Assembly: GCA_963664225.1 (NCBI GenBank)
Contig: OY760937.1
Coordinates: 4,576,001-4,640,000, forward strand
Direction of reading: 5' to 3'
Length of the DNA stretch: 64,000 nt
From: Verrucomicrobiia bacterium
GTDB lineage: Bacteria > Verrucomicrobiota > Verrucomicrobiia > Limisphaerales > UBA1319
Shown here: piece by piece, positions 1-64,000 of the stretch
Layout of the letters: each line of letters opens with the position of its first letter
Numbering within the stretch: the first letter of the stretch is position 1
Position numbers and translations under genes: made by a program
Notes under the pieces: model-generated
What the model was told of the DNA's origin: nothing
The model's database searches: none
What the model saw: only the letters and a program-made list of their open reading frames with translations

Positions 1-1461
1 TGCGCGAAGGTTCTCCTGGTCACGCTCGTGTCTCCAGCCCTTCTGGCCGGATGCGCCGTTGGGCCGAATTATTCCCGACCCACTGCATTGGGCACAAACG
101 CCATGCCGGCGGCATTCACCGGCGCCACCTCGACAAACACCGGGCAATGGAAGCTGGCCCAGCCATCTGCCAATCTGCCGCGCGGATCGTGGTGGGATGT
201 TTTTGGTGATCCCGATTTAAATCGTCTCGAAAATCAAGCCACAACCAATAACCAGCAACTCGCCGCCGCCCTGGCCAATTTCCAGCAGGCGCGAGCCCTG
301 GTTAATATTTCAAGCGCGGGCTATTTTCCCCAACTTTCAGCCACGCCAGGCTTCAACCGCCAGCGCACCAGCGCCAACCAGTTTTCACGCGGTACGGGGA
401 CCGGATCGAGTTCCACCTATAGTACCTTTAGCGTCCCGCTCGATGCGAGTTGGGAACTCGATTTGTGGGGGCGCGTGCGCCGTGCCGTTGAAGGGAGTCG
501 CGCTCGAATGGCTGCAGTCGAAGATGATTTGGAATCACTAAAGCTTGCGATTCAGGCGGAGGTCGCGATCGATTACTTCACATTGCGGTCCCAGGATGCC
601 CAGTATCGGTTGCTTAAAGAGACCGCGGTCACCTACAGCAGGTCGCTTGAACTGACTCAAAACCGGCGCGCGGGCGGTATTGCCACCGACCTGGATGTTT
701 CCCAGGCCGAAACGCAGCTTCGGGCCGCGGAGGCCCAGATTCCCGCTGTGGATCTGCAACGCACTAATCTTCGCCACGCCCTGGCGACTCTCTGTGGCGA
801 GCCAGCCACACACTTTGAACTTGGCGAAACGACGAATTCGGTCAATGTGCTCAGTTTTCCTGCAGAGCTTCCGAGTGAACTTCTCGAGCATCGACCGGAT
901 ATTGCGGCTGCTGAACGCAGGATGGCTGCGGCGAACGCGGATGTCGGAGTGGCCTACTCTGCATTCTTTCCAAGTATCACGCTTAGTGGATTGGCCGGCT
1001 TTCAATCGATTAGCGCCAGCAGCCTTTTCAACTGGGACAGCCGCCTTTGGTCTGTCGGACCTTCGTTATCGCTGCCATTGTTTACTGGTGGTCGCAACCG
1101 CGCCCAATTGGCCGTAACCCGGGCGGCTTATGATGCCACCGTGGCGAACTATCGGCAGACCGTGCTGAGCGCCTTCCAGGACGTGGAAGATCAACTAGCG
1201 GCGCAGAGACTTTTGAAGCAGCAATATGATGCCGAAAATGCAGCGCTCAAAGCGGCCAAACGAACGCTGGAGATATCCTTGAGCCGTTACAAAGGCGGTG
1301 TCATCACTTACCTCGAAGTCGCGACCGCCCAGAGCATGGCGCTCGCTCACGAGCAAACCGTGGTCCAATTGAACGCGGCAAGATTCAATGCCAGCGTTTC
1401 CTTAATCAAGGCCTTGGGAGCCGGATGGACTGCCCAATCAGGATCTCACTCCCAGCACTGA
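1..1461 (+). CDS. RND efflux outer-membrane factor lipoprotein (NodT/OprM family), 5' partial
   Basis: Frame is open from base 1 (CAKVLLVTLVSPALLAGC); lipobox LAGC followed by AVGPNY; motifs WWDVFGDPDLNRL, SWELDLWGRVRR, LPSELLEHRPDIAAAER, LIKALGAGW. Confidence 0.92.
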   Translation, partial: CAKVLLVTLVSPALLAGCAVGPNYSRPTALGTNAMPAAFTGATSTNTGQWKLAQPSANLPRGSWWDVFGDPDLNRLENQATTNNQQLAAALANFQQARALVNISSAGYFPQLSATPGFNRQRTSANQFSRGTGTGSSSTYSTFSVPLDASWELDLWGRVRRAVEGSRARMAAVEDDLESLKLAIQAEVAIDYFTLRSQDAQYRLLKETAVTYSRSLELTQNRRAGGIATDLDVSQAETQLRAAEAQIPAVDLQRTNLRHALATLCGEPATHFELGETTNSVNVLSFPAELPSELLEHRPDIAAAERRMAAANADVGVAYSAFFPSITLSGLAGFQSISASSLFNWDSRLWSVGPSLSLPLFTGGRNRAQLAVTRAAYDATVANYRQTVLSAFQDVEDQLAAQRLLKQQYDAENAALKAAKRTLEISLSRYKGGVITYLEVATAQSMALAHEQTVVQLNAARFNASVSLIKALGAGWTAQSGSHSQH

Positions 1462-1520
1462 AGTTCAGTTCCGCTGATGGACGTCGGTCGTTCGTGGTTC
1501 TCAACTCCTTATTGCAAAAG

Positions 1521-1539
1521 TTGTCAAAGCTCTTGACAA
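1521..1539. promoter_or_regulatory. Inverted repeat TTGTCAA-N5-TTGACAA containing a TTGACA -35 box upstream of the GH78 gene
   Basis: Perfect 7-bp inverted repeat read directly; AT-rich TATTAAT follows at 1553-1559. Confidence 0.45.
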
Positions 1540-1569
1540 TACGTTTTAAGTTTATTAATTCCCGGTGCT

Positions 1570-4356
1570 GTGAAGTTCACATCTCTTTCTTTGGCATTGG
1601 CCTGTCTGGTTTCGGTGATGGCGGGAATTGAAGCGCAAGCCGCCATCGTCGTTCAGGACCTGCGCTGCGAGTATCGCGCGAACCCGCTGGGCATTGACAA
1701 TTCCCAACCCCGCCTGGGCTGGGTTTTGGAGGCGGATCGGCGTGGGGAAAACCAGACGGCCTACCAGGTGCTGGTTGCCTCCACTGCCGCAAAGCTCGCC
1801 AGCGGCAATGCCGACCTCTGGGACAGCGGCAAGGTGGTCTCGCCGGAGTCAGTGAAGGTGGTCTATTCCGGGAAGCCGCTCAGTTCCGGGCAGTGCGTCT
1901 GGTGGAAGGTTCGGGTTTGGGGAAACGACGATCACGCGTCCCATTACAGCAAACCGGCTTCGATTGAAACCGGGTTGCTGTCGCCAATCGATTGGCACGC
2001 ACAGTGGATTCAGCGCAAATCCGCCGGTCCGTTGACCGAGGCTCAGATGTTCGCAGACCAACCCGCGCCAATTTTTCGCAAGGATTTCGTCCTCGACAAG
2101 AAAATCAAACGGGCGCGCGCCTACGCGAGCGGCCTGGGTTATTACGAGTTGCGGCTCAACGGCAATCGTGTTGGGGATCATGTGCTCGATCCTGGTTGGA
2201 CGAGTTACTCCAAACGGGTTCTCTATTCGACGTATGACGTGACAGCACAGCTAAAGCGTGGGCGTAATGCGATGGGCTTGATGCTGGGCAATGGCTGGTT
2301 TAATCCGCTGCCGTTGCGCATGTGGGGTCACATCAATCCTCGTGAGGCTTTGACCATCGGTGAACCGCGCGCCATTGTTCAGCTTGTGGTTGAATATGCG
2401 GATGGCACCAAGGCCACCATTGTCACCGATCCAAGCTGGCGCGTGAGCGATGGTCCGATCCTGCGAAACAGCGTCTATCTTGGAGAGGTCTATGACGCCC
2501 GGCGCGAGCAGCCAGGATGGGATGCGGCTGGGTTTGACGATTCACGATGGGAACCTGCTGAGCTTGCCGGTGAACCCACAGTTGGTCCTTTGCGCGCACA
2601 GGACGCACCGCCGATACGTATCACGCGCACCCTCAAGGCCGTGAAGATTGGCGAGCCGAAACCCGGAGTGTATATCTTCGATTTTGGCCAAAACTTTGCC
2701 GGATGGGCGCGATTAAGGGTGAAAGGTCCGGCTGGGACTCATGTGCGCCTCCGCTCAGGCGAACTCATTTATCCCGATGGCACCTTGAATGGAATGACCG
2801 CAGTATGCGGTCAAATCAAGGGCGGTGGCACCAATTACGTCCATGAAGGGGAAGGGGAGCCCAAGACCGCTTTTCAAGTGGATGAATATACTCTGAAGGG
2901 TAAGGGGACTGAAATATTCACGCCTCGATTCACCTTCCACGGATTTCGATATGTCGAGGTCACCGGTTTTCCGGGCAAGCCGGCATTGGATTCGCTCGAA
3001 GGTTTGCGATTGAACACGGACGTCGCCAGCGCCGGGACCTTCGAGTGTTCCAACGAGATGTTCAACCGGATTCAACGCATGGTGCTATGGACTGAATTAA
3101 GCAACCTGTTCAGCGTTCAATCGGATTGTCCCCACCGCGAGAAATATGGTTACGGAGGCGATATTGTGGCCTCCAGCGAGATGGGCATGCTGAACTTCGA
3201 CATGTCGGGCTTTTACTCGAAGGCGGCGCAGGATCTGATGGATGCGGTGCGCCCCAATGGTGGTTTTACAGAGACCTCGCCCTTTGTGGGCATCAGCGAT
3301 GAGGGATTGGGTGATAAATCAGGTCCCATTGGATGGGGCACCGCGCAACCACTCCTTCTGGCCCAGCTCCGCCAATACTATGGGGATGATCGGCCGCTGC
3401 GCGAGCAATACGAAGCCACCAAACGTTGGGTGGCGCTGCTGCGCTCCCTGGCGAAAGACGGCATACTTGACAACGGTATCAGTGATCACGAAAGCCTGGT
3501 TCCGAAACCGCGCGCGCTTTCGGGCACGGCGTTTTATTACTTTAACGTGAAGCTCTTGGCGCAACTGGCCGCCGCACTGGGAAAGGACGCCGACGCCCAG
3601 GAGGCCGCCACGCTTGCTGAAGAAATCAAAACTGCGTTCAACCAGAAATTCCTGGCAAAGGGCACGGGCCGTTATGATGCCGCCACTCAAGCTTGTCAGG
3701 CGTTTGCACTCTACCACGGTCTGGTTCCGGCCAACGAACAATCTCGCGCATTGGACGTGCTCGTCGCTGATATTGCCAGCCATGGGGATCATCTGACCAC
3801 AGGCATCTTTGGCACCAAGTATATGCTCGACGTGCTCACAGACGCGGGACGCGCAGACGTGGCGTATCGCATCGTAAATCAGACTACTTTTCCGGGCTGG
3901 GGCTACATGCTGGAACAGGGTGCCACCACGCTCTGGGAACACTGGGAATTCAGCGACAACACCTTTTCGCACAATCATCCGATGTTTGGTTCCGTGAGCG
4001 AATGGTTTTACAAGGCTCTGGCCGGAATCCTGCATGCCCCCGATGCCGTGGGTTTCGACAAGATACTGATCAAGCCGCAACCGGTGGGCGATCTAAAATG
4101 GGCGCGCGCAAGCCATGACACGGTGCGCGGCAGGGTTTCGAGCGCATGGGATAAGACGAATGGCAAATTCAAATTGAGCATTGCGATCCCAGCCAACACC
4201 CTCGCAGAGGTGCATGTGCCGGCGCGGGACGTTTCACATGTGACCGAAGGTCGCAAAGCTGCCGCCAGCGCGCGCGGGGTCAAGTTCCTGCGAATGGAAG
4301 GAAACGCCGCTGTCTTTGCCGTGGGCTCGGGTCACTACGAATTCGTGGCTGAGTGA
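1570..4356 (+). CDS. Secreted alpha-L-rhamnosidase, glycoside hydrolase family 78
   Basis: Signal peptide; LRCEYRANPLGID, GLGYYELRLNG, DFGQNFAGW, FTFHGFRYVEV, SDCPHREK, GATTLWEHW, SHNHPMFG motifs. Confidence 0.93.
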   Translation: MKFTSLSLALACLVSVMAGIEAQAAIVVQDLRCEYRANPLGIDNSQPRLGWVLEADRRGENQTAYQVLVASTAAKLASGNADLWDSGKVVSPESVKVVYSGKPLSSGQCVWWKVRVWGNDDHASHYSKPASIETGLLSPIDWHAQWIQRKSAGPLTEAQMFADQPAPIFRKDFVLDKKIKRARAYASGLGYYELRLNGNRVGDHVLDPGWTSYSKRVLYSTYDVTAQLKRGRNAMGLMLGNGWFNPLPLRMWGHINPREALTIGEPRAIVQLVVEYADGTKATIVTDPSWRVSDGPILRNSVYLGEVYDARREQPGWDAAGFDDSRWEPAELAGEPTVGPLRAQDAPPIRITRTLKAVKIGEPKPGVYIFDFGQNFAGWARLRVKGPAGTHVRLRSGELIYPDGTLNGMTAVCGQIKGGGTNYVHEGEGEPKTAFQVDEYTLKGKGTEIFTPRFTFHGFRYVEVTGFPGKPALDSLEGLRLNTDVASAGTFECSNEMFNRIQRMVLWTELSNLFSVQSDCPHREKYGYGGDIVASSEMGMLNFDMSGFYSKAAQDLMDAVRPNGGFTETSPFVGISDEGLGDKSGPIGWGTAQPLLLAQLRQYYGDDRPLREQYEATKRWVALLRSLAKDGILDNGISDHESLVPKPRALSGTAFYYFNVKLLAQLAAALGKDADAQEAATLAEEIKTAFNQKFLAKGTGRYDAATQACQAFALYHGLVPANEQSRALDVLVADIASHGDHLTTGIFGTKYMLDVLTDAGRADVAYRIVNQTTFPGWGYMLEQGATTLWEHWEFSDNTFSHNHPMFGSVSEWFYKALAGILHAPDAVGFDKILIKPQPVGDLKWARASHDTVRGRVSSAWDKTNGKFKLSIAIPANTLAEVHVPARDVSHVTEGRKAAASARGVKFLRMEGNAAVFAVGSGHYEFVAE

Positions 4357-4437
4357 GTTGCTTAACGGGACGTGTTGTGAATTCGCATGGGTGAGTTATG
4401 GTCTTGAATACATTCACGATTGTGGTAAAAATCTGCC

Positions 4438-6087
4438 ATGACAATCCCATCGACGCCAGCATCTGAGACTATCTCTGGAGACAGTGGTCAACCACAGCCG
4501 AAGACCCCTCCGGACGGGACCGCCAAACCGCTGCGCGTGGCCATTCTATATAAACGCAACACGGAGCCCGACGAATCCCTGATGCGGTGGCTGGAGGAAA
4601 ATCTGACTCGAAACGGCCAGACGGTGTTTATTGACCGTCAACTCGAAATGGGTGTGGATTGGGCCCGCGAAATCGAAAAACAAATTCGCGAGTCCGACGC
4701 CATCATTCCCTTGCTCTCTGCGGAATCGATTCGCAGTGAAATGATGGGCTTTGAGATTGAACATGCCCATGAGACCGCCCAAAGCCAATACGGCCGTCCG
4801 CGCCTCCTGCCGGTGCGGGTGGATTATACCGGTCCGCTGCCCGAACCGCTCGGCGGCATCCTGGAGCCCATACAATATTATTTATGGCAGGGAAACCAGG
4901 ACCATGAAGGCCTGCTGTCAGAATTATTCGATGCCTTGCGCCACTTGCCGTCGGCTGAACCAGTCACTTTCCCGCTTCCCGAAAAAGGTCATCGCCTGAC
5001 GCCGTTGCCCCCGCCACCGGCCAAAGCCGCCGGGTCCGAGCCGACACCCCATCTCTGGGTGACGCCCCTTGCGCTCGAATCCGTCGGCGGGGCGGTTCCC
5101 TTGGAATCGAAGTATTATGTCAAACGAGCGGTCGATACGGAAATGCAGAACGCCCTGTCCCATCGCGACAGCATCGTTTTAATCAAGGGCGCCCGCCAGA
5201 TGGGCAAGACATCGCTGCTTGCCCGGGGACTGCAATTCGCGCGCGAATCCGGCGCGAGGACGGCGTTCATCGATTGTCAGAAGCTGAGCGCCTTTAATCT
5301 GGATAATATCAATAATTTTTACATGACCCTAGCGGAATCGCTTGCGGATCAATTGGATCTGCCGGTTTTGCCGTCCGAGGCCTGGGATCCCCGGCGGGGA
5401 CCCAACATTAATTTTGAACGGTACGTTCGCCGCGAAGTGCTGGGTCGGCTGCAGGCGCCGCTGGTCTGGGGATTGGACGAAGTGGATCGGTTGTTCCCCT
5501 GTTCGTTTGGCAGCGAGGTCTTTGGCCTTTTTCGGTCCTGGCATAACGAGCGGGCTTTGGACCCGACCGGTCCGTGGGCCGGGCTGACGCTGGCGATCGC
5601 TTACGCCACCGAGGCGCACCTGTTCATCACCGACATGAATCAATCGCCGTTCAACGTGGGCACCCGCCTGGCCTTGGATGATTTTCTGCCTGTGCAAATT
5701 GACGAATTGAATCGCCGATATGGGAATCCGCTCAAGAATTCGGAGGAGTTAAACCGGTTTGCCCGCCTGGTCGGAGGCCATCCCTATCTGGTCCGCCGCG
5801 GTTTGCATGAGTTCGCCTTGAACAAAACAAGCATGGATACCTTCGAAACCATGGCTCCGCGCGACGAAGGGATTTACGGAGATCATCTGCGCCGCATTCT
5901 GGTGTTGCTGGCCAAGGACCCGGTATTGATGGAGGTCGTGCGTGGAATCCTGCACGAAAAACCGTGCCCTACGCCGGAGAGCTTCTATCGGTTGCGCAGC
6001 GCCGGTGTGGTGGCCGGCAATTCGCCTTCGGATGCGCGTCCACGCTGTCGGCTCTACGCCATGTACCTGCGGCGCCACCTCCTATGA
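4438..6087 (+). CDS. TIR domain plus AAA_35-type (STAND-like) P-loop NTPase
   Basis: TIR pattern [62 protein letters not shown]; Walker [10 protein letters not shown]; Walker B GLDEVD; QSPFNVG; GGHPYL. Confidence 0.88.
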
Positions 6088-6124
6088 TTGAGAACGGCCA
6101 GTTGCCGGTTTCTTTGCTTTGCAC

Positions 6125-8068
6125 ATGAGTGCGGACAATGCCTCGTTTTATGTCATCGGCGGCACCCTTCGTGCCGATGCTGCCTGTTACGTCGAACGCA
6201 AGGCGGATCGCGATCTGCTCGAAAGCCTGCAAGCGGGTGACTGCTGTTATGTGCTGACCTCCCGTCAAATGGGCAAGTCCTCGCTCATGGTGCGGACCGC
6301 CCAGAAACTGCGTGCCCAGGGCAGCGAGGTCGTGGTGCTGGATTTGACCGCCATCGGGCAAAATCTCACTCCCGAACAATGGTATGACGGCCTTAACGTC
6401 CGCATGGGCCGACAACTCCGCCGGGAAGAAGAGTTGGAGGATTATTGGATCAAGAACGAGCGATTGAGTCCCGTGCAACGCTTCTTCAGCGCCATCCGAG
6501 ATCTGGTTCTGCCGAAATTGACCGGCTCCCTGGTCGTGTTTGTGGATGAAATCGATATTGTTCGCTCACTTCCGTTTTCCATCGACGAATTTTTCGCGGC
6601 GATCCGCGAGTGCTACACCCGGAGGACCGTGGATCCGGAGTTCAACCGGCTTGCCTTCTGTCTGATGGGCGTGGCCACCCCTGGAGATCTTATCAAAGAC
6701 GTTCGTATGACGCCGTTCAACATTGCCCGGCGCATCGAATTACGGGATTTCACAGAGGCCGAAGCCCAGCCACTGGCCAACGCCCTGGGGCGGTCCTCCT
6801 ACCTTGCCAAACGCATGTTGCGGCGCATCCTATACTGGACCGGCGGCCATCCCTACCTGACCCAGCGGCTTTGCCAGGCTGTGGCTTCGGATACCGGATT
6901 GTGGCGCCTCAAGCATGTGGATCAGGTATGCCAGGAGATTTTCCTGTCGCATCGGGCACGGGAACGCGACGACAACCTGCTGTTTGTGCGCGAGCGCTTA
7001 TTGCGCAGCGAGGCCGATCGCATCAAACTCCTCCGTCTCTACCGCAAAGTCCATCTGACCACTCATATCACCGGCATCTTCCGTCTCGGCCTGGGTCTCG
7101 AAAAAATTGCGCCCGTGGCGGACGAGGAGACCAATCCCCTGGTAAGCGTCCTGCGACTCTCAGGCATCACCCGCGAGGAAAAGGGTTTTCTCAAAGTGCG
7201 CAACCGAATTTACTATCAAGCCTTTGATCGTAATTGGATTCTGGCGAACATGCCCGAGGTGGAAATCTGGCGGTGGGTGGTTTATTTCCTGACTGGATTA
7301 AAGCGGCTGGCCAGCTTCCTTATTTGGGTGGCGGTTATCCTCACTGTGTTCGGTTATTCCATCTCCATATTCACCAGGACCTTTCGGGACAAGTATTTTA
7401 CAGCCCTGGTCAATCAGCCCATGGCCGTCCACCGTCCGCATCCTATCGTATCTTCGCGCCCTGGGGATGCGTCGGCCCGCCTTCTGGATCTGACCCGGTT
7501 TTACAACGCCTCTCTGCGGGACAACTGGCACGATGGTTTTGCGGGATCTCTTGCCTCCCTGCCCGTCGGGCTTTCGGAGTTTAAAGGCATTCGGTTTGAC
7601 GTACGAGCCATCGTGCAACTCTCAGGTACAGAGTTAATCAGCCGTGGTTATCCGCCCAAAATCGAGGGCCTCCCAGTCCGCCAAAAATGCGCGCGCCTGC
7701 ATTTCCTGGGCGCCACTGGCTGGGATGAAGCCATGGGCCGCCAAGTCGCTAACGTGGTCGTCCATTATGCAAATGGCCAAAAACGATTCATTCCACTTCT
7801 CTACGGACAGGACCTTCTAGACTGGGCTCACGATGCCACCGATGAGCCTCAAAAAGCGGGTGCGCAGGTGGCCTGGGTCGGAGACAGCAGGGATAGTAAT
7901 ATGGATAACCCATTGCGACGCCTGTTCCTGATCACTAAAGACAATCCGCTGCCCGACGAGGAAATCGCCACACTCGATTTGGAATCCACGATGAGTCGCG
8001 CCGCCCCGTTCTTTGTCGCAATCACGGTTGATCCATCCAACAGCCCGGCAGAAGCCGAGGCGCAATAG
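6125..8068 (+). CDS. AAA_35-type NTPase with one TM helix and a C-terminal extracytoplasmic beta-sandwich-like domain
   Basis: FYVIGGTLRADAACYVERKAD; Walker A SRQMGKSS; Walker B FVDEID; TPFNIA; WTGGHPYLTQRLC; LKVRNRIY; hydrophobic LASFLIWVAVILTVFGYSISIF; about 210-aa C-terminal domain. ATG 6125 preferred over TTG 6119. Confidence 0.85.
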   Translation: MSADNASFYVIGGTLRADAACYVERKADRDLLESLQAGDCCYVLTSRQMGKSSLMVRTAQKLRAQGSEVVVLDLTAIGQNLTPEQWYDGLNVRMGRQLRREEELEDYWIKNERLSPVQRFFSAIRDLVLPKLTGSLVVFVDEIDIVRSLPFSIDEFFAAIRECYTRRTVDPEFNRLAFCLMGVATPGDLIKDVRMTPFNIARRIELRDFTEAEAQPLANALGRSSYLAKRMLRRILYWTGGHPYLTQRLCQAVASDTGLWRLKHVDQVCQEIFLSHRARERDDNLLFVRERLLRSEADRIKLLRLYRKVHLTTHITGIFRLGLGLEKIAPVADEETNPLVSVLRLSGITREEKGFLKVRNRIYYQAFDRNWILANMPEVEIWRWVVYFLTGLKRLASFLIWVAVILTVFGYSISIFTRTFRDKYFTALVNQPMAVHRPHPIVSSRPGDASARLLDLTRFYNASLRDNWHDGFAGSLASLPVGLSEFKGIRFDVRAIVQLSGTELISRGYPPKIEGLPVRQKCARLHFLGATGWDEAMGRQVANVVVHYANGQKRFIPLLYGQDLLDWAHDATDEPQKAGAQVAWVGDSRDSNMDNPLRRLFLITKDNPLPDEEIATLDLESTMSRAAPFFVAITVDPSNSPAEAEAQ

Positions 8069-8122
8069 AAAAATCCGAGAGACTAAGCGCTGGCGAGTCT
8101 TCGCTCTATTCTCCATTCTATA

Positions 8123-8150
8123 TTGACGCGGACGGCGCGGCCTTTAGCAT
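8123..8150 (+). promoter_or_regulatory. sigma70-like promoter of the GH29 gene
   Basis: TTGACG (8123-8128), 16-nt spacer, TAGCAT (8145-8150). Confidence 0.45.
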
Positions 8151-8235
8151 ATTCAAAATGACTCCCGTAAAAGCTTGTTTGGCGCCACTCGGGCCGCTCA
8201 ATAAAAGCGATTATTCATCGCATTTGCTCGTTGGC

Positions 8236-9882
8236 ATGAAATTCATTCTTTTGACTGTCCTCCTATTGGGGTGCTTGCCGTTGAACGCTGCGGAACCCAA
8301 GGACGGAACTGATTCACAGCGAATTGAATGGTGGCGGGATGCGCGGTTTGGCCTGTTCATTCATTGGGGGCCGGTCAGCCTTCAAGGGACGGAAATTGGC
8401 TGGTCAAGGGGAGGGGAACGTAGGGGCTATGGGAGCACTGGGACCGAGGTGCCGGTGGCGGTTTACGACAATCTCTACAAGAAGTTCAATCCCACGAATT
8501 ATAACGCCGAACAATGGGTGGCGTTGGCGAAAGCGGCGGGGATGAAATATGTGGTCTTTACCAGCCGGCATCATGATGGATTTAGCATGTTCGACACGAA
8601 GGCCAACGATTACAAGATTACTTCGGCAGAAAGTCCGTTCCGGCGCGATGTGGTTCGGGAATTGGCCGACGCCTGCCATAAGGCTGGCATGCCTTTCGGG
8701 CTGTATTATTCGCAGCCCAACTGGCAGCACCCGGATGCCTTCACGAGTGATCGCCATGCCCGGTACCTGGCCTATCTCAAGATCCAGTTGCGGGAGCTTC
8801 TGACGAATTATGGAAAAGTGGATATCCTCTGGTTCGATGGCCTTGGAAAAACCGCCGCTGATTATGATGCTGTGGCTTTGAATAAGATGATTCGCGAACT
8901 CCAACCCGGCATTCTCATCAATAACCGCAATGGCCTGCCGGAGGATTTCGATACTCCGGAGCAGGTGATTGGCAAGTTCCAGAATGATCGTCCGTGGGAG
9001 AGTTGCATCACGATCTGCGAGCAATGGGCGTGGAAGCCCGGCGACAACATGAAATCGCTGCAAAAGTGCCTGGAAACGTTGATTCGGTGCGCGGGCGGCG
9101 ATGGTAATCTGCTGTTCAACGTGGGGCCGATGCCCGATGGGCGCATCGAACCTCGCCAGGAGGCGCGATTGTGTGAAATGGGCGCATGGCTGGCCAAAAA
9201 TGGGCAAACCATTTACGGAACGCGCGGAGGGCCTTGGAAACCCAATGCCTCCGTAGCCAGCACGCGTCGAGGAAATACGATTTTTGTTCATATTCTCAAA
9301 TGGAACGGGGCGACGGTTACGCTGCCAAACATCCCTCGCAAAATCATGGTTGCATCCCTTATAACCGGCGGGAAAGTTGATCTGAAACAAACGGATGAGG
9401 GGATTGTTCTCTCGGTGCCAGTCGGCGATCGGCAGCCAATCGACACCCTTGTGAAACTCGAGTTGGACGGTTCGGCCATGGATCTGGCACCGGTCGGCGT
9501 GGCGTCCGGGATCAAGGCAGCCGCCTCGAATGTCTATCACCACATGGAGGATTATGATGCTGCGAAGGCGTTCGATGGAGATCCTTCCACGCGTTGGGCC
9601 ACAGATGATGGAACCCATCAGGCCTGGATATCCACGGATTTTGGAAAATTGAGAACCTTTCATCATGTGGTGATCCATGAGGATTACGAGGGGCGCGTTC
9701 GGAAATTTGACCTGCAATACAAGGATCCCAATGGAGCGAACGCGTGGCGGACCATCCTGTCGGGCACCACGCTGGGGAAAGATTACTCGAAGGAGTTTCC
9801 TCCAGTTGCAGCGCGTGAGGTGCGGCTCAACATCCTTGAGGCCACCGAGGGTCCCACCATTTCTGAGATTCGCTTCGAATAG
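8236..9882 (+). CDS. alpha-L-fucosidase (GH29) with C-terminal F5/8 type C (discoidin) domain
   Basis: WWRDARFGLFIHWG, AGMKYVVFTSRHHDGF, ILWFDG, GNLLFNVGP; C-terminal AFDGDPSTRW...ISEIRF. ATG 8236 gives a clean signal peptide; in-frame ATG 8158 is the alternative. Confidence 0.93.
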   Translation: MKFILLTVLLLGCLPLNAAEPKDGTDSQRIEWWRDARFGLFIHWGPVSLQGTEIGWSRGGERRGYGSTGTEVPVAVYDNLYKKFNPTNYNAEQWVALAKAAGMKYVVFTSRHHDGFSMFDTKANDYKITSAESPFRRDVVRELADACHKAGMPFGLYYSQPNWQHPDAFTSDRHARYLAYLKIQLRELLTNYGKVDILWFDGLGKTAADYDAVALNKMIRELQPGILINNRNGLPEDFDTPEQVIGKFQNDRPWESCITICEQWAWKPGDNMKSLQKCLETLIRCAGGDGNLLFNVGPMPDGRIEPRQEARLCEMGAWLAKNGQTIYGTRGGPWKPNASVASTRRGNTIFVHILKWNGATVTLPNIPRKIMVASLITGGKVDLKQTDEGIVLSVPVGDRQPIDTLVKLELDGSAMDLAPVGVASGIKAAASNVYHHMEDYDAAKAFDGDPSTRWATDDGTHQAWISTDFGKLRTFHHVVIHEDYEGRVRKFDLQYKDPNGANAWRTILSGTTLGKDYSKEFPPVAAREVRLNILEATEGPTISEIRFE

Positions 9883-9971
9883 TGGAACCGAATAAGAGAC
9901 CGTTCGAATGCGTCAGAACTGGACAGCGCAACCCTGAAACCATAAGAATTACCGCGTAAACCTGATTTAAT

Positions 9972-11165
9972 ATGAAAATGACACCAAGCCTCACGACTAT
10001 TGTCACGATGCTGTCGCTCGCCTCGGCGAGTCAGGCGGCCAATGTCGGACCATCATTCTACGGCGATGCTCCCGACGAACATCATCCCTGGGCGATTCAT
10101 GACGGGAATCGGCCGCAGCCTCCTATAATCACCCCCGGCACGCCCAGCACGCAAGAACAGCCGGGCAAACCCCCGTCCGACGCGGTGGTCCTTTTCGATG
10201 GCAGCGATTTGTCCAAGTGGGAAGCCGATAACGACAAGAACGAAGCGACCAAGTGGGTGGTGAAGAACGGGGCCATGGAATGCGTTCCCGGCTCCGGCTA
10301 CATCCGGACAAAGGACAAGTTTGGCGATATCCAATTGCATGTGGAATGGGCGGCGCCGACCAAAGTCGAGGGCGACAGTCAGGGCCGCGGCAACAGCGGT
10401 GTGTTCCTGATGGGCATGCTGGAAATCCAGGTGCTGGATAATTACAACAATCCGACGTATTCCGATGGCACAGCGGGCGCCGCTTACGGCATCATGCCTC
10501 CGTTGGTCAATGCCTTGCGTCCCCCGGGTCAATTCCAGAACTATGACATCATTTTCCGCCGTCCCATATACAAGGATGGTGTGGCGCTGGATCCGGGATA
10601 TGTCACTGTGATCGAAAACGGCGTCGTGGTGCAGGATCACACGATGTTGGAAGGCCCCGGTGGTCACATGGCTCGCAGCAAGATCGGGCCGTTCCCTGAA
10701 GTTGGCCCACTGAAATTCCAGGATCATGGCAATCCGGTTCGCTTCCGCAATGTTTGGATTCGTCCGCTGCCCAAGCGCGCGGTCGAAGGTAATACCGACG
10801 GTTATCTCACCACCCAGGCCACAGACGCCAAGCGCAAGGAAATCGCCGCCATGATTCGTCAGGACGCGGAGAAGCTCAAGAACGACGCCAATACCGTTCC
10901 CTACATGCTGCGTCTGACAGAGTCCTGCGTTTATGAAATGGACGAAGCGACGACGGGTAAAATCAAGGACTTGGCCACCGATTATATTAATAACCTCAAG
11001 CAGTTGCCCGCTGACAAGTTGGCGACCCACAAGGACGAGGTGAGACATCTGCGTGATGTCTGCAACTACATGGTCCGGTTTAAATATGTCGAGCCTGACT
11101 CCCAGATCGAGAAGGACCTCAAACAGATCATTGCCGACAATAATTGGGACAAGAAAAACAGGTAG
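9972..11165 (+). CDS. Secreted DUF1080 (3-keto-disaccharide hydrolase-like) protein with helical C-terminal extension
   Basis: PPSDAVVLFDG, FGDIQLHVEW, QGRGNSGVF, EIQVLD, QDHGNPVRFRNVWIR. Confidence 0.88.
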   Translation: MKMTPSLTTIVTMLSLASASQAANVGPSFYGDAPDEHHPWAIHDGNRPQPPIITPGTPSTQEQPGKPPSDAVVLFDGSDLSKWEADNDKNEATKWVVKNGAMECVPGSGYIRTKDKFGDIQLHVEWAAPTKVEGDSQGRGNSGVFLMGMLEIQVLDNYNNPTYSDGTAGAAYGIMPPLVNALRPPGQFQNYDIIFRRPIYKDGVALDPGYVTVIENGVVVQDHTMLEGPGGHMARSKIGPFPEVGPLKFQDHGNPVRFRNVWIRPLPKRAVEGNTDGYLTTQATDAKRKEIAAMIRQDAEKLKNDANTVPYMLRLTESCVYEMDEATTGKIKDLATDYINNLKQLPADKLATHKDEVRHLRDVCNYMVRFKYVEPDSQIEKDLKQIIADNNWDKKNR

Positions 11166-11201
11166 GCAACGGGCCTTTCGGTTTTGATTTAACGATCATT
11201 T

Positions 11202-11232
11202 AAACGCGCGGCGGAAACGTCGCGCGTTTTCT
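11202..11232 (+). terminator. Intrinsic terminator after the DUF1080 gene
   Basis: 12-bp stem aaacgcgcggcg/cgtcgcgcgttt (one G-U), GAAA loop, T-rich tail. Confidence 0.65.
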
Positions 11233-11304
11233 CTGTACGGGATAAGCGTTGCGGCCTTAGATGTTTTCCTGGGGAGCACGCCGATTTTGATTTCTGCAGC
11301 GCCA

Positions 11305-11342
11305 TAAAAAAACGGGTTGGAAAGCATGCTCTCCAACCCGTT
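11305..11342 (-). terminator. Intrinsic terminator after ndk
   Basis: Stem aacgggttgga/tccaacccgtt; plus-strand A-run gives a U-tract on the minus strand. Confidence 0.7.
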
Positions 11343-11358
11343 ATACAGCCGGGTTAAT

Positions 11359-12534
11359 TTACGCTTTGCCGTAGAAACTCTCAACGACTTCGCGGAAATT
11401 ATTACGTTTGATGCCGATGATGCCCATCTCGCGTCTGGCATTATCCTCGGAATCGCTGGCATGGGCCGCGTTGACCATGATGGTCTGGCCGAATTCGCGG
11501 CGGATCGAGCCGGGAGGCGCCTTCGAAGGATCTGTCGGCCCGAGGACTTCGCGAATCTTCTGCACCGCGTTTTCGCCTTCATAGACGAGGGCGATGCATT
11601 TTTCAGTGCCCGGCACATCGCGCAACTTCGGATCGCAGGTGGTGGGTGTGCAGCCAGCCATGAATTTGATGATGTTTTCGAATTGGTTGTCGCCCATGAG
11701 CGGCCCCAGGAGTCCGCCCAACTTGTCCACAACGGGTTGCGGTAAATCGAATTTGAATTCGTTTTCCAAGGCGGTCTTGGCCTTGATGGCGGCGACACCC
11801 ATTAATTTCTCCCGCAGCACTTCGCGAACAGGCCCGTAGAATTCCATGGCCTCTGTGACGCTCATGCAATGGAGCTTGATGCCCACGATGAACAGGCCGG
11901 TACGCGAAAAGAAATCGATCACGTTGCCGGGGCGGCCGGTGGAGAAACGGAAATTATCCGGCTTGATGAGAACCAGGGTGCGTTGAGGAGTGACATCGGG
12001 AGGATAAGCGATGATGTTGGTCAGTATGCCGCCGTCGGAATCCGAATAGCTGGCCCAGAGCTTGAGCTTGACGCTGGCTTCCTCCACATTCGGCGCCGCC
12101 AGAACGGCCGGCTCGAAATAGCGCACGTTATCGTGTTCGTCGAAGACCAGATCGCCGTAAGTGTCGCGAATTGTTTCGCCACCCACGCGGTTCAAGCTGA
12201 AGTTTCCGACGGCATTCCGTATTTTTTCAACGGCATCTTCCCCGCGAAACAACAGCACCATCACGCGGCGCGGCCGCTGGGTTTTGGGGTCGGGAACGAA
12301 GTATTTCGATACGTAATCCCGGATCAAGGTCTGAACCCTGCGGTCCTGGACATTGTCGGAGGAGACCAGAATGGAGCTGTATTTCTGAATCAGCTCGTTG
12401 CTGGGTGCGAACATGCGCGCGCCAGCCAGTTCCAGGCCGGTGCGGCTGATCAGCCGGGCCAGAATTCCTCCCGTGCGTGATTTGTTCAATGAATACGGAG
12501 TAATAATCGCGTATGCTAACTGTTCAGCGGACAT
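11359..12534 (-). CDS. ndk: Nucleoside-diphosphate kinase, tandem two-domain form
   Basis: C-terminal domain QRTLVLIKPD...LGPTDPSKAPPGSIRREFG...NAAHASDS with catalytic His; homologous N-terminal domain LAYAIITPY...ETIRDTYG. Confidence 0.85.
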   Translation of the reverse strand: MSAEQLAYAIITPYSLNKSRTGGILARLISRTGLELAGARMFAPSNELIQKYSSILVSSDNVQDRRVQTLIRDYVSKYFVPDPKTQRPRRVMVLLFRGEDAVEKIRNAVGNFSLNRVGGETIRDTYGDLVFDEHDNVRYFEPAVLAAPNVEEASVKLKLWASYSDSDGGILTNIIAYPPDVTPQRTLVLIKPDNFRFSTGRPGNVIDFFSRTGLFIVGIKLHCMSVTEAMEFYGPVREVLREKLMGVAAIKAKTALENEFKFDLPQPVVDKLGGLLGPLMGDNQFENIIKFMAGCTPTTCDPKLRDVPGTEKCIALVYEGENAVQKIREVLGPTDPSKAPPGSIRREFGQTIMVNAAHASDSEDNARREMGIIGIKRNNFREVVESFYGKA

Positions 12535-12542
12535 AATAATTT

Positions 12543-12737
12543 TTATTGAACTGCGGGAGTGGCGGCCGGGTTATCGCCTGTTGGCGGAACAGCTTTACCC
12601 CCGATAATTTTAAACATGACGGCACCGCAGGTTGGACACTTGCCCTTAATCGCCTTGCGTCCGTTCTTCATCACTTCTTCAAACGCGTTGGCGATTTCCT
12701 TTTTGGCTTTGCACTTTACACAGTAACCTTCTGCCAT
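12543..12737 (-). CDS. Small zinc-ribbon protein (DUF5679-like)
   Basis: MAEGYCVKCKAKKEI...MKNGRKAIKGKCPTCGAVMFKI, two CxxC pairs; ATG 12737. Confidence 0.8.
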   Translation of the reverse strand: MAEGYCVKCKAKKEIANAFEEVMKNGRKAIKGKCPTCGAVMFKIIGGKAVPPTGDNPAATPAVQ

Positions 12738-12839
12738 AAATAATTCCTGGCGAATCCGCCCCATGCTTATTCGCAATGATATTTTTAGTGTACGAGGCGC
12801 AGGATTGCAAGGTCAACAGGGAAATAGCTGAATGAAGCA

Positions 12840-14324
12840 TTATTCATGCCAATGTCTGCGCAGATCGGTTTTCAGCACTTTCCCCGTCGCATTACGGGGC
12901 AATGCCGGTAAAAAATAGAACCGGCGCGGGACTTTGTAGTCCGCCAGATTCTTACGCGCAAAGTGTGCTAAAGCCTTCTCAGTCAATGCCGCTCCGTCGC
13001 GCGCCACCACAAACGCCACCGGTTTTTCCCCCTTTCGTGGATCGGGCTGGCCAACCACGGCAACCTCGGCAACTCCCGGGAAGTTGAGAAGCGCTTCCTC
13101 TATTTCGCGGGGATAAACATTGTTGCCGTTGACCAGAAGCATGTCTTTTTTTCGGTCCGTGATATAAATATGGCCATCGGCATCCATGCGTCCGACATCG
13201 CCCGTCAGCAGCCATCCGTTGCGAAAGGCTTCGGCGGTGGCTTGCGGTTGGTTCCAATAGCCGCGCATGACGTTTCCGCCGCGAACACACAGTTCCCCGG
13301 TTTCGCCATCGGGCAGAATCCGGCCGGTTTCGTCCTGAATGGACACTTGGACATCCGGGATGGCCGGGCCGATCGAACCTTCCTTCCATGGACCTTCGAT
13401 GGGATTAAGAGCGACCACGGGACTGGCCTCACTCAAGCCATAGCCTTCGAGAATGGGCAATTGGTGGTGATGAAGGAAGTCGCGCAAAACCTTGATCGGA
13501 AGAGGTGCTGCGCCACTGACGCAAAGACGCAGCCGCGATCCTTCCGGGAAGGGTGTGTCGGCCAAAGCCCTGAAGAATTGAGGGATCGCCGGGAGGATGG
13601 TGGCCTGGCGAGCGATGATTTCCTGAAGGGCGGCGCGGGCCGGATGCAAGGATTTGACCAGTATGATGGCCGCGCCAACCAGCAGTGGCAGGAACACGCA
13701 AACGCACAACATGAAGCTATGGAACATGGGCAGCATCAATGCAAAACGATCCTGATCGAGGGCGCCGAGCACTTGTTTGCAGCTATTCACATTGTGCAGC
13801 AGGTTTCCATGGGTGAGCATGGCTCCTTTGGCTTTGCCCGTGGTGCCGGACGTGTAAATGATAAGGGCCAGATCGGTTTCCGAAACATAAGGAACCTCCA
13901 TCTTCAATTTTGGGCTGGCCGCTGCCGCCCATTCTTCGATGCGGAAAAACTGTCGATTCACCAGCTCTGGCTCTTGGGAGGAATGGGCTGCAGCCACGAA
14001 ATCCGATTCAGTGATCAAGATATCGATCCCGGCATCGGCAACGATGAATCCCACCTCCACCGGCTTGAGAAAGTTATTGATCGGCACCGCCACGGCGCCC
14101 GCATGCAGAATGCCAAAGAGTGCTGGAATGAATTCGGGACAGTTGCGCAGCCAAATTCCTACGCGGTCGCCGGGTTTTATCGAATAATCGTGGATCAAAC
14201 GCTCCGCTACGCTCAGCGATTGGTCATATAAGGCCTTAATAGAGTATTCCGCGTCACCCCAATAAACGGCGGTTTTCGCGGGGTGTGCATCGACCGCCAA
14301 TTCAAATGCGCGCGTAAGGTTCAT
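12840..14324 (-). CDS. Long-chain-fatty-acid--CoA ligase (AMP-binding family)
   Basis: IYTSGTTGKAKG, EGYGLSE, WLLTGD, DRKKDM, NVYPREIEE, LPRNATGK. Confidence 0.9.
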   Translation of the reverse strand: MNLTRAFELAVDAHPAKTAVYWGDAEYSIKALYDQSLSVAERLIHDYSIKPGDRVGIWLRNCPEFIPALFGILHAGAVAVPINNFLKPVEVGFIVADAGIDILITESDFVAAAHSSQEPELVNRQFFRIEEWAAAASPKLKMEVPYVSETDLALIIYTSGTTGKAKGAMLTHGNLLHNVNSCKQVLGALDQDRFALMLPMFHSFMLCVCVFLPLLVGAAIILVKSLHPARAALQEIIARQATILPAIPQFFRALADTPFPEGSRLRLCVSGAAPLPIKVLRDFLHHHQLPILEGYGLSEASPVVALNPIEGPWKEGSIGPAIPDVQVSIQDETGRILPDGETGELCVRGGNVMRGYWNQPQATAEAFRNGWLLTGDVGRMDADGHIYITDRKKDMLLVNGNNVYPREIEEALLNFPGVAEVAVVGQPDPRKGEKPVAFVVARDGAALTEKALAHFARKNLADYKVPRRFYFLPALPRNATGKVLKTDLRRHWHE

Positions 14325-14430
14325 TCAGTTGTCTGTGATTGAACCACATTCATAGCGCGAACGATTAAATCGTCAACCTTTTTAGGGTGCGGTTTCGTCC
14401 CTGCGAGCGTTCGTCGGCAAATCCAGGCGC

Positions 14431-15189
14431 TCAATGCGCCCAAGGCAGGGGTGCGGGTTCGAATCCGAAATTCTGCACAAATGCAGCGTGAGGAGCAGTG
14501 ATGACGATCGCCCGCCGACGAAAGGGATCCTGAAAGGCCATGCGGATGGCCCGCAAACCCATGATTGGGGTTTTGTCCGAACTTTTATAGGGAACGCCGT
14601 AGAGGGGATCGCACAGAATGGGCAGTTTGGAGGCGGTCAGGTGCAGTCGTATCTGGTGGGTTCGGCCGGTAACAGGCTGGGCCAGGATCAGGGAATTGCC
14701 ATTCGCGGTGGCCACGAGCCGAAAGTGCGTCACGGACTCTTTGCCTGTTTCCGCATCGATGCGCATGATGCCTGGCTTGCGAGGTTCCTGACCAAGCGGA
14801 TCTTCGCGGGTCCATTCCTCTTCCTTTGGAATCCCCTTAACGGCTGCGAGATAAAATTTGGCAACCTCATGGGTTGCGAATAATTCGCTGTAAACGCGCA
14901 AGGCGCCGGGGCTCTTTGCCAATAGCAGCAGTCCGCTGGTGTCGGCGTCCAGTCGGTGGATGAATCGGATGTATTTGATGTTACGGGATGTGGCCCAGTA
15001 ATCACCGGCCTCGATGGAGGAACGCAAGGCGGGCAGCAAATTGCGTCCGGTTTCCTTCCAATCGTCAGGGGCCAGCATCCAGCCGGGGGGCTTGTCAATG
15101 GCCATAACCGCCGGATCCTCGAAAAGAATCGTGGCGAACTGGTTGCGACCCAGATCGATCTGGTCGCGGTTTTGTTTCAAGATGCGCAT
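14431..15189 (-). CDS. RluA-family pseudouridine synthase
   Basis: IDKPPG, HRLDADTSG (catalytic Asp), TGRTHQIRLH, PILCDPLYG. Confidence 0.92.
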   Translation of the reverse strand: MRILKQNRDQIDLGRNQFATILFEDPAVMAIDKPPGWMLAPDDWKETGRNLLPALRSSIEAGDYWATSRNIKYIRFIHRLDADTSGLLLLAKSPGALRVYSELFATHEVAKFYLAAVKGIPKEEEWTREDPLGQEPRKPGIMRIDAETGKESVTHFRLVATANGNSLILAQPVTGRTHQIRLHLTASKLPILCDPLYGVPYKSSDKTPIMGLRAIRMAFQDPFRRRAIVITAPHAAFVQNFGFEPAPLPWAH

Positions 15190-15269
15190 GACGGGAGCGA
15201 TCCTGACACAAATTTACGAATTCAGAAATAAATTTCGGTTGGAACGGCGTCGAAACCGAAGCGTTAGAA

Positions 15270-15290
15270 CTGTATAGTGTTCTATAAGAC
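15270..15290. promoter_or_regulatory. Imperfect palindrome, candidate GntR/YtrA operator 1
   Basis: cTGTATAGtgttCTATAAGAc with a TATAG/CTATA core; nearly the reverse complement of the site at 15372-15384. Confidence 0.45.
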
Positions 15291-15362
15291 TAAATTAATA
15301 AAATCAGATAATTTGAAAATAATTGCCGTATTATGTTGCATTCTGGAATAAAATGCACGAAA

Positions 15363-15384
15363 GTGTATTACAACACTATAACAG
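15363..15384. promoter_or_regulatory. Imperfect palindrome, candidate GntR/YtrA operator 2, abutting the regulator ATG
   Basis: gTGTATTAcaacacTATAACAg directly before ATG 15385; resembles TGT..TA-N-TA..ACA sites of YtrA-subfamily regulators. Confidence 0.5.
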
Positions 15385-15777
15385 ATGGATATCAGACTAT
15401 CAACGAGCGACGGAATCCCTGTTTACAGGCAAATCGCCAATCAGGTGAAATACCTGGTGGCCTCTGGACGGCTTCAACCGGGGCAGGAACTTCCTGCCAT
15501 TCGAACCTTGGCGGAAACGTTGGTGATAAATCCCAATACCGTGATTCATGCCTATGCGGAGTTGGAAAAGGATGGTGTGGTGGTAAGAAGACACGGATCG
15601 GGAACTTATATTGCTGAAACCGCCTTGAGCCAGCCTGCCAAAACGGCTGCAGAAAGCCTGACTCCAAAGATTGATTCTCTTCTGGCCGATTCGATGCACC
15701 TAAACCTGGACCTCAACGACCTCTTGCGAATCCTGCTGGAGCGTCACGCAATCCTCAAAAGTTCAAAAACAGAATAA
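15385..15777 (+). CDS. GntR-family transcriptional regulator, YtrA subfamily
   Basis: PVYRQIANQVKYLVASGRLQPGQELPAIRTLAETLVINPNTVIHAYAELEKDG; short C-terminus; precedes an ABC ATPase. Confidence 0.93.
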   Translation: MDIRLSTSDGIPVYRQIANQVKYLVASGRLQPGQELPAIRTLAETLVINPNTVIHAYAELEKDGVVVRRHGSGTYIAETALSQPAKTAAESLTPKIDSLLADSMHLNLDLNDLLRILLERHAILKSSKTE

Positions 15778-15782
15778 CCCTT

Positions 15783-16697
15783 ATGAACACAGATGGAATT
15801 ATCATTCGGATACAGGGAGTTACCCGCCGATACGGCAGCAAGCTGGCTTTGGATAACGTGAGTCTGAGCATCCCCCGTGGAATCGTTCTTGGTCTGGTCG
15901 GAGCGAATGGCGCAGGGAAGACGACTTTGATCAAACACATTCTCGGGTTGTTAAGGGCGCAGACGGGCAGTGTGAGAGTTATGGGCGAGGATCCGGTCAG
16001 GAATCCGGTGGCGGTATTGAGTCGGTTGGGCTACCTCTCCGAGGACCGGGATTTACCTCCATGGATGTCCGTATCCGAACTGCTGCGATACAGCAGGGCA
16101 TTTCGCGACCATTGGGATGAGGCATTCGCCGAGGAGTTGAGGCTAAAATTCCAACTTCAGGGAACGTCACTGGTCCGAAATCTATCCAAAGGGGAGCTGG
16201 CGAAGGCAGGCCTCATCGTCGCGCTGGCTCACAAACCGGATTTGCTGGTGCTTGACGAACCCAGTTCGGGCCTGGATCCAATCGTCCGGCGCGAAATGCT
16301 CGAGGCCGTGGTTCGCTCGGTGGCGGAGCAGGGCCGGACCGTTCTCTTTTCCTCGCACCTGCTGGATGAGATTGTGCGCGTTTCCGACCAGGTCGCCATG
16401 ATGGCTCATGGCAGGATATTGGTGCATGGCCCATTGAACGAGGTTCTGGAATCCCACCGGAGAATGGTGATCCGCCTTCAATCCAGGGAAACAAAGCCAT
16501 CGGAATTTCCCGGCGCGGTATCGGTGAGCGGCGGACCGGATGAATGGACGGTGATCTGCAACGGGAATCGCAATGATTTTGTCGCGTGCCTCCAGAAGAT
16601 GGGCGGAGAAGTTCTTGAGGAATCCGAGGCCACGTTTGACGAAATATTTTATGCAAGGGTGAATCAGGCCAGCGGACCTGTTGAACGCAACCGTTAA
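15783..16697 (+). CDS. ABC transporter ATP-binding protein (YtrB-like)
   Basis: GANGAGKTT, LSKGE, LVLDEPSSGLD, SSHLL. Confidence 0.93.
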   Translation: MNTDGIIIRIQGVTRRYGSKLALDNVSLSIPRGIVLGLVGANGAGKTTLIKHILGLLRAQTGSVRVMGEDPVRNPVAVLSRLGYLSEDRDLPPWMSVSELLRYSRAFRDHWDEAFAEELRLKFQLQGTSLVRNLSKGELAKAGLIVALAHKPDLLVLDEPSSGLDPIVRREMLEAVVRSVAEQGRTVLFSSHLLDEIVRVSDQVAMMAHGRILVHGPLNEVLESHRRMVIRLQSRETKPSEFPGAVSVSGGPDEWTVICNGNRNDFVACLQKMGGEVLEESEATFDEIFYARVNQASGPVERNR

Positions 16698-16715
16698 TCT
16701 CAACACCTTCCAAAT

Positions 16716-18308
16716 ATGTTTCGTTCTGTACGCGCATTGTTTTGGGAAATTCTGTGGAAGAACAGAATTGTGGCTCCTGCGCTTGTGGTTTTGTTCGGGA
16801 TAGGCGCGTGGATGATCTCGGCAGCGATCCGCGCCCATGCGGCAGGCCTGACCGACCAGGCCGATTATTATCCGCGCAGCATCGCCTTTCTGTCATTCCT
16901 GGCGTCCCTGTTCCTGATCTATGCCCCTTTCAATCTCATGGAAAGCCAGAGTGGCTGGCGCATGAATTCGATGATCACGCGGTGGTTTGCGCTGCCGGTG
17001 CGGACCTGGATATTGGTCGCGGTGCCTTTGGTTTTGGGATGTGTCTGCGTGGCGATTGTCGTGGGAGTGTGGTGGCTGCCATTGAAACAATACATTCCGC
17101 TCGATGTTCTTGAGCGAGTGCTGGCGGTGCTGTTTGCCTTAATGGCAGTGGTTCAAGCGGTGGCCTGGGCGACGCCGAGAAAGCCATGGCAGTTTTGGGT
17201 TTGCATGGTTCTCCTGGGGTATTCGGTTCTATGGGTTTTATTACAGCACGCACCCAAATGGGGAAAGGACCTGGAATCAAATCGGGTTCTCGCAGATGCA
17301 GGGATGGTCACACTGGCTGCCAGTTTTGTGGCCTACGGCTTTGCCCTGTTGACCCGGCGGGGAACCTGGCCCGGTTGTTTTCAGGCACCAAAACCCGGCG
17401 GATATTTTCACTGGAAAAGGACATTGCCAAAGCGCCTGGGAAGCGCCGGATCCGCCTTGTATTGGTCGGAATCCGTCCCTGTCTGGCGCTTCTTCGGTCT
17501 GGGTTGGCTGGGGATTGTCCTGTTGGCGGCGGTTGCCATCGGGCTAAAGTTCCACGATGGAAGCATCGCCCTCAGAATGGGGTATAAGTTCATTATCCTG
17601 ATGGTTTGTTACAATACCCTGCCGGTCCTGGCTTTAATCTGGCTTTCGCCAATGGCCATCGCCGCAGGCTGCACCTCGCCCGGGGTGTGCTGGACGCGGA
17701 TGAGTCCCTACCTGACGATGCAACCGATGGCGTCCGGGGCGTTTGTTCAGGCCAGACTCCTGGGTGTGTTCCTGGCGTGGATGATCGTCTGGGTGCCGTT
17801 TTTCATTTTTGGCCCGTTGTATCAAACGGTGCAGGACAATCCGGGGGACATGGTTACCTCCGCAAAGGTGTATTCGATGATTGGCTGGTTCATGGCGATC
17901 AGCGCGCACGCGGCGATTGGATGTCTGCCATTGTTCTTATGGGGCCGATTAGAGGGATTGCCGACATTGATCCTGGGCATGCTGGGTTCGTGTTTTGTCA
18001 CCTGGCAACTCGCAGGCTGGCTGCGAGGGGATGAGGAACACCAGGCGGCCCTGTGGATGGTTGGAAGTCTGCTTGCGGTAAAGATACTACTGTCTCTGGG
18101 GCTCCTGATTTACAGCCATCGGCAGCGACAAATCACCTGGAAGTTCGCGGTCACACTGCCGTTGGTTTGGTTGCTCATTGGCCTTGTCCTGGCCGGACTG
18201 TCCTGGCGTGATTTCGGCGTCGTCCGAGCCCTGGCTGTGCTGATATTGCTGCCTCTGGCCAGACCGGCCCTTTGTCCGCTGGCGGTTGCGCTGAATCGCC
18301 ATCGTTAA
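16716..18308 (+). CDS. Polytopic membrane protein, probable ABC permease
   Basis: About 12 hydrophobic segments in two halves; directly follows the ABC ATPase. Confidence 0.7.
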   Translation: MFRSVRALFWEILWKNRIVAPALVVLFGIGAWMISAAIRAHAAGLTDQADYYPRSIAFLSFLASLFLIYAPFNLMESQSGWRMNSMITRWFALPVRTWILVAVPLVLGCVCVAIVVGVWWLPLKQYIPLDVLERVLAVLFALMAVVQAVAWATPRKPWQFWVCMVLLGYSVLWVLLQHAPKWGKDLESNRVLADAGMVTLAASFVAYGFALLTRRGTWPGCFQAPKPGGYFHWKRTLPKRLGSAGSALYWSESVPVWRFFGLGWLGIVLLAAVAIGLKFHDGSIALRMGYKFIILMVCYNTLPVLALIWLSPMAIAAGCTSPGVCWTRMSPYLTMQPMASGAFVQARLLGVFLAWMIVWVPFFIFGPLYQTVQDNPGDMVTSAKVYSMIGWFMAISAHAAIGCLPLFLWGRLEGLPTLILGMLGSCFVTWQLAGWLRGDEEHQAALWMVGSLLAVKILLSLGLLIYSHRQRQITWKFAVTLPLVWLLIGLVLAGLSWRDFGVVRALAVLILLPLARPALCPLAVALNRHR

Positions 18309-18361
18309 TAGCGGAATGCTGAACAAAACCAAATCCCGGATTTTCACATGAAAGGGGAACT

Positions 18362-20227
18362 ATGAACAAACACATCATCATTGCCTATTCATTACTGATA
18401 CTAACAGGAACCGCGATGGCCACCCCCAAAGATGAGGCGGTGTCCATACTGGACAAATACCTGGCACATGCCGGAGGGCGGGCTGCGGTGGAGAAGATCA
18501 AGACGGAGCGCATCAAGACGTCCGTGAAGGAACGGAATCAGGAACTGGAAGTGGAACTACAAATGCAGGTTCCTGACAAGGTTCTCTTTCAATTGACCGC
18601 GCCCAATGGAATGACCATCAGCATGGGGTTTGCGAGCAAGGGCACGGCGTGGCGCGATGAAGGGGATGGTCCAAGAGTCTTTGAAGGAGAGATGGCCGTT
18701 GGCATGTATCGGACCTTTTTCGGTTTGATGCCCGGAGCGCTATTGAGTCTCCAAACCAATGCCTGCCTTGAGAAGGCGGTGGTGGAAACAAACGGTGACG
18801 CATGCGTGATCAAAATCACGCCGGAATCCGGCAAGCTGATGGAACTGCAATTTGACAAGAGCGATGGCCGTTTGCTGGCGGTGGATCAGCATCAGTATGC
18901 GGATTACCGGGAGGTGGAAGGGGTCAAAGTCCCATTCTCCGTCAAAGACCAGAACGGCTTCTCTTTTGTCTTGAAAGAGGTCCGTTTCAATGTCGCTTTG
19001 GCGGAGTCCGAGTTTAAATCCGACATCTGGACTCAAACCGCGCCAGCAGCGGTGGAGCCCTATCAAACCCTGTCATCCGGGGCGGGTAAATTGGAGATTG
19101 TGCGGAAACCAAAACCGATGATCTTCAGGAAGAAACCGCTCACAGCATTGCCCCAGTACGATCCACAGAAACCGGATGCGTTTGCTGTGGATTTGCGGGG
19201 TTCGGATTGCTCCCAACTAAGCCTGGCTCATGAACAGTTGCAAAGCTTGTTGCATTCGACATTCGATAGCAAGACACGGTGGCCGAAAACGATGCCGGAG
19301 GGATTCGATCCAATGGCCGTGATGAAGCTGGGAATCAACCCGGGATTAAAAGTAAGAGAATTGCATCAACAGGGAATTACGGGGCGGGGCATTGGGATTG
19401 GGATCATCGATCAGACGCTCCTGGTGGATCATCAGGAGTACCGGGATCGCTTAAAATTGTATGAGGAAATTCATAATAGCACCCAGCCGGCGTTTGCCAT
19501 GATGCACGGGCCGGCAGTGGCATCGATAGCGGTTGGAAAGACGGTGGGGGTCGCTCCTGAGGCGGATTTGTATTACATCGCCGAGACGCATGGCACCAGC
19601 CCAAAGGAAGGGCGTTTTGAGTGGGACTTCACCTGGGTTGCAAAAAGCATCGATCGTTTGTTGGAGATCAACAAGACGCTGCCCGCCGATAAAAAGATCC
19701 GGGTCATTTCCATATCGGTGGGCTGGTCCAAGGGGCAGACTGGATACGAGGAAGCCAGTGCCGCTGTGAAACGGGCGGAAGCGGAAAATGTTTTTGTGAT
19801 TTCGACCAGTCTGCAGGAAACGCATGGGCTCCATTTCCACGGACTTGGGCGTGATCCCAACAAGAACCCTGATTTGAACGCCTCGTTCACCGCTGGATCC
19901 TGGTGGGCGGATGGCTTTTTCTCCGGCAGGCAATCAATCGATCCTGCCAAATATCTACTGGTTCCCATGGACGCACGGGCGGTTGCGAGCCCAAGTGGAG
20001 CGGAGGATTATGCATTCTACGGGGATGGCGGTTGGAGTTGGTCCGTGCCCTATATTGCAGGATTATATGCGCTGACGTGCCAGGTGGAGCCCACGATGAC
20101 TCCGAAACGGTTTTGGGATGTGGCCGTTAACACCGGCGATACAATTACTGTGGAACGCGATGGCACCAAAATGAAATTGGGATCGATTGTCAACCCGGTC
20201 GCCCTGATCGAGAAAATCAAAAAGTGA
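18362..20227 (+). CDS. Secreted S8 (subtilisin-like) serine peptidase with N-terminal LolA-like beta domain
   Basis: Signal peptide; triad motifs GIGIIDQ, MHGPAVASIAVG, GGWSWSVPYIAG; N-domain ILDKYLAHAGG...YADYREVEGVKVPF. Confidence 0.85.
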   Translation: MNKHIIIAYSLLILTGTAMATPKDEAVSILDKYLAHAGGRAAVEKIKTERIKTSVKERNQELEVELQMQVPDKVLFQLTAPNGMTISMGFASKGTAWRDEGDGPRVFEGEMAVGMYRTFFGLMPGALLSLQTNACLEKAVVETNGDACVIKITPESGKLMELQFDKSDGRLLAVDQHQYADYREVEGVKVPFSVKDQNGFSFVLKEVRFNVALAESEFKSDIWTQTAPAAVEPYQTLSSGAGKLEIVRKPKPMIFRKKPLTALPQYDPQKPDAFAVDLRGSDCSQLSLAHEQLQSLLHSTFDSKTRWPKTMPEGFDPMAVMKLGINPGLKVRELHQQGITGRGIGIGIIDQTLLVDHQEYRDRLKLYEEIHNSTQPAFAMMHGPAVASIAVGKTVGVAPEADLYYIAETHGTSPKEGRFEWDFTWVAKSIDRLLEINKTLPADKKIRVISISVGWSKGQTGYEEASAAVKRAEAENVFVISTSLQETHGLHFHGLGRDPNKNPDLNASFTAGSWWADGFFSGRQSIDPAKYLLVPMDARAVASPSGAEDYAFYGDGGWSWSVPYIAGLYALTCQVEPTMTPKRFWDVAVNTGDTITVERDGTKMKLGSIVNPVALIEKIKK

Positions 20228-20294
20228 GGGAGGGCGTTACTGATGCGCCTTATTCCGAGTTTGACCCACACCCGTGGAGCCTTAGTCTTGGCGC

Positions 20295-21338
20295 ATGAAT
20301 AAAAACGCCAGTCCGCTCTCATGGGTGGTTCTTGCCGCATTCCTGACTTGTTCCGTGGGAGAGATGCGAGGGGAAGCCAATGCGGTGTCCACGGGTGGAG
20401 CGGATCAGAAGAGTGAGATCGGGGTGTTGGACTTTCTGAAAAGCATCAGCGGGAAACAGATTGTCGCGGGGATTCACAACCGGGAGCCAAACCGGAAACC
20501 GGCTGTGCAAACGGATCATATTTTCAAAGTGGTGGGACGTTATCCGGGACTTTGGAGCGGGGATTTTCTTTTCAAGGCCGAGGATGTGACGAACCGCTGG
20601 ACCATGATCCGGGAGTGCAAGAAGCAGTGGGACGAGGGGGCGATTGTTCAGTTGATGCTGCATGTGGCACCGCCGGATCAACCGGAAGATTGTCAATGGA
20701 AGGGCGGGGTGTTAAGCCATTACAGCGATGCGCAATGGAAGGATCTGGTGACGGATGGGGGCAACCTCAACCAGGCGTGGAAGACCCGGCTCGATGGATA
20801 CGCCGTTTATCTGGATTACCTGAAAACCAATCATGTGCAGGTGTTGTTCCGTCCGCATCATGAGATGAATCAGGGTGGATTTTGGTGGGGCGGACGAAAG
20901 GGTCCTGAAGGGACGGCGAAGTTGTACCGGATCACGCACGATTACCTGGTGAAGGAAAAAGGGCTGACCAATCTGATCTGGGTGTGGGACATGCAGGATA
21001 TGAGCCGGGATTTTGCGGAGTATAATCCGGGCGACCATTACTGGGATATCTTTGCGTTCGATGTTTATGGACCGGGCTATGAGCAGGGCTGGTATGATTA
21101 CATTGTGCCGATTGTGGGCAATAAACCGATGGCCATTGGGGAATGTGAGAAGCTGCCCACGCCCCGGCAATTGAAGGCACAGCCGCGCTGGTGCTTCTTC
21201 ATGAGTTGGGCCGAGCTGACGTTTGGAAAAAATTCGGACCAGCAGATTCTTGATTTGTATCAGGCTCCGAGCGTGATCACGCGAGAACAATTGCCGAAAT
21301 TCAGCCACACACAAGGTCAACCCGATTCAGCCCGTTAA
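20295..21338 (+). CDS. Secreted GH26 glycosidase (beta-mannanase-like)
   Basis: VLFRPHHEMNQGGFWWG, GLTNLIWVW, YNPGDHYWDI, KPMAIGEC. Confidence 0.9.
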   Translation: MNKNASPLSWVVLAAFLTCSVGEMRGEANAVSTGGADQKSEIGVLDFLKSISGKQIVAGIHNREPNRKPAVQTDHIFKVVGRYPGLWSGDFLFKAEDVTNRWTMIRECKKQWDEGAIVQLMLHVAPPDQPEDCQWKGGVLSHYSDAQWKDLVTDGGNLNQAWKTRLDGYAVYLDYLKTNHVQVLFRPHHEMNQGGFWWGGRKGPEGTAKLYRITHDYLVKEKGLTNLIWVWDMQDMSRDFAEYNPGDHYWDIFAFDVYGPGYEQGWYDYIVPIVGNKPMAIGECEKLPTPRQLKAQPRWCFFMSWAELTFGKNSDQQILDLYQAPSVITREQLPKFSHTQGQPDSAR

Positions 21339-21342
21339 ACCA

Positions 21343-23700
21343 ATGAAAACGCGCCTCTTGTTTCTGAGTGGGATGTTCGTGGCCGCCGCCGTAATCGCCA
21401 GTCCAAGGTCCATTCCTCAACCGCTGCCGAATCATCCTGGCAATGTATTTACAGCCGGAGAAACCGTTGTGGTCTCGTTGTCGAATGCCAGTCCGTGGCG
21501 GTTGGTCGATTACGATTCCAAAACGATCGCGGAAGGGGAGGGTGACAAAGCCGGGTTGGGCCGGTTGTCCACAGGGTATTACGAGTTGCGAGGGGTGGTC
21601 GATGGCAAGGCGTCGAAGACGCTCACGACCATTGGAGTGGTGGAGCCGCTTCGCGCTCCCACATCAGTGACCTCCCCCATCGGTATTGACGTGGCGATGG
21701 CATGGTTTTACACCGGGGAACGGATGGAACAATCCGCGAGTCTATGCGCGCTGGCAGGTGTCAACTGGGTGCGCGACCGGCTGCGCTGGGATGAAATGGA
21801 ACCGGAGAAGGGCCGTTTCGCGCCCGCCAACAAATACGACGACACGGCCCGGATACAATCCAACGCGGGCTTGCGCGTTCTGCAAGTTCATCACGGAAGT
21901 CCCACATGGGCCACCAAGACCCCTCAACACCAGCCACCGGATTTGCGGGATGCCTATGATTTCATGCGCGAGATGGCGCTGCGATGGAAGGGGCGGGTGG
22001 TGGCGTTCGAACCATGGAATGAAGGCGATATTGAGATGTTTGGGGGACACATGGGCGTTGAAATGGCCGCGCTTCAAAAAGCTTCCTTTCTCGGCCTAAA
22101 GGCCGGTAACCCGGATGTGATTGTCTGCCAAAACGTCTTTGCCCTGGCCCAGCCCAATATCCTGGCAGATCTGGACGCCAACGTTGCCTGGCCTTACTTT
22201 GACACTTTCAATTTCCACCATTATTGCCTCCCGGATAATTATCCCAACGTTTACGCGGCGTTTCGTCCTTTCACGGCGGGTAAACAGATGTGGGTCACTG
22301 AATTTAACGCCCCTGTTCATTGGGCCGGAGACGCACAGGAACCCAACGATTCCGATTTGCGGGTCCAGGCAGAACGCGTGCCCGAGGTCTTCGCCGCGTC
22401 TCTTCACGAAGGCCCGGCAGCAGCCTTCTATTTCATGCTGCCACATTATTGTGAAGGTGAAACCCAGTTCGGCATCCTGCATAAAGACTTGACCCCGCGG
22501 CCTGCCTACCTGGCCCTGGCCGCTGTGGGTCGTCTTCTGGCCGACGCCCATCCGTTGGGCAAAATGCCGACCGCCGCGAACACGCGCGCCTATGTTTTCC
22601 GCGCCTGCCCGGACGGATGCGAAAGCGATGTCCTGGTGGCCTGGACCACCGAAGGTGAGTCGATTTTGGAAATTCCGACGGATCCATCCGCCCTTTACGA
22701 TCACCTCGGCCGCGCGAAATTCCAGGTGCGGGGAGAACCCAAAACGGCTTTAAAGATCGGCCCCGCCCCTGTGTTTGCTGTGTTCAATAAGAACGCTTTC
22801 TCCAGCGTGGCGCTGCAGAGTGCCCCCCTGCCGTCGGTGCTCAAAACCGAAAAGCCGTCTCCCATCGTTCTGCAAGTGTTGGTTCCGCAGGAAAAGACCT
22901 CCCTGAGCCTCTCCGCCTGTCAGGTTTCCTCCGAAAAACCCGATGCCCTCAGGGTTTTCGCCTATAATTTCGGAGATCGCAAATTTACAGGCCGTTTTTC
23001 AGTGAACGCCCCGGTTGGTTGGACGGTTCAGTTTCCAAGCCGGGTGGAACTGGCGCCCGGAGAACGAAAAGAGCTGCCTTTGACTGTTGATAGTCACTCT
23101 GGCAGCACGGCCCTTGTGGAGACCATTCGAATCCAGGGAAATTTTGGGGATGCCGGAAAGCCTGTCCTTTCGGTGCGCGTGACGCCCACTCCGTTCAAGC
23201 TGCGCGAGGGACAGGCCCTGAACCTGCCTTCCTCTTCGAACCAAAGCCGCTGGCAACCGCTCAATTCCGGCGGCAGCGAGATGGTTCTCACCAACTCGGG
23301 CAACGCCATTCTGGTCAGAGCGAAATTAAACCCCGGCGACCGCTGGGTGTATCCGATACTGACTCTGAACAAGAATGAACGACCCGCGGCGGATTTCGAC
23401 GCCTTTGTCGTCAAGCTCACTGCATTGGAAGGCGAGGGCACGTACCGCGCCATCATGGACGAGGAAAACGGCAGCAGTTACGCGATTGATTTGCTCCCCC
23501 AGCCAAAGCCGGGGGAGACCGTGGAGGCCATTGCTGTGCTATCCACCGGCGTTTATGGCCAGGGCTGGTCCAAGCCTGATGACAATGGAAAACTGGACCC
23601 GGATAAAATCAAGAGCCTTAAAATCGGATGCAGTCTGAAAGGTGAGTTCGTGAAATTTAGTTTCAAAAACCTCCGCTGGGTGAAAACCACATTGCCATAA
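21343..23700 (+). CDS. Secreted multidomain clan GH-A glycoside hydrolase (GH39/GH5-like)
   Basis: GVNWVRDRLRWDEMEPEKG; acid/base FEPWNE; nucleophile WVTE; FGIL..DLTPRPAY; C-terminal CBM-like domain. Confidence 0.75.
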   Translation: MKTRLLFLSGMFVAAAVIASPRSIPQPLPNHPGNVFTAGETVVVSLSNASPWRLVDYDSKTIAEGEGDKAGLGRLSTGYYELRGVVDGKASKTLTTIGVVEPLRAPTSVTSPIGIDVAMAWFYTGERMEQSASLCALAGVNWVRDRLRWDEMEPEKGRFAPANKYDDTARIQSNAGLRVLQVHHGSPTWATKTPQHQPPDLRDAYDFMREMALRWKGRVVAFEPWNEGDIEMFGGHMGVEMAALQKASFLGLKAGNPDVIVCQNVFALAQPNILADLDANVAWPYFDTFNFHHYCLPDNYPNVYAAFRPFTAGKQMWVTEFNAPVHWAGDAQEPNDSDLRVQAERVPEVFAASLHEGPAAAFYFMLPHYCEGETQFGILHKDLTPRPAYLALAAVGRLLADAHPLGKMPTAANTRAYVFRACPDGCESDVLVAWTTEGESILEIPTDPSALYDHLGRAKFQVRGEPKTALKIGPAPVFAVFNKNAFSSVALQSAPLPSVLKTEKPSPIVLQVLVPQEKTSLSLSACQVSSEKPDALRVFAYNFGDRKFTGRFSVNAPVGWTVQFPSRVELAPGERKELPLTVDSHSGSTALVETIRIQGNFGDAGKPVLSVRVTPTPFKLREGQALNLPSSSNQSRWQPLNSGGSEMVLTNSGNAILVRAKLNPGDRWVYPILTLNKNERPAADFDAFVVKLTALEGEGTYRAIMDEENGSSYAIDLLPQPKPGETVEAIAVLSTGVYGQGWSKPDDNGKLDPDKIKSLKIGCSLKGEFVKFSFKNLRWVKTTLP

Positions 23701-23804
23701 AGAAGAACGAGGTGGTTCGAGCTGCACCTTGTCGCCCGGCCAAAAGAGGATTGCCGATATTTTTTGCAAAATGTCCGCTTATGACTACCTTTTGGATGAT
23801 TTAA

Positions 23805-24647
23805 ATGAAAATGATCAATGCAATCGAGGCGGAAAGCGGGCTCAAGGCGATGACTGAGAGGCCCTCCGCAGCGCCCATTATGCAGGACAAGCAAAGCGAG
23901 CGAGATCACCGGCAACTGCGGATCGATCAGGTGGGGGTGCGGGGGTTGCGCTTTCCGATTCAGGTGCTGGACAAGGCGCGGGTATCCCAAAATACGATTG
24001 CGACGATTGGAATGTATGTCGATCTGCCCAAGGAATTTAAGGGGACCCACATGAGCCGGTTTCTGGAGGTTCTCAATGCACACGGCAACGTGATTCATGT
24101 GGATTGCCTGGCGGATATTTTGCACGCGATGCAGGCGCGGCTGAAGTCCGAAACGGCGCGTCTGGAGATGGAATTTCCCTATTTCATGGTAAAGAAGGCG
24201 CCGGTCACCGGTTTGGAAGGGATGATGGATTATACGGCACGGTTTGACGCGACGGCTTGCGGGCATGATATTGATTTCGTTCTTACGGTCATGGCCAATG
24301 TGACGACGTTGTGCCCGTGTTCGAAGGCGATCAGCAAGCACGGGGCGCACAATCAGCGTGGGACGGTCAAAGTGGCGTTGCGTTCGCGCCAGGCGGTCTG
24401 GATAGAGGATGTGATTGCGATGGTGGAGGGATCCGCAAGCAGCGAGCTTTATTCGTTATTGAAGAGGGCGGACGAAAAGGCGGTCACGGAGCGGGCGTAT
24501 GAGAATCCGGTGTTTGTGGAGGATTTGGTTCGCAATGTGGCGTTGCGGCTGAATGCGCATCCGGATGTGACGTGGTACAAGGTGGAGGCGGAAAATCAGG
24601 AGAGCATTCACAATCATAATGCGTATGCGTGCATTGAAAAAGGTTGA
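23805..24647 (+). CDS. folE2: GTP cyclohydrolase IB
   Basis: IDQVGVRGLRFPI, KGTHMSRF, TTLCPCSKAIS, GAHNQR, FVEDLVR, ESIHNHNA; exact start uncertain. Confidence 0.95.
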   Translation: MKMINAIEAESGLKAMTERPSAAPIMQDKQSERDHRQLRIDQVGVRGLRFPIQVLDKARVSQNTIATIGMYVDLPKEFKGTHMSRFLEVLNAHGNVIHVDCLADILHAMQARLKSETARLEMEFPYFMVKKAPVTGLEGMMDYTARFDATACGHDIDFVLTVMANVTTLCPCSKAISKHGAHNQRGTVKVALRSRQAVWIEDVIAMVEGSASSELYSLLKRADEKAVTERAYENPVFVEDLVRNVALRLNAHPDVTWYKVEAENQESIHNHNAYACIEKG

Positions 24648-24758
24648 AGATTTTTGTGGCGCTTAAGAATGGCTTTGATAGATTCTGCGTTTCACGGACG
24701 GCAAGGCCGTAGGTTGTGGCCAAAAAAAGCAAAAACAGGTAATCGTATTAATTGAGTT

Positions 24759-25352
24759 GTGACAGCGAAAAAAAACATCGTTAAAAAACCGGTTGCGGCG
24801 CCTGAGGCGCGCGGTAAATCGATGGGATCTGCCACATTAGCGTCGATTCTGGGGCGGACGGCACCCAGTCAGGCGCATTGGACTCCATCTGACAACGTGA
24901 AGCCCGAGTGGGAGAAGTTTTACCGTATTTTGCTGGATTTGCGCGAGCGATTGCTTGGGCAGATGAGCGGTCTGGCCAAGGAATCCGCCGAGGAAATCAG
25001 CGGTTACAGCCTGCACATGGCCGATTCTGGAACAGATAATTTCGATCGTGATTTCGCGCTGAGCCTGCTATCGTCGGATCAAGACGCGATTTACGAGATT
25101 GAAGAGGCCCTTAAACGCATCCAGAGGGGGACGTATGGGCTATGCGAATTGTCCGGCAAGCCGATTCCCAAGGCGCGCCTGGAGGCAATTCCCTGGACGC
25201 GGTTCACAGTGGAATCGCAGTCGCAGTTGGAGAAGGAAGGGGCGCTAAAACAGCGTCGCCTGGGAGCCTTGGGGACCGTGGATAACGCCGGAGTGTCTGA
25301 AGTTGAAGAAGAGGACGAGGTGGAGGAGAAGCCATCCAAGGAAAAAGAATAA
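24759..25352 (+). CDS. TraR/DksA-family regulator with degenerate (single-Cys) zinc finger
   Basis: HMADSGTDNFDRDFALSLL; IEEALKRIQRGTYGLCELSGKPIPKARLEAIPWTRFTVE; GTG start. Confidence 0.88.
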   Translation: MTAKKNIVKKPVAAPEARGKSMGSATLASILGRTAPSQAHWTPSDNVKPEWEKFYRILLDLRERLLGQMSGLAKESAEEISGYSLHMADSGTDNFDRDFALSLLSSDQDAIYEIEEALKRIQRGTYGLCELSGKPIPKARLEAIPWTRFTVESQSQLEKEGALKQRRLGALGTVDNAGVSEVEEEDEVEEKPSKEKE

Positions 25353-25375
25353 CGGTTTTTTAACACTAAACTTTT

Positions 25376-25543
25376 ATGGCCCGAGAAACTGTAACATTGG
25401 AATGCACGGAAGCGCGAAAAGAGGGTAAACCCCCGTCACGCTATTTGACGTCACGCAACAAAAAGTTGAAGACGGAAAAGATCGAGATCAAGAAATATAA
25501 TCCGTTTTTGCGCCGTCACACGGTGCATCGGGAAATCAAGTAA
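25376..25543 (+). CDS. rpmG: 50S ribosomal protein L33 (absent from the ORF track, 55 aa)
   Basis: Translated by hand: [55 protein letters not shown]. Confidence 0.95.
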
Positions 25544-25546
25544 GTT

Positions 25547-25810
25547 ATGCCACGCAAAACGAACACGGAAAAACGCAAGGATGGGCGCGGTTCACGCCGG
25601 GGTACCATGGAGCATCGCACCCCAAGGCCCAAGCCCAAGGTTGATTTTACCTTCGACACCGTCGATTTCAAGAACGTGAATCTGCTGCGGCAGTATGTGA
25701 CCGACGCGGGTCGGTTGCTGCCCCGCAAGTACACGGGTCTTCCCGCGCATTATCAGCGCCAGCTCGGCCGCTCGATCAAACGGGCGCGCCAGATGCTGCT
25801 GATGAAGTAG
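25547..25810 (+). CDS. rpsR: 30S ribosomal protein S18
   Basis: VDFKNVNLLRQYVTDAGRLLPRKYTGLPAHYQRQLGRSIKRARQMLLM. Confidence 0.95.
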   Translation: MPRKTNTEKRKDGRGSRRGTMEHRTPRPKPKVDFTFDTVDFKNVNLLRQYVTDAGRLLPRKYTGLPAHYQRQLGRSIKRARQMLLMK

Positions 25811-25850
25811 CAGGACCGCCCTCAGCAGGGGGCGACGCCATTTAGAGAAT

Positions 25851-25892
25851 AGGCCGGTTGTTTCTCGCAACCGGCCTTGTTCTGTTTTTTTT
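25851..25892 (+). terminator. Intrinsic terminator after rpsR
   Basis: Perfect 10-bp stem aggccggttg/caaccggcct, 7-nt loop, downstream T-run. Confidence 0.8.
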
Positions 25893-26059
25893 GAACGTTT
25901 TCTAAAAACACGGTCTAAACAATTCGGATACGCACGTGAGACGATTCAGAACGGAACATGAGTTGCGGGGCGGGCGTTTCCGATTGATTATGAGAGCTTG
26001 ACAAATGGTCCCGGCCTGTTGTTAAAGAAGCGGGATTTACGGGACACGGAGAACTGGAA

Positions 26060-27025
26060 ATGATCAAGGTTCAAAATTTAACAAAGACATTCGGCCCGAA
26101 AGTGGCTGTGGACGGAGTTTCCTTCACGGTCGAACGCGGGGAAGTGCTGGGATTTCTGGGGCCCAACGGCGCCGGCAAATCGACCACGATGCGGATGGTG
26201 ACGGGGTTCATTCCGGCCACATCGGGGACGGTGTTTGTGGGCGGGCATGACATGTCCGCGGAGCCGCTCGCCGCCAAGAGAATGATCGGTTATCTGCCCG
26301 AGAACGCGCCGTTGTATGCGGACATGACCGTGTCCGGTTTTCTGGGTTTTGCCGCGGAGCTGCGCGGAATGAGCGGCACGGAAAAAGGCAAGGCGGTCGA
26401 TCGGGCATTGGAGCTTTGCTTTTTGGAGCCGGTGCGGCATCAGAGCATCGATACCTTGTCCAAGGGATACCGGCACCGCACCTGTTTTGCCCAGGCGATC
26501 ATTCACGACCCCGATGTGTTGATCATGGACGAGCCGACCGACGGTCTGGACCCGAATCAGAAACATGAGGTGCGGTCGTTGATTCGCACGATGGGGCAGA
26601 AGAAAGCGATTGTTTTTTCGACGCACATTCTGGAGGAAGTGGAGGCGGTTTGCTCGCGGGTGATCATCATTGACCGGGGCCGGATTGTGGCCAATGGAAC
26701 GCCGCAGGAGCTCAAGCAGCGAAGCGACGTTGCCTCCACGGTGGTGGTCAAGGCGCGGGGCCTGGCCGCCGGGATTCTGGAGCAGAAGCTGGCGAAGGTC
26801 TCCGGGGTGGGCAAGACGGCGATTCTGCAGGATGGAACCGGCGTGGTGGCTGTGCGGGCGTATCCGTCGGCAAAATCGCCCAATGGGGAGTTCGCAAAGA
26901 ATCTGGGTGAAGCGCTTTACAAGGAGGGCGTCCAGATTGAGGAATTGCACACGGATGAAGGAAGGATGGACGAGGTGTTTCGCAGTATTACAATGCCGGA
27001 GACCAGCCGGGGGAACGTGAAATGA
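26060..27025 (+). CDS. ABC transporter ATP-binding protein (GldA-like)
   Basis: GPNGAGKST, GYLPENAPLY, LSKGYRHR, MDEPTDGLDPNQ. Confidence 0.92.
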   Translation: MIKVQNLTKTFGPKVAVDGVSFTVERGEVLGFLGPNGAGKSTTMRMVTGFIPATSGTVFVGGHDMSAEPLAAKRMIGYLPENAPLYADMTVSGFLGFAAELRGMSGTEKGKAVDRALELCFLEPVRHQSIDTLSKGYRHRTCFAQAIIHDPDVLIMDEPTDGLDPNQKHEVRSLIRTMGQKKAIVFSTHILEEVEAVCSRVIIIDRGRIVANGTPQELKQRSDVASTVVVKARGLAAGILEQKLAKVSGVGKTAILQDGTGVVAVRAYPSAKSPNGEFAKNLGEALYKEGVQIEELHTDEGRMDEVFRSITMPETSRGNVK

Positions 27026-27765
27026 GCGCGATTGGAACAATAAAAACCATTGGAAAACGTGAGTTGACGGGCTATTTCGCCTCGCCGGTCGCGTATGTGT
27101 TCATCGTCATCTTTTTGTTGTTGGCGGGATTTTTCACCTTCATGGTGGGGCGGTTTTTTGACCGGGGCGAGGCGTCTCTGGCCTCCTTTTTTCTGTGGCA
27201 TCCGTGGTTGTACCTGTTTTTGGTGCCGGCCATCGGAATGCGTCTATGGTCGGAGGAACGGCGTCTGGGGACGATGGAGCTGTTGCTGACAATGCCGGTG
27301 ACGACGTGGCAGGCGATTGTGGGGAAGTTTCTGGCGAGCTGGGTGTTTCTGGCGCTGGCGCTATTCCTGACCTTTCCCGTTGTCATGACGGTGAATTACC
27401 TGGGGCGGCCGGATTCGGGACCGATCATTTGCGGCTATCTGGGGAGTTTCCTGATGGCTGGAGCGTATCTTGCGGTGAGTTGCATGACCTCGGCGATCAC
27501 GCGCAACCAGGTGGTGAGCTTCATCCTGTCCGTGGTGGGGTGCCTGTTTCTGATACTGGCGGGATGGCCGCCGGTGACATCGATGCTGGAGCAATGGGCA
27601 AAACCGTGGATGGTTGAAGGAGTGGCCTCATTCAGTGTGATGACCCATTTCGAGGGCTTCCAACGGGGTGTTCTGGACACACGGGATGTTCTGTTTTACC
27701 TGCTAGTGATTGTCTTCTCACTGTTCACGACGGGCGTGATCATTCGAAGCCACCGTGCGGGTTGA
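27022..27765 (+). CDS. ABC-2 permease (GldF-like)
   Basis: RELTGYFASPVAY, MRLWSEERRLGTMELLLT, HFEGFQRGVLD; 4-bp overlap with the ATPase. Confidence 0.9.
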   Translation: MSAIGTIKTIGKRELTGYFASPVAYVFIVIFLLLAGFFTFMVGRFFDRGEASLASFFLWHPWLYLFLVPAIGMRLWSEERRLGTMELLLTMPVTTWQAIVGKFLASWVFLALALFLTFPVVMTVNYLGRPDSGPIICGYLGSFLMAGAYLAVSCMTSAITRNQVVSFILSVVGCLFLILAGWPPVTSMLEQWAKPWMVEGVASFSVMTHFEGFQRGVLDTRDVLFYLLVIVFSLFTTGVIIRSHRAG

Positions 27766-27804
27766 GGGACGAAGCGAGCGAGAGAAAAAAATTAGCGCGA
27801 ATGT

Positions 27805-29715
27805 ATGGCAATGAACAAGAAATCAAATTTCACGACCTATCTGTTCTCGAGCGCCGGTGTGGTTGTCATGTTTTTGATCCTGGTGGCGGTGTATGTCATC
27901 AGCGGCGCGGTTAAACACCGATTCGACCTGACCTCGGACCGGCTATTCACCCTTTCGGACGGGACACGCAATATTCTCAAGAAGTTGGATACGCCGGTGC
28001 AAATCCGATTTTATTGCACACAGAATGCGAGCACGATGCCCGTGTTTTTGAAGACCTACGCCCAGCAGGTCGAGGATTTGCTCGAGGAATACCGCAAGGC
28101 CGCCAACGGCAATATCGAGATCAAGAAATTGGATCCCCAGCCGGATTCAGACGCGGAGGATTCCGCCAACCTGGACGGAATCGAGGGACAGATGGCTGCC
28201 AACGGCGAGAAGATCTTTTTGGGAATCGCGATCAATTGCCTGGATGAAAAGGTTTCGGTGCCATTCCTGACGCCGGACCGGGAGCGTCAACTCGAGTACG
28301 ATGTGTCGCGCGCCATTTCACAGGTGACGACAACGCAGAAGCCGGTCGTCGGGGTCATGAGTGCGCTGCCGGTCTTTGGGGCGTTCGACCCCATGTCGAT
28401 GCAAATGGGGCGTCCGAATCGCCAGGATCCGTGGGTGTTCGTCGGGGAATTGAAGCGGGATTACACCGTCAAGCAGGTGGAGATGACGGCGGAAAAAATC
28501 GAAGACGACATCAAGGTGCTGGTGGTGGTTTATCCCAAGGATATCACGGACAAGACGCAGTATGCGATCGATCAGTTCGTGTTGCGCGGGGGCAAGCTGG
28601 TGGCGTTCCTGGATCCGCTGTCGCTGGTGGACAGCCGGACGGCGGCGAGCAATCCCATGCAGCGCAATATGGGGAGCGGGGCGACGCTGGACAAGCTGCT
28701 CAAGGCCTGGGGCATCGAAATGGACAAGGGCAAGGTGGTGGCTGATCTGGATTACGCGGCGCGCATCAACCGGGGCGGCAAGCCGGAAGTCGCTCCCGCC
28801 GTGCTGGCCTTGACGCAGGAAGCGATGGATACCAATGACGTGGTCACCAGCCAGATCGATAATCTGGTGATGCCGTTCCCGGGCGGTTTCACGGGAACGC
28901 CCGCCGAGGGATTGAAAAAGACGGTTTTGATTCAAACCACCACCTCAGGTCAATTGGTCGATAAGATGATGGCCGAATTCTCCGGCGAACAGTTGAGCAA
29001 GGAATTCTCCGCCACTGGCAAACAATACGCGCTGGCACTGCGCCTGACAGGCAAATTCAAGACGGCGTTTCCCGAGGGCCAGCCCAAGGATGTAACGGAC
29101 GCCAAGGCGGCGGCGGACAAAAAGGAAGCGCCTGCCGAACCGTCGCTGAAAGAATCCAAGAGCGAGGGCGCGGTGGTGTTGGTGGCGGATGCGGACATGC
29201 TTTACGACCAGTTCTGCGTGCAGGTGCAGAACTTTCTCGGGCAGAAGATTGTGACCCCGATCAACGCGAATCTGAATTTGATGCAAAATGTGGTGGACCA
29301 GATGGGGGGCGATCAGAATCTGATCGGCGTCCGAAGCCGGGCCACGATGACGCGTCCATTTACGGTGGTCAAACGCATGCAGACCGAGGCGGATGAAAAG
29401 TATCGCAACCGGATCAAGGACCTGGAGAAGAGCCTGGCCGACACGCAGCAGAAGCTCAACGAAATGCAGACCAAGAAGGAAGGCGGCCAGCGGTTCATTC
29501 TCTCGCCTGAACAACAGAATGCGATTCAACAATTCCGGCAGGATGAAGCGAAGGTGAAAAAGGAACTCAAGGACGTGCGCAAGAGTCTGCGCCGTGACAT
29601 CGAATCGCTGGAAACCCGTCTGGAATGGATCAATATTGCCGGCATGCCGTTCCTTGTGACGATGTCCGGGATCGCGCTGGCGCTGTTTAAACGCAAAAAG
29701 ACCGCGGCAAAATGA
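27805..29715 (+). CDS. GldG-family ABC auxiliary component
   Basis: RFDLTSDRLFTLSDGT, LEYDVSRAI, YAIDQFVLRGG; N- and C-terminal TM; coiled coil near the C-terminus. Confidence 0.88.
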   Translation: MAMNKKSNFTTYLFSSAGVVVMFLILVAVYVISGAVKHRFDLTSDRLFTLSDGTRNILKKLDTPVQIRFYCTQNASTMPVFLKTYAQQVEDLLEEYRKAANGNIEIKKLDPQPDSDAEDSANLDGIEGQMAANGEKIFLGIAINCLDEKVSVPFLTPDRERQLEYDVSRAISQVTTTQKPVVGVMSALPVFGAFDPMSMQMGRPNRQDPWVFVGELKRDYTVKQVEMTAEKIEDDIKVLVVVYPKDITDKTQYAIDQFVLRGGKLVAFLDPLSLVDSRTAASNPMQRNMGSGATLDKLLKAWGIEMDKGKVVADLDYAARINRGGKPEVAPAVLALTQEAMDTNDVVTSQIDNLVMPFPGGFTGTPAEGLKKTVLIQTTTSGQLVDKMMAEFSGEQLSKEFSATGKQYALALRLTGKFKTAFPEGQPKDVTDAKAAADKKEAPAEPSLKESKSEGAVVLVADADMLYDQFCVQVQNFLGQKIVTPINANLNLMQNVVDQMGGDQNLIGVRSRATMTRPFTVVKRMQTEADEKYRNRIKDLEKSLADTQQKLNEMQTKKEGGQRFILSPEQQNAIQQFRQDEAKVKKELKDVRKSLRRDIESLETRLEWINIAGMPFLVTMSGIALALFKRKKTAAK

Positions 29716-30989
29716 ACCTCAAACAACTCTCGATTCTCATCGTTTTGGTGATCGTGCTGGGCGGGGCGGGCTTGTTCCTGCACCAGCGTAACACGGCCTC
29801 CTGGCAGGCATCCGACCGGGTCGGCGACGAAAAACTACTGGGTCAATTTCCGTTGAACGAAGTGGCCCAAATTACCATCAAACAAGCCAGTGGCGAACTT
29901 AACCTCGTCAAGGGCGACGATGTGTGGAAAGTGCGGGACCGGGCGAATTACCCCGCGAGTTTTTCCGAAATCCAGGAGCTGCTCCGCAAAATGTGGGAGT
30001 TGAAAGGGGTGCAGCGGGTCAAGGTCGGGCCATCGCAATTTGCGCGGCTTGACCTGGTGGCTCCCGCCCCGGGCAAGGGAACGAATACAGGCACGCTGGT
30101 GGAATTCAAGGACAAGGGAGGCAAGGTGGTCAAATCCCTGTTGCTTGGAAAGAAGCACATGCGCCAGGGGGCGGCGCCCAATCCGATGGGAATGGACGAA
30201 GGCGGCTTTCCCGATGGCCGCTATGTGATGGTGACGGACGCTGGAGCGGCTCAGAACGTGTGGGTCATTGGGGATGCGCTGGCCAATGTGGAGGCCAAGC
30301 CGGAGCAGTGGCTGCAAAAGGACTTTGTCAAAGTGGAGAAGATTCAGTCCGTGAACGTCGAGTTTCCCGAGGGCACCAACAGTTGGAAGCTGACCCGTGA
30401 CACGGAAGGCGGCGAATTGAAGCTGGCCGATAAAAAGGCCGGTGAGGAGCTGGATGCGAGCAAGGCGGCAGGCGCGGGCAATGCCCTGGGGTTTGCGAAT
30501 TTTAGCGATGTCGTGGCCCCGGATGCCAAACCGGAAAGTCTGGGTCTGGACAAGCCGATCACGGCCACGCTGACAACGTTCGATCATTTCACGTATGTGG
30601 TTCAAATTGGGAAGGGAACCAATGACGAGAGTTATCCGATCCGGATTTCGGTCAATGCCGATCTGGCCAAGGAGCGCGTGGCTGGAAAGGATGAAAAGAA
30701 AGAGGACAAGGACAAGCTCGACAAGGCGTTCAAGGATTCCCAGGAGAAGCTTCAGGAAAAGTTGAAGCAGGAAAAAGCCTTTGAAAAATGGACCTACGTG
30801 GTTTCAAAGTGGACCGTGGATCCATTGTTGAAGACCCGGGCTGAACTGATGGCCGCACCCAAGAAACCGGACGCGGCGCCCAATACCACGAATGCGACGA
30901 ATGCCATCCCCCCGGCGGCTGCGGGAATGGATCCCGACACCCTGCCTGATGTGCTCAAAGCACCGGCTGGAGAGGCTCCGGCGCAATAG
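29712..30989 (+). CDS. DUF4340-like membrane-anchored exported protein
   Basis: N-terminal TM anchor, repeated WKV...YPA / WKL modules, usual fourth gene of GldAFG-like operons. Confidence 0.8.
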   Translation: MNLKQLSILIVLVIVLGGAGLFLHQRNTASWQASDRVGDEKLLGQFPLNEVAQITIKQASGELNLVKGDDVWKVRDRANYPASFSEIQELLRKMWELKGVQRVKVGPSQFARLDLVAPAPGKGTNTGTLVEFKDKGGKVVKSLLLGKKHMRQGAAPNPMGMDEGGFPDGRYVMVTDAGAAQNVWVIGDALANVEAKPEQWLQKDFVKVEKIQSVNVEFPEGTNSWKLTRDTEGGELKLADKKAGEELDASKAAGAGNALGFANFSDVVAPDAKPESLGLDKPITATLTTFDHFTYVVQIGKGTNDESYPIRISVNADLAKERVAGKDEKKEDKDKLDKAFKDSQEKLQEKLKQEKAFEKWTYVVSKWTVDPLLKTRAELMAAPKKPDAAPNTTNATNAIPPAAAGMDPDTLPDVLKAPAGEAPAQ

Positions 30990-31030
30990 AATTCAGGCTC
31001 GATTACGCTTTTCGATCGCGCTTTTCGACC

Positions 31031-31070
31031 GGCCGTTGCGGGGGAAATTCCACCGCAACGGTCTTTTCAT
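31031..31070 (+). terminator. Intrinsic terminator after the Gld-like operon
   Basis: Stem ggccgttgcgg/ccgcaacggtc followed by T-rich tract. Confidence 0.7.
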
Positions 31071-31132
31071 TTTTCCTTTTCCTTCTTTTGCGGTTTGCAT
31101 CCGGGGGTTGGATGACGTAAATGTTTTTTTCT

Positions 31133-32710
31133 ATGGGCACAGATGTAACGAAACCCAAAGTCGAGATATACGACACCACCTTGCGCGATGGCAGCCAGGG
31201 TGAAGGAATCAATTATTCGGTGGCGGACAAACTCCGTATCGCCGAACGAATTGACGGCTTTGGCATTCAATACATTGAGGGGGGCTGGCCTGGGTCCAAT
31301 CCGAAGGACATCGAGTTCTTCGAGCAGGCGCGAAAGAAGAAATTCAAGAACGCGCGGCTGGCGGCTTTTGGATCGACGCGACGCAAGGGTGTCAGCGCCG
31401 CTGACGACGAGCAGGTGCGCATGCTGCTGGAGGCGGAAACGCCCGTTGTCACCATTTTTGGCAAGACCTGGCTGTTGCATGTGAAGGAAGTATTGCGAAC
31501 GACGCCTGAGGAGAATCTGGCGATGATCGGTGAAACGATCCGCTTCCTCAAGGACAAGGGCCGGATGGTCATCTATGACGCGGAGCACGCCTTTGACGGT
31601 TACAAGGATAATCCCGAGTATGCAATGGCCACCTGGATCGCCGCAGAAAAGGCGGGCGCGGATTCCATAGCGCTGTGCGACACCAACGGCGGGAGTCTTC
31701 CCAGCGAGATCGCACGCATTGTGGAGGCCTACAAGCTCAAGGTGAAGACTCCACTGGGCATCCACTCGCACAACGACATCGGCCTTGGAGTCGCCAATGC
31801 CATTTGCGCCGTGGAGTTGGGCGCAACCATGGTGCAGGGGACGCTCAACGGCTATGGCGAGCGCACGGGCAATTGCAATCTGACGACTGTGATTCCCAAT
31901 CTTGCGTTCAAAATGAAACGCGCGTGCGTGCCCGAGTCGTCATTGGGCAAATTGAAATTGCTTTCCCAATACGTGGATGAGATTGCCAATATCCGGCATG
32001 ATCCGCGCCAGCCGTGGGTTGGCTTGACCGCTTTTGCGCATAAGGGCGGCATGCATGTCAATGCCGTGCAAAAAGTGTCGCGCAGCTTCGAGCATATTGA
32101 CCCCTCGGTGGTGGGCAATACGCGTCGGGTCCTGGTGAGCGATCTGGCCGGCCGAAGCAATATTGTCATGAAGGCCCAGGAATTGGGATTCAAGATCGAC
32201 AACGACACACCGGAACTGAGGGCGATACTCAATCATGTCAAGGAACTGGAGCACGACGGCTTTGAGTTCGAGGCGGCGGAGGGGTCGCTATATCTTTTGA
32301 TCCGCAAAAAGCTTCGCGACACCCAGCCTCGGTTTTCAGTGGAGGCCTACCATGTGTCCATGCGCCGCTCGAATAATCATTCGATCTGCGAGGCGACCAT
32401 CAAGGTGAGGGTGGGGGAAGAGACCGCGCATACCGTGGCGGAAGGGGATGGACCAGTGAACGCCTTGGACAGTGCGTTGCGTTCGGCCCTGGTAAAGTTT
32501 TATCCCAAATTGCAGCGCATCCAATTGAACGATTATAAGGTGCGCATCCTGGATTCAACCACCGGCACTGCCGCCAAGACGCGCGTCCTGATCGATTCCG
32601 GGGACGGCCGCGAGGACTGGGGCACTGTGGGTGTGAGCGGCAATATCATAGAGGCGAGCCTTCAGGCGCTCTGCGACAGCATCGAATATTTTTTAATGAA
32701 AGAGGATTAA
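31133..32710 (+). CDS. cimA: Citramalate synthase (LeuA/CimA family)
   Basis: YDTTLRDGSQGEG, IEGGWPGSNPKD, IYDAEH, LCDTNGG, AFAHKGGMH, AEGDGPVNALD, WGTVGVS. Confidence 0.92.
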   Translation: MGTDVTKPKVEIYDTTLRDGSQGEGINYSVADKLRIAERIDGFGIQYIEGGWPGSNPKDIEFFEQARKKKFKNARLAAFGSTRRKGVSAADDEQVRMLLEAETPVVTIFGKTWLLHVKEVLRTTPEENLAMIGETIRFLKDKGRMVIYDAEHAFDGYKDNPEYAMATWIAAEKAGADSIALCDTNGGSLPSEIARIVEAYKLKVKTPLGIHSHNDIGLGVANAICAVELGATMVQGTLNGYGERTGNCNLTTVIPNLAFKMKRACVPESSLGKLKLLSQYVDEIANIRHDPRQPWVGLTAFAHKGGMHVNAVQKVSRSFEHIDPSVVGNTRRVLVSDLAGRSNIVMKAQELGFKIDNDTPELRAILNHVKELEHDGFEFEAAEGSLYLLIRKKLRDTQPRFSVEAYHVSMRRSNNHSICEATIKVRVGEETAHTVAEGDGPVNALDSALRSALVKFYPKLQRIQLNDYKVRILDSTTGTAAKTRVLIDSGDGREDWGTVGVSGNIIEASLQALCDSIEYFLMKED

Positions 32711-32729
32711 CCTCTCCCAAGAGACTTTT

Positions 32730-35372
32730 ATGTCAGAAATCAGCAAAGCATACGAACCGCAGGCCGTGGAATCCCGCTGGCATCAATTTTGGCTGGATCA
32801 GGGTTGTTTCAAGGCAAACGCGCTATCCACAAAACCGGCTTTTTCGATCGTCATACCACCGCCCAACGTCACGGGCATTCTGCATTTGGGGCATGTGCTC
32901 AATAACACCATCCAGGACATTCTGGCGCGCAAGGCCCGGATGGAAGGGTGCGAAGTGCTCTGGCTGCCGGGCACCGATCACGCCGGGATCGCCACACAAG
33001 TCGTGGTGGAAAAACGGCTCAAAAAAGATGAGAAACTGAGCCGGCATGACCTGGGCCGTGAGAAATTCATCGAGCGGGTCTGGCAGTGGAAGGAGAAGCA
33101 CGGCGGGATCATCATCGACCAGTTGAAAAAACTGGGCTGCTCCTGCGATTGGTCGCGCGAGCGTTTCACGATGGACGCCGAATATTCCGGCCGCGTTGCG
33201 GAAACCTTTGTCGATCTCTACAACAAAGGGCTGATCTATCGCGGCAAGCGGATGGTCAATTGGTGTCCGGTCTCGCAGACGGCGTTGTCGGACGAAGAGG
33301 TCATCATGAAGCCGCAGAAGGGCGGCCTGTATTATTTCAAGGTCGAAGTGGCCGACGAACCGGGCACATTCCTCACCATTGCCACCACCCGGCCGGAGAC
33401 GATTCCCGGGGATACAGCGGTTGCGGTCAATCCCAAGGATCCGCGTTATGCGCGCTACATTGGCAAAATGGTCATTCGGCCGTTGCCGTGTGAATTACCG
33501 CTGCAACAGAAACTCATCCCAATCATTGGGGACGAGCTGGTCGATTTCACATTCGGAACCGGCGTGTTGAAAGTGACGCCCGCGCATGACAAGACGGACT
33601 TCGAGATTGGTCAACGGCACAAGCTAGGCTTTATCGAAGTGATCAAGGCCGACGGAACGATGGATGAAAAAGCCGGGACCGACCTTGCGGGCATGGAGAG
33701 GTTTGCCGCGCGGAAGAAAGCGAACGAATTGCTGGGTGAGATGGGCCTCTTTGAGAAGGAGGAACCTTATCAAAACAATGTGGGCTACAGCGAGCGAGCG
33801 GATGTTCCCATTGAGCCCCGTTTGTCCGAGCAGTGGTTCCTGAAATATCCGAGCCAGGAAAAGGCGCGGCAGGTGGTGTCGAGCGGGGACCTGCGGTTCT
33901 TCCCGGAACGCTGGTCGAAGGTGTATGACCACTGGCTGGGGAACATTCAGGATTGGTGCATCAGCCGCCAGCTTTGGTGGGGGCATCGCATTCCGGTGTG
34001 GTACCGGGGCAAGGAAATCAAGTGCCAGGTTGCTTCGCCGGGAGCGGATTGGAAGCAGGATACAGACGTGCTGGACACCTGGTTTTCGTCCTGGTTGTGG
34101 CCGTTCGCCACGATGGATGAGGCCACGCGGAAGAAGTTTTATCCCACCTCGGTGCTGGTGACGGCGCCTGAAATTCTTTTCTTCTGGGTCGCGCGAATGA
34201 TCATGGCCGGGTTCGAATACACCGGGCAGAAACCATTCCGTGACGTGTATTTAACGGGCATCGTGCGGGACAAGCAGGGGCGGAAGATGTCCAAGAGCCT
34301 GGGCAATTCCCCGGATCCGTTGGATCTGATCGCGCGGCTTGGAGCGGACGCGCTGCGGTTTGGTGTGATGCGTTCGGCGCCGCTCGGCCAGGACCTGCTG
34401 TTCGACGAACAGCACGTCGAACTGGGCCGCAATTTCTGCAATAAATTGTGGAACGGCTGCCGATTCCGCCAGATGCAAGGCGGGGAAGTGGAAGGGGAGA
34501 TCGATTCCAAGCGGCTCACGAGCGACGATAAATGGATATTGTTGCGGCTGGACCGCGCGATTCGTGAGATTGACACGGCATACGCGGAATACCGCTTCAG
34601 CGAGGTGACATCGGTGCTTTACCGTTTTTTCTGGAACGAGTATTGCGATTGGTACATCGAGGCCTCCAAGGCGGTGTTCAAGAGTGACGATGCGGCGCAG
34701 AAAGCCAATACGCTGGCGGTCATCGACTTCGTGCTCTCGCACATGCTGCGCCTGTTTCATCCATTCCTGCCGTTCATCACAGAGGAACTGTGGCATGGGA
34801 TGGGATATTGCCAGGAACTTCCCGACGACCAGGGCGGACGGACGATCATGTTTGCGCACTGGCCCAAGCCGTTGGACGAAGACTTCAAGGCGCATTATGG
34901 GTTGATCGAAGAGGACGAAAAATCCGTGAACGCCAAATACGAATTGATCTCCCAGGGGCGGAATCTGCGGCGGGAGGGAAATATTCAGTCCGGCAAGAAA
35001 GTCAAATATGTGTTCAAACCGGCGACCCCGATGTCCGAGTATGAAACCGAGGTGTTCAAACTGCTGCTCAATGCGGAGCCGCTGGTCATGGATGCTCAAT
35101 TCGTTCCGGCCAAGGGAACGCCGGCGGTGCGTTCGGAATTGGGCGAGCTTTATCTGCCCCTGGAAGGCTTGATTGACGTGGGCGCGGAGAAGGCGCGTCT
35201 GGCCAAGGCGCTGGAAAAGATCGACCAGGAGATCGAGCGGGCCAACCAGCGGTTGAACAATCCCGCGTTCACACAGAAGGCTCCGCCCGAGGTGCTTGAG
35301 GAGCATCGGAAGCGGTTGACCGAATGGCAGGCCAAACGCCAACAGACACAGACGGCTTTGGAAGCGCTGTAA
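32730..35372 (+). CDS. valS: Valine--tRNA ligase
   Basis: PPPNVTGILHLGH, PGTDHAGIATQ, DWCISRQLWWGHRIP, KMSKS, C-terminal coiled coil. Confidence 0.98.
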   Translation: MSEISKAYEPQAVESRWHQFWLDQGCFKANALSTKPAFSIVIPPPNVTGILHLGHVLNNTIQDILARKARMEGCEVLWLPGTDHAGIATQVVVEKRLKKDEKLSRHDLGREKFIERVWQWKEKHGGIIIDQLKKLGCSCDWSRERFTMDAEYSGRVAETFVDLYNKGLIYRGKRMVNWCPVSQTALSDEEVIMKPQKGGLYYFKVEVADEPGTFLTIATTRPETIPGDTAVAVNPKDPRYARYIGKMVIRPLPCELPLQQKLIPIIGDELVDFTFGTGVLKVTPAHDKTDFEIGQRHKLGFIEVIKADGTMDEKAGTDLAGMERFAARKKANELLGEMGLFEKEEPYQNNVGYSERADVPIEPRLSEQWFLKYPSQEKARQVVSSGDLRFFPERWSKVYDHWLGNIQDWCISRQLWWGHRIPVWYRGKEIKCQVASPGADWKQDTDVLDTWFSSWLWPFATMDEATRKKFYPTSVLVTAPEILFFWVARMIMAGFEYTGQKPFRDVYLTGIVRDKQGRKMSKSLGNSPDPLDLIARLGADALRFGVMRSAPLGQDLLFDEQHVELGRNFCNKLWNGCRFRQMQGGEVEGEIDSKRLTSDDKWILLRLDRAIREIDTAYAEYRFSEVTSVLYRFFWNEYCDWYIEASKAVFKSDDAAQKANTLAVIDFVLSHMLRLFHPFLPFITEELWHGMGYCQELPDDQGGRTIMFAHWPKPLDEDFKAHYGLIEEDEKSVNAKYELISQGRNLRREGNIQSGKKVKYVFKPATPMSEYETEVFKLLLNAEPLVMDAQFVPAKGTPAVRSELGELYLPLEGLIDVGAEKARLAKALEKIDQEIERANQRLNNPAFTQKAPPEVLEEHRKRLTEWQAKRQQTQTALEAL

Positions 35373-35461
35373 ACGAAGGCCGACACGGGCAACCCTTTCA
35401 AGGCTGCCCGGGAAATGCCTGGTGAGGCGCCGGAACCATAGCGTGGACCGGCTGGCATGGG

Positions 35462-35486
35462 GGCCTGGCCTGGCCTGGTCTGGCCT
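35462..35486. repeat. Pentamer tandem repeat (GGCCT x5, one copy GGTCT)
   Basis: ggcct ggcct ggcct ggtct ggcct read directly upstream of crcB. Confidence 0.7.
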
Positions 35487-35509
35487 GTGGCAGCGCAAAG
35501 GCGTTTTGT

Positions 35510-35908
35510 ATGTTAAACTACTTTTGGATCGGCGTTGGAAGCGCGATTGGCGGGATGATGCGTTACGGGTTATCCGGTTGGGTGGCGTTGCGCATGGGCC
35601 CCTCGTTTCCCTGGGGCACGCTGGTCGTCAACGTGAGCGGTTCGTTCCTGATCGGGTTCATCGGAGCGATGACGCTACCGCAGGGGCGCATGTGGATCAG
35701 CCCCATGGCCCGTGATTTTCTGATGCTGGGTATTTGCGGCGGTTACACGACGTTTTCATCGTTCAGCCTGCAAACGCTCCATTTGATGAGCGACGGCGAC
35801 TGGCTCAACGCAACACTGAACGTGGCGGGATCCGTTCTGGGCTGCATGGCGGCCGTATGGCTGGGTCACGTGTGCGCGATGAGTTTGAATCAGATGAAGG
35901 GCCAATAA
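35510..35908 (+). CDS. crcB: Fluoride efflux channel Fluc/CrcB
   Basis: GSAIGGMMRY, FPWGTLVVNVSGSF, GICGGYTTFSSF. Confidence 0.95.
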   Translation: MLNYFWIGVGSAIGGMMRYGLSGWVALRMGPSFPWGTLVVNVSGSFLIGFIGAMTLPQGRMWISPMARDFLMLGICGGYTTFSSFSLQTLHLMSDGDWLNATLNVAGSVLGCMAAVWLGHVCAMSLNQMKGQ

Positions 35909-36265
35909 ATGAAAATTCCGAAAGAAGCGGTTTTGTTGCGCATCTTCATTGGCGAAAGCGACCGTTGCGGCCATCAGCCTTTGCATGAGGCGATCGTTCT
36001 CAAAGCGCGGGAGCTGCACCTGGCGGGGGCCACGGTGCTGCGTGGCGCGATGGGATTTGGAATCAACAGCCGTTTGCACACCGCTAAGATCCTGCGTTTA
36101 TCCCAGGACCTGCCAGTGATCATTGAGATTGTGGATAGCGAGGAGAAGATTAACTCCTTCCTGCCGATCCTGGATGCAATGATGGGAGGAGGTCTGGTGA
36201 CGATCGAAAAGGTGACGGTGTTGCATTACCGGACCCAACCGGGCGATAACCAGGTGGGCTCGTGA
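35909..36265 (+). CDS. DUF190 (PII-like) protein
   Basis: LLRIFIGESD, LAGATVLRG.MGFG, LHTAKILRLSQDLPVIIEIVD; usual crcB neighbour. Confidence 0.92.
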   Translation: MKIPKEAVLLRIFIGESDRCGHQPLHEAIVLKARELHLAGATVLRGAMGFGINSRLHTAKILRLSQDLPVIIEIVDSEEKINSFLPILDAMMGGGLVTIEKVTVLHYRTQPGDNQVGS

Positions 36266-37068
36266 GAAAATATTGGCACATCGTCAATATTGGGATTCAG
36301 AACACGCTGGTTTATCGCGCCAATTACCTGTTTCGCGGGGTGCTGACCCTGGTGCCGCTGGTGGCGATTTTGTTTTTGTGGGAGGCGGTTTACGCCAGTC
36401 GGGCTACAGGCGGCATGGTGGCCGGTTACGACCTGGCCAAAATGATCTCCTATTACCTCGCGGTGATGGTGGTGGATTCCCTGACGGCGGTGACCGATGA
36501 CGACTGGCAGATCGCCGCGGACATCAAGGATGGCAACATCAGCCAATTTCTGCTCAAGCCGATGGATTACATGGCCTACCGAATCTGCCTGTTCGGAGCG
36601 GGGCGGCTGGTTTATTTCGCGGTTGCCGTGATTCCGATGGCCCTGTTCATACTGTATGAACGTCACTTCATTTATGTGCCGGTTCACGGTGCGACCTGGA
36701 TCTGGTTTGGATTCTCGCTGATCCTGACGGCAATCCTGCAGTTTCTAATTTCCTACACACTGGCGATGCTGGCTTTCTGGCTGCTGGAAATATCGACGCT
36801 GATCTTCATTGTGTTCGCGTTTGAGAATCTTGCCGGGGGGCATTTGTTTCCCCTGGACATCCTGCCACCGCGGCTTGCCCAGATTCTGAATTTCACGCCG
36901 TTTCCCTATCAACTTTTTTTCCCGGTGAGCATTTACCTGGAGCAGGTCAGCGCAACGGCATTGTGGCATGGTCTGGCGATGCAGATCTTATGGGTCACGG
37001 CCATATTTGTTCTCGCCCGGTGGACCTGGCGGCGGGGCATCAAACATTACGAAGCGGTGGGCGGGTAG
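36262..37068 (+). CDS. ABC-2 family permease (DUF990-type)
   Basis: LVYRANY, IKDGNISQFLLKP, LAGGHLFPLDILP, YEAVGG; GTG start. Confidence 0.85.
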   Translation: MRKYWHIVNIGIQNTLVYRANYLFRGVLTLVPLVAILFLWEAVYASRATGGMVAGYDLAKMISYYLAVMVVDSLTAVTDDDWQIAADIKDGNISQFLLKPMDYMAYRICLFGAGRLVYFAVAVIPMALFILYERHFIYVPVHGATWIWFGFSLILTAILQFLISYTLAMLAFWLLEISTLIFIVFAFENLAGGHLFPLDILPPRLAQILNFTPFPYQLFFPVSIYLEQVSATALWHGLAMQILWVTAIFVLARWTWRRGIKHYEAVGG

Positions 37069-37077
37069 GCTGATTCA

Positions 37078-37932
37078 ATGAATACCAGGAATAAATCAGA
37101 AGATACCGTGGATCCCCGCCCGAGAGGCCCCCAATCCAAACTGCGGCGTTACGCGATCATTTACGCGGCGCTGTGGCGCAATTCCGTGGTGCGGGAGATG
37201 AGTTTTAAGACAAACTTCTTAATGTGGATCGTGGTCGAAATGCTGTGGTTCGTCCTGCAACTCGCGTTTGTGGCGGTGATCTACCAGCATACGGATCAGA
37301 TCGCCACCTGGACGCAGTGGGAAGTCGTGTTGCTGGTGGGAACGAGCCATTTTGTGCAGCAGACATTTGGCGCGCTATTCCTGACCAATTGCGCTCAACT
37401 GTCCGAGCACATCCGGACCGGGAAAATGGACTTCATGCTGTTGCTGCCCGTGAATACGCGGTTCCTGATATCGCTGCGCCAGGTCGATTTGGGGGGATTT
37501 GTCAATGCGGTGTCGGCCCTGGTCGTGGTGGGATATGCGGCCCATCAACTGCATCTGGCACCCACACTGGCACAAATGACGGGTTTCGTGCTGCTGTGCG
37601 GCGCGAGCGTGATCATTCACTACTCACTGATGCTGTTGCTTTCGAGCGTGAGCTTCTGGACCATCCGCGCGCAGAGCGTGGTGTGGGGATATTACAATTT
37701 GTTCAACATCGCCCGTTTGCCAGACGCGGCCTTTAACGGTTTGTTCAAGGCGTTTTTCACAATGGTGCTGCCCATGCTGCTTGTGGCCAATGTGCCAACC
37801 AAAGTATTGGTCCAGCGGTTGAGCCAGCCTGGAGAAATGGCTCTGTTACTGCTGATGTGCGCGGTGTGCTTCGTTGTTTCCGAGGTGGGCTGGCGGGTGG
37901 CTTTAAGATATTACACCAGCGCAAGCTCCTGA
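37078..37932 (+). CDS. ABC-2 family permease (DUF990-type), second subunit
   Basis: EMSFKTNF, IRTGKMDFMLLLPV, C-terminal YTSASS. Confidence 0.85.
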   Translation: MNTRNKSEDTVDPRPRGPQSKLRRYAIIYAALWRNSVVREMSFKTNFLMWIVVEMLWFVLQLAFVAVIYQHTDQIATWTQWEVVLLVGTSHFVQQTFGALFLTNCAQLSEHIRTGKMDFMLLLPVNTRFLISLRQVDLGGFVNAVSALVVVGYAAHQLHLAPTLAQMTGFVLLCGASVIIHYSLMLLLSSVSFWTIRAQSVVWGYYNLFNIARLPDAAFNGLFKAFFTMVLPMLLVANVPTKVLVQRLSQPGEMALLLLMCAVCFVVSEVGWRVALRYYTSASS

Positions 37933-37937
37933 GGGTT

Positions 37938-38966
37938 CTATCCTGCATTGGCCTTGTCGAAAACTTCCGGATAAAGCGTTTGGGCGCATTGTGGGCAGAT
38001 GCCGTGGGTAAAATTCACGGACGCATGCTCCTGCAAGTATTCCTCCACCTGGTGCCAGTAGCCCTGATCGTCCCGCACTTTTTTGCAACTCGCGCAGATC
38101 GGCAGCAGGCCGGTAAGGGTTTTGACGTTGGTGATGGTGGCCTTGAGTTGATTGATGAGCATTTCACGCTCCTTTTCAGTCCGTTTGCGATACGTAATAT
38201 CCGCGCAAACGCCAGCCAATCTCACGGGGCGGCCCGTCAAAGTGCGAATGACGCGACCTTTGCATTGGAACCATCTTTCCTCATTGGAAGCGTCTGAGAG
38301 TCTAAATTCCAATTCGATGGGTTCGTCATCGAGTAGATTTTCCAGAGCGGATTGAATGGTATGAGCCAGTGGCAGCCGATCTTCGGGAAACACCATCTGG
38401 AGATACTCCTCATAGGTCATGTTGCAGTTAATGGGATTTCGGCCGATCAGCGCGGAGGCATCGGGGGACCATGTGAGTCGGTCCGTTTCGATCTCCCATT
38501 GCCAGGTTCCCATTTGCGCTGCGGACAGGGCCATGCCCAGTTGCTCCTCTCTCTGTCGGAGGGCCTCCTCGATGCGCCGTTTCTCGCGCCGGATTTCGCA
38601 CTGTTTGATTTCGCGGTCGATCGCCGGGCCCAGACGGGCAAAGTTATCTTTCAGGATCAAATCATGCGCACCTAGTTTCATGATCGAGGCGGCGGCTTCT
38701 TCACCGATGGCTCCTGTGACGATAATGAATGGAATGTCCAGCTTTCGTTCCTGGACCATGGCCAAGGCTTCGAAGGCGGTAAAAAGGGGCATGGAATAAT
38801 CCGCGAGTATGACTGTCCACCTGCAAACATCCAGGGCGGTCGCCAGTTCGACGGGGGTTTCGATGCGTTTATAATCGAAGTTGTATCCCTGGTTGCTGAG
38901 TTGCCGCACCAGCAATAAAACATCTTCATTGGAGTCCTCGAGGATTAGGACGCGCATCGAATTCAT
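37938..38966 (-). CDS. Response regulator: receiver, PAS and C-terminal Cys-rich domain
   Basis: VLILEDS, ILADYSMP, GAHDLILKD; PAS MGTWQWEI; LLPICASCKKVRDDQGYW...FTHGICPQC; ATG 38966 has GGAG upstream. Confidence 0.88.
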   Translation of the reverse strand: MNSMRVLILEDSNEDVLLLVRQLSNQGYNFDYKRIETPVELATALDVCRWTVILADYSMPLFTAFEALAMVQERKLDIPFIIVTGAIGEEAAASIMKLGAHDLILKDNFARLGPAIDREIKQCEIRREKRRIEEALRQREEQLGMALSAAQMGTWQWEIETDRLTWSPDASALIGRNPINCNMTYEEYLQMVFPEDRLPLAHTIQSALENLLDDEPIELEFRLSDASNEERWFQCKGRVIRTLTGRPVRLAGVCADITYRKRTEKEREMLINQLKATITNVKTLTGLLPICASCKKVRDDQGYWHQVEEYLQEHASVNFTHGICPQCAQTLYPEVFDKANAG

Positions 38967-39132
38967 AGACAAATCTCCATCACAGTACATGACGTTACTA
39001 GAGGCGCCTACTGGCAGACAATGGCCGGACCCTCCCCTTCTTGATCTACAACCGACTAGTCCCATTAGCTGTGGTTAGCACCAGTACTGACAAACCCAAT
39101 ATAGGCCCTGTCGGGCATTTGTCTAACGCGCA

Positions 39133-39867
39133 TCAAGCCTCTGGACGAGGTGAGCGGCGCAACCCATTCTGGAAAAGCAACCTCCACGTCATCCAAATCG
39201 CTTCCCAAACGATATGACCGGACATCTTCGAGGTTCCTTGAAAGCGATCTGTGAAAACAATGGGCACTTCCGCCACGGTTTGTCCCTTTCGCCAGATCTT
39301 GTGGGTCATCTCGATCTGGAAACTGTAACCATTGGAGCGCACAGCCTTGAGGTCAATGGCTTCCAGGGCGCGCCTGCGGAAGCATTTGAAACCGCCGGTC
39401 GGGTCCGAAAATGGCATCCCAGTGATGACCTGAACATACTTGGCGGCCGCCATGCTCAGCATCAGCCGTTTGAGCGGCCAGTTGATGACCCGAATGCCGT
39501 TCTTGTAGCGGGAACCCAGGACCAGGTCCGCGTTTTGCGCGGCCTTGAGAAAGGCCGGGATATCGTCGGGATTGTGGGAGAAATCGCCATCCATCTCGAA
39601 GATGAATTCATAGCCATGCTTTAATGCCCAATCGAATCCGGCGCAATAAGCGCGACCCAGGCCGCTTTTCTCGGCGCGATGCAACACCTGAAGCTTGGGC
39701 TGGGCGGCGGCTATTTCGTCCGCAAGCTTGCCAGTGCCGTCCGGCGAATTGTCATCCACGATGAGTAGATCGACATCAACTGGCAATCGCAGAACGCGTT
39801 CGACCAGCGCGGGAAGATTGTCCCGTTCGTTATACGTGGGAACGATGACCAGGGCGTCGTGTTGCAT
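39133..39867 (-). CDS. Polyprenol monophosphomannose synthase (GT2)
   Basis: VIVPTYNERDNL, VDDNSPDGTG, GLGRAY, EMDGDFSH, SNGYSFQIE. Confidence 0.92.
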   Translation of the reverse strand: MQHDALVIVPTYNERDNLPALVERVLRLPVDVDLLIVDDNSPDGTGKLADEIAAAQPKLQVLHRAEKSGLGRAYCAGFDWALKHGYEFIFEMDGDFSHNPDDIPAFLKAAQNADLVLGSRYKNGIRVINWPLKRLMLSMAAAKYVQVITGMPFSDPTGGFKCFRRRALEAIDLKAVRSNGYSFQIEMTHKIWRKGQTVAEVPIVFTDRFQGTSKMSGHIVWEAIWMTWRLLFQNGLRRSPRPEA

Positions 39868-39965
39868 GTCGTTGATATTCTGGCTTAACGCATACCAGAG
39901 TTGCGAAAATTAGCAAGAACGCATCCGGACCAAATATTCCGCAGCCCATGGGGCTTCCCGCAGGC

Positions 39966-40931
39966 TCAATCCAGGCCGCTGGCCAGTTTCGCGCGCTGCA
40001 CCACCTTTTGGGCGATGACGCGGGCTTTGGTGGCGCCTTCTTTCAGCACTTGATGGACATAATCCAGGTTGGCGGAAAGCTCGGCGCGTCTGGCGCGGGC
40101 CGGGGCAAAGAAATTCCAATAGTTCTCAAAAAGGGCCTTTTTAAGGTCTCCGTAACCTAATCCACCCGCGCGCAGACGGCTCTCGTAATCGGCGGAAACG
40201 TCGGCGGGGGCCACGAGCTTAAGCAATTGAACCGCCAGGTTTTTGTCCGCGTCAGGCTTGGGTTCGGCGGGGGAGCGGCTGTCCATGACAATGCTCATGA
40301 TTTTTTTGCGTATGGCCTTTTCATCGCCAAAAATATCGACGGCATTCCCATAGCTTTTGCTCATCTTCTGACCGTCCAGGCCGGGCACCACGGCTGTTTC
40401 GTCCCGGATTTCCGGTTCCGGCACGACGAAAGTGTCGCCATATTGCAGATTGAACTTGATGGCGATATCGCGGGTGACCTCGACATGCTGCTTCTGATCC
40501 TTGCCCACAGGGACAATGTTGGAGTCGTAGATCAAAATATCCGCGGCCATCAGCACGGGGTAGGCGAAAAGACCGTGGTAAGGGGAAATACCACGTGCCA
40601 GTTTGTCCTTGTAGCTGTGGCAGCGTTCAAGCAGGCCCATAGGGGTGATGGTGGTCAGAATCCAGGCCAGCTCGGTGACTTCCGGCACGTCCGATTGCTT
40701 GAAGAAGACCGATTTTTGAGGATCCAGCCCGCAAGCCAGGAAATCCAGGGCCACGTCCAGGGAGTTCTGACGGCGTTTGGCGGCGTCGAACAACGAGGTC
40801 ATGGAATGGTAGTTGGCGATGAAATAATAGGCCTCGCCCCGTGTCTGGAGGTCGATGGCCGGCTTCATCATCCCGAAATAATTGCCGAGATGCAAAGTGC
40901 CTGATGGCTGTATGCCCGATAAAATTCGCAT
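39966..40931 (-). CDS. trpS: Tryptophan--tRNA ligase
   Basis: MRILSGIQPSGTLHLGNY, YPVLMAADIL, VPVGKDQKQH, KMSKSY; start taken as ATG 40931. Confidence 0.97.
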   Translation of the reverse strand: MRILSGIQPSGTLHLGNYFGMMKPAIDLQTRGEAYYFIANYHSMTSLFDAAKRRQNSLDVALDFLACGLDPQKSVFFKQSDVPEVTELAWILTTITPMGLLERCHSYKDKLARGISPYHGLFAYPVLMAADILIYDSNIVPVGKDQKQHVEVTRDIAIKFNLQYGDTFVVPEPEIRDETAVVPGLDGQKMSKSYGNAVDIFGDEKAIRKKIMSIVMDSRSPAEPKPDADKNLAVQLLKLVAPADVSADYESRLRAGGLGYGDLKKALFENYWNFFAPARARRAELSANLDYVHQVLKEGATKARVIAQKVVQRAKLASGLD

Positions 40932-41058
40932 AATCGGATAGGTTAGCCAGTTTGCGGCGCGTTGCAAGAGCGCGAGTAAGGGGTGGCGCGGGACGCTGAT
41001 TGTGATTGCGCGTTGCTGCGGGACATTTTGGATGGCCGGTGACACGATTTTCGTGACT

Positions 41059-41086
41059 TTGACAATGCGATGAGTTAAGGCACAAT
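41059..41086 (+). promoter_or_regulatory. sigma70-like promoter of the kinase gene
   Basis: TTGACA (41059-41064), 16-nt spacer, CACAAT (41081-41086), ATG 8 nt later. Confidence 0.5.
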
Positions 41087-41094
41087 GTCTTAGG

Positions 41095-43287
41095 ATGCGA
41101 ACGTCTTTCACGGATGCCATGAAAAGAATCCCCGCGAGCAGGTTCGTTCGAGGGAATCCATTATTTCGTCGGTGGCTTTGGATCTGGCCGGTCCTGGGAT
41201 TATTGGCATCTGCGGCAATTGGGATATGGGTGCGCAATGGCGTGGAATCCGCCATTACCACCAATCTCGCGAGCGAATTGGATGTCCTGCTGCAGGCCAA
41301 CGTCACAGCGATGCGCATGTGGCTGGAAGCGCATGTGGCCGATGCCCAGGCCGTTGCGGCCGATCCGGATATTCTTGCGCCCGCCCAGGGGCTGCTGCAA
41401 CTGGCCCAGAGTGAGGAAACCACTTCCAGGGATTTGCTGGTCAGCCCCTACCTGACTGCGCTGCGCGAAAGCATCCGGCCTTTGATGGAAAGTCACGACT
41501 ACGCGGATTTTACCTTGATCACACCCGGCGGTCGGTTCATCGCTTCCGGCGTCGATCAACTGATTGGTGGCATGGCTGGAACGAACCTGATTCCGACACT
41601 CTCAAAAGTCATGGCCGGCAGAACATTTGTGACAGCGCCGTTCCCCAGTCGGGTGATGGTGCCCGACGAGAATGGAGTGCGTCGCGCCGGGGTGCCGATC
41701 ATTTTGGTGCTGGCCCCATTGCGGGACGCGCAGCAGCGGGTCATCGCGGCGATCGGACTGCGGTTGCCTCCGGAAAAAGGTTTTAGCGAAATTCTGTCGG
41801 TCGCGCGTTTGGGCGCCAGCGGAGAAACGCTCGCTTTCAACAGGCAGGGATTGCTGGCTTCCGCAGTAAGGTTCGAACCGCAACTCAGGGATCTGGGATT
41901 GCTGCCGGAAGGCGCGGAAGAAGAGGCCATCCTCAATTTATCGCTCCGCGATCCGGGGGCGGACCTTCCGGCGGGCGGACATCCAGAGCTCCGCCGTGGC
42001 AAATGGCCGCTGATTCATCTTGTGACCGAGGCCGTTCAACACCGCGCGGGCGTGGATGTCAAAGGTCACCGGGACTATCGGGGTGTCGAGGTGCTGGCGG
42101 CGTGGACCTGGCTGCCGGAACTCGATCTGGGAATCGCGACCAAAGTGGATCGGGCGGAGGCTTATCAACCGCTCCAGATTCTCTACATATCGTTCTATGT
42201 TTCCGCGGGAATGTCCGTGATCGGGGCATTGGTGACACTGGCAGCGGTGCCGTGGGTTCGGCGGTTCCAGCGCCAGGCGCGCCAGGCGGCCATTACGGGT
42301 GGCAAACTCGGTCAATACATTCTTGAAGAACCCATAGGCGAAGGCGGTTTCGCGATGGTCTATCGCGCCCGCCATGTGCTGTTGCGGCGTCCGGTGGCGC
42401 TGAAGATTCTCAAACCGGCCATCACGAGCGATTTGACCATCGCACGGTTCGAGCGCGAGGTTCAAACCACCAGTCTTTTGACCCATCCGAACACCGTGGC
42501 CATCTATGATTACGGTCACACTGAGGAAGGGCTTTTTTATTATGCCATGGAGTATCTGGATGGGATCAGCCTGCGCGATTTGATCGGGCGATTTGGACCG
42601 CTGCCCGAAGGCCGGGTCATTCATATCATGCGGCAAATCTGCGGTTCGCTTGCCGAGGCGCATGGCATGGGACTCGTCCATCGCGATATCTCGCCGGGCA
42701 ACGTTTTGTTGAATCGCCGCGGCGGTCAGTGCGACGTGGTCAAGGTTGTCGATTTCGGCCTGGTCAAGGCCATCGACCAGCGCCTGCAAATGTCGCTGAC
42801 CATGACGGATACCGCGATCGGCACACCGCAATACATGTCTCCGGAAGCAATCCGGTATCCCGATCAAGTCGATGCCCACAGCGATTTATATTCCCTGGGC
42901 GCTCTCGGCTTTTTCATGCTAACCGGACGTCCGCCCTTTGAGGCGGAAACGCTTGCCGCCTTGTTTGACCGGGAGACCAATACCCCTCCGCCAAGCCCTT
43001 CGCAGATGGCAGCAACACACTTTTCAGCCAGTTTTGAGGCCTTGATACTTGCCTGTCTGGCCAAGGAAAAAGCGGGCAGACCGGCCAGCGCTCTGGCTTT
43101 GGACGAGGCATTGGATTCTTGTGCAGCCTCGACACCGTGGACCGTTGGCCAGACCAACGAGTGGTGGCAGGTGAATTTGCCCGCGACCGCATCGCCAGTA
43201 CCATCCGCCATTCAGGAACGGACGCTCGTCGTCTCAATGAAAACGAAGAATATGGCCAGGGACGGTGGTTCGGATGAGGAGAGCTGA
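41095..43287 (+). CDS. Membrane Ser/Thr protein kinase with N-terminal Cache-like sensor between two TM helices
   Basis: TM1, about 320-aa loop with GETLAFN and DYRGVEVLAAW, TM2; kinase IGEGGFAMVY, VALKIL, HRDISPGN, DFG, GTPQYMSPE; alternative ATG 41119. Confidence 0.9.
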   Translation: MRTSFTDAMKRIPASRFVRGNPLFRRWLWIWPVLGLLASAAIGIWVRNGVESAITTNLASELDVLLQANVTAMRMWLEAHVADAQAVAADPDILAPAQGLLQLAQSEETTSRDLLVSPYLTALRESIRPLMESHDYADFTLITPGGRFIASGVDQLIGGMAGTNLIPTLSKVMAGRTFVTAPFPSRVMVPDENGVRRAGVPIILVLAPLRDAQQRVIAAIGLRLPPEKGFSEILSVARLGASGETLAFNRQGLLASAVRFEPQLRDLGLLPEGAEEEAILNLSLRDPGADLPAGGHPELRRGKWPLIHLVTEAVQHRAGVDVKGHRDYRGVEVLAAWTWLPELDLGIATKVDRAEAYQPLQILYISFYVSAGMSVIGALVTLAAVPWVRRFQRQARQAAITGGKLGQYILEEPIGEGGFAMVYRARHVLLRRPVALKILKPAITSDLTIARFEREVQTTSLLTHPNTVAIYDYGHTEEGLFYYAMEYLDGISLRDLIGRFGPLPEGRVIHIMRQICGSLAEAHGMGLVHRDISPGNVLLNRRGGQCDVVKVVDFGLVKAIDQRLQMSLTMTDTAIGTPQYMSPEAIRYPDQVDAHSDLYSLGALGFFMLTGRPPFEAETLAALFDRETNTPPPSPSQMAATHFSASFEALILACLAKEKAGRPASALALDEALDSCAASTPWTVGQTNEWWQVNLPATASPVPSAIQERTLVVSMKTKNMARDGGSDEES

Positions 43288-43452
43288 GGGCGTTTGGAAA
43301 TAGAATTTCAAAGTTCCAAACGACTCCTTAAACAAACTGATGGATGATCCCCATTCCTTTTTCATTGAGTGAGCATTCGCACTAAGTTTCGGGCTTTTAG
43401 GCGACGTCGGCTTTCGGTGGGGCGCTGGAATTTGTGCGCGCGGGAGCATATC

Positions 43453-43536
43453 CAGCCCTGCGGACTGGGCTGAGGGATCGCGGGCCGTTGGCCCGGACCG
43501 CGATGCCGTTGGGCCGGATCGCAATCCGTCTGCAGG
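43453..43536. repeat. Structured GC-rich intergenic element with 20-21-bp tandem copies
   Basis: ggatcgcgg-gccgttggccc / ggaccgcgatgccgttgggcc / ggatcgcaatcc enclosed by cctgcggac...gtctgcagg. Confidence 0.45.
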
Positions 43537-44970
43537 TTATTCCCCCATTCCCCAATGTGCCGGGTAGGTGACCTTTCGTTCTGCAGGTTTGAATTTGTAG
43601 GCGGTGACGTTTGGAATCACATCCACCTGGGTCGTGAATTTGAATGGGGCCGGGAGACCGACCCGTGGAAACGTCAATTCCACCATGTAGGCCGTCCAGC
43701 CTTGCGTCGGTTTGGAAACTTTTCCAACGTAAACACCGTCTCCCTCGTCTTTCAAATCGGTGCTCGTCCAGACAGGTCCAATTTTTTCCAGCCGGAAATC
43801 GCGGGCGTTGGGATTGGTCGCCTGCCAGAGCTTGACGGCTCCTGGCTTGTCCTGTGTTTTGACGCGCAGCGTGCCGTCCGGTTCGGAAACCCATGTGAAT
43901 TGGGGCAGGGGAACCTTGTTGATCACGGCGTAGAAACAGGTCACAAGGGTCTCGAGCGCGTCGCTGTTCTTGAGAGAATGGTCGGTATTGGGCACGTAGC
44001 GGAGATACTTTGTGCCGGGGAGGTCCTGGAAATAGAACTGGCTTGAATCGGGCAGGAAGAACTGGTCGCCGGTGGCATTGACGATGAATTTGGGCATGGT
44101 CAGCCGGTCGCTATATTCATACGGCTCCTCGATTTTCATCAGGTTGCGATATTCGGTGGTGCCCTGCCATTCCATGATGCCCGCCTTGACGTAATCCTGC
44201 ACGGCCGGGGCGTATTCCCCGTAAGCTTCCCAGTGATGCTTGAAGGAGGGTTCGATGTTCAGGAGATCGATGACGCACGGCACTATGGCTTTGACCCGGT
44301 GATCGACAGCGGCGGTGGTCCAGGTGGTCCAGCCACGCTTGGAACCGCCCGCCACGACAAAGCTGTCTATCGTGATCCCGCCGCCGTTGGTGCCCGCGCA
44401 AAAGGCGGTAACCGTGTCCATGGCCCGCACCGCGCTCTTGGTCATCGGGAGTCGCGCGGGCCAGCGCTCATCCCCGGTGCGCAAATATTTGTCCCAGGTA
44501 TAGGCGATCAGGTCGTCCTCGACTCTGGGATGGCCGTCGCTGTTGAAGGTCAGCGGCTGGTTGGGGACGTTTTTCAATTCGCACACCACAGATTTGGTGG
44601 CCATCGCGGCGCGAATCGTGTTGCCATCGGCCTGGGTGGGCGCGGGTTTGTCATTGTCGCCACCCCCGATGAACAACAGCGCCGTGGAACTGCTCACCTC
44701 GTCAGGTTTGGTCACCGTCATCCAGTGTTTCCAAAGCGTCCGATCCACCTCTTTGGCAGTGAGCCAGGATTGGGAGGTCATCTCAATCACGCACGTGGTG
44801 TAATGGTCCCCACGCACCGTGTTGATCACAGACCACGTAAAATTCGTATCCGGCGCGGCAATGTAGCGGTCCAGGGCGGTCTGGCTGGCTGCAACAATCT
44901 GCCTTTCCGCAGCGGTGAACAGGATGATGAAGGCAATGGTTGCCCGAAATAAAGAAGCGAGATGATTCAT
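43537..44970 (-). CDS. PhoPQ-activated pathogenicity-related (PqaA-family) alpha/beta hydrolase, secreted
   Basis: MTSQSW, VPNQPL, EDDLIAYTW, LPMTKSAVRAMD, GGSKRGWTTW, DQFFLPD. Confidence 0.9.
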   Translation of the reverse strand: MNHLASLFRATIAFIILFTAAERQIVAASQTALDRYIAAPDTNFTWSVINTVRGDHYTTCVIEMTSQSWLTAKEVDRTLWKHWMTVTKPDEVSSSTALLFIGGGDNDKPAPTQADGNTIRAAMATKSVVCELKNVPNQPLTFNSDGHPRVEDDLIAYTWDKYLRTGDERWPARLPMTKSAVRAMDTVTAFCAGTNGGGITIDSFVVAGGSKRGWTTWTTAAVDHRVKAIVPCVIDLLNIEPSFKHHWEAYGEYAPAVQDYVKAGIMEWQGTTEYRNLMKIEEPYEYSDRLTMPKFIVNATGDQFFLPDSSQFYFQDLPGTKYLRYVPNTDHSLKNSDALETLVTCFYAVINKVPLPQFTWVSEPDGTLRVKTQDKPGAVKLWQATNPNARDFRLEKIGPVWTSTDLKDEGDGVYVGKVSKPTQGWTAYMVELTFPRVGLPAPFKFTTQVDVIPNVTAYKFKPAERKVTYPAHWGMGE

Positions 44971-45194
44971 GGCATGGCCGTTTTCTCTGAACGATTCAGC
45001 GTGTTTGATTGCATGGGCATCATGGCGGAAAAGGCCTGCGGCTGCAAGCTCGCCTGTTGGGAATGTCGCCGCGTCCCAGTGATTACTGACATGAAAGGAA
45101 ACACACTAAAAACTTTCCTCTTCCTCAAACACCTCCCAGGTCTGCAAACGAATCCAATCCGCCTTGGAATAAAGTCCGCGCGGACCAAAATAAA

Positions 45195-45791
45195 TTATTT
45201 CAGGCTTTTCCTGTGGGTGTCATAATAGAAGTTGTTGCTTATATCCCGTTTTTGAAAACTTTGCAGTTTATCTCGTGTGAACAATCCAGACGTTGCATCC
45301 TTCAGTGGAACGATGAAAAACTCGGCTGGATTATCTGCCTGTCCTCCAATGCCGATCACAATGAAAACCGGCATTTTTCGCTGTTCCATAAATCTTCTAT
45401 AGTTGTCGAGTTGATCTTGCCTTAGTTCAATTGCGTTTTGGAAATAGTCGGTTCGGTATTTGCATTCGACTGCAAATTCCTCGGTGACACCTTTATTCGA
45501 AAACTCCATCTGAAGGTCAGGAAAAAGCGTGGATTCGGCGTAAATGCCGTTGGTAAATTTGTCACCCCGCCACTCCTTAGTATTGAAATATCGTCGGTCA
45601 AACTTTTGAACCACATATTGTTCAAAGCAAATCCCTTTTTCCTTGTTAGCGTCTTTTGAGATTTCATTGGCAACAAGGACGTTAGAGTGGTCTAGGTGAG
45701 ATGCTGTGGAGACGTTTTTTCCTGTTAAGATCAAAAGGACTCCGCAGATCACTGATATCAATCCCACAATGATTAAAATAATGCCTGTCAT
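45195..45791 (-). CDS. Membrane-anchored PD-(D/E)xK nuclease-like protein
   Basis: N-terminal TM; KGICFEQYV...FPDL...AVECKYR; visibly AT-rich; alternative GTG start 45806. Confidence 0.7.
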   Translation of the reverse strand: MTGIILIIVGLISVICGVLLILTGKNVSTASHLDHSNVLVANEISKDANKEKGICFEQYVVQKFDRRYFNTKEWRGDKFTNGIYAESTLFPDLQMEFSNKGVTEEFAVECKYRTDYFQNAIELRQDQLDNYRRFMEQRKMPVFIVIGIGGQADNPAEFFIVPLKDATSGLFTRDKLQSFQKRDISNNFYYDTHRKSLK

Positions 45792-46063
45792 TCTAATTGA
45801 CCTCACAAAGCTTACTGTTATTGGAAGACGGAGTTCCTGTCGAGCTTTTCGGATTTCATCGGTCCTAGCCCAAAGGCTGGATCACGAGAGGAGGCTCGAA
45901 AAAGGATATAGTTTGTTTCCACCACGATTGTTGGTTGCCAGCGAACCGACCAGGCATCTGTGCCCTTTTCCTGAGATTGCCTTGTCGTGTTTGTCGACGC
46001 AGGTTCTCGAAAGCATATTCCTGTTGAAGGGATAAACGGTTATGGCGTATCAATGGGTTCCAT

Positions 46064-46795
46064 ATGAAGCGAATACTTTCATTGATTGCGATGCTCAGCC
46101 TGACCGGAGCCATGGTGGCCACCGCGGCTGATTCAACACCCAACACGCTCACCGACGCTGAAAAAGCCCAGGGCTGGAAACTGCTCTTTAATGGCACTAA
46201 TTACAGCGGATGGCATAACTTCAAACAGCAGGGGATCAAAGAGGGCTGGCAGGTGAAGGATGGGGCGCTCGTTTGTGTGGATCCTCACAACGCAGGCGAT
46301 ATCGTCACGCCTGACAAATACGGCGCTTTCGAGCTCCAGATCGATTATAACATCTCCGAGGCCGGCAACAGCGGGATCATGTATCACGTCACGGACGAAG
46401 GGGGTGCAGCCTGGGCCACCGGACCGGAGTTTCAACTGGAAGATAACGTCAAGGCGGCCGACCAGGTGCGCTGCGGTTGGTTGTATGCTCTTTATGAGCC
46501 GCCCATCGATGCCAAAACCGGTAAGCATTTGGATGCCACCAAGCCTGTTGGACAATGGAATCACATCCGCCTGCTCATCACCCCCGAGAAGTGTGTGCAT
46601 GAGATCAATGGCGTGACGTATTTCGAATATGTTCTCGGCAGTGACGATTTCAAGGCCCGCGTGGCCAAGAGCAAGTTCGCGAGCATGCCAAAATTTGCGA
46701 AGGCGGATGCGGGATATATCGCGCTGCAGGGTGACCACGGCCAGGTGTCCTTCCGGAACATCAAGATTCGCGCCATCCCGGCGACCAAGCCATAA
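46064..46795 (+). CDS. Secreted DUF1080 protein
   Basis: PNTLTDAEKAQGWKLLFNG, GNSGIMY, GPEFQL, GQWNHIR, LQGDHGQVSFRNIKIR. Confidence 0.9.
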   Translation: MKRILSLIAMLSLTGAMVATAADSTPNTLTDAEKAQGWKLLFNGTNYSGWHNFKQQGIKEGWQVKDGALVCVDPHNAGDIVTPDKYGAFELQIDYNISEAGNSGIMYHVTDEGGAAWATGPEFQLEDNVKAADQVRCGWLYALYEPPIDAKTGKHLDATKPVGQWNHIRLLITPEKCVHEINGVTYFEYVLGSDDFKARVAKSKFASMPKFAKADAGYIALQGDHGQVSFRNIKIRAIPATKP

Positions 46796-47021
46796 ACATT
46801 CTGTAATCAGGCAACGGGTGCAGATCCAAGAAAAGGTTCTGCACCCTTCACTTCAATCCTTTCGCCGCGCGTGCTTCGCGGCCCACATGCCCAGCCTCGT
46901 CCGACGCGTCGGGGAAGCATCGGTTTCATTTTCCAAGCTGAGGCGGGTTGTTTTTCCGTGAAATACACAAATACAAAAGGTTGCGCTGCCATACAAAACA
47001 TCGGCATTTAATGTGGAGCGT

Positions 47022-48236
47022 ATGACAAATGTGCCTTTGACAGAATTGGATGCCCGGATGAAACGGTTCCGGGCCGAGATGGATGCCCGATGCCCGGAGT
47101 GGGAGATAACGGCGATATTCGGGCGCATCAACCTGTATTATTACACGGGAACGATCCAGGAGGGAATGCTGCTCATTCCACGAAACGGGGAGGCTGTGTT
47201 CTGGGTGCGGCGCAGTTGCGAGCGGGCGCGTGAAGAATCGGCGTTTCCGCAGATCAAGCCGATGGAGGGATTCCGGGATGCGGCGGGATCGATCACCCCG
47301 CTGCCGAAAACGGTTTACCTGGAGACAGAGCTGGTGCCGCTGGCGCTTTATCAGCGGTTTCGCAAACATTTTCCATTTGCCGATGTCCGTGCGGCGGACG
47401 TGGCGCTTGGCGTGGTCCGTTCGGTCAAGAGCCCTTACGAGCTGGCCTTGCTGGAGGAGGTGGGGATGCGACACGGGCTTGTGCTGGAAGAGCGTGTGCC
47501 GCAAATCCTGCGGGAAGGCATGAGCGAGGTGGATCTGGGCGTTGAGCTGTATTCCATCATGATGGCCGAGGGGCATCATGGGATCCTTCGATTTGGGATG
47601 TTCGGGACTGAGGGGTTGGTGGGGCAGCTTGGCTTTGGGGTAAACTCGCTTTGCCCAACCTGCTTTGACGGTCCGGGCGGCAACCGGGGCATCAGTCCGG
47701 CCGTGCCGTTGCTGGGGGACCGATCGCGCAAGCTCAGGAAAGGGGATTTGGTTTTTGTGGACACCGGGTTTGGCATCGATGGCTACCACACAGACAAAAC
47801 GATGACTTACACGTTTGGGGGTCCGCTTTCAGCGGAGGCGGTGGCCATTCACGAACAGTGTGTCGGGATTCAGGACCGGGTGGCGTCGATGCTCAAGCCA
47901 GGGGCGATTCCGTCCGAAATTTATCGGAGCACGATGCAGGATTTAAGTCCTGAGTTTCTAAAGAACTTCATGGGGTTTGGAAAGCGACGGGTGAAATTCA
48001 TCGGGCACGGCGTGGGCCTGTTGATCGACGAACCGCCTGTGATTGCGGAGGGTTTTGACGAGCCGTTGCAGGAAGGCATGGTGCTGGCTCTGGAGCCCAA
48101 GCATGGGATTGAAGGCGTGGGCATGGTGGGAATCGAGAACACGTTTGTGGTGACGCCCGGAGGTGGACGCTCGATCACCGGGAAGAGCCGGGGATTGATT
48201 CCTGTAACAGAGGGCAGGCTTTCAGGAAGCTGTTGA
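47022..48236 (+). CDS. M24 family (Xaa-Pro) metallopeptidase
   Basis: Creatinase-like N-domain; VDTG..DGYHTD, GHGVGL.IDE.P, LALEPK, GIEN; GTG 47013 is an alternative start. Confidence 0.9.
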   Translation: MTNVPLTELDARMKRFRAEMDARCPEWEITAIFGRINLYYYTGTIQEGMLLIPRNGEAVFWVRRSCERAREESAFPQIKPMEGFRDAAGSITPLPKTVYLETELVPLALYQRFRKHFPFADVRAADVALGVVRSVKSPYELALLEEVGMRHGLVLEERVPQILREGMSEVDLGVELYSIMMAEGHHGILRFGMFGTEGLVGQLGFGVNSLCPTCFDGPGGNRGISPAVPLLGDRSRKLRKGDLVFVDTGFGIDGYHTDKTMTYTFGGPLSAEAVAIHEQCVGIQDRVASMLKPGAIPSEIYRSTMQDLSPEFLKNFMGFGKRRVKFIGHGVGLLIDEPPVIAEGFDEPLQEGMVLALEPKHGIEGVGMVGIENTFVVTPGGGRSITGKSRGLIPVTEGRLSGSC

Positions 48237-49427
48237 TACGGTGGTGGGTTGGTGGACCGGCGCGTCATGAAGCAGGCGCATGGTCAGAAAACCCGCCACG
48301 AGGGAGATGCCCGCGCAGATGAGGTAGGGCAGGGCGGGATGGTGTTCGAAAAGCACGGCGCTAAACATGGGACCAAAAATGCGGGCAAGGCTGCTGACGC
48401 TTTGGGCCACGCCCAGAGTGGCTCCCTGTTCCCATGCCGGGGTCAGGATGGAAATGAGGCCAAAGATGGGGGGGCGATTGATGCTTGTGCCCAAGGCCAG
48501 GATGGCCAGTGCGAGCAGGAAGAGGCCAAGACTGCCCACCAGTGGCAGGAGGCCCATGCTCAAGGCCATTAGAAAGAAACTTCCCATGATCATCCGCCGC
48601 TCACCCAACCGGGCGACGAGTTTCTTGATCATTCCACCCTGGACCAGTGCGGAAATCACTCCGCCATAGGCGAATAAATACCCGACGTGGACCTGGTCAT
48701 AGTTGAATCTGCGATTGGCCAGCAAGGCAAGGGTGGTCTCGTAGCAGGTAAAACAGAAAGTCGCGAGAAAGAACAAACCGATGAGCAATCCAATCTGCGG
48801 ATGACTGAGCGTGTGGAACCATTGGGCCAGACGGGGGCGGTTTGGCGCCGGTATGGAAGACGGTTTCCAGCTTTCCGGCAGGATAAACCACGCGGCAATG
48901 AGGTTGACGGTGCAAAGACCCGCAGCGACCCAGCCCGGGGCTGCAAGGCCCCAGTGCGCGCTCAAGGCGCCAATGGGTGGGCCGAAAATGAAACCCAATC
49001 CGAAAGCGACTCCGATGAGGGCCATCTTGGCGGATCGTTGCTCAGGCGGGGTAATGTCAGCCACATAGGCCTGGGCGACGGTGATGTTCCCGCCGCAAAT
49101 GCCGGCAAAGGTGCGCGAGGCCAGCAACAGCCACATGCCAGTGGGACCGGGTTTGTTTGAGGCCCAGGCAAAAATGACGTAGGAAATGACTTCCCCCAGA
49201 AGGCTTATCAGCAGGATGGGACGGCGTCCCACGCGATCGGAAAGGCGTCCCCAGATGGGCGAGAAGATGAACTGCATCACCGAAAAAGAGGCGATGATGA
49301 GGCCGATCATGAATCCGCTGGCGCCGAATTGCTCGGAGTACAGGGGGAGCAGCGGCATTACGATGCCGAATCCGATCAGGTCGATAAAGACCGTTAAAAA
49401 AATGACCAATAAAGACGGCTTAGCCAT
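48222..49427 (-). CDS. MFS transporter (TetA/DHA1-like)
   Basis: FIDLIGFGIVMPLLP, GRLSDRVGRRP, AQAYVADIT, GLGFIFGPPIG; 15-bp convergent overlap with the peptidase. Confidence 0.92.
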   Translation of the reverse strand: MAKPSLLVIFLTVFIDLIGFGIVMPLLPLYSEQFGASGFMIGLIIASFSVMQFIFSPIWGRLSDRVGRRPILLISLLGEVISYVIFAWASNKPGPTGMWLLLASRTFAGICGGNITVAQAYVADITPPEQRSAKMALIGVAFGLGFIFGPPIGALSAHWGLAAPGWVAAGLCTVNLIAAWFILPESWKPSSIPAPNRPRLAQWFHTLSHPQIGLLIGLFFLATFCFTCYETTLALLANRRFNYDQVHVGYLFAYGGVISALVQGGMIKKLVARLGERRMIMGSFFLMALSMGLLPLVGSLGLFLLALAILALGTSINRPPIFGLISILTPAWEQGATLGVAQSVSSLARIFGPMFSAVLFEHHPALPYLICAGISLVAGFLTMRLLHDAPVHQPTTVSTAS

Positions 49428-49582
49428 GAATTATTTTCCAAATGCTTCCCCAAATGCGCCCGACGGAATGTCCGAAGCGGCGTTCCCTTAATGGAAACTA
49501 CACTGCTCGAATACGGTTAATTGTCAAATCTGGTTATACTGCCTGGCAGCCTCTGACACCTGCGCCGGAAGCGGGTTAAACA

Positions 49583-51001
49583 TTATTTGGCGGCGGTATT
49601 GACCGCGTAACTCTGACCGATGGCCCGTTCCAACCGGGATCGAGCCGCAGAGTAATCCCGCATGGCCTGGATTTGGGTGGTGCGCGCTTCGGTGAGCGAG
49701 GTTTGCGCGCTCAGGACATCCAGTTGGGTGCCCGTTCCCGCTTCGCTTCGGGCCGTGGCCAGACGCAGGGCTTCCTCGGCCTGTTCCTGGACTTTCTTCT
49801 GGGATTCGAGCACTTCCCTGGCCTCGATGAAATTGGAATAAGTGGTGCGGACCTCGAGTTCGACGCGGCGGGTGGTGTCGTCAAAGTCCACCTGCGATCT
49901 TTGATAACGCGCCCTGGCCTCGTCCACTTTGCCCTTGGTCAGGAATCCGTCGAAGATATCCCAGGAAGCCTGGGCCCCGGCAAACCAGCCGGATACGTCG
50001 CGGCCCAGATCACTGGTGAAGCTGGAGCTGCGGGAGCCGTAACCGCCGATCAATTGGACGCTGGGTTTGTAGCCGGCCTGGGCGGAAACGAGGTTTTCCT
50101 GGCGCAAACGGATGGCCTTGCTCAAGGCACCCAATTCAGGGCGGCGTTCGACGGCCTGGGCGAGGGCCGAGGGCAGGTCGATATCGTAAGGGGTGGCCAT
50201 ATCCTCGAGGGTGGCGGTCAACTGCAGGGGGATGTCCTCCCAAATATCCTTGGGCACATTGTAACCGAGCAGGTTGGCCATGTTACTCTTGGCCACGCGA
50301 TAGGAATTTCTGGCCTTGATGAGCCGGGGGCGCGCATTGGCCACTTCCACCTCGGCGCGCAGGACGTTGAAGCGGGGAACGGTTCCGGCTTCAAAACGGC
50401 GCTTGGTGTCCTCCAGTTCCCGTGTCAGGAGTTTGACCGAGGCTTCCTGAACGGTGATCAATTGGGCGGCCAGCAGGATGTCCGCATAGGCCAGGCGCAC
50501 TTCCAGCAGATTGTCCGCAATCGCGGCCTGATGGCTCAGCAAGGCTTGTTCCCGGGTGAGTCTGGCGGCACGCATCGCAGAATTGACGCGCCCCCCCTCA
50601 TAAATGGATTGGGACAGCGTGACGTTGGCGTTCCAGCTTTGATCGGGATAATCGATGTTCAAACCGGGCACTCCAGAGAATGGGAATTTATCGATCGACT
50701 CCCTGTCGATGATTTTATACTGGCTTGAGGCGCGGACCTTGGGGATGGCGATGGCGCGGGTTTGGACCACGATGCCGTAGGCGGCCTCGAGGTCTTTTTG
50801 GGATTTCAGGATGGCGCTGTTTTGCGTGAGGGCCAGGTTAATGCACTCCTCGATGGACAGTGGTTTGGCCAGCCATGATGGCGCGTTGGTGGCCACCGCC
50901 GGAGCCGGGTTTTCTGCGGCGCGCAAGGCAGGGGACGAGAACGCCATGCAGGCGCATAATCCAAGGGCCATCGACCGGGCGACTTTCTGCGGAGCGATCA
51001 T
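49583..51001 (-). CDS. TolC-family outer-membrane protein
   Basis: Signal peptide; LSIEECINLAL, RRFEAGTVPRFNVLRAEV, ERRPEL, GTQLDVLSAQ. Confidence 0.9.
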   Translation of the reverse strand: MIAPQKVARSMALGLCACMAFSSPALRAAENPAPAVATNAPSWLAKPLSIEECINLALTQNSAILKSQKDLEAAYGIVVQTRAIAIPKVRASSQYKIIDRESIDKFPFSGVPGLNIDYPDQSWNANVTLSQSIYEGGRVNSAMRAARLTREQALLSHQAAIADNLLEVRLAYADILLAAQLITVQEASVKLLTRELEDTKRRFEAGTVPRFNVLRAEVEVANARPRLIKARNSYRVAKSNMANLLGYNVPKDIWEDIPLQLTATLEDMATPYDIDLPSALAQAVERRPELGALSKAIRLRQENLVSAQAGYKPSVQLIGGYGSRSSSFTSDLGRDVSGWFAGAQASWDIFDGFLTKGKVDEARARYQRSQVDFDDTTRRVELEVRTTYSNFIEAREVLESQKKVQEQAEEALRLATARSEAGTGTQLDVLSAQTSLTEARTTQIQAMRDYSAARSRLERAIGQSYAVNTAAK

Positions 51002-51009
51002 AAACTCAT

Positions 51010-51037
51010 ACTATAAAACATTAAAATACCTTGTCAA
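51010..51037 (-). promoter_or_regulatory. sigma70-like promoter of the TolC-family gene
   Basis: Minus strand TTGACA (51037-51032), 16-nt spacer, TATAGT (51015-51010), ATG 8 nt later. Confidence 0.6.
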
Positions 51038-51115
51038 ACTGGATTATCGCAATACGGGCACGCATGGGCGCTCTCAAATCGAGGCACCGGGTGTTGCGCG
51101 TCCCACCGCATCGGA

Positions 51116-53020
51116 TCATTTTTTGAGCGCCGCGGGTGTGGGTGTGAAATACTTCAAACCCAGGCCCTCCGGCGAGGTGGCGCTGCTGGCCACAATAAAC
51201 GAGAAATATTTGGAGATCTTCTCGAACGGCGGCAGCAACGAGAAATCGAACCAGGTCTTGAGTTCGGTGGCGGCCTGTGCGGCGTCGGCCTTCTTTCCCA
51301 GGGGATTTTCGTTAAAAAGGCGCTCGATGGTGGCGGTGTCTTTCTTCAGGGTCTCAATGGTGGTCCGCATCGTTTCACTCTGGTTTTCGTAAGTGAAAAA
51401 GCCATTGTTCATGCCTCCCACCTTTTGGGCGGCTTCATTCAGCCCGGCTGTCTCCGCGAGGGGCTTGGGCTTGTTCTCGCCGGGTTTCAAATACTCTTCG
51501 AGCAGGGCGGCATCTGTGGACAGGGCCACATAGCCATCCCCGGCGGCGATATGGAGCGTCTTTTCGGGCGGATCGTCGCCATCGGTTTCCCCGTCATGGT
51601 TGGCCGGCAGAGGGATGGAAATGATTTTATGGCCGCTGAAATCCCGTTCCTTGAGGGCATTGGGCGGGATCAGAAGCCCGGTGCCTGATTTCATGGCCTG
51701 GAAAAGCGCTGCGGCGTTCGTGGTGCCGATGAGAGTGATGGTCGGGGGCGAATTCAACGCCGCGAAAGTGAAGTCGCGCGGATTCTTCTGGTAGGAGATG
51801 ATGTCGTCGCCGAGGTTGCCAATGAGGGATTTTTTCAGGTCGAAATTGGCGTCCTTATCCTTGCCCACGGCGTTGAGCCCCATTTGTATCATGTTGGAAA
51901 TCTCGGGGGAAATCTCCATAAGCATCCCTTCGATGGTGGCGAAGGTTTTTTGACCGTCCAGACGACAGCGGCTGAATTTGACGGCGTCCGCGGGGACAAA
52001 GGGCGGAGGACTCGCGCTCTTTGGCTCCATGGTCAGGATTTTCAGGAAACCCTTGCGCTGGGCTTCAGGCGCGCCCACGAAGACTTGAATACTGCTGCCT
52101 TCCGGGGAACCGGTGATACTGGCTGCCGCGGTTTTGATGCCCTCGAGGCCAATGGCGCCGATGACTTTATCGGACTGGGGCATGATGGAGTTGGTCTGAT
52201 TTCCGCCGGTCGCAGCAGCCGCTTTTTTGGTAATCAGGTTGAGGATGGGTTTGAAATTGAGCCAGGTAAAGCCGATGGACTCCTGGAACATGGGCTGGCT
52301 GGAGCGGAATTCGGGCATGTCGGCAAGAACCGGGGAGGTGCCGCCGCTCTGGCGAATGAGGATTTTTTCCAGGTCTTTCGTGTTGTTGGCCACCAGGAGG
52401 AGAGTGTCGGATTGGCCGATGGTCAACTCGACCTTGTTGGTGGCGGAATTATCGTTATCGGTGTCTTTGTCGGCCTGTTTAGCCAGGGCTTTACGCAAGG
52501 TTTTTGAAAGATCGGCTTCCGTGAACGCGATGGTGGTGAATTCGATGTCGCGGATTTTAACGGCTTTAATCTGTTTGCCGGAATCGGCCCAGTTCTTCTT
52601 CAAGGCGGTGAGGTTGGTCTTGAGCAGTTCGGACTTGTCCTGGGTGTCGATGATCAGGGCCAGACCGGGGGCGAAGTCGCCCGTGCCGTCCCAACCGTTC
52701 ATGGTCACGCCCAGAGTGACCTGGCCGCGGAGGAGTTCGGTGTAATCGGCCAGTTTGATATTCAATTCGCGTTCCAGCGGATCGATGAGCTCGGTTTGGA
52801 CGCGGCCCAAGAATTTATCCTTAAAGGCTTTGAGTTCGGGATCGCGCCACAGTTGGCCCTGGGGGGACTCACTGTAAAAGGAGGCACTTTTTGCCCAATT
52901 CGGCGCGGTGAACAAGAGCAGCGTGTCCGAGGGCAGGAGTTGTTCGGCAGGCGGCACGGCAGCGGGGAGGGTGCAGGTGAGCGCCATCCACAAAAACGCC
53001 AGTTTAAGATATGATTTCAT
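51116..53020 (-). CDS. Exported hypothetical protein (DUF3352-like)
   Basis: Signal peptide MKSYLKLAFLWMALTCTLPA then AVPPAEQLLPSDT; about 634 aa; family call is tentative. Confidence 0.7.
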   Translation of the reverse strand: MKSYLKLAFLWMALTCTLPAAVPPAEQLLPSDTLLLFTAPNWAKSASFYSESPQGQLWRDPELKAFKDKFLGRVQTELIDPLERELNIKLADYTELLRGQVTLGVTMNGWDGTGDFAPGLALIIDTQDKSELLKTNLTALKKNWADSGKQIKAVKIRDIEFTTIAFTEADLSKTLRKALAKQADKDTDNDNSATNKVELTIGQSDTLLLVANNTKDLEKILIRQSGGTSPVLADMPEFRSSQPMFQESIGFTWLNFKPILNLITKKAAAATGGNQTNSIMPQSDKVIGAIGLEGIKTAAASITGSPEGSSIQVFVGAPEAQRKGFLKILTMEPKSASPPPFVPADAVKFSRCRLDGQKTFATIEGMLMEISPEISNMIQMGLNAVGKDKDANFDLKKSLIGNLGDDIISYQKNPRDFTFAALNSPPTITLIGTTNAAALFQAMKSGTGLLIPPNALKERDFSGHKIISIPLPANHDGETDGDDPPEKTLHIAAGDGYVALSTDAALLEEYLKPGENKPKPLAETAGLNEAAQKVGGMNNGFFTYENQSETMRTTIETLKKDTATIERLFNENPLGKKADAAQAATELKTWFDFSLLPPFEKISKYFSFIVASSATSPEGLGLKYFTPTPAALKK

Positions 53021-53211
53021 GATCGGATCGAAAGTGGGGGGAATCAAACCATGATTTATGCCTGATGGCCACCTTAAAAAAAGGTCCGTGCTGCAACAGG
53101 ATCGGGCGATTCGCAATTCGGGCACAGGACGATAAGCTGTTGCAACAGGGTTGCGGAATGCTCGAAATTACCCCGTTGAATTAAACCGTTTGTCCGTCTA
53201 GGATCGGTGGC

Positions 53212-56200
53212 ATGAACTCGCATTTCTCACCTCTGGCAGCCTCGTGCTCCAAACTCGTGCGTTTGGGAATCGGCTTTTGCGTCGGCGGATTTCTGGGATT
53301 GATCGCTCAGGGTGTTCACGCGGACAATGCAAAGGAAGCGAAGGCTTTGTTTGCCAAACCGACTCGTGAATACAGCTCCGCGCCGCTCTGGGTGTGGAAT
53401 GATCTGCTCACTGAGGACCAGATTCGCAGCACAATGCGGGACATGGCCGGGCAGCAGGTCCGCCAGGTGTTTGTTCATCCCCGCCCCGGTCTGATGACCC
53501 CCTATTTGTCGCCGGATTGGTTTCGGCTGTGGAAGGTGGCCCTGGACGAGGCGCGGCGGCTGGACATGAACGTCTGGATTTACGACGAGAACTCCTATCC
53601 GTCGGGGTTCGCGGGCGGATTTGTTCCCGAGCAAATGCCCGAATCCCGTGGACGCGGACTATCACTCAAAGAATCCGACAAGGCGCCCGACTGGAATGCC
53701 AATGTGGTGTCGGTGTATCGCAACACGGATTCGGGTTTTGAAAACGTGACCGAACAGGCGCGGAAGGGCTCTCTTGATTCCAAGGATCGCTATGTGGTTG
53801 CGTCCGTCATTCGCGCGGGCAATTCGCCCTGGCATGGCAACCGTTGCTACGTCGATCTTCTGTATCCGGGCGTTACCGAGAAATTTCTCGAGATCACGAT
53901 GGGGGCCTACAAGAAGGAGATTGGGAGCGAATTTGGGAAGCGAGTTCCCGGCGTGTTCACCGACGAGCCCAATATCCGGCCTGCGGGTGGATTGCCCTGG
54001 ACGGAAGACCTTCCGCAGCAATTCGAGAAACGCTGGGGTTATCGGCTGACCGATCATCTGCCCAGCCTGGCGCAGCCTGTTGGAGATTGGCGTCGCGTGC
54101 GTCACAATTATTTTCAACTGCTCTCTGAGCTTTACGCGGAACGTTGGGGAAAACCGTACCACGACTATTGCGCGACCAATCGCCTGGAATTCACCGGACA
54201 CTATTGGGATCACGAATGGCCCAATTGCCTGGGCGTTCCCGATAACATGGCCATGTATGCCTGGCATCAGCGGCCCGCCATTGACATCCTGATGAACCAA
54301 TACCAGGAGAACACCCACGCGCAATTTGGCAATGCCCGCATCCCGAGGGAACTCTCCAGTGTCGCGAATCAACTGGGTCTGCCCCGGACCTTGTGCGAGG
54401 CCTACGGCGCGGGCGGCTGGGATTTGCGTTTCGAGGACATGAAGCGGATTGCCGACTGGCTGTATGTGCTGGGTGTGAACACGATGGACCAGCACCTCTC
54501 CTACATCACGCTGCGCGGCGCGCGCAAACGCGACCATCCCCAGTCCTTCTCCTATCACGAGCCCTGGTGGCCGGCCTATCACATTGAGGGCCGCTACATC
54601 GAACGCCTCACGGCCGCCATGACGCGCGGGCAGCAGGTCAATGCCGCGCTGGTCATCGAGCCCACCACCACCGCCTGGATGCACAACACCGAGGCGGGCA
54701 CGTCCCGGCTCAACGAGGTGGGGAATGGATTTTTCCAACTCCTGATGGACCTTGAAAAAAGCCAGGTGGAATACGACCTGGGCTGTGAGGAAATCATGAA
54801 GAATCACGGTTCGGTTCAGGCAGCCGGACTGGTGGTGGGCCAGCGTCATTACGGCGTGGTGGTGATCCCTGCCGAGTGTGAAAATCTCAACGGCGCCACC
54901 ATGGAACTCATCGAGAAACACCTGGCCGCCGGGGGCAGGGTGCTCGCTTGCGGCGCGACTCCCGCATTTGTGGATGGCGCGCCCTCCAGGCGTCCGGAGC
55001 AGGCCTCGACTCGCGCGGGCTGGCAAAAGCTGGCCCCGGCAACGGTGGTGAGTTCGCTCTTGAAAGATCAGGCGCAGGCCGGTTTTGCCATTCAGCGTGC
55101 TGAGGGGGACGAGGGCATTTTCTTTCATCACCGCAGGCAGTTGGAGGATGGCCAGTTGTTATTCCTCGCCAATACCAGCATCGAAAAAGAGTCGAGCGGA
55201 ACCATTGAAGTCGGCGGCATTGCGGGCGTTGAGGAATGGGATCTGCAAACAGGCAATCCGCGTCCCTATGCCTTTACAGTCGATTCAGGCACGGCGCGAT
55301 GCAGCTTCAAGATTCCCCCTGCGGGAAGCCTGTTATTGTTCCTCTCAAAGAAGGCCATGACGCCACCGCCCATTGTCGGCGCACCTGTGCTGACCACCAT
55401 TCAACCGGTGGGTGCGCCTCAAATTCTGCGCAAAGAACCCAACGTGCTGGTGATCGATTTCATGGATGTCCGCGTCGGAAGCGATTCGGTTACGAACACC
55501 TATTTCTATCGCGCCAATCAGTTCGCCTTCCGGAAAAACGGCATGGAACGCAATCCGTGGGACAGCGCGGTTCAATTCAAGGACGAGTTCCTTTCCAGGA
55601 AGTTCGCGCCCGACAGCGGTCTCGAGGCGGCGTATCGCTTCACCATCGCCGGGGACGTTCCTGCCAATCTGTCCGTCGTGATCGAGAAGCCCGACCTCTA
55701 CCGGATCGAATGCAACGGCACTCCAATCACTCCCAAGAAGGGGGTATGGTGGCTGGACAAGGCGTTTGGTCAGATCGAGATTGCGAAACTCGTGCATGCG
55801 GGTGAAAACGTCATCACGCTCAAGGCCGCGCCCTTCACCATTTATCACGAGCTGGAACCCATTTACGTTCTTGGCGATTTCTCGCTCAAGCCCGTGGATA
55901 AGGGCTTTGTCATCGCGCCTGAAACAGGCCTGTCCATTGCGAAATCCACGGTGGACCCCGTGCATGAGAACGCGCCCAACGGCACCATGTGGTTGAGCTG
56001 CGGAATAGGTTTTGGAACCGATGCGGACGACGATCGCGCGCCGAGCCTGGTGTTTGATTTGGGCCGGGAGACGGATCTGACTGCGGTGAAAATATGGAAT
56101 TACAATGAAAGCAATGTGCGCGACCTGACGTCACGCGGTGCAAATCGTGTGCGTTTGCTGGCGTTGGAGACATCCGAAGAAAGCAGCAAGGCAAGATCCA

Positions 56201-56907
56201 TGGGAGAGTTCGATCTGGCCAAGGCGACAGGAAACACTCCGGGCCAGCTCCTCAAAACCGCGGTTCAAAAGGTGCGTTACCTGAAGATGGAAATACTGGG
56301 CAATCACAACGGCGTTGTGTTTCCCGCCAAGGACACGCCGCCGGATAATGGTTTCGTGGGTCTTGCCGAAGTGCGCTTCATCGATGCCCAAGGCGAACCG
56401 GTCAAGGGCGTTGCCATCAAGCACGTTTCGAGCGAACTGTCCTCAATGGATCGCAAGGCCGAGTATCTGGTCAATGGACGTGGGTTGGCCGGAGTGCGTT
56501 CCGGCTGGAACTCACAAGGCCATCCTTTCTACAGCGCGGGAGTCATTTACCGTGAGAAATTTGAAATCCAGAAACCAAAGGGAGAATATCGCGTATTTCT
56601 GCCGAATTGGTACGGAAGCGTGGCGGAGGTGCGGGTCAATGGCAAGGCTGCGGGCTATATCGCCCATGCGCCGTGGGAATGCGACGTGACCCGTCAACTC
56701 AAGTCCGGCACAAATACCGTGGAAGTAGTGGTCATTGGCACGCTCAAGAACACCCTGGGGCCGCACCATGCGGGTTCCGGCGTGGGTTCTGCCTGGCCCG
56801 GAATGTTCCAGCAGGGGCCGGAAATGGGGCCGCCCGCCGGCGATCAATACGCCACCGTGGGCTACGGATTATTCGAACCGTTCGTGCTGCGGCAGGTGGC
56901 GCGTTAA
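53212..56907 (+). CDS. Secreted GH106-like glycoside hydrolase (alpha-L-rhamnosidase-like) with inserted discoidin-like domain
   Basis: PLWVWND, VHPRPGL, WIYDENSYPSGFAGG, FTDEP, LCEAYGAGGW; C-terminal GWNSQGHPFYSAG...NTLGP. Confidence 0.82.
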   Translation: MNSHFSPLAASCSKLVRLGIGFCVGGFLGLIAQGVHADNAKEAKALFAKPTREYSSAPLWVWNDLLTEDQIRSTMRDMAGQQVRQVFVHPRPGLMTPYLSPDWFRLWKVALDEARRLDMNVWIYDENSYPSGFAGGFVPEQMPESRGRGLSLKESDKAPDWNANVVSVYRNTDSGFENVTEQARKGSLDSKDRYVVASVIRAGNSPWHGNRCYVDLLYPGVTEKFLEITMGAYKKEIGSEFGKRVPGVFTDEPNIRPAGGLPWTEDLPQQFEKRWGYRLTDHLPSLAQPVGDWRRVRHNYFQLLSELYAERWGKPYHDYCATNRLEFTGHYWDHEWPNCLGVPDNMAMYAWHQRPAIDILMNQYQENTHAQFGNARIPRELSSVANQLGLPRTLCEAYGAGGWDLRFEDMKRIADWLYVLGVNTMDQHLSYITLRGARKRDHPQSFSYHEPWWPAYHIEGRYIERLTAAMTRGQQVNAALVIEPTTTAWMHNTEAGTSRLNEVGNGFFQLLMDLEKSQVEYDLGCEEIMKNHGSVQAAGLVVGQRHYGVVVIPAECENLNGATMELIEKHLAAGGRVLACGATPAFVDGAPSRRPEQASTRAGWQKLAPATVVSSLLKDQAQAGFAIQRAEGDEGIFFHHRRQLEDGQLLFLANTSIEKESSGTIEVGGIAGVEEWDLQTGNPRPYAFTVDSGTARCSFKIPPAGSLLLFLSKKAMTPPPIVGAPVLTTIQPVGAPQILRKEPNVLVIDFMDVRVGSDSVTNTYFYRANQFAFRKNGMERNPWDSAVQFKDEFLSRKFAPDSGLEAAYRFTIAGDVPANLSVVIEKPDLYRIECNGTPITPKKGVWWLDKAFGQIEIAKLVHAGENVITLKAAPFTIYHELEPIYVLGDFSLKPVDKGFVIAPETGLSIAKSTVDPVHENAPNGTMWLSCGIGFGTDADDDRAPSLVFDLGRETDLTAVKIWNYNESNVRDLTSRGANRVRLLALETSEESSKARSMGEFDLAKATGNTPGQLLKTAVQKVRYLKMEILGNHNGVVFPAKDTPPDNGFVGLAEVRFIDAQGEPVKGVAIKHVSSELSSMDRKAEYLVNGRGLAGVRSGWNSQGHPFYSAGVIYREKFEIQKPKGEYRVFLPNWYGSVAEVRVNGKAAGYIAHAPWECDVTRQLKSGTNTVEVVVIGTLKNTLGPHHAGSGVGSAWPGMFQQGPEMGPPAGDQYATVGYGLFEPFVLRQVAR

Positions 56908-56914
56908 TGGGGCG

Positions 56915-57598
56915 TCAGCGGTCCGAGTGGAACACGCTTTCAAGGATGACTTCCTTGATTTTCCAGAGCATGGCCATGGTCATGGCCACGGGCAGGAGAA
57001 TCAGGAAGATCATCAACCAGAGCAGGCCGCGCGTGAGCATGAACTCCAGCCGTGCGGCCAGGTGAGGCGCGATATCGAGATTCAGGATCGAAAACCCCGC
57101 GACGAAACATCCTGCCGCCACGAGCAGAATGATCATGTTCAAGGTGGAGAAAAGATGCGTCTCATGGCGCAGGGTGGCGTCGGGCAGCATGGACGTCAAC
57201 CGCTTGAGCACGTTGTTCAGATCGTATAGAAAGAACAAGGCCGAGAGGATCAGAACACCCGAGCCGCAGGCGAAATACAACACGCGCGGGGCTTGATACC
57301 ACCAGTACAAAAACGGCGACAGGCCGATATTGATGATTCCGAGCAATTTGGTGCGATCCAGAGCGGATGTCCAGATGCGTTCGCCGGGCTGGAAACGGCC
57401 CATTTCCCAGAGGCCGAAGAGCAAAAGCCCGTTGGCCACCAGCAGCGGCAGAAAACCATAGTGCCGGAGCCAGTCGGAACGCGCTGTTTGCACGCTGACG
57501 ACCAGGGCAATGGGCAGACCCCAAAAAAGCGCGGAAAGCCCCCGCACCAATCGGCCCAGGGACTTTATCAGCGTGGGATGATCCGTTTCGCCGGACAT
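56915..57598 (-). CDS. Hypothetical polytopic membrane protein
   Basis: About 6 hydrophobic helices; directly downstream of speA; TTG 57628 is an alternative start. Confidence 0.75.
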   Translation of the reverse strand: MSGETDHPTLIKSLGRLVRGLSALFWGLPIALVVSVQTARSDWLRHYGFLPLLVANGLLLFGLWEMGRFQPGERIWTSALDRTKLLGIINIGLSPFLYWWYQAPRVLYFACGSGVLILSALFFLYDLNNVLKRLTSMLPDATLRHETHLFSTLNMIILLVAAGCFVAGFSILNLDIAPHLAARLEFMLTRGLLWLMIFLILLPVAMTMAMLWKIKEVILESVFHSDR

Positions 57599-57617
57599 CC
57601 CCTGACTTTGAATTGTG

Positions 57618-59561
57618 TCAGCCTCCAAAAGTCAAATAGGTGTAATCCTTTAAACCGCGTTCGTAATCGTCGAGCAGACGCATGGCCTCAGAAGGTTTCA
57701 AGCGATCGGACTTGATGGCTTCATCCACCTGGGCCTTCATCAGGCGTTTAAGCTCGTTTTCGTCATATTGCACCGCGGCCAGAGCCTGGCCGATGGTGTT
57801 GCCTTCAATGACTTCCTCGACATAATAGCCCGCCGGTTCATCCGGATCCAAAAAGACATGCACTTCGTTGACCCGGCCGAAAAGATTGTGGAGATCGCCC
57901 ATGATGTCCTGATAAGCGCCCACAAGGAAAATGCCAAGGCAATAGGGTTCAGGCCCGTGACCGTTGCCGATGAGCGGATGCAGAGGCAGGGTGTCCTTCA
58001 CATCGCGCAAATCGATGAATTTGCTGATCTGGCCATCGGAATCGCACGTGATATCCACCAGAGTCGTATCATGAGTCGGCTTTTCGTTGAGCCGATGAAT
58101 GGGCATGATGGGGAATAACTGGCCCAGGGCCCAATGATCGAGCAGGGATTGGAACACGGAGAAATTGCACAGATACTGATCGCACAGGCTGTCTTCGATC
58201 TTGCGAATCTCTTCCGGTATGTAGGCCTGTCCCTTGAAACTGGCAACGACTCCCTGGCAAATCTCCCAATACAGATTCTCGATTTTTGCCTTATCCACCA
58301 GATTCAGCAATCCAAGCATGAACATGTTTTGCGCGTCTTCGCGGCGCTCGGTGGCGTCATGGCAGGCCTCGAGCTTGTTCAGCTTCGCGAGATTATCCCG
58401 AATCTCCAGCAACTCCTTCACCAGCGCATGCTCTTCCGCTCCATATTTCAATGACGTTTCGGGACGCGTTTTGGCGATGGAACCAAACACATCCATGATC
58501 AACACGCTGTGGTGGGCCACAATGGCGCGACCGCTTTCGCTAACGATGGTGGGATGTGGAACCTTTTCGGCGTTACAGACATCGGCAATGTAATAAACGA
58601 TGTCGTTCGTATATTCCTGGAGGGTATAATTGATCGAACTGTCAAAGGCCGAACGACTCCCGTCGTAATCGACCCCCAGGCCGCCTCCCACATCCAGATA
58701 TTCGATGGCAAACCCCATCTGGTAGAGTTTGGAGTAAAAACGGGTGGCTTCCTGAACCGCCTTTTTGACGGTGAGAATGTCCGGTACCTGCGAACCGATG
58801 TGGAAATGCAGCAGCTTGAAATTGGCGGTCAGGTTCTCCGCTTTGAGCAATTCGGTGGCCTCGATGATTTCGGCGGTCGTCAGTCCGAATTTGGCGTTTT
58901 CGCCGCCGCTTTCGGCCCATTTTCCGCTGGCCTTGGTCCACAACCGGGCGCGAATGCCGATCAGCGGTTCCACTCCCATTTGACGTGAGACGGCGATGAT
59001 CTGGCGCAATTCCTCAAGTTTTTCAATGACCAGGATCGTTTTCTTGCCCAACTTGATCCCCAAGAGCGCCATTTTAATGAAGTCCGGGTCCTTGTAGCCG
59101 TTGCAAATGATCAGGGATCCAGCATCCGGTTGCATGGCAAGGCTGGCGAACATCTCGGGCTTGCTGCCAACCTCCAGGCCCATTTCGAAGGGCTTTCCGG
59201 CTTCGAGAATTTCCTCCACCACCTCGCGCAATTGGTTCACTTTTACTGGGAACACCCCGCGGTAGCGGCCTTTATAGTTGAACTGCTCGATGGAGTTGCG
59301 GAACGCCAGGTTGATGGTCTGGACGCGATGGCGCAAAATATCCTGGAAGCGAATGAGCAAAGGGAACTTCAATCCGCGGCCCCTGGCCTCCTCGACGACG
59401 TCATTTAGATCCACGGACGCGCCGGCCTCCTGCAATGGGAGAGCCACAACATGGCCCTCCTCGTTGATATCAAAATAATTGGCGCCCCAGCGATCTATGT
59501 TATAGAGGCTGCGCGCGGCCTGTGTGTTCCAAGGTGTGACCTCAGTGGCTGAAATACTCAT
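57618..59561 (-). CDS. speA: Biosynthetic arginine decarboxylase
   Basis: GVFPVKVNQ, GLEVGSKPE, CNGYKD, HFHIGSQ, DVGGGLGVDYDG, SESGRA, DITCDSDG, GAYQDIMGDLHNLFG. Confidence 0.96.
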   Translation of the reverse strand: MSISATEVTPWNTQAARSLYNIDRWGANYFDINEEGHVVALPLQEAGASVDLNDVVEEARGRGLKFPLLIRFQDILRHRVQTINLAFRNSIEQFNYKGRYRGVFPVKVNQLREVVEEILEAGKPFEMGLEVGSKPEMFASLAMQPDAGSLIICNGYKDPDFIKMALLGIKLGKKTILVIEKLEELRQIIAVSRQMGVEPLIGIRARLWTKASGKWAESGGENAKFGLTTAEIIEATELLKAENLTANFKLLHFHIGSQVPDILTVKKAVQEATRFYSKLYQMGFAIEYLDVGGGLGVDYDGSRSAFDSSINYTLQEYTNDIVYYIADVCNAEKVPHPTIVSESGRAIVAHHSVLIMDVFGSIAKTRPETSLKYGAEEHALVKELLEIRDNLAKLNKLEACHDATERREDAQNMFMLGLLNLVDKAKIENLYWEICQGVVASFKGQAYIPEEIRKIEDSLCDQYLCNFSVFQSLLDHWALGQLFPIMPIHRLNEKPTHDTTLVDITCDSDGQISKFIDLRDVKDTLPLHPLIGNGHGPEPYCLGIFLVGAYQDIMGDLHNLFGRVNEVHVFLDPDEPAGYYVEEVIEGNTIGQALAAVQYDENELKRLMKAQVDEAIKSDRLKPSEAMRLLDDYERGLKDYTYLTFGG

Positions 59562-59809
59562 TTCCGAAATATTCAAATTGTGCGCACTATAAGAAGCCCA
59601 CCCCAGAATTCAATAGGTAGTATCAAAATTCTTTTTGGGCGATTTTGTCAAAAACCAGTGCGGAGAGGTCGATTGGCACATAAAGTGGCCGCCCGGGATA
59701 AAAAGTTGCTGGGATTTACGCCTGTTTTTGCATAGCGTTCCGAGCCGCATCGGGGCGTGGACGTGCATCGTGCCACGGATTGGCCGCCGACTCAAAAACT
59801 AAAGGTCTG

Positions 59810-60700
59810 ATGTTTGCTTTGATTCAACTTGTTAAGAAATGGGGGGAATTTGTGAAATTCTCCCATACGGTGTTTGCACTGCCTTTTGCCATTGCCGCAA
59901 TGGTGGTGGCGTCGCGCGATAACCGTGGCTGGCCCGGTTGGCGCACTTGCGCCTTGATTCTCATGGCGATGGTCTGCGCGCGCACCTGCGCCATGGCCTT
60001 CAACCGGATCGTCGATCGCAAATTCGACGCCGCCAATCCCCGGACCGCCATGCGGCATCTGCCTTCCGGCCAGGTATCGCTCTTGAGCGCCTGCATATTG
60101 TGGCTTCTCAGCGGCGCCGGTCTGGTGCTGGCGGCTTACCTGCTCAATACGGTTTGTTTTTACCTTTCGCCGGTGGCTCTGGCGGTCGTCTGCTTTTACT
60201 CGCTCACCAAGCGGTTCACCGATTACACGCACGTGTATTTGGGCATATCACTGGCACTGGCGCCTTTGGGGGCCTGGCTCGCGGTGCGTGGCACGCTCAG
60301 CCTGAGCGTCGTGGTCCTGGCGGTCGCGGTGGTTTTCTGGTTGATCGGCTTCGACATCATTTACGCCATTCAGGATTACGAATTCGACCAGAAATACAAG
60401 CTCCACAGCCTGGTGGTGGCCTGGGGGGTGGATAATGCGCTCAAAGCCGCGTTCCTGGCGCACATGCTCATGTGGGGATTGCTGCTGGCGTTCGGTTTGC
60501 TTTCACACTTTCGCGTGGCATACTTGTTTGGCCTGTTGATCATCCTGGCGAGCCTCGTGTTCGAGCACTGGCTGGCGCGGCGTCGCAGTTTGAAATGGAT
60601 CAACGTGGCCTTTTTCCGGCTGAACGCGGTCATCAGTGTGGTGTATATGGTGGTCACCATCAGCGAAGTCGTGTTCCCCGGATTCCGTATCACACAATGA
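59810..60700 (+). CDS. UbiA-family prenyltransferase, probably the MqnP type of the futalosine pathway
   Basis: VKFSHTVFALPFA, ARTCAMAFNRIVDRKFDAANPRT, YSLTKRFT, GFDIIYAIQD; ATGA overlap with mqnE. Confidence 0.88.
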   Translation: MFALIQLVKKWGEFVKFSHTVFALPFAIAAMVVASRDNRGWPGWRTCALILMAMVCARTCAMAFNRIVDRKFDAANPRTAMRHLPSGQVSLLSACILWLLSGAGLVLAAYLLNTVCFYLSPVALAVVCFYSLTKRFTDYTHVYLGISLALAPLGAWLAVRGTLSLSVVVLAVAVVFWLIGFDIIYAIQDYEFDQKYKLHSLVVAWGVDNALKAAFLAHMLMWGLLLAFGLLSHFRVAYLFGLLIILASLVFEHWLARRRSLKWINVAFFRLNAVISVVYMVVTISEVVFPGFRITQ

Positions 60701-61821
60701 ACCATTTATTGTCACATTCGGATCTGGGTGATCTGCATGAGAAAGTCGTTGCGGGGGAGCGCATTAACGATGCAGACGCGTTGCGTTTGCTCGAGTGCAA
60801 GGACATCAACGCCGTGGGCGCGCTCGCGGACCTCGTCAACCGCCGCAAAAACAATGGCCGCGCCTCCTATATCGTTAATCGCTACATCAATTACTCCAAT
60901 TACTGCATCCTGAGCTGCCAGTTTTGCGCCTTCGCCAGGAAAAAGCGGGATGCGGATGGTTTCCAGTATTCCGTGCCGGAAATGGTGGAGATGGCGCGCC
61001 AGGCCCTCGAAATCGGCATCACAGAACTCCATATTGTGGGCGGTTTGCACCCGTCGCTGCCCTTTTCCTACTACACGGGTATGTTGCGTGCCTTGAAGGA
61101 CTTGGATGCGCGGCTTCAGCTCAAGTGTTTTACCGCCATTGAAATCCTGCACCTGGCCTGGTTATCGCGGCAAACCACTCAGGAGACGTTGGTTGCGCTG
61201 CGCGAAAGTGGCCTGGATTCTCTGACTGGCGGTGGGGCGGAAATCTTCCGGCCGGAAGTGCGCCGGGCCATCGCCAAGGGCAAGGAATCCGCTGCGGAAT
61301 ACCTTGATGTTCATCGCATTTGGCATCGACTGGGGGGGCGCAGCACCTGCACCATGCTCTACGGACATGTCGAGTCGCTGACGGATCGCGTGGACCATCT
61401 GCGGCAACTGCGTGCGCTGCAGGATGAAACGCATGGATTTGTCGGGTTCGTTCCTCTGGCATACCATCCGGAAAACAACCAGATTCCGGTGCGGCACGCG
61501 CCCACAGGGGCCGATTCTCTGCGCACTATTGCATTGAGCCGCATATACTTGGACAACTTCGATCACATCACCGCCTATTGGGTGGGGCTTGGGGTCAAAT
61601 TGGCGCAACTGGCTCTGAGCTATGGCGCGGACGATTTGCATGGGACCATCGTCGAGGAGAAGATTTTTCACATGGCCGGTGCGGTCACCCCGCAGACCCA
61701 ATCCGCTCAGGGAATGATTCATGCCATCCAGGAAGCGGGGTTCAAACCGGTGCAGCGCAACACGTTTTATGAGCCGGTCGGTGGTGAGACTCCGCGTTTG
61801 CAGGTCGTGGGCGTCCATTAA
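60697..61821 (+). CDS. mqnE: Aminofutalosine synthase (radical SAM, CofH/MqnE family)
   Basis: CILSCQFC; ELHIVGGLHP, KCFTAIEI, GGGAEIF, YGADDLHGTIVEEKIFHMAG favour MqnE over MqnC. Confidence 0.85.
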   Translation: MNHLLSHSDLGDLHEKVVAGERINDADALRLLECKDINAVGALADLVNRRKNNGRASYIVNRYINYSNYCILSCQFCAFARKKRDADGFQYSVPEMVEMARQALEIGITELHIVGGLHPSLPFSYYTGMLRALKDLDARLQLKCFTAIEILHLAWLSRQTTQETLVALRESGLDSLTGGGAEIFRPEVRRAIAKGKESAAEYLDVHRIWHRLGGRSTCTMLYGHVESLTDRVDHLRQLRALQDETHGFVGFVPLAYHPENNQIPVRHAPTGADSLRTIALSRIYLDNFDHITAYWVGLGVKLAQLALSYGADDLHGTIVEEKIFHMAGAVTPQTQSAQGMIHAIQEAGFKPVQRNTFYEPVGGETPRLQVVGVH

Positions 61822-61922
61822 TGGATTGGCTCTGGCGCTCCGGACAAGATTCTTCCGCAATGGGGAGACGCCGCCCAGGACATGGCCTTTTCAAGTGATC
61901 GACCGCGAGGAGGGGATTTTTG

Positions 61923-61971
61923 CGTTCAACCGGTTGACCACCGGTTGACTGCGGTTGACTGCGGTTGAACG
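61923..61971. repeat. Four direct copies of CGGTTGA at 10-11-bp period, bounded by a 10-bp inverted repeat
   Basis: cgttcaac cggttgacca ccggttgact gcggttgact gcggttgaac g; cgttcaaccg and cggttgaacg are reverse complements. Confidence 0.75.
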
Positions 61972-62027
61972 GGAAATTGGGTGACAGATCGATTAGGACG
62001 TCAGGTTTCAAACGCGACAAGACAGCC

Positions 62028-62450
62028 ATGAACCCCAGAGTCATCGTCAGGATCGCCGCGACCCTCACCGCATTGTTGGCGGTGGCGGCGCTCGTGGTTC
62101 TGATGGTGGCTGCGGCGCGATTTGTCAGCCAGGAGCCAAACTCGTCCCAGTTCCACAGAAGGCTGGGAGTTTTGGGGCTGTTCGCCATTGTCCCGGTCCT
62201 GTTCATTTGGGCCACGATTCAGGCGTGGCGCGGGACTCCCAAGGGGATTGTTTCGCTGAGTTCGGGGTGGATTCTGTTCGGGCTGGGCGGCAGCATTGGC
62301 TAACTGTTCTGGTTTTTCATGGAGTGGAAAATCCAGGATGCCCTCATGGCAATTATTTGGATTGGCGTATTCCTGTTCGGTGTTTTGATTGCCAGACAGG
62401 AAAACAAAATTGTGCGCCCGACCTCCCGCAGTAAACCAAGCCAGCCATGA
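62028..62450 (+). pseudogene. Small 4-TM membrane protein interrupted by an in-frame TAA (62301-62303)
   Basis: After ...FGLGGSIG* the same frame continues LFWFFMEWKIQDALMAIIWIGVFLFGVLIARQENK... to TGA 62450; the stop lies inside a hydrophobic helix. Confidence 0.6.
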
Positions 62451-62670
62451 TTCCAAAACTCCTCGATGGACTGTCTGTGGCGTGAGCAAAATCCGACTGT
62501 TGAATTCCGGGAGTATTCCAGAACCGACTCCGTCTAATCAGGAGATGAAAACTGAAGTCGTCCTTGTCCGAGCATTCCAGGGATTTTGCAATGATTTTAC
62601 ACCTTTCTGACATTTGTCCCCCTCAAGAACGCAATCAATGTGGACATGAAAAGTCCGCGACGTCGGAACC

Positions 62671-62778
62671 ATGAAACCCAAACTGATCCTCTGCCTCGCG
62701 CTCGTTTTGAGCGACGGGCTGTTCGATTCCAACGCGCAGAGAAAAGACGGGCAAGACGGTCGTCCAGAACCTCTTTGA
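62671..62778 (+). other. 35-codon leader remnant MKPKLILCLALVLSDGLFDSNAQRKDGQDGRPEPL*
   Basis: Translated by hand; 5' end is similar to the start of the ORF at 63103. Confidence 0.55.
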
Positions 62779-62793
62779 TGAGCTGCCCGCGTC

Positions 62794-63090
62794 GTGAAAG
62801 CGATCAACATTTCAAAGATGCAAAAAGCGAGAACACCTTCTTCCAAAAGATACTTCTGGCAACTTGTCATTTGCCTGGCGTTGGGTCTCGTAATGTATTG
62901 GCCGCTTTATCTGGGAGAACTCGCCGCAGCAATTTACATTTATGGCTTCACCGTTGGCGTTTATTTGTTGATTCAGCTATCAACGCGGTTTCGCAATCCG
63001 CTACACGGCGTATTAATCATCTGTGTTTTAGCCCCGATTGCGTTCTACCTGGGCTGCTGCGCGGTGGCTATGGGCGGAATGGGACGTTAG
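62794..63090 (+). CDS. Small hypothetical membrane protein (3 TM)
   Basis: Three hydrophobic segments; GTG 62794 or ATG 62818. Confidence 0.6.
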   Translation: MKAINISKMQKARTPSSKRYFWQLVICLALGLVMYWPLYLGELAAAIYIYGFTVGVYLLIQLSTRFRNPLHGVLIICVLAPIAFYLGCCAVAMGGMGR

Positions 63091-63102
63091 CACAAGCGAA
63101 TC

Positions 63103-64000
63103 ATGAAACCCAAACTCAACCGCTGCCTCGCGCTTGCCTTTGTTGGTGGCGCTGCCTGCATTTACGCCGCCAGCACTCCGCTGGATCGGGTCGCAGCGGA
63201 GCAACGCGAATTGTCCGTGTTACTGGCCAAAGCCAGTCCGAGCAGTTTCGGCACTAACTCGCCGGACTTGTCCCGCCGTGACGATAATTTTTCCCCCTAT
63301 CTCACCAGGGCAGAGAACGAGCGGTTTGTCCAATTGCTGCGCGATGCCGAAATATCGGCGGCGGTAACGCGTGAACAAGCACTGGCTGCGGTTAAGCAGC
63401 GGCAACTTGACGAGAACTTGCCGGGTTTCCAGTACAACGCTTTGATGGACCTCGTCAATCGAAGATGGCCGCATGATGAAGCAGTGATTGGCTTTTATCG
63501 CGACGCGTTGGCAAGGCGCGGCGAAGTGGCAATCTCTGATTTGTTTTCTCCCACTCCGGGCATTTGGGATGATTCGTTGCTTGAGCCGGTCATCGCAGTG
63601 ATTGAGAAGGCTGGCAAACCGAACCAAGTTCATTGGAACGTTGTGGACCACGCGCTCGCCGTGCTCGACCGTCATCACTCCGTTTGGGAAACGAATACCG
63701 CGATTCCTCCGCGGCTGAGCAAAGCTGTGTTGGCGATGTTTCCCTCCTTGACGAATACTGCGGTTTCCGGCCCGCGACCAGGCGAGCAAATGTGGTGCTA
63801 CGCCCTGCAAATGCTCGCAAAGACCCACGACTCTGAAATGATCCCGGTGCTGCGGCCGTTTTTGACGAACAAAGGGATGGCGGGCGATGGCTGTTATTGG
63901 ATCGTCGAGGCCAATCCGCCATTACGGGCTTGCGATAGAGCGGCCATCACAATCAGACAGCTCCTCGGGGAACGGAACTCCGTTGAGCCAATCGGAATGC
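63103..64000 (+). CDS. Exported hypothetical protein, helical/HEAT-like, 3' partial (absent from the ORF track)
   Basis: Translated by hand, open to the window end: MKPKLNRCLALAFVGGAACIYAASTPLDRVAAEQ...MIPVLRPFLTNK...LRACDRAAITIRQLLG. Confidence 0.75.
   Translation, partial: MKPKLNRCLALAFVGGAACIYAASTPLDRVAAEQRELSVLLAKASPSSFGTNSPDLSRRDDNFSPYLTRAENERFVQLLRDAEISAAVTREQALAAVKQRQLDENLPGFQYNALMDLVNRRWPHDEAVIGFYRDALARRGEVAISDLFSPTPGIWDDSLLEPVIAVIEKAGKPNQVHWNVVDHALAVLDRHHSVWETNTAIPPRLSKAVLAMFPSLTNTAVSGPRPGEQMWCYALQMLAKTHDSEMIPVLRPFLTNKGMAGDGCYWIVEANPPLRACDRAAITIRQLLGERNSVEPIGM

Follow-up and report, generated by a model that had tools for sequence, protein, structure and literature searches.

Two adjacent genes of a Verrucomicrobial genome, each encoding a protein with an AAA_35 NTPase, on balance probably represent the two halves, sensor and output protein, of a split and membrane-spanning switch of the STAND type. 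They lie in the 64,000-nucleotide stretch of DNA that was analysed (hereafter the window) and are the only AAA_35 genes of the 5.78-Mb genome. In the current view, a STAND/NLR protein is a cytoplasmic sensor made of one chain, whereas here sensor and output would reside on two paralogous NTPases, with the sensor domain apparently outside the membrane. The features of the pair are the following:

4438..6087, + strand: gene 1, putative output protein with a TIR domain and an AAA_35 NTPase, 549 aa (ORF, translation, Pfam, hydropathy)
4540..4911, + strand: TIR domain, residues 35-158 of gene 1 (Pfam TIR_2, E 9.9e-20, 71.7 bits, cut-off 28)
4753..4755, + strand: codon of Glu106 (SEMMGFEI, gene 1), putative catalytic glutamate of the TIR domain (position; invariance 23/23)
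5089..6072, + strand: AAA_35 NTPase module of gene 1, nucleotide-binding, helical and winged-helix domains (Pfam E 3.9e-76; model pLDDT 92.7)
5188..5211, + strand: Walker A of gene 1, GARQMGKT, residues 251-258 (motif; alignment of 36 sequences)
5476..5487, + strand: Walker B of gene 1, DEVD, residues 347-350 (motif; alignment of 36 sequences)
6088..6124, + strand: intergenic spacer, 37 bp, without a terminator-like site (promoter/terminator scan)
6125..8068, + strand: gene 2, predicted membrane sensor protein with an AAA_35 NTPase, one helix and a beta-sandwich, 647 aa from the ATG
6161..7273, + strand: predicted cytoplasmic NTPase module of gene 2, Walker A TSRQMGKS, Walker B DEID (Pfam; invariant columns, 32 sequences)
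7316..7372, + strand: predicted transmembrane helix, residues 400-418 of gene 2 numbered from TTG 6119 (hydropathy 2.29)
7472..8044, + strand: C-terminal beta-sandwich of gene 2, about residues 452-642, predicted extracytoplasmic (model pLDDT 89.7)

Architecture of the two proteins

Both genes are on the + strand, with 37 bp between the stop of gene 1 and the ATG of gene 2 at 6125, an adjacent and co-oriented arrangement already described in the first-pass annotation of this DNA. The frame of gene 2 is open from the TTG at 6119, and its homologues begin at the position of the ATG. A promoter and terminator scan of positions 4200-8400 returned counts not above those of shuffled sequence.

The N-terminal TIR domain of gene 1 is recognised by two Pfam profiles (TIR_2: 71.7 bits; TIR: 29.3 bits, cut-off 21.3), while the ThsB_TIR profile stays under its cut-off (17.8 bits; cut-off 21.2). 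Glu106, to which the annotation had drawn attention, occupies a position that is invariant in 23 of the 23 TIR stretches of the family, and its fit to the TIR motif S..S.[WM]...E makes it the putative catalytic residue. When compared with solved structures, the domain gave weak matches to TIR-APAZ only, the alignments of which stop before Glu106. No hydrophobic helix was detected in gene 1 by hydropathy, and its product is predicted to be cytoplasmic.

That each gene encodes an AAA_35-type NTPase is borne out by Pfam (PF14516; cut-off 27 bits), which matches residues 218-545 of gene 1 (E 3.9e-76, 256.4 bits) and residues 15-257 of gene 2 (E 3.4e-30, 105.4 bits; profile positions 4-245 of 331), the conserved block of the latter extending to about residue 385. 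All motifs quoted in the annotation, RQMGK, DE[VI]D and PFN among them, are found in both proteins, and gene 1 contains the stretch [14 protein letters not shown]. The two modules share ~29% identity over ~243 residues, so that they are divergent paralogues; the divergence had been seen from the letters. G251, R253, Q254, G256 and K257 of gene 1 are invariant across 36 sequences, as are the Walker A lysine and the Walker B Asp-Glu across 32 sequences of type 2 (i.e., gene 2 and its relatives; type 1 designates gene 1 and its relatives). The first residue of the type-2 Walker A is an invariant threonine instead of Gly/Ala (32 sequences), which suggests that the gene 2 NTPase may be regulatory, not catalytic.

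In a structural model, the gene 1 module (345 residues) aligns nearly end to end with 2qen, a wheat resistosome and CED-4. Its best solved folds are 2qen (Z 21.9, 305 residues aligned; Foldseek E 4.6e-11) and 2fna (Z 20.8, 306 residues; E 2.5e-09), and further neighbours are NLR resistosomes (Z 17; 17.1 for the wheat one), CED-4 (15.8), MalT (15.1), Avs5 (14.2) and Avs3 (13.0). Folding like the archaeal ATPase_2 proteins and the NLR/CED-4 modules, the gene 1 NTPase, as modelled, is STAND-like, with a P-loop followed by helical and winged-helix domains, and the gene 2 NTPase would have the same domain order by homology to the gene 1 type. A sequence search against solved structures returned no match for either protein. 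The Walker A lysine and the Walker B acidic residues expected of STAND NTPases are present in both genes and invariant in 36 relatives of gene 1 and 32 of gene 2, but effector, NTPase and sensor are not joined in one polypeptide: the NTPase is the last domain of gene 1 and the first of gene 2.

Behind its NTPase, gene 2 has one strongly hydrophobic stretch of 19 residues (400-418; Kyte-Doolittle 2.29) and a C-terminal domain, in line with the single transmembrane helix and terminal domain first proposed for it. Such a helix comes after the NTPase in most type-2 proteins (78 of 82), and a comparable segment is absent from 57 of 61 type-1 proteins. Transmembrane helix and topology were assigned by hydropathy and charge alone: lysines plus arginines average 5.38 before the type-2 helix vs. 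3.60 after it, with more before than after in 61 of 78 proteins, a bias that predicts a cytoplasmic NTPase and an extracytoplasmic C-terminal domain. The latter (~190 aa) belongs to no Pfam family and is modelled as a beta-sandwich (pLDDT 89.7), with structural matches to AziU3/U2 (Z 15.4) and to carbohydrate-binding modules and Eph ligand-binding domains (Z ~7). It was found in at least 3284 representative proteins; its short carriers have an N-terminal signal or anchor in 1 case out of 24, and most of them resemble fragments of longer proteins.

Linkage and modularity of the family

The pairing of the two genes is conserved but not obligatory. A survey seeded with gene 2 (85 type-2 genes at 79 loci, 78 evaluable) found a type-1 gene immediately upstream of 55 of 78 type-2 genes and 470-1119 nt upstream of 3 others, 14 of 78 being without an AAA_35 gene in the upstream DNA examined. 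Seeded with gene 1 (80 type-1 genes, 72 evaluable), the reciprocal survey found a type-2 gene directly downstream of 60 of 72 type-1 genes (40 of 49 for those bearing a TIR domain) and 1 more at 495 nt, while 11 of 72 had no downstream AAA_35 gene; these include 5 of the 16 TIR-only genes, several of gene 1's closest relatives among them. The linkage that the first-pass annotation had proposed to survey is conserved across phyla. The pair was also found in four related genomes, and in a related genome, G190, type-1 and type-2 genes lie on separate contigs. In Verrucomicrobiota, Acidobacteriota, Armatimonadota and other phyla, the two genes retain their order, their common strand and their short spacing, and at two loci (L057 and L078) several type-2 genes stand in tandem behind a single type-1 gene.

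The two types are complementary in their domains. Among 58 type-1 proteins, 21 carry a TIR domain (7 with TIR alone or doubled, 11 with kinase and TIR, 3 with a cyclase), 15 a kinase only and 19 Trans_reg_C and/or BTAD, the remaining 3 being unassigned. Longer relatives of gene 1 number 207, and the best 120 of these invariably have extra N-terminal domains, without WD40 or TPR repeats in any of them. The C-termini of 52 type-2 proteins comprise 32 WD40, 6 TPR, 5 PEGA/CarboxypepD_reg and 1 weak caspase, and 8 gave no match. Relatives of gene 2 have no output domain and relatives of gene 1 no sensor, and the same split architecture holds for the 58 type-1 proteins, the 52 type-2 proteins and the best 120 of the 207 longer relatives. 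The annotation had already noted the missing effector of gene 2 and had suggested a look for variable C-termini in the second gene, which prove to be WD40, TPR, PEGA or beta-sandwich. Moreover, the NTPase distances of type 1 and type 2 are correlated (r 0.748, 53 pairs; reached in 0 of 2000 permutations), a value inflated by shared ancestry, within-genome comparisons numbering 4.

With more than 4571 relatives recovered in the search with gene 2, the family has thousands of members, from soil and freshwater bacteria. Of 151 genomes sampled from the phylum, 2 have an AAA_35 score above the cut-off, which points to a patchy distribution typical of accessory genes. In the Protein Atlas, the family corresponds to unnamed clusters only, plus one lead labelled ‘DUF4450 (fragment)’.

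Proposed mechanism and competing explanations

We infer hetero-oligomerisation of the two proteins, as well as the direction of regulation, the ligand, the TIR chemistry and the biological role of the pair; the observations that speak for hetero-oligomerisation are gene linkage and correlated divergence. Gene 2 would be the sensor, with its NTPase in the cytoplasm, a single helix through the membrane and a beta-sandwich facing out for a ligand, and gene 1 the output, a paralogous sensor-less AAA_35 NTPase immediately preceded by a TIR domain. Once a ligand binds outside, the gene 2 NTPase would change its conformation or nucleotide state and would then recruit or nucleate gene 1 NTPases into a mixed oligomer. 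Brought together in this way, the TIR domains could engage in NAD+-consuming catalysis through Glu106, resulting in a nucleotide signal or in lowered NAD+.

As one common chassis serves kinases, cyclases and OmpR/SARP DNA-binding domains across the family, its likeliest role is transmembrane signal transduction. In the case of the pair, the likeliest reading is a sensor of the environment or of the envelope, and not a dedicated anti-phage suicide device, because defence models do not match it, its flanks are housekeeping and the outputs of its relatives are often regulatory. The first-pass annotation had envisaged a two-part circuit for defence or signalling: the conserved and complementary unit stands, while defence has become the weaker option of the two.

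An anti-phage or abortive-infection function, in which gene 2 would sense a phage at the envelope and the TIR domain of gene 1 would deplete NAD+ until the cell stops or dies, is considered unlikely. It would agree with the invariant glutamate at the putative TIR catalytic position, with the STAND-like fold common to Avs3 and Avs5 and with the patchy, accessory distribution. The sensors of the defence STANDs known so far bind intracellular phage proteins, whereas the sensor of gene 2 is predicted to lie outside the cytoplasm. Against PADLOC 2.0.0, the library of which dates from 2023, gene 1 gave only weak and partial matches: its TIR domain matched TIR-pAgo partner models (E 3.2e-10), and 50-80 residues of its P-loop matched PDC-S01. 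Gene 2 matched nothing. Neither gene had a full match to a PADLOC or NCBIfam defence model, and PHROGs gave no system match, in keeping with the annotation, in which the arrangement was not recognised as a named system. The flanks in the window and at seven related Verrucomicrobial loci are housekeeping or variable and devoid of defence genes, the sole mobile gene being one IS200 transposase. Furthermore, the output of the relatives is often a transcription-factor domain (19/58) or a kinase (15/58), and a kinase, cyclase or SARP domain commonly precedes the TIR domain in the same protein. The viral collection yielded a single confirmed locus, a divergent pair on a contig filed as viral, which would favour a link to phages, but its flanks have no PHROG match. 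WD40 and FGE-sulfatase are also listed among the sensors of defence STANDs in a 2026 survey (PMC13581612), which could be read in favour of defence. No published description of the pair was found in the literature searched, which covers a minority of the subscription journals and includes PMC13581612, PMC7159879 and PMC8195603.

Two further candidates were dropped. The glycosidases next to the pair in the window (Pfam) suggested a glycan-operon regulator, but the flanks differ in all seven related loci. The other was a phage origin, for which the viral collection has a single locus, the flanks of which match neither PHROG nor Pfam.

Linkage and complementarity would also fit with a regulation of opposite sign, which appears quite improbable. 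In that case, gene 2 would act as an inhibitor or membrane anchor and keep gene 1 inactive until a signal or envelope damage releases it, much as an anti-sigma factor or CED-9 does with its partner. The invariant threonine of the type-2 P-loop could mark a non-cycling, scaffold-like NTPase, and the existence of orphan type-1 genes implies that type 1 may be competent alone. However, the invariant Walker A lysine and Walker B Asp-Glu of type 2 argue for real nucleotide use, and the tandem type-2 arrays fit multiple sensors feeding one output better than multiple inhibitors. Finally, it is very unlikely that the two genes encode independent STAND-like NTPases, each homo-oligomeric and neighbours through an old tandem duplication: they are indeed paralogous (29% identity), unpaired genes of both types exist and the types lie on different contigs in G190, but order, strand and spacing are kept across phyla despite ~30% identity between types, neither protein alone combines input and output, and type 1 and type 2 diverge in step.

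If the two proteins of the split switch assemble, they would provide a new means of signal passage across the membrane a simple bacterial model of sensor/helper NLR pairs, and a context where the TIR domain would be one of several exchangeable signalling outputs, not a death effector. More tentatively, one might see here a third general way for bacteria to signal across the membrane, next to two-component systems on the one hand and receptor kinases or anti-sigma factors on the other. A single-pass receptor NTPase would sense a ligand outside the cell and then template a mixed, resistosome-like ring together with a paralogue that lacks a sensor and carries an exchangeable output. Were this true, Toll-like sensing of the outside would be joined to NLR-like NTPase assembly and TIR chemistry in bacteria.

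Relation to known systems

The succession of a P-loop, helical and winged-helix domains likens the pair to STAND NTPases (Avs, bNACHT, plant TIR-NLRs, CED-4/Apaf-1). The TIR domain of gene 1 is directly N-terminal to the NTPase, as in TIR-NLRs, and the relatives of the pair likewise have WD40 or TPR sensor repeats. Here, however, effector and sensor are on separate paralogous NTPases, and the sensor protein is predicted to span the membrane. In plant paired NLRs, a sensor NLR acts through a second NLR, the genes often being side by side; paired and helper NLRs thus offer an analogy of two related NTPases splitting sensing and execution, but in our pair each partner has lost one function entirely and one of them is a predicted membrane protein.

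Relatives of gene 1 share their outputs (Trans_reg_C, BTAD, Pkinase, Guanylate_cyc) with AfsR/SARP regulators, MalT (itself a fold neighbour of the gene 1 module, Z 15.1) and the kinase- or cyclase-fused ATPases of Actinobacteria. In these regulators, the TPR sensor is part of the same cytoplasmic polypeptide, whereas here the sensor is on a second protein predicted to span the membrane; gene 1 has a TIR domain, and its Trans_reg_C/BTAD relatives (19/58) have no TPR sensor. The closest solved folds, the archaeal ATPase_2 proteins PABY2304 (2qen) and SSO1545 (2fna), correspond to almost the whole gene 1 module, but at only 10-17% identity, and they are stand-alone proteins without TIR domain, membrane partner or pairing.

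With Thoeris, the pair has in common a bacterial TIR domain with a glutamate at the putative catalytic position, and among its possible outputs is a nucleotide signal made by the TIR domain. It differs in that there is no ThsA-like gene near the pair and no Thoeris model is listed by PADLOC; in Thoeris, activation proceeds from free ThsB, vs. the NTPase-driven activation proposed here.

Finally, the beta-sandwich of gene 2 also ends receptor-type proteins, with a Ser/Thr Pkinase in 16 of 47 scanned and a BlaR1-type Peptidase_M56 in 3 of 47, and represents an unnamed module common to receptor kinases and BlaR1-like sensors of the same bacteria. These proteins transduce in the cytoplasm by means of a kinase or a protease, vs. 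the NTPase pair of the system described here.

The gene pair and its NTPase modules

The main features of the pair in the window are the following:

4438-6087, forward strand: gene 1 (ORF scan), with TIR_2 at residues 35-158 and AAA_35 at residues 218-545 (Pfam)
6119-8068, forward strand: gene 2 (ORF scan), with the start used by its homologues at the Met encoded at 6125 and AAA_35 at residues 15-257 (Pfam)
6257-6280: Walker A motif of gene 2, TSRQMGKS (motif position)
7472-8044, forward strand: C-terminal domain of gene 2, a beta-sandwich (predicted model, pLDDT 89.7)

Counted to the Met at 6125, the spacer between both genes is 37 bp, as given in the first-pass annotation, and every motif quoted there was found in the sequence. 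The two NTPases are indeed divergent (~29% identity), while the single transmembrane helix announced for gene 2 corresponds to its one strongly hydrophobic stretch (residues 400-418); hydropathy revealed no such stretch in gene 1. Gene 1 and gene 2 are the only AAA_35 genes of the 5.78-Mb source genome.

The model of the gene 1 NTPase is confident (pLDDT 92.7, pTM 0.88). Among solved structures, it comes closest to two archaeal ATPases, PABY2304 (Z 21.9, rmsd 3.8, 305 residues aligned) and SSO1545 (Z 20.8), followed by a wheat resistosome (Z 17.1), the TIR-NLR WRR4A (Z 16.9), CED-4 (Z 15.8), MalT (Z 15.1), Orc1/Cdc6 (Z ~15) and Avs5 (Z 14.2), in agreement with Foldseek. Based on these neighbours (archaeal ATPases, resistosomes, CED-4, MalT, Avs5), the module as modelled is STAND-like, i.e., a P-loop domain followed by helical and winged-helix domains. 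The first position of a Walker A motif is normally Gly or Ala; among the AAA_35 genes of relatives, those resembling gene 1 (type 1) have Gly there, whereas those resembling gene 2 (type 2) have an invariant Thr (T-S-R-Q-M-G-K-S). The sensor NTPase of gene 2 may bind nucleotide with a different cycling.

In the TIR domain, Glu106 (SEMMGFEI), which we take from the motif to be the putative catalytic glutamate, is invariant in 23/23 family TIR stretches, as are Ser94, Ser100, Glu101 and Met102; sequence alignments of this domain to solved TIRs stop ahead of Glu106. A second TIR gene exists in the source genome (TIR_2 at G000:C1:2748197-2748568; gene at L004:490-1911, reverse strand), encoding a 474-aa protein in which an N-terminal TIR_2 (E 1.2e-17) precedes ~330 residues without Pfam family.

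Linkage and proposed division of labour between the partners

A search seeded on gene 2 recovered more than 4571 relatives (best 8000 candidates scored). In species-representative genomes, the corresponding scan confirmed 599 loci; the 79 that were kept are labelled Verrucomicrobiota, Acidobacteriota and Armatimonadota, with a few other labels besides. Their AAA_35 genes were sorted by BLAST with both window NTPases: identity is 50-70% between type 1 and gene 1, 50-75% between type 2 and gene 2, and ~30% across types. Seven of the 85 type-2 genes had less than 1500 nt of upstream DNA and were set aside. Among the 78 evaluable ones, a type-1 gene lies directly upstream on the same strand in 55 and at 470-1119 nt in three; four directly follow a second type-2 gene (type 1 heading two such chains), two have a type-2 gene at a greater distance upstream, and 14 lack any upstream AAA_35 gene. 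A reverse survey of metagenome contigs, seeded on the gene 1 NTPase, yielded 80 type-1 genes, 72 with sufficient downstream DNA. The succession that the first-pass annotation suggested surveying holds for most of these, with type 2 directly downstream in 60/72 and at 495 nt in one, but not for the 11 unpaired genes. Downstream partners were found for 40/49 TIR-bearing and 11/16 TIR-only genes. In related genomes, the pair occurs in the same genus and three further genomes, while one genome carries both types on separate contigs. Taken together, the upstream and downstream counts and the related genomes indicate that the linkage is strong, yet not obligatory.

Close relatives of gene 1 are found among the five TIR-only genes that lack a partner. 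For the TIR-AAA_35 genes of loci L091, L094, L095, L096 and L132 (NTPase 61-70% identical to gene 1), no type-2 gene was found in the 2.6-5 kb downstream; either their partner is encoded elsewhere or they act alone. Several type-2 genes follow a single type 1 at some loci (L057, L078), and two type-1 genes precede a single type 2 at one locus (L060).

The NTPase forms the C-terminal end of all 58 type-1 proteins scanned with Pfam. Their outputs comprise a TIR in 21 (7 TIR alone or doubled, 11 kinase+TIR, 2 cyclase+TIR, 1 cyclase+kinase+TIR), a Ser/Thr kinase only in 15, Trans_reg_C only in 12, Trans_reg_C with BTAD in three and BTAD only in four, three N-termini having no assigned output. In multi-domain relatives, the TIR always adjoins the NTPase and is preceded by the kinase, cyclase or SARP domain. 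Of 207 longer gene 1 relatives, the 120 best all bear N-terminal additions (kinase, cyclase, SARP-type BTAD; receiver and PAS once) and none has WD40 or TPR, so that no unsplit form was seen among them.

Type-2 proteins start with the NTPase, and their C-termini vary: of the 52 read (from 81 proteins), 32 are WD40 propellers (one also with FGE-sulfatase), six TPR, five PEGA/CarboxypepD_reg and one a weak caspase match; the eight without Pfam family include the Verrucomicrobial proteins sharing the C-terminal domain of gene 2. A hydrophobic helix lies within ~15 residues past the NTPase module in 78/82 type-2 proteins, while 57/61 type-1 proteins lack a comparable segment. Lys+Arg average 5.38 in the 15 residues ahead of the helix vs. 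3.60 after it, and are more numerous ahead in 61/78 proteins (fewer in five). Given the positive-inside rule and the requirement of NTPases for cytoplasmic nucleotide, type-2 C-terminal domains should face outward.

Distances among type-1 NTPases are correlated with those among type-2 NTPases over 53 pairs (r 0.748, a value inflated by shared ancestry; reached by 0/2000 permutations), with concordant nearest neighbours in 29/53; the within-genome comparisons, only four, go in the same direction. Linkage, complementarity and correlated divergence are indirect evidence pointing to joint action of the two types.

The C-terminal domain of gene 2

The single standout solved relative of this unnamed domain is AziU3/U2 (Z 15.4, rmsd 2.9, 165 residues, 16% identity), described as an aziridine synthase in PMC12559475; the common fold is no indication of a common activity. 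Reelin repeats, Eph ligand-binding domains and carbohydrate-binding modules come next (Z ~7). An exhaustive profile search (E up to 0.001) found the domain in 3284 representative proteins (P0126-P0269 among the carriers), mostly at the C-terminus and at times in 2-3 copies. Judging from its partners in 47 scanned carriers, i.e., Ser/Thr kinase in 16 (mostly alongside WD40 or TPR), BlaR1-type Peptidase_M56 in three, thioredoxin-like domains in two and no Pfam family in 10, it is a common end-piece of receptor-type proteins. In longer Verrucomicrobial relatives of gene 2, DUF2092 (LolA-like) is inserted between helix and C-terminal domain.

At loci L021 and L050, a WD40-type type-2 gene is followed within a few kb by a gene for a separate ~420-aa protein that ends in this domain (L021:5954-7213, L050:7847-9136), and the source genome has a weak copy (E 3.3e-7) within a 1662-aa open frame (G000:C1:5363491-5364012).

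Signalling or defence

The first-pass annotation left defence and signalling side by side; we put signalling ahead. Most relatives carry regulatory outputs, and the sensor is predicted to lie outside the cell. Moreover, the flanks are housekeeping and non-conserved in the window and seven related loci, one IS200 transposase being the sole mobile gene. The viral collection holds one locus only, with no phage genes adjoining. In favour of a defence system, placed second, are the invariance of Glu106, the patchy distribution (AAA_35 above cut-off in 2/151 sampled genomes of the phylum) and the type-2 sensor types, which defence STANDs share according to PMC13581612. No PADLOC, NCBIfam or PHROG model matched the pair in full, which speaks against defence and is consistent with the initial remark that no named system was recognised in this arrangement; none of the literature searched describes AAA_35 proteins that form such a membrane-spanning pair. 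We file the pair among STAND switches, as a variant that departs from their single-polypeptide feature and has a predicted extra membrane-spanning sensor subunit.

The viral-collection contig (L170:4473-8053) bears a divergent TIR-AAA_35 and type-2 pair, whose NTPases share 37% and 41% identity with those of the window; no PHROG or Pfam family matched the large ORFs beside it. In the window, the neighbours of the pair are an outer-membrane efflux protein and glycan-degrading genes (1570-4356, 8158-9882, 9972-11165), namely a GH78 rhamnosidase, a GH29 fucosidase with an F5/8 type C domain and a 3-keto-disaccharide hydrolase, a context not kept in relatives. Finally, a 391-aa ORF (11359-12534, reverse strand) matches the nucleoside diphosphate kinase profile (135 positions) in three separate stretches, the best covering residues 313-372 only; either the ORF is over-extended or its product is NDK-like and unusually long.

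Follow-up and report, generated by a model that had tools for sequence, protein, structure and literature searches.

The window, that is, the whole stretch of 64,000 nucleotides under analysis, closes on the first part of a 5.3-kb gene array that lies between mqnE and a gene for an AI-2E transporter. The upstream flank is mqnE itself, the aminofutalosine synthase gene (60700..61821, + strand; NCBIfam TIGR03700, 448 bits against a cut-off of 434.55), a housekeeping gene that stands outside the array. It is followed by the left copy (61867..61956, not stranded) of a dispersed intergenic repeat of about 90 bases with the palindrome TCAACCGGTTGA; the right copy is located just beyond the array (positions 6216-6304 of L001, this genome's locus), and the two are 85.6% identical over 90 bases. 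A role of these flanking direct repeats as attachment sites was considered and rejected, since the repeat is dispersed genome-wide, with at least 20 more partial copies detected by BLAST, and brackets the array without being specific to it.

The array proper is a row of reading frames that are all on the + strand, as the first-pass annotation had stated. The first of them, ORF A (62028..62303), encodes a hydrophobic protein of 91 aa and has a weakly leader-like start. Leader copy 1 (62666..62730, bases -5 to +60) is near-canonical, encodes MKPKLILCLALVLSDGLFDS, and reaches up to 94.5% identity over 55 bases with leaders of other genomes. It opens stub B (62671..62778), a frame of 35 aa made of the leader, 15 more codons and a stop, in which the leader is no longer followed by a full-length protein. 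ORF C (62794..63090; 98 aa, hydrophobic) has its own start codon downstream of stub B. Leader copy 2 (63098..63134) follows the consensus over its first 32 or so bases and departs from it thereafter (MKPKLNRCLALAFVGGAAC); 35 of 48 bases agree with copy 1. It opens cassette D, which starts 12 bases past the preceding stop and of which the window holds the first 299 codons (63103..64000); the frame runs past the window to the equivalent of position 64320, encodes an exported protein of 405 aa, and has its stop overlapped (ATGA) by the start codon of the next cassette, E, which lies beyond the window. A search past position 64000, suggested at first pass, revealed five further leader junctions, bringing the array to seven.

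The two strong copies are well founded. The sequence ATGAAACCCAAACT is present without mismatch on the + strand at 62671 and 63103, and with up to two mismatches it has four matches in the window, whereas 100 shuffles gave 0.45 matches on average and none reached four. The claim that near-identical leaders run into unlike reading frames was borne out: the copies are identical at 29 of 32 bases and divergent beyond (counted by eye), one leading into a 35-codon ORF and the other into the 405-aa ORF. An exact 14-mer of the leader occurs four times in the genome of 5,783,426 bases, each time on the + strand and all within 3.9 kb (window-equivalent positions 62671, 63103, 65700 and 66543), and at the protein level the starts of the form M[KN]..LCLAL are likewise confined to a single 4-kb stretch of the 5.78 Mb. 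Two weaker copies that had been included in the array fared less well. The one at 62028 does match copy 1 at 16 of 21 bases, but at only 26 of 48 over the longer span, and is borderline; a 16/21 match is reached by 25 of the 197,539 genomic ATG sites, 19 of which lie outside the array. The one at 62447 agrees at 11 of 15 bases (counted by eye), below a threshold of 12/15 that is itself reached at 100 ATG sites genome-wide, and is thus at chance level. The picture of a leader-sharing array therefore stands with regard to the two strong copies, the common orientation and the lack of a visible attC site or integrase, is weak for the copy at 62028, and falls for the one at 62447; nothing is conserved upstream of leader position -5, and the nearest match to the Phage_integrase family is about 690 kb away.

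The leader comprises about 45-60 bases and is predicted to encode, with the consensus MKPKLILCLALVLSGGLFGC, the n-region and h-region of a signal peptide of the Sec/lipoprotein type. It would thus supply a start codon, a basic n-region and a hydrophobic h-region, to which the full form would add a lipobox (LFGC), and the consensus presumably conforms to the lipobox rule. Cysteine is residue 20 in 40 of 120 leader copies, while many others have Ala-X-Ala-like ends in place of the lipobox; the sole good fit to a lipobox in this genome is the copy at position 5158 of the locus (LLGC).

The leader is not limited to local copies. In addition to the seven junctions here, at least 285 distinct copies were found in verrucomicrobial (Limisphaerales-type) genomes and metagenomes from soil and peat, often in co-oriented, tightly packed arrays. 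An exact 25-mer occurs in 54 stretches of the genome_contigs collection, nearly all of which are titled Verrucomicrobia or Limisphaerales, and in at least 159 stretches of metagenome_contigs. It has no match in viral_contigs, and carriage by phages was rejected on this ground. A degenerate, codon-neutral pattern applied to 401 genomes of the order retrieved 13 sites in five genomes of five families; these matches are co-oriented and always clustered, with the exception of one genome's single match, and by our own count alanine is encoded by GCG and cysteine by TGC in 13 of 13 cases each. Of 115 upstream ORFs, 85 overlap the leader ATG or end at most 15 bases away from it, and among the matches listed for the metagenome set 39 of 145 complete leader ORFs are stubs. 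In other genomes a promoter-like element of 41 bases precedes some of the leader genes.

The proteins behind the leaders are highly diverse. Ninety-nine payloads fall into 56 BLASTP clusters, of which 36 are singletons, and the 23 payloads with Pfam hits represent unrelated folds: a serpin, GDSL lipase, alginate lyase, fucosidase, M14 peptidase, pectate lyase and PL4 lyase as well as repeat proteins with LRR, TPR or WG repeats. In one case the leader is fused to the middle part of an alpha/beta hydrolase (profile positions 139-261 of 332). Profiles of the D and E families align over the leader only, and the expectation of non-homologous payloads was thereby confirmed. Cassettes A, C, D, E, F, G2 and H have no hit in Pfam or NCBIfam, and A, A2, C, F, G2 and I have no relative among the other loci at E<=1e-4; for D and E, a protein atlas gave weak HEAT-repeat-like leads with scores of 0.82-0.86, where a hit counts from 0.9. 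Toxin or immunity families are absent from the Pfam hits of the 99 payloads and of the ORFs of this array.

Direct evidence that the leader is a recombination junction comes from two pairs of contigs, both from genomes other than the present one, that differ by a cassette and have a hybrid leader at the joint. In the first pair, two contigs of one long-contig metagenome-assembled genome share a 249-aa cassette (98.3% identity over 807 bases) and a flank with a stub (94.3% over 141 bases); on one contig a serpin cassette lies in between, while on the other the two are joined by a hybrid leader, whose crossover maps to bases 18-29. In the second pair, a 632-base cassette is present in L139 and absent from L088; the flanks agree at 97.3% over 525 bases and at 93.6% over 2932 bases, and the crossover can be placed at bases 25-29 of a hybrid leader. 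Thus, cassettes are gained and lost at leaders. The same is apparent from homology breakpoints: a comparison of 163 contig groups gave 107 non-redundant matches of high identity, and of their 341 internal end points 144 (42%) fall within leader windows, which make up 5.8% of the sequence.

The prediction that the locus varies among relatives also proved correct. Beside uvrB, four genomes have flanks that are 93-96% identical and cassettes that differ; rpe and pgm enclose one cassette in one genome and are adjacent in another. A genome of the same genus has no array after mqnE: it matches at mqnE alone, with 73% identity, continues with a 295-aa ORF and leuA, and shows no synteny past mqnE. For this genome, the stretch or a part of it is present in six public runs, four of which were compared over positions 1-8000 of the locus. 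Two runs contain 0.55-0.66 of the words and have many contigs that continue into unlike sequence; neither joints nor interpretable loose ends at leaders were seen in the public-run contigs on the locus, in which rare variants would be invisible.

Taken together, these observations support the first-pass proposal of a gene-capture or shuffling array with a signal-peptide leader as its junction, inasmuch as neither a restriction of the leader to two local copies, nor homologous payloads, nor an invariant locus was found. The array would then be a row of gene cassettes for secreted and membrane proteins, each opened by the leader. We assign a probability of somewhat under 0.6 to the view that cassettes are exchanged through leader-to-leader recombination, which is probably homologous. 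Because the cassettes share nothing other than the leader sequence, recombination between leaders would delete, insert or swap whole cassettes, and the moving unit would consist of the 3' part of a leader, the payload and the 5' part of the following leader. Exchange would leave hybrid leaders at the joints, and imprecise events would give rise to leader stubs. The crossover bounds vary between events (<=17, 18-29, >=19, >=45 and >=57), nor was a recombinase found in association with the arrays, and therefore ordinary homologous recombination is the most likely mechanism. It might act on 30-45 identical bases, by deletion between direct repeats and by the insertion of DNA that had been excised as circles or taken up by transformation; about 45 bases is a short homology for efficient RecA-type recombination. 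The present array may itself have originated by such exchange. The outcome would be a variable accessory secretome drawn from a pool of cassettes common to many genomes.

It should be noted that the leader is conserved at the level of nucleotides. Where residues are identical, so is the codon in 859 of 953 cases (90%) within leader codons 1-15, compared to 5389 of 9357 (58%) in 98 pairs of homologous payloads, a difference to be read in the light of the fact that the copies were gathered by nucleotide similarity (the exact 25-mer, then up to 10 changes in 48), which inflates the apparent conservation. Synonymous sites are near saturation in the payloads and not in the leader, and the leader codons are not those preferred by the genome (CTC 0.24, TTG 0.21, GCG 0.35, GTT 0.19). 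Conservation per base amounts to 0.9-1.0 across bases 17-42 and drops past base 45, with no conservation of the sequence to either side of the leader.

This conservation could have another source, namely selection on the leader as a regulatory or translational element, for example an mRNA feature or a DNA binding site, in which case the arrays would stem from ordinary duplication and transfer and the breakpoints would fall at leaders since these are the sole shared homology. Leader conservation is indeed equal between and within genomes: differences within and between contigs are 2.81 versus 2.83 for bases 1-18 and 3.32 versus 2.83 for bases 19-45. A permutation test found no excess similarity within contigs, which led us to reject local concerted evolution and array-specific leader variants, and thus the uniformity of the leader does not result from local gene conversion. 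Conservation is also seen in the single-copy, syntenic genes of L035 and L073, in which the leader core is perfectly kept in spite of synonymous payload divergence, with a third of the payload synonymous codons differing; selection on the leader sequence fits this pattern equally well as cassette flux. The 41-base promoter-like element of other genomes further suggests a common expression module. However, Rfam gave no match at E<=1 over positions 800-6500 of the locus, and the folding energies of five leader copies are no better than those of shuffles (z from +0.27 to -1.80), so that an RNA element was rejected. In stubs, which have no protein to express, the leader is no less conserved than in intact genes (1.71 versus 1.99 mismatches over bases 16-45; n=55 for stubs and 215 for intact genes). 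Moreover, among 31 relatives of cassette D (E<=1e-5), sampled by their payloads, the N-termini range from the canonical leader to strongly diverged signal peptides, and since this family has many decayed leaders, the leader sequence would be dispensable for export. Regulation alone would leave the identical leader on unrelated folds unexplained and would require recombination anyway. For these reasons a purely regulatory origin appears unlikely to us; it is, however, compatible with leader-to-leader exchange, and the two are not exclusive.

Less likely still is a site-specific system, in which an invariant core of 29 bases (bases 17-45) would be the site of a dedicated recombinase encoded elsewhere, and the arrays would be the counterpart of integron cassette clusters without an integrase of their own. 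The core is sharp-edged, contains an inverted repeat read by eye (CGCTC-5 bases-GAGCG), and is retained even in stubs that encode nothing; a crossover at bases 25-29 is permitted by both mapped indels. Against this, no single point satisfies all crossover bounds (<=17 versus >=19 and >=45), and a Pfam scan of 148 of 280 flank ORFs revealed no integrase, transposase or other recombinase family beside the arrays, while the 11 Phage_integrase matches of the genome are all at a distance of roughly 690 kb or more. Nor is there an attC-like palindrome, an excess of folding over shuffles, or conservation of the cassette 3' ends (positions -60 to -6 before the leader).

It also has to be considered that assemblers may have created chimeric joins at a repeat of 45-60 bases, as metagenome contigs are mostly short-read assemblies in which repeats can cause chimeras, and public-run contigs do break near leaders, for example at positions 2100 and 2129 of the locus. 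Nevertheless, an assembly artefact is very improbable: this genome is one contig of 5.78 Mb with seven junctions, two public runs from two studies, possibly including the source sample, each cover positions 1-6127 of the locus in one contig with no difference, and arrays as well as the first indel are found on contigs of 374-650 kb (the first indel pair, like this genome, is on long contigs, the second pair is not). A family of paralogs, that is, tandem duplicates of one lipoprotein gene that kept their signal peptides while the mature parts diverged, would account for the co-oriented, tandem genes and the HEAT-repeat-like leads of D and E (0.82-0.86, under the 0.9 mark), but is hardly credible and already contradicted by the codon test, with near-saturated synonymous sites in the payloads and not in the leader, by payload folds such as serpin, lyases, GDSL lipase, LRR and TPR that have no common ancestry, by the D/E profiles aligning over the leader only, and by the leader joined to the middle of an alpha/beta hydrolase.

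Leader-to-leader recombination invites a more far-reaching and tentative proposal, for which we see perhaps one chance in three: a recombinase-free "secretion-tag integron", in which an order of soil Verrucomicrobia would draw on a community-wide pool of cassettes with nothing in common but a translated leader of about 45 bases; this leader would be both an export signal and a portable homology, and would owe its constancy to recombination (molecular drive) rather than to protein function. A gene landing behind the leader would then become exported and at the same time exchangeable among loci and genomes. If exchange through leaders is true, bacteria would rebuild their set of exported proteins from whole genes with a translated signal peptide as the joint, and such reshuffling would not need a dedicated mobile-element enzyme nearby. 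This would explain why one identical export signal is found on unrelated enzymes, inhibitors and binding proteins, and it would provide a natural case of silent-site conservation that is possibly due to recombination and not to protein or RNA function. The relevant hosts would be the abundant, poorly cultured Verrucomicrobia of peat and soil, and the leader would be a simple sequence tag for the variable secretome in metagenomes.

In the texts accessible to a full-text literature search, no description of the leader or of a comparable system was found. A miniature transposable element is not indicated, as the listed copies have no duplications at their edges (by eye) and the leader flanks are unconserved on both sides. 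Several known systems, described here from general background, have features in common with the leader arrays. In conotoxin superfamilies and prochlorosin-type peptides, the leader is likewise kept even at silent sites while the remainder is highly variable; there, however, short peptides that share an origin make up the variable part, whereas the leader arrays carry whole unrelated proteins of up to 850 aa and recombination is visible. In the variable surface lipoprotein loci vsa, vsp and vpma of Mycoplasma and the sap locus of Campylobacter fetus, a highly conserved 5' end that includes the signal peptide is common to families of surface or exported proteins and is the site of rearrangement, but one expression site is switched by inversion among silent or inverted genes of the same family, usually with an adjacent recombinase. 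Neither a single expression site nor inverted silent genes nor, among the 148 of 280 flank ORFs scanned, an adjacent recombinase was found here; the leader cassettes are co-oriented, have an ATG each, encode unrelated folds, and are gained and lost rather than switched.

The orphan toxin-immunity modules of contact-dependent inhibition (CDI) and Rhs systems are similar in that a short, conserved piece of coding sequence ahead of the variable modules lets these be exchanged through homologous recombination, and truncated "orphan" copies gather in co-oriented rows. In contrast, the leader arrays have neither a large toxin gene (the upstream gene is mqnE) nor toxin-immunity pairs; their cassettes are entire genes, each with a start codon, whose payloads comprise enzymes, inhibitors and binding proteins, and what is conserved is a predicted export signal.

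The integron, to which the first-pass annotation had likened the locus, is an apt analogy as to outcome and not as to mechanism, since integrase and attC are lacking and the crossover points vary. An IntI-type integrase or attI was not found beside the array (the Phage_integrase matches of the genome being about 690 kb or more away), nor was attC at the cassette 3' ends, where the profile of positions -60 to -6 is unconserved, a 5-base inverted repeat being the only one seen. The repeat of the leader arrays is 5' coding sequence translated into a signal peptide and conserved in sequence, not in fold, whereas attC is structured and located at the 3' end, and the arrays occur at many chromosomal sites. 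Nevertheless, integron arrays, including attC clusters without an integrase, also consist of co-oriented, packed, mostly promoterless and unrelated genes, with a short repeat at each boundary, a shared pool and a content that varies among close relatives, and the leader arrays correspond to them in being made of co-oriented, closely spaced, functionally unrelated cassettes that differ between relatives.

The sequence ATGAAACCCAAACT, singled out by the first-pass annotation as the start of two otherwise unrelated ORFs, is indeed present on the + strand at 62671 and 63103, and four matches with at most two mismatches occur in the window versus a shuffle mean of 0.45. Read by eye, the two copies are the same at 29 of 32 bases and then lead, as described, into unrelated continuations, a 35-codon stub and an ORF that runs out of the window. 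Of the two weaker copies put forward with them, that at 62028 keeps its 16/21 match, but 19 other genomic ATG sites equal that score and only 26 of 48 bases agree overall; that at 62447 falls under a threshold of 12/15, which 100 sites reach, and is at chance level. Reading the sequence beyond 64000 for more units, as proposed, gave seven leader junctions in total. Across the genome, which is a single contig of 5,783,426 bases with the window at 4576001-4640000, the exact 14-mer occurs four times, clustered within 3.9 kb on a single strand, and protein starts of the M[KN]..LCLAL type are in that form confined to the array locus.

The array ORFs are lettered A to I in order on the + strand; B and D to I carry the junctions with this shared 5' coding sequence (the leader), the sequence behind a leader being its payload. 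ORF B (62671) is the leader with its 35-aa stub, and leader junctions open D (63103, 405 aa), E (64317, 366 aa; MKTNFLCLALVLSGGVFDC), F (65419, 94 aa, hydrophobic) and H (66157, 129 aa; MKPKITLCLALVLSGVLLGC). At G (65700) only 35 leader bases precede the start codon of G2, a membrane ORF of 141 aa, which cuts the leader off. In I (66543-67043; 5544-6044 of L001, the region spanning the window end, in which positions are 60,999 lower than in the window), 14 leader bases only are joined to the middle of an alpha/beta hydrolase gene, which covers positions 139-261 of the 332 of an RcgR-family profile and 52-164 of the 217 of Abhydrolase_6 and is without about its first 138 residues; it looks like a resident gene truncated as the array formed or grew. 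The array is flanked by the housekeeping gene mqnE (TIGR03700, above cut-off) on one side and a convergent AI-2E transporter gene on the other, and its G+C content is patchy, at 0.48 to 0.615 per ORF versus 0.56 for the genome. No Pfam or NCBIfam family could be assigned to this genome's own cassettes; family profiles of D and E align in the leader region alone (probability 90%, 75 columns), and HEAT-repeat leads for both in a protein atlas are below the level that counts.

The array is bracketed by two copies (61867-61956 and L001 6216-6304, equivalent to 67215-67303; 85.6% identity) of an intergenic repeat, about 90-105 bases long, that contains the perfect palindrome TCAACCGGTTGA followed by CCACCGGTTGAC. 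The repeat is dispersed, 20 or more additional partial copies being scattered over the 5.78-Mb genome, and may be REP-like or act as an operator. Downstream, at L001 9165-9542, a gene for a 523-aa PRC-barrel/BON-domain protein has internal tandem repeats with a unit of about 123 bases, neighbouring units being 85% identical over 257 bases.

Among 401 genomes of the same order, a degenerate, codon-neutral pattern hit 13 sites, spread over 5 genomes that each belong to a different family, and none in the same-genus genome or the family's other eight genomes; in the four genomes with several matches the leader copies are clustered and co-oriented. The exact core 25-mer was found in 54 stretches of genome_contigs, nearly all titled Verrucomicrobiia, Limisphaerales or Verrucomicrobia subdivision 3 and sampled from soil, bog and palsa (a handful of short contigs in differently named bins are taken to be mis-binned), in more than 159 metagenome_contigs stretches among the matches listed, and in none of viral_contigs. 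Approximate matching, which tolerated up to 10 changes in 48 bases and demanded a start codon, yielded 120 distinct copies at 48 loci and at least 162 more in 73 metagenome loci; once D, E and F are included manually, there are at least 285 distinct leader copies. A single array can hold as many as 10 copies within 9 kb (L074). Judging by the 148 flank ORFs scanned out of 280, arrays are flanked by ordinary housekeeping genes such as serS, glgA, aroC, ribD, carB, recQ, uvrB, proS, argF, mfd and pgm. Some arrays elsewhere, though not the majority, lie near genes of mobile-element type (HipA toxin kinase, TraI/AAA_30 helicases, RadC, HepT), for example at L038 5815-10025 and L062 6578-7978.

The majority leader sequence encodes MKPKLILCLALVLSGGLFGC, which begins with basic residues and continues into a hydrophobic stretch; in 40 of the 120 copies a Cys follows at residue 20, behind L-F-G. 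Taken together, this fits the rule for a putative lipoprotein signal peptide; many cassettes have the first 15 or so leader residues only and then their own Ala-X-Ala-like ends. Per-base conservation is 0.9-1.0 across bases 17 to 42 and drops after base 45, and upstream it is limited to -5 to -1 (AAACC). Among copies carrying the consensus residue, single codons prevail: CTC for Leu7 (112/113), TGC for Cys8 (103/104), GCG for Ala10 (102/110), GTT for Val12 (102/106) and TTG for Leu13 (115/117), and these are not the codons preferred by the genome (CTC 0.24, GCG 0.35, GTT 0.19, TTG 0.21). Identical residues share the same codon in 859 of 953 cases (90%) in leader codons 1-15 versus 5389 of 9357 (58%; 98 homologous pairs) in payloads, a comparison biased by the gathering of copies through nucleotide similarity; by our own count, the codon-neutral search gave the same codons, GCG and TGC each in 13 of 13. 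In 22 relatives of D found through the payload alone, however, the N-termini grade from the canonical leader into diverged versions, MRRKMILSLALAMSG among them, so the leader decays in some lineages, and the most distant relatives carry unrelated signal peptides. Leader copies within a contig are no more alike than copies between contigs, and local gene conversion is therefore not the cause of the uniformity; passage of cassettes through a shared pool and selection acting on the leader's own sequence are both possible.

Packing is tight. For 115 of 123 leader copies, an open frame of 60 or more codons lies upstream on the same strand and stops no more than 90 bases away; of these 115, 85 have a gap of at most 15 bases or overlap, and in 49 the upstream stop is the TGA within the leader's ATGA. 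Stubs, defined by a stop within 40 codons after the leader, account for 39 of the 145 complete ORFs from metagenomes, and form recurrent classes, each followed by conserved sequence that is often a gene having its own start codon. Bases 16-45 are no less preserved in stubs than in intact genes, with an average of 1.71 mismatches (n=55) versus 1.99 (n=215), similarity-based detection biasing both classes toward conserved copies. A conserved element resembling a promoter, about 41-47 bases long (GAAATGAACGAACTGG..GTCAGAGTTACAAT) and with its end 4-9 bases 5' of an ATG, was seen at 33 distinct places in loci of other genomes (on the minus strand, for example, at L032 4482-4528, L085 3447-3493 and L148 4029-4069) and nowhere in the window's genome. 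Often the sequence immediately before it is a hairpin of terminator type or a leader stub that breaks off at base 45. Of the 285 leader copies, 8 have the element no more than 80 bases upstream, and it is also found 5' of a small gene for a membrane protein that recurs among the loci; from the spacing, 5' untranslated regions would be very short or absent.

The payloads are diverse: 99 of at least 70 aa fall into 56 BLASTP clusters, 36 of them singletons, and the 23 with Pfam matches have unrelated folds (serpin, GDSL lipase, alginate lyase, alpha-L-fucosidase, M14 peptidase, pectate lyase, PL4 rhamnogalacturonan lyase, GxGYxYP, BspA-type LRR, TPR, Sel1 and HEAT repeats, WG repeats, beta-propeller).

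Two insertion-deletion differences place the exchange of cassettes within the leader. In the first, two contigs of one long-contig MAG have in common a 249-aa cassette (98.3% identical over 807 bases) and a flank made up of a leader and its stub (94.3% over 141 bases), between which one contig carries a 410-aa serpin cassette and the other a single leader, the first 17 or so bases of which are those of the serpin's leader and base 30 onward those of the stub's; the left edge of the common cassette lies inside its leader, with six differences in the first 31 bases versus about 1% beyond. In the second, a 632-base cassette (209 aa) present in L139 is absent from L088, the flanks being 97.3% (525 bases) and 93.6% (2932 bases) identical, and the leader is a hybrid. 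Among 107 non-redundant matches (at least 90% identity, at least 200 bases, 163 contig groups), leader windows (-10 to +70) take 144 of 341 internal end points while making up 5.8% of the sequence, a figure from the redundant set, and 72 of the 106 matches having an internal end have at least one at a leader. Beside uvrB (93-96% identical in four genomes) there are one, one, two and five adjacent cassettes, with no common family seen among the nearest in these genomes. Between rpe and pgm, which are neighbours in a third genome, one genome has a single cassette; over 512 bases it shares 78% identity with a copy from a genome of a different family. The comparative material is in large part short-read metagenome assembly; this genome, arrays on contigs of at least 374 kb and the first pair speak against chimeric assembly as the source. 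In this genome itself no recombination event was observed, nor did public-run contigs at the locus show joints. The proposed comparison downstream of mqnE did reveal a different locus in the same-genus genome, but one that is not syntenic and gives no before/after view: at L080 1810-4221, mqnE is followed by a 295-aa ORF and leuA, with neither array nor AI-2E transporter gene, and the differing genes therefore mark a synteny break.

Neither a recombinase linked to the arrays (148 of 280 flank ORFs and this genome's integrase matches) nor an attC-like structure (upstream conservation profile, folding of leader copies) was found, and Rfam gave no match. Pairs at least 93% identical on one side of the leader and different on the other bound the crossover to bases 18-29 in the first indel, 25-29 in the second, at most 17 in one event (two pairs), at least 19 in two, at least 45 in one and at least 57 in others. 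As these bounds conflict, there is no single fixed crossover point, unless several differences are later mutations. Because of these negative searches and the varying crossovers, homologous recombination between leader copies is favoured on sequence grounds. Cassettes would be lost by deletion between direct leader repeats and gained by Campbell-type re-insertion of excised or imported circles, and such leader-to-leader recombination would account for co-orientation and for the stop codon moving along with the payload.

Full-text search, as far as it reached into the literature, returned no description of the leader. The outcome resembles that of integron arrays, the analogy drawn initially, but searches for their defining parts, IntI, attI and attC, were negative here. 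The principle resembles that of CDI/Rhs loci, where orphan modules are exchanged via homology of a conserved coding stretch, although both a toxin gene and the pairing with immunity genes are absent here. Mycoplasma vsa/vsp and Campylobacter sap loci are alike in rearranging at conserved 5' ends, and differ in that they do so by inversion, within one protein family.
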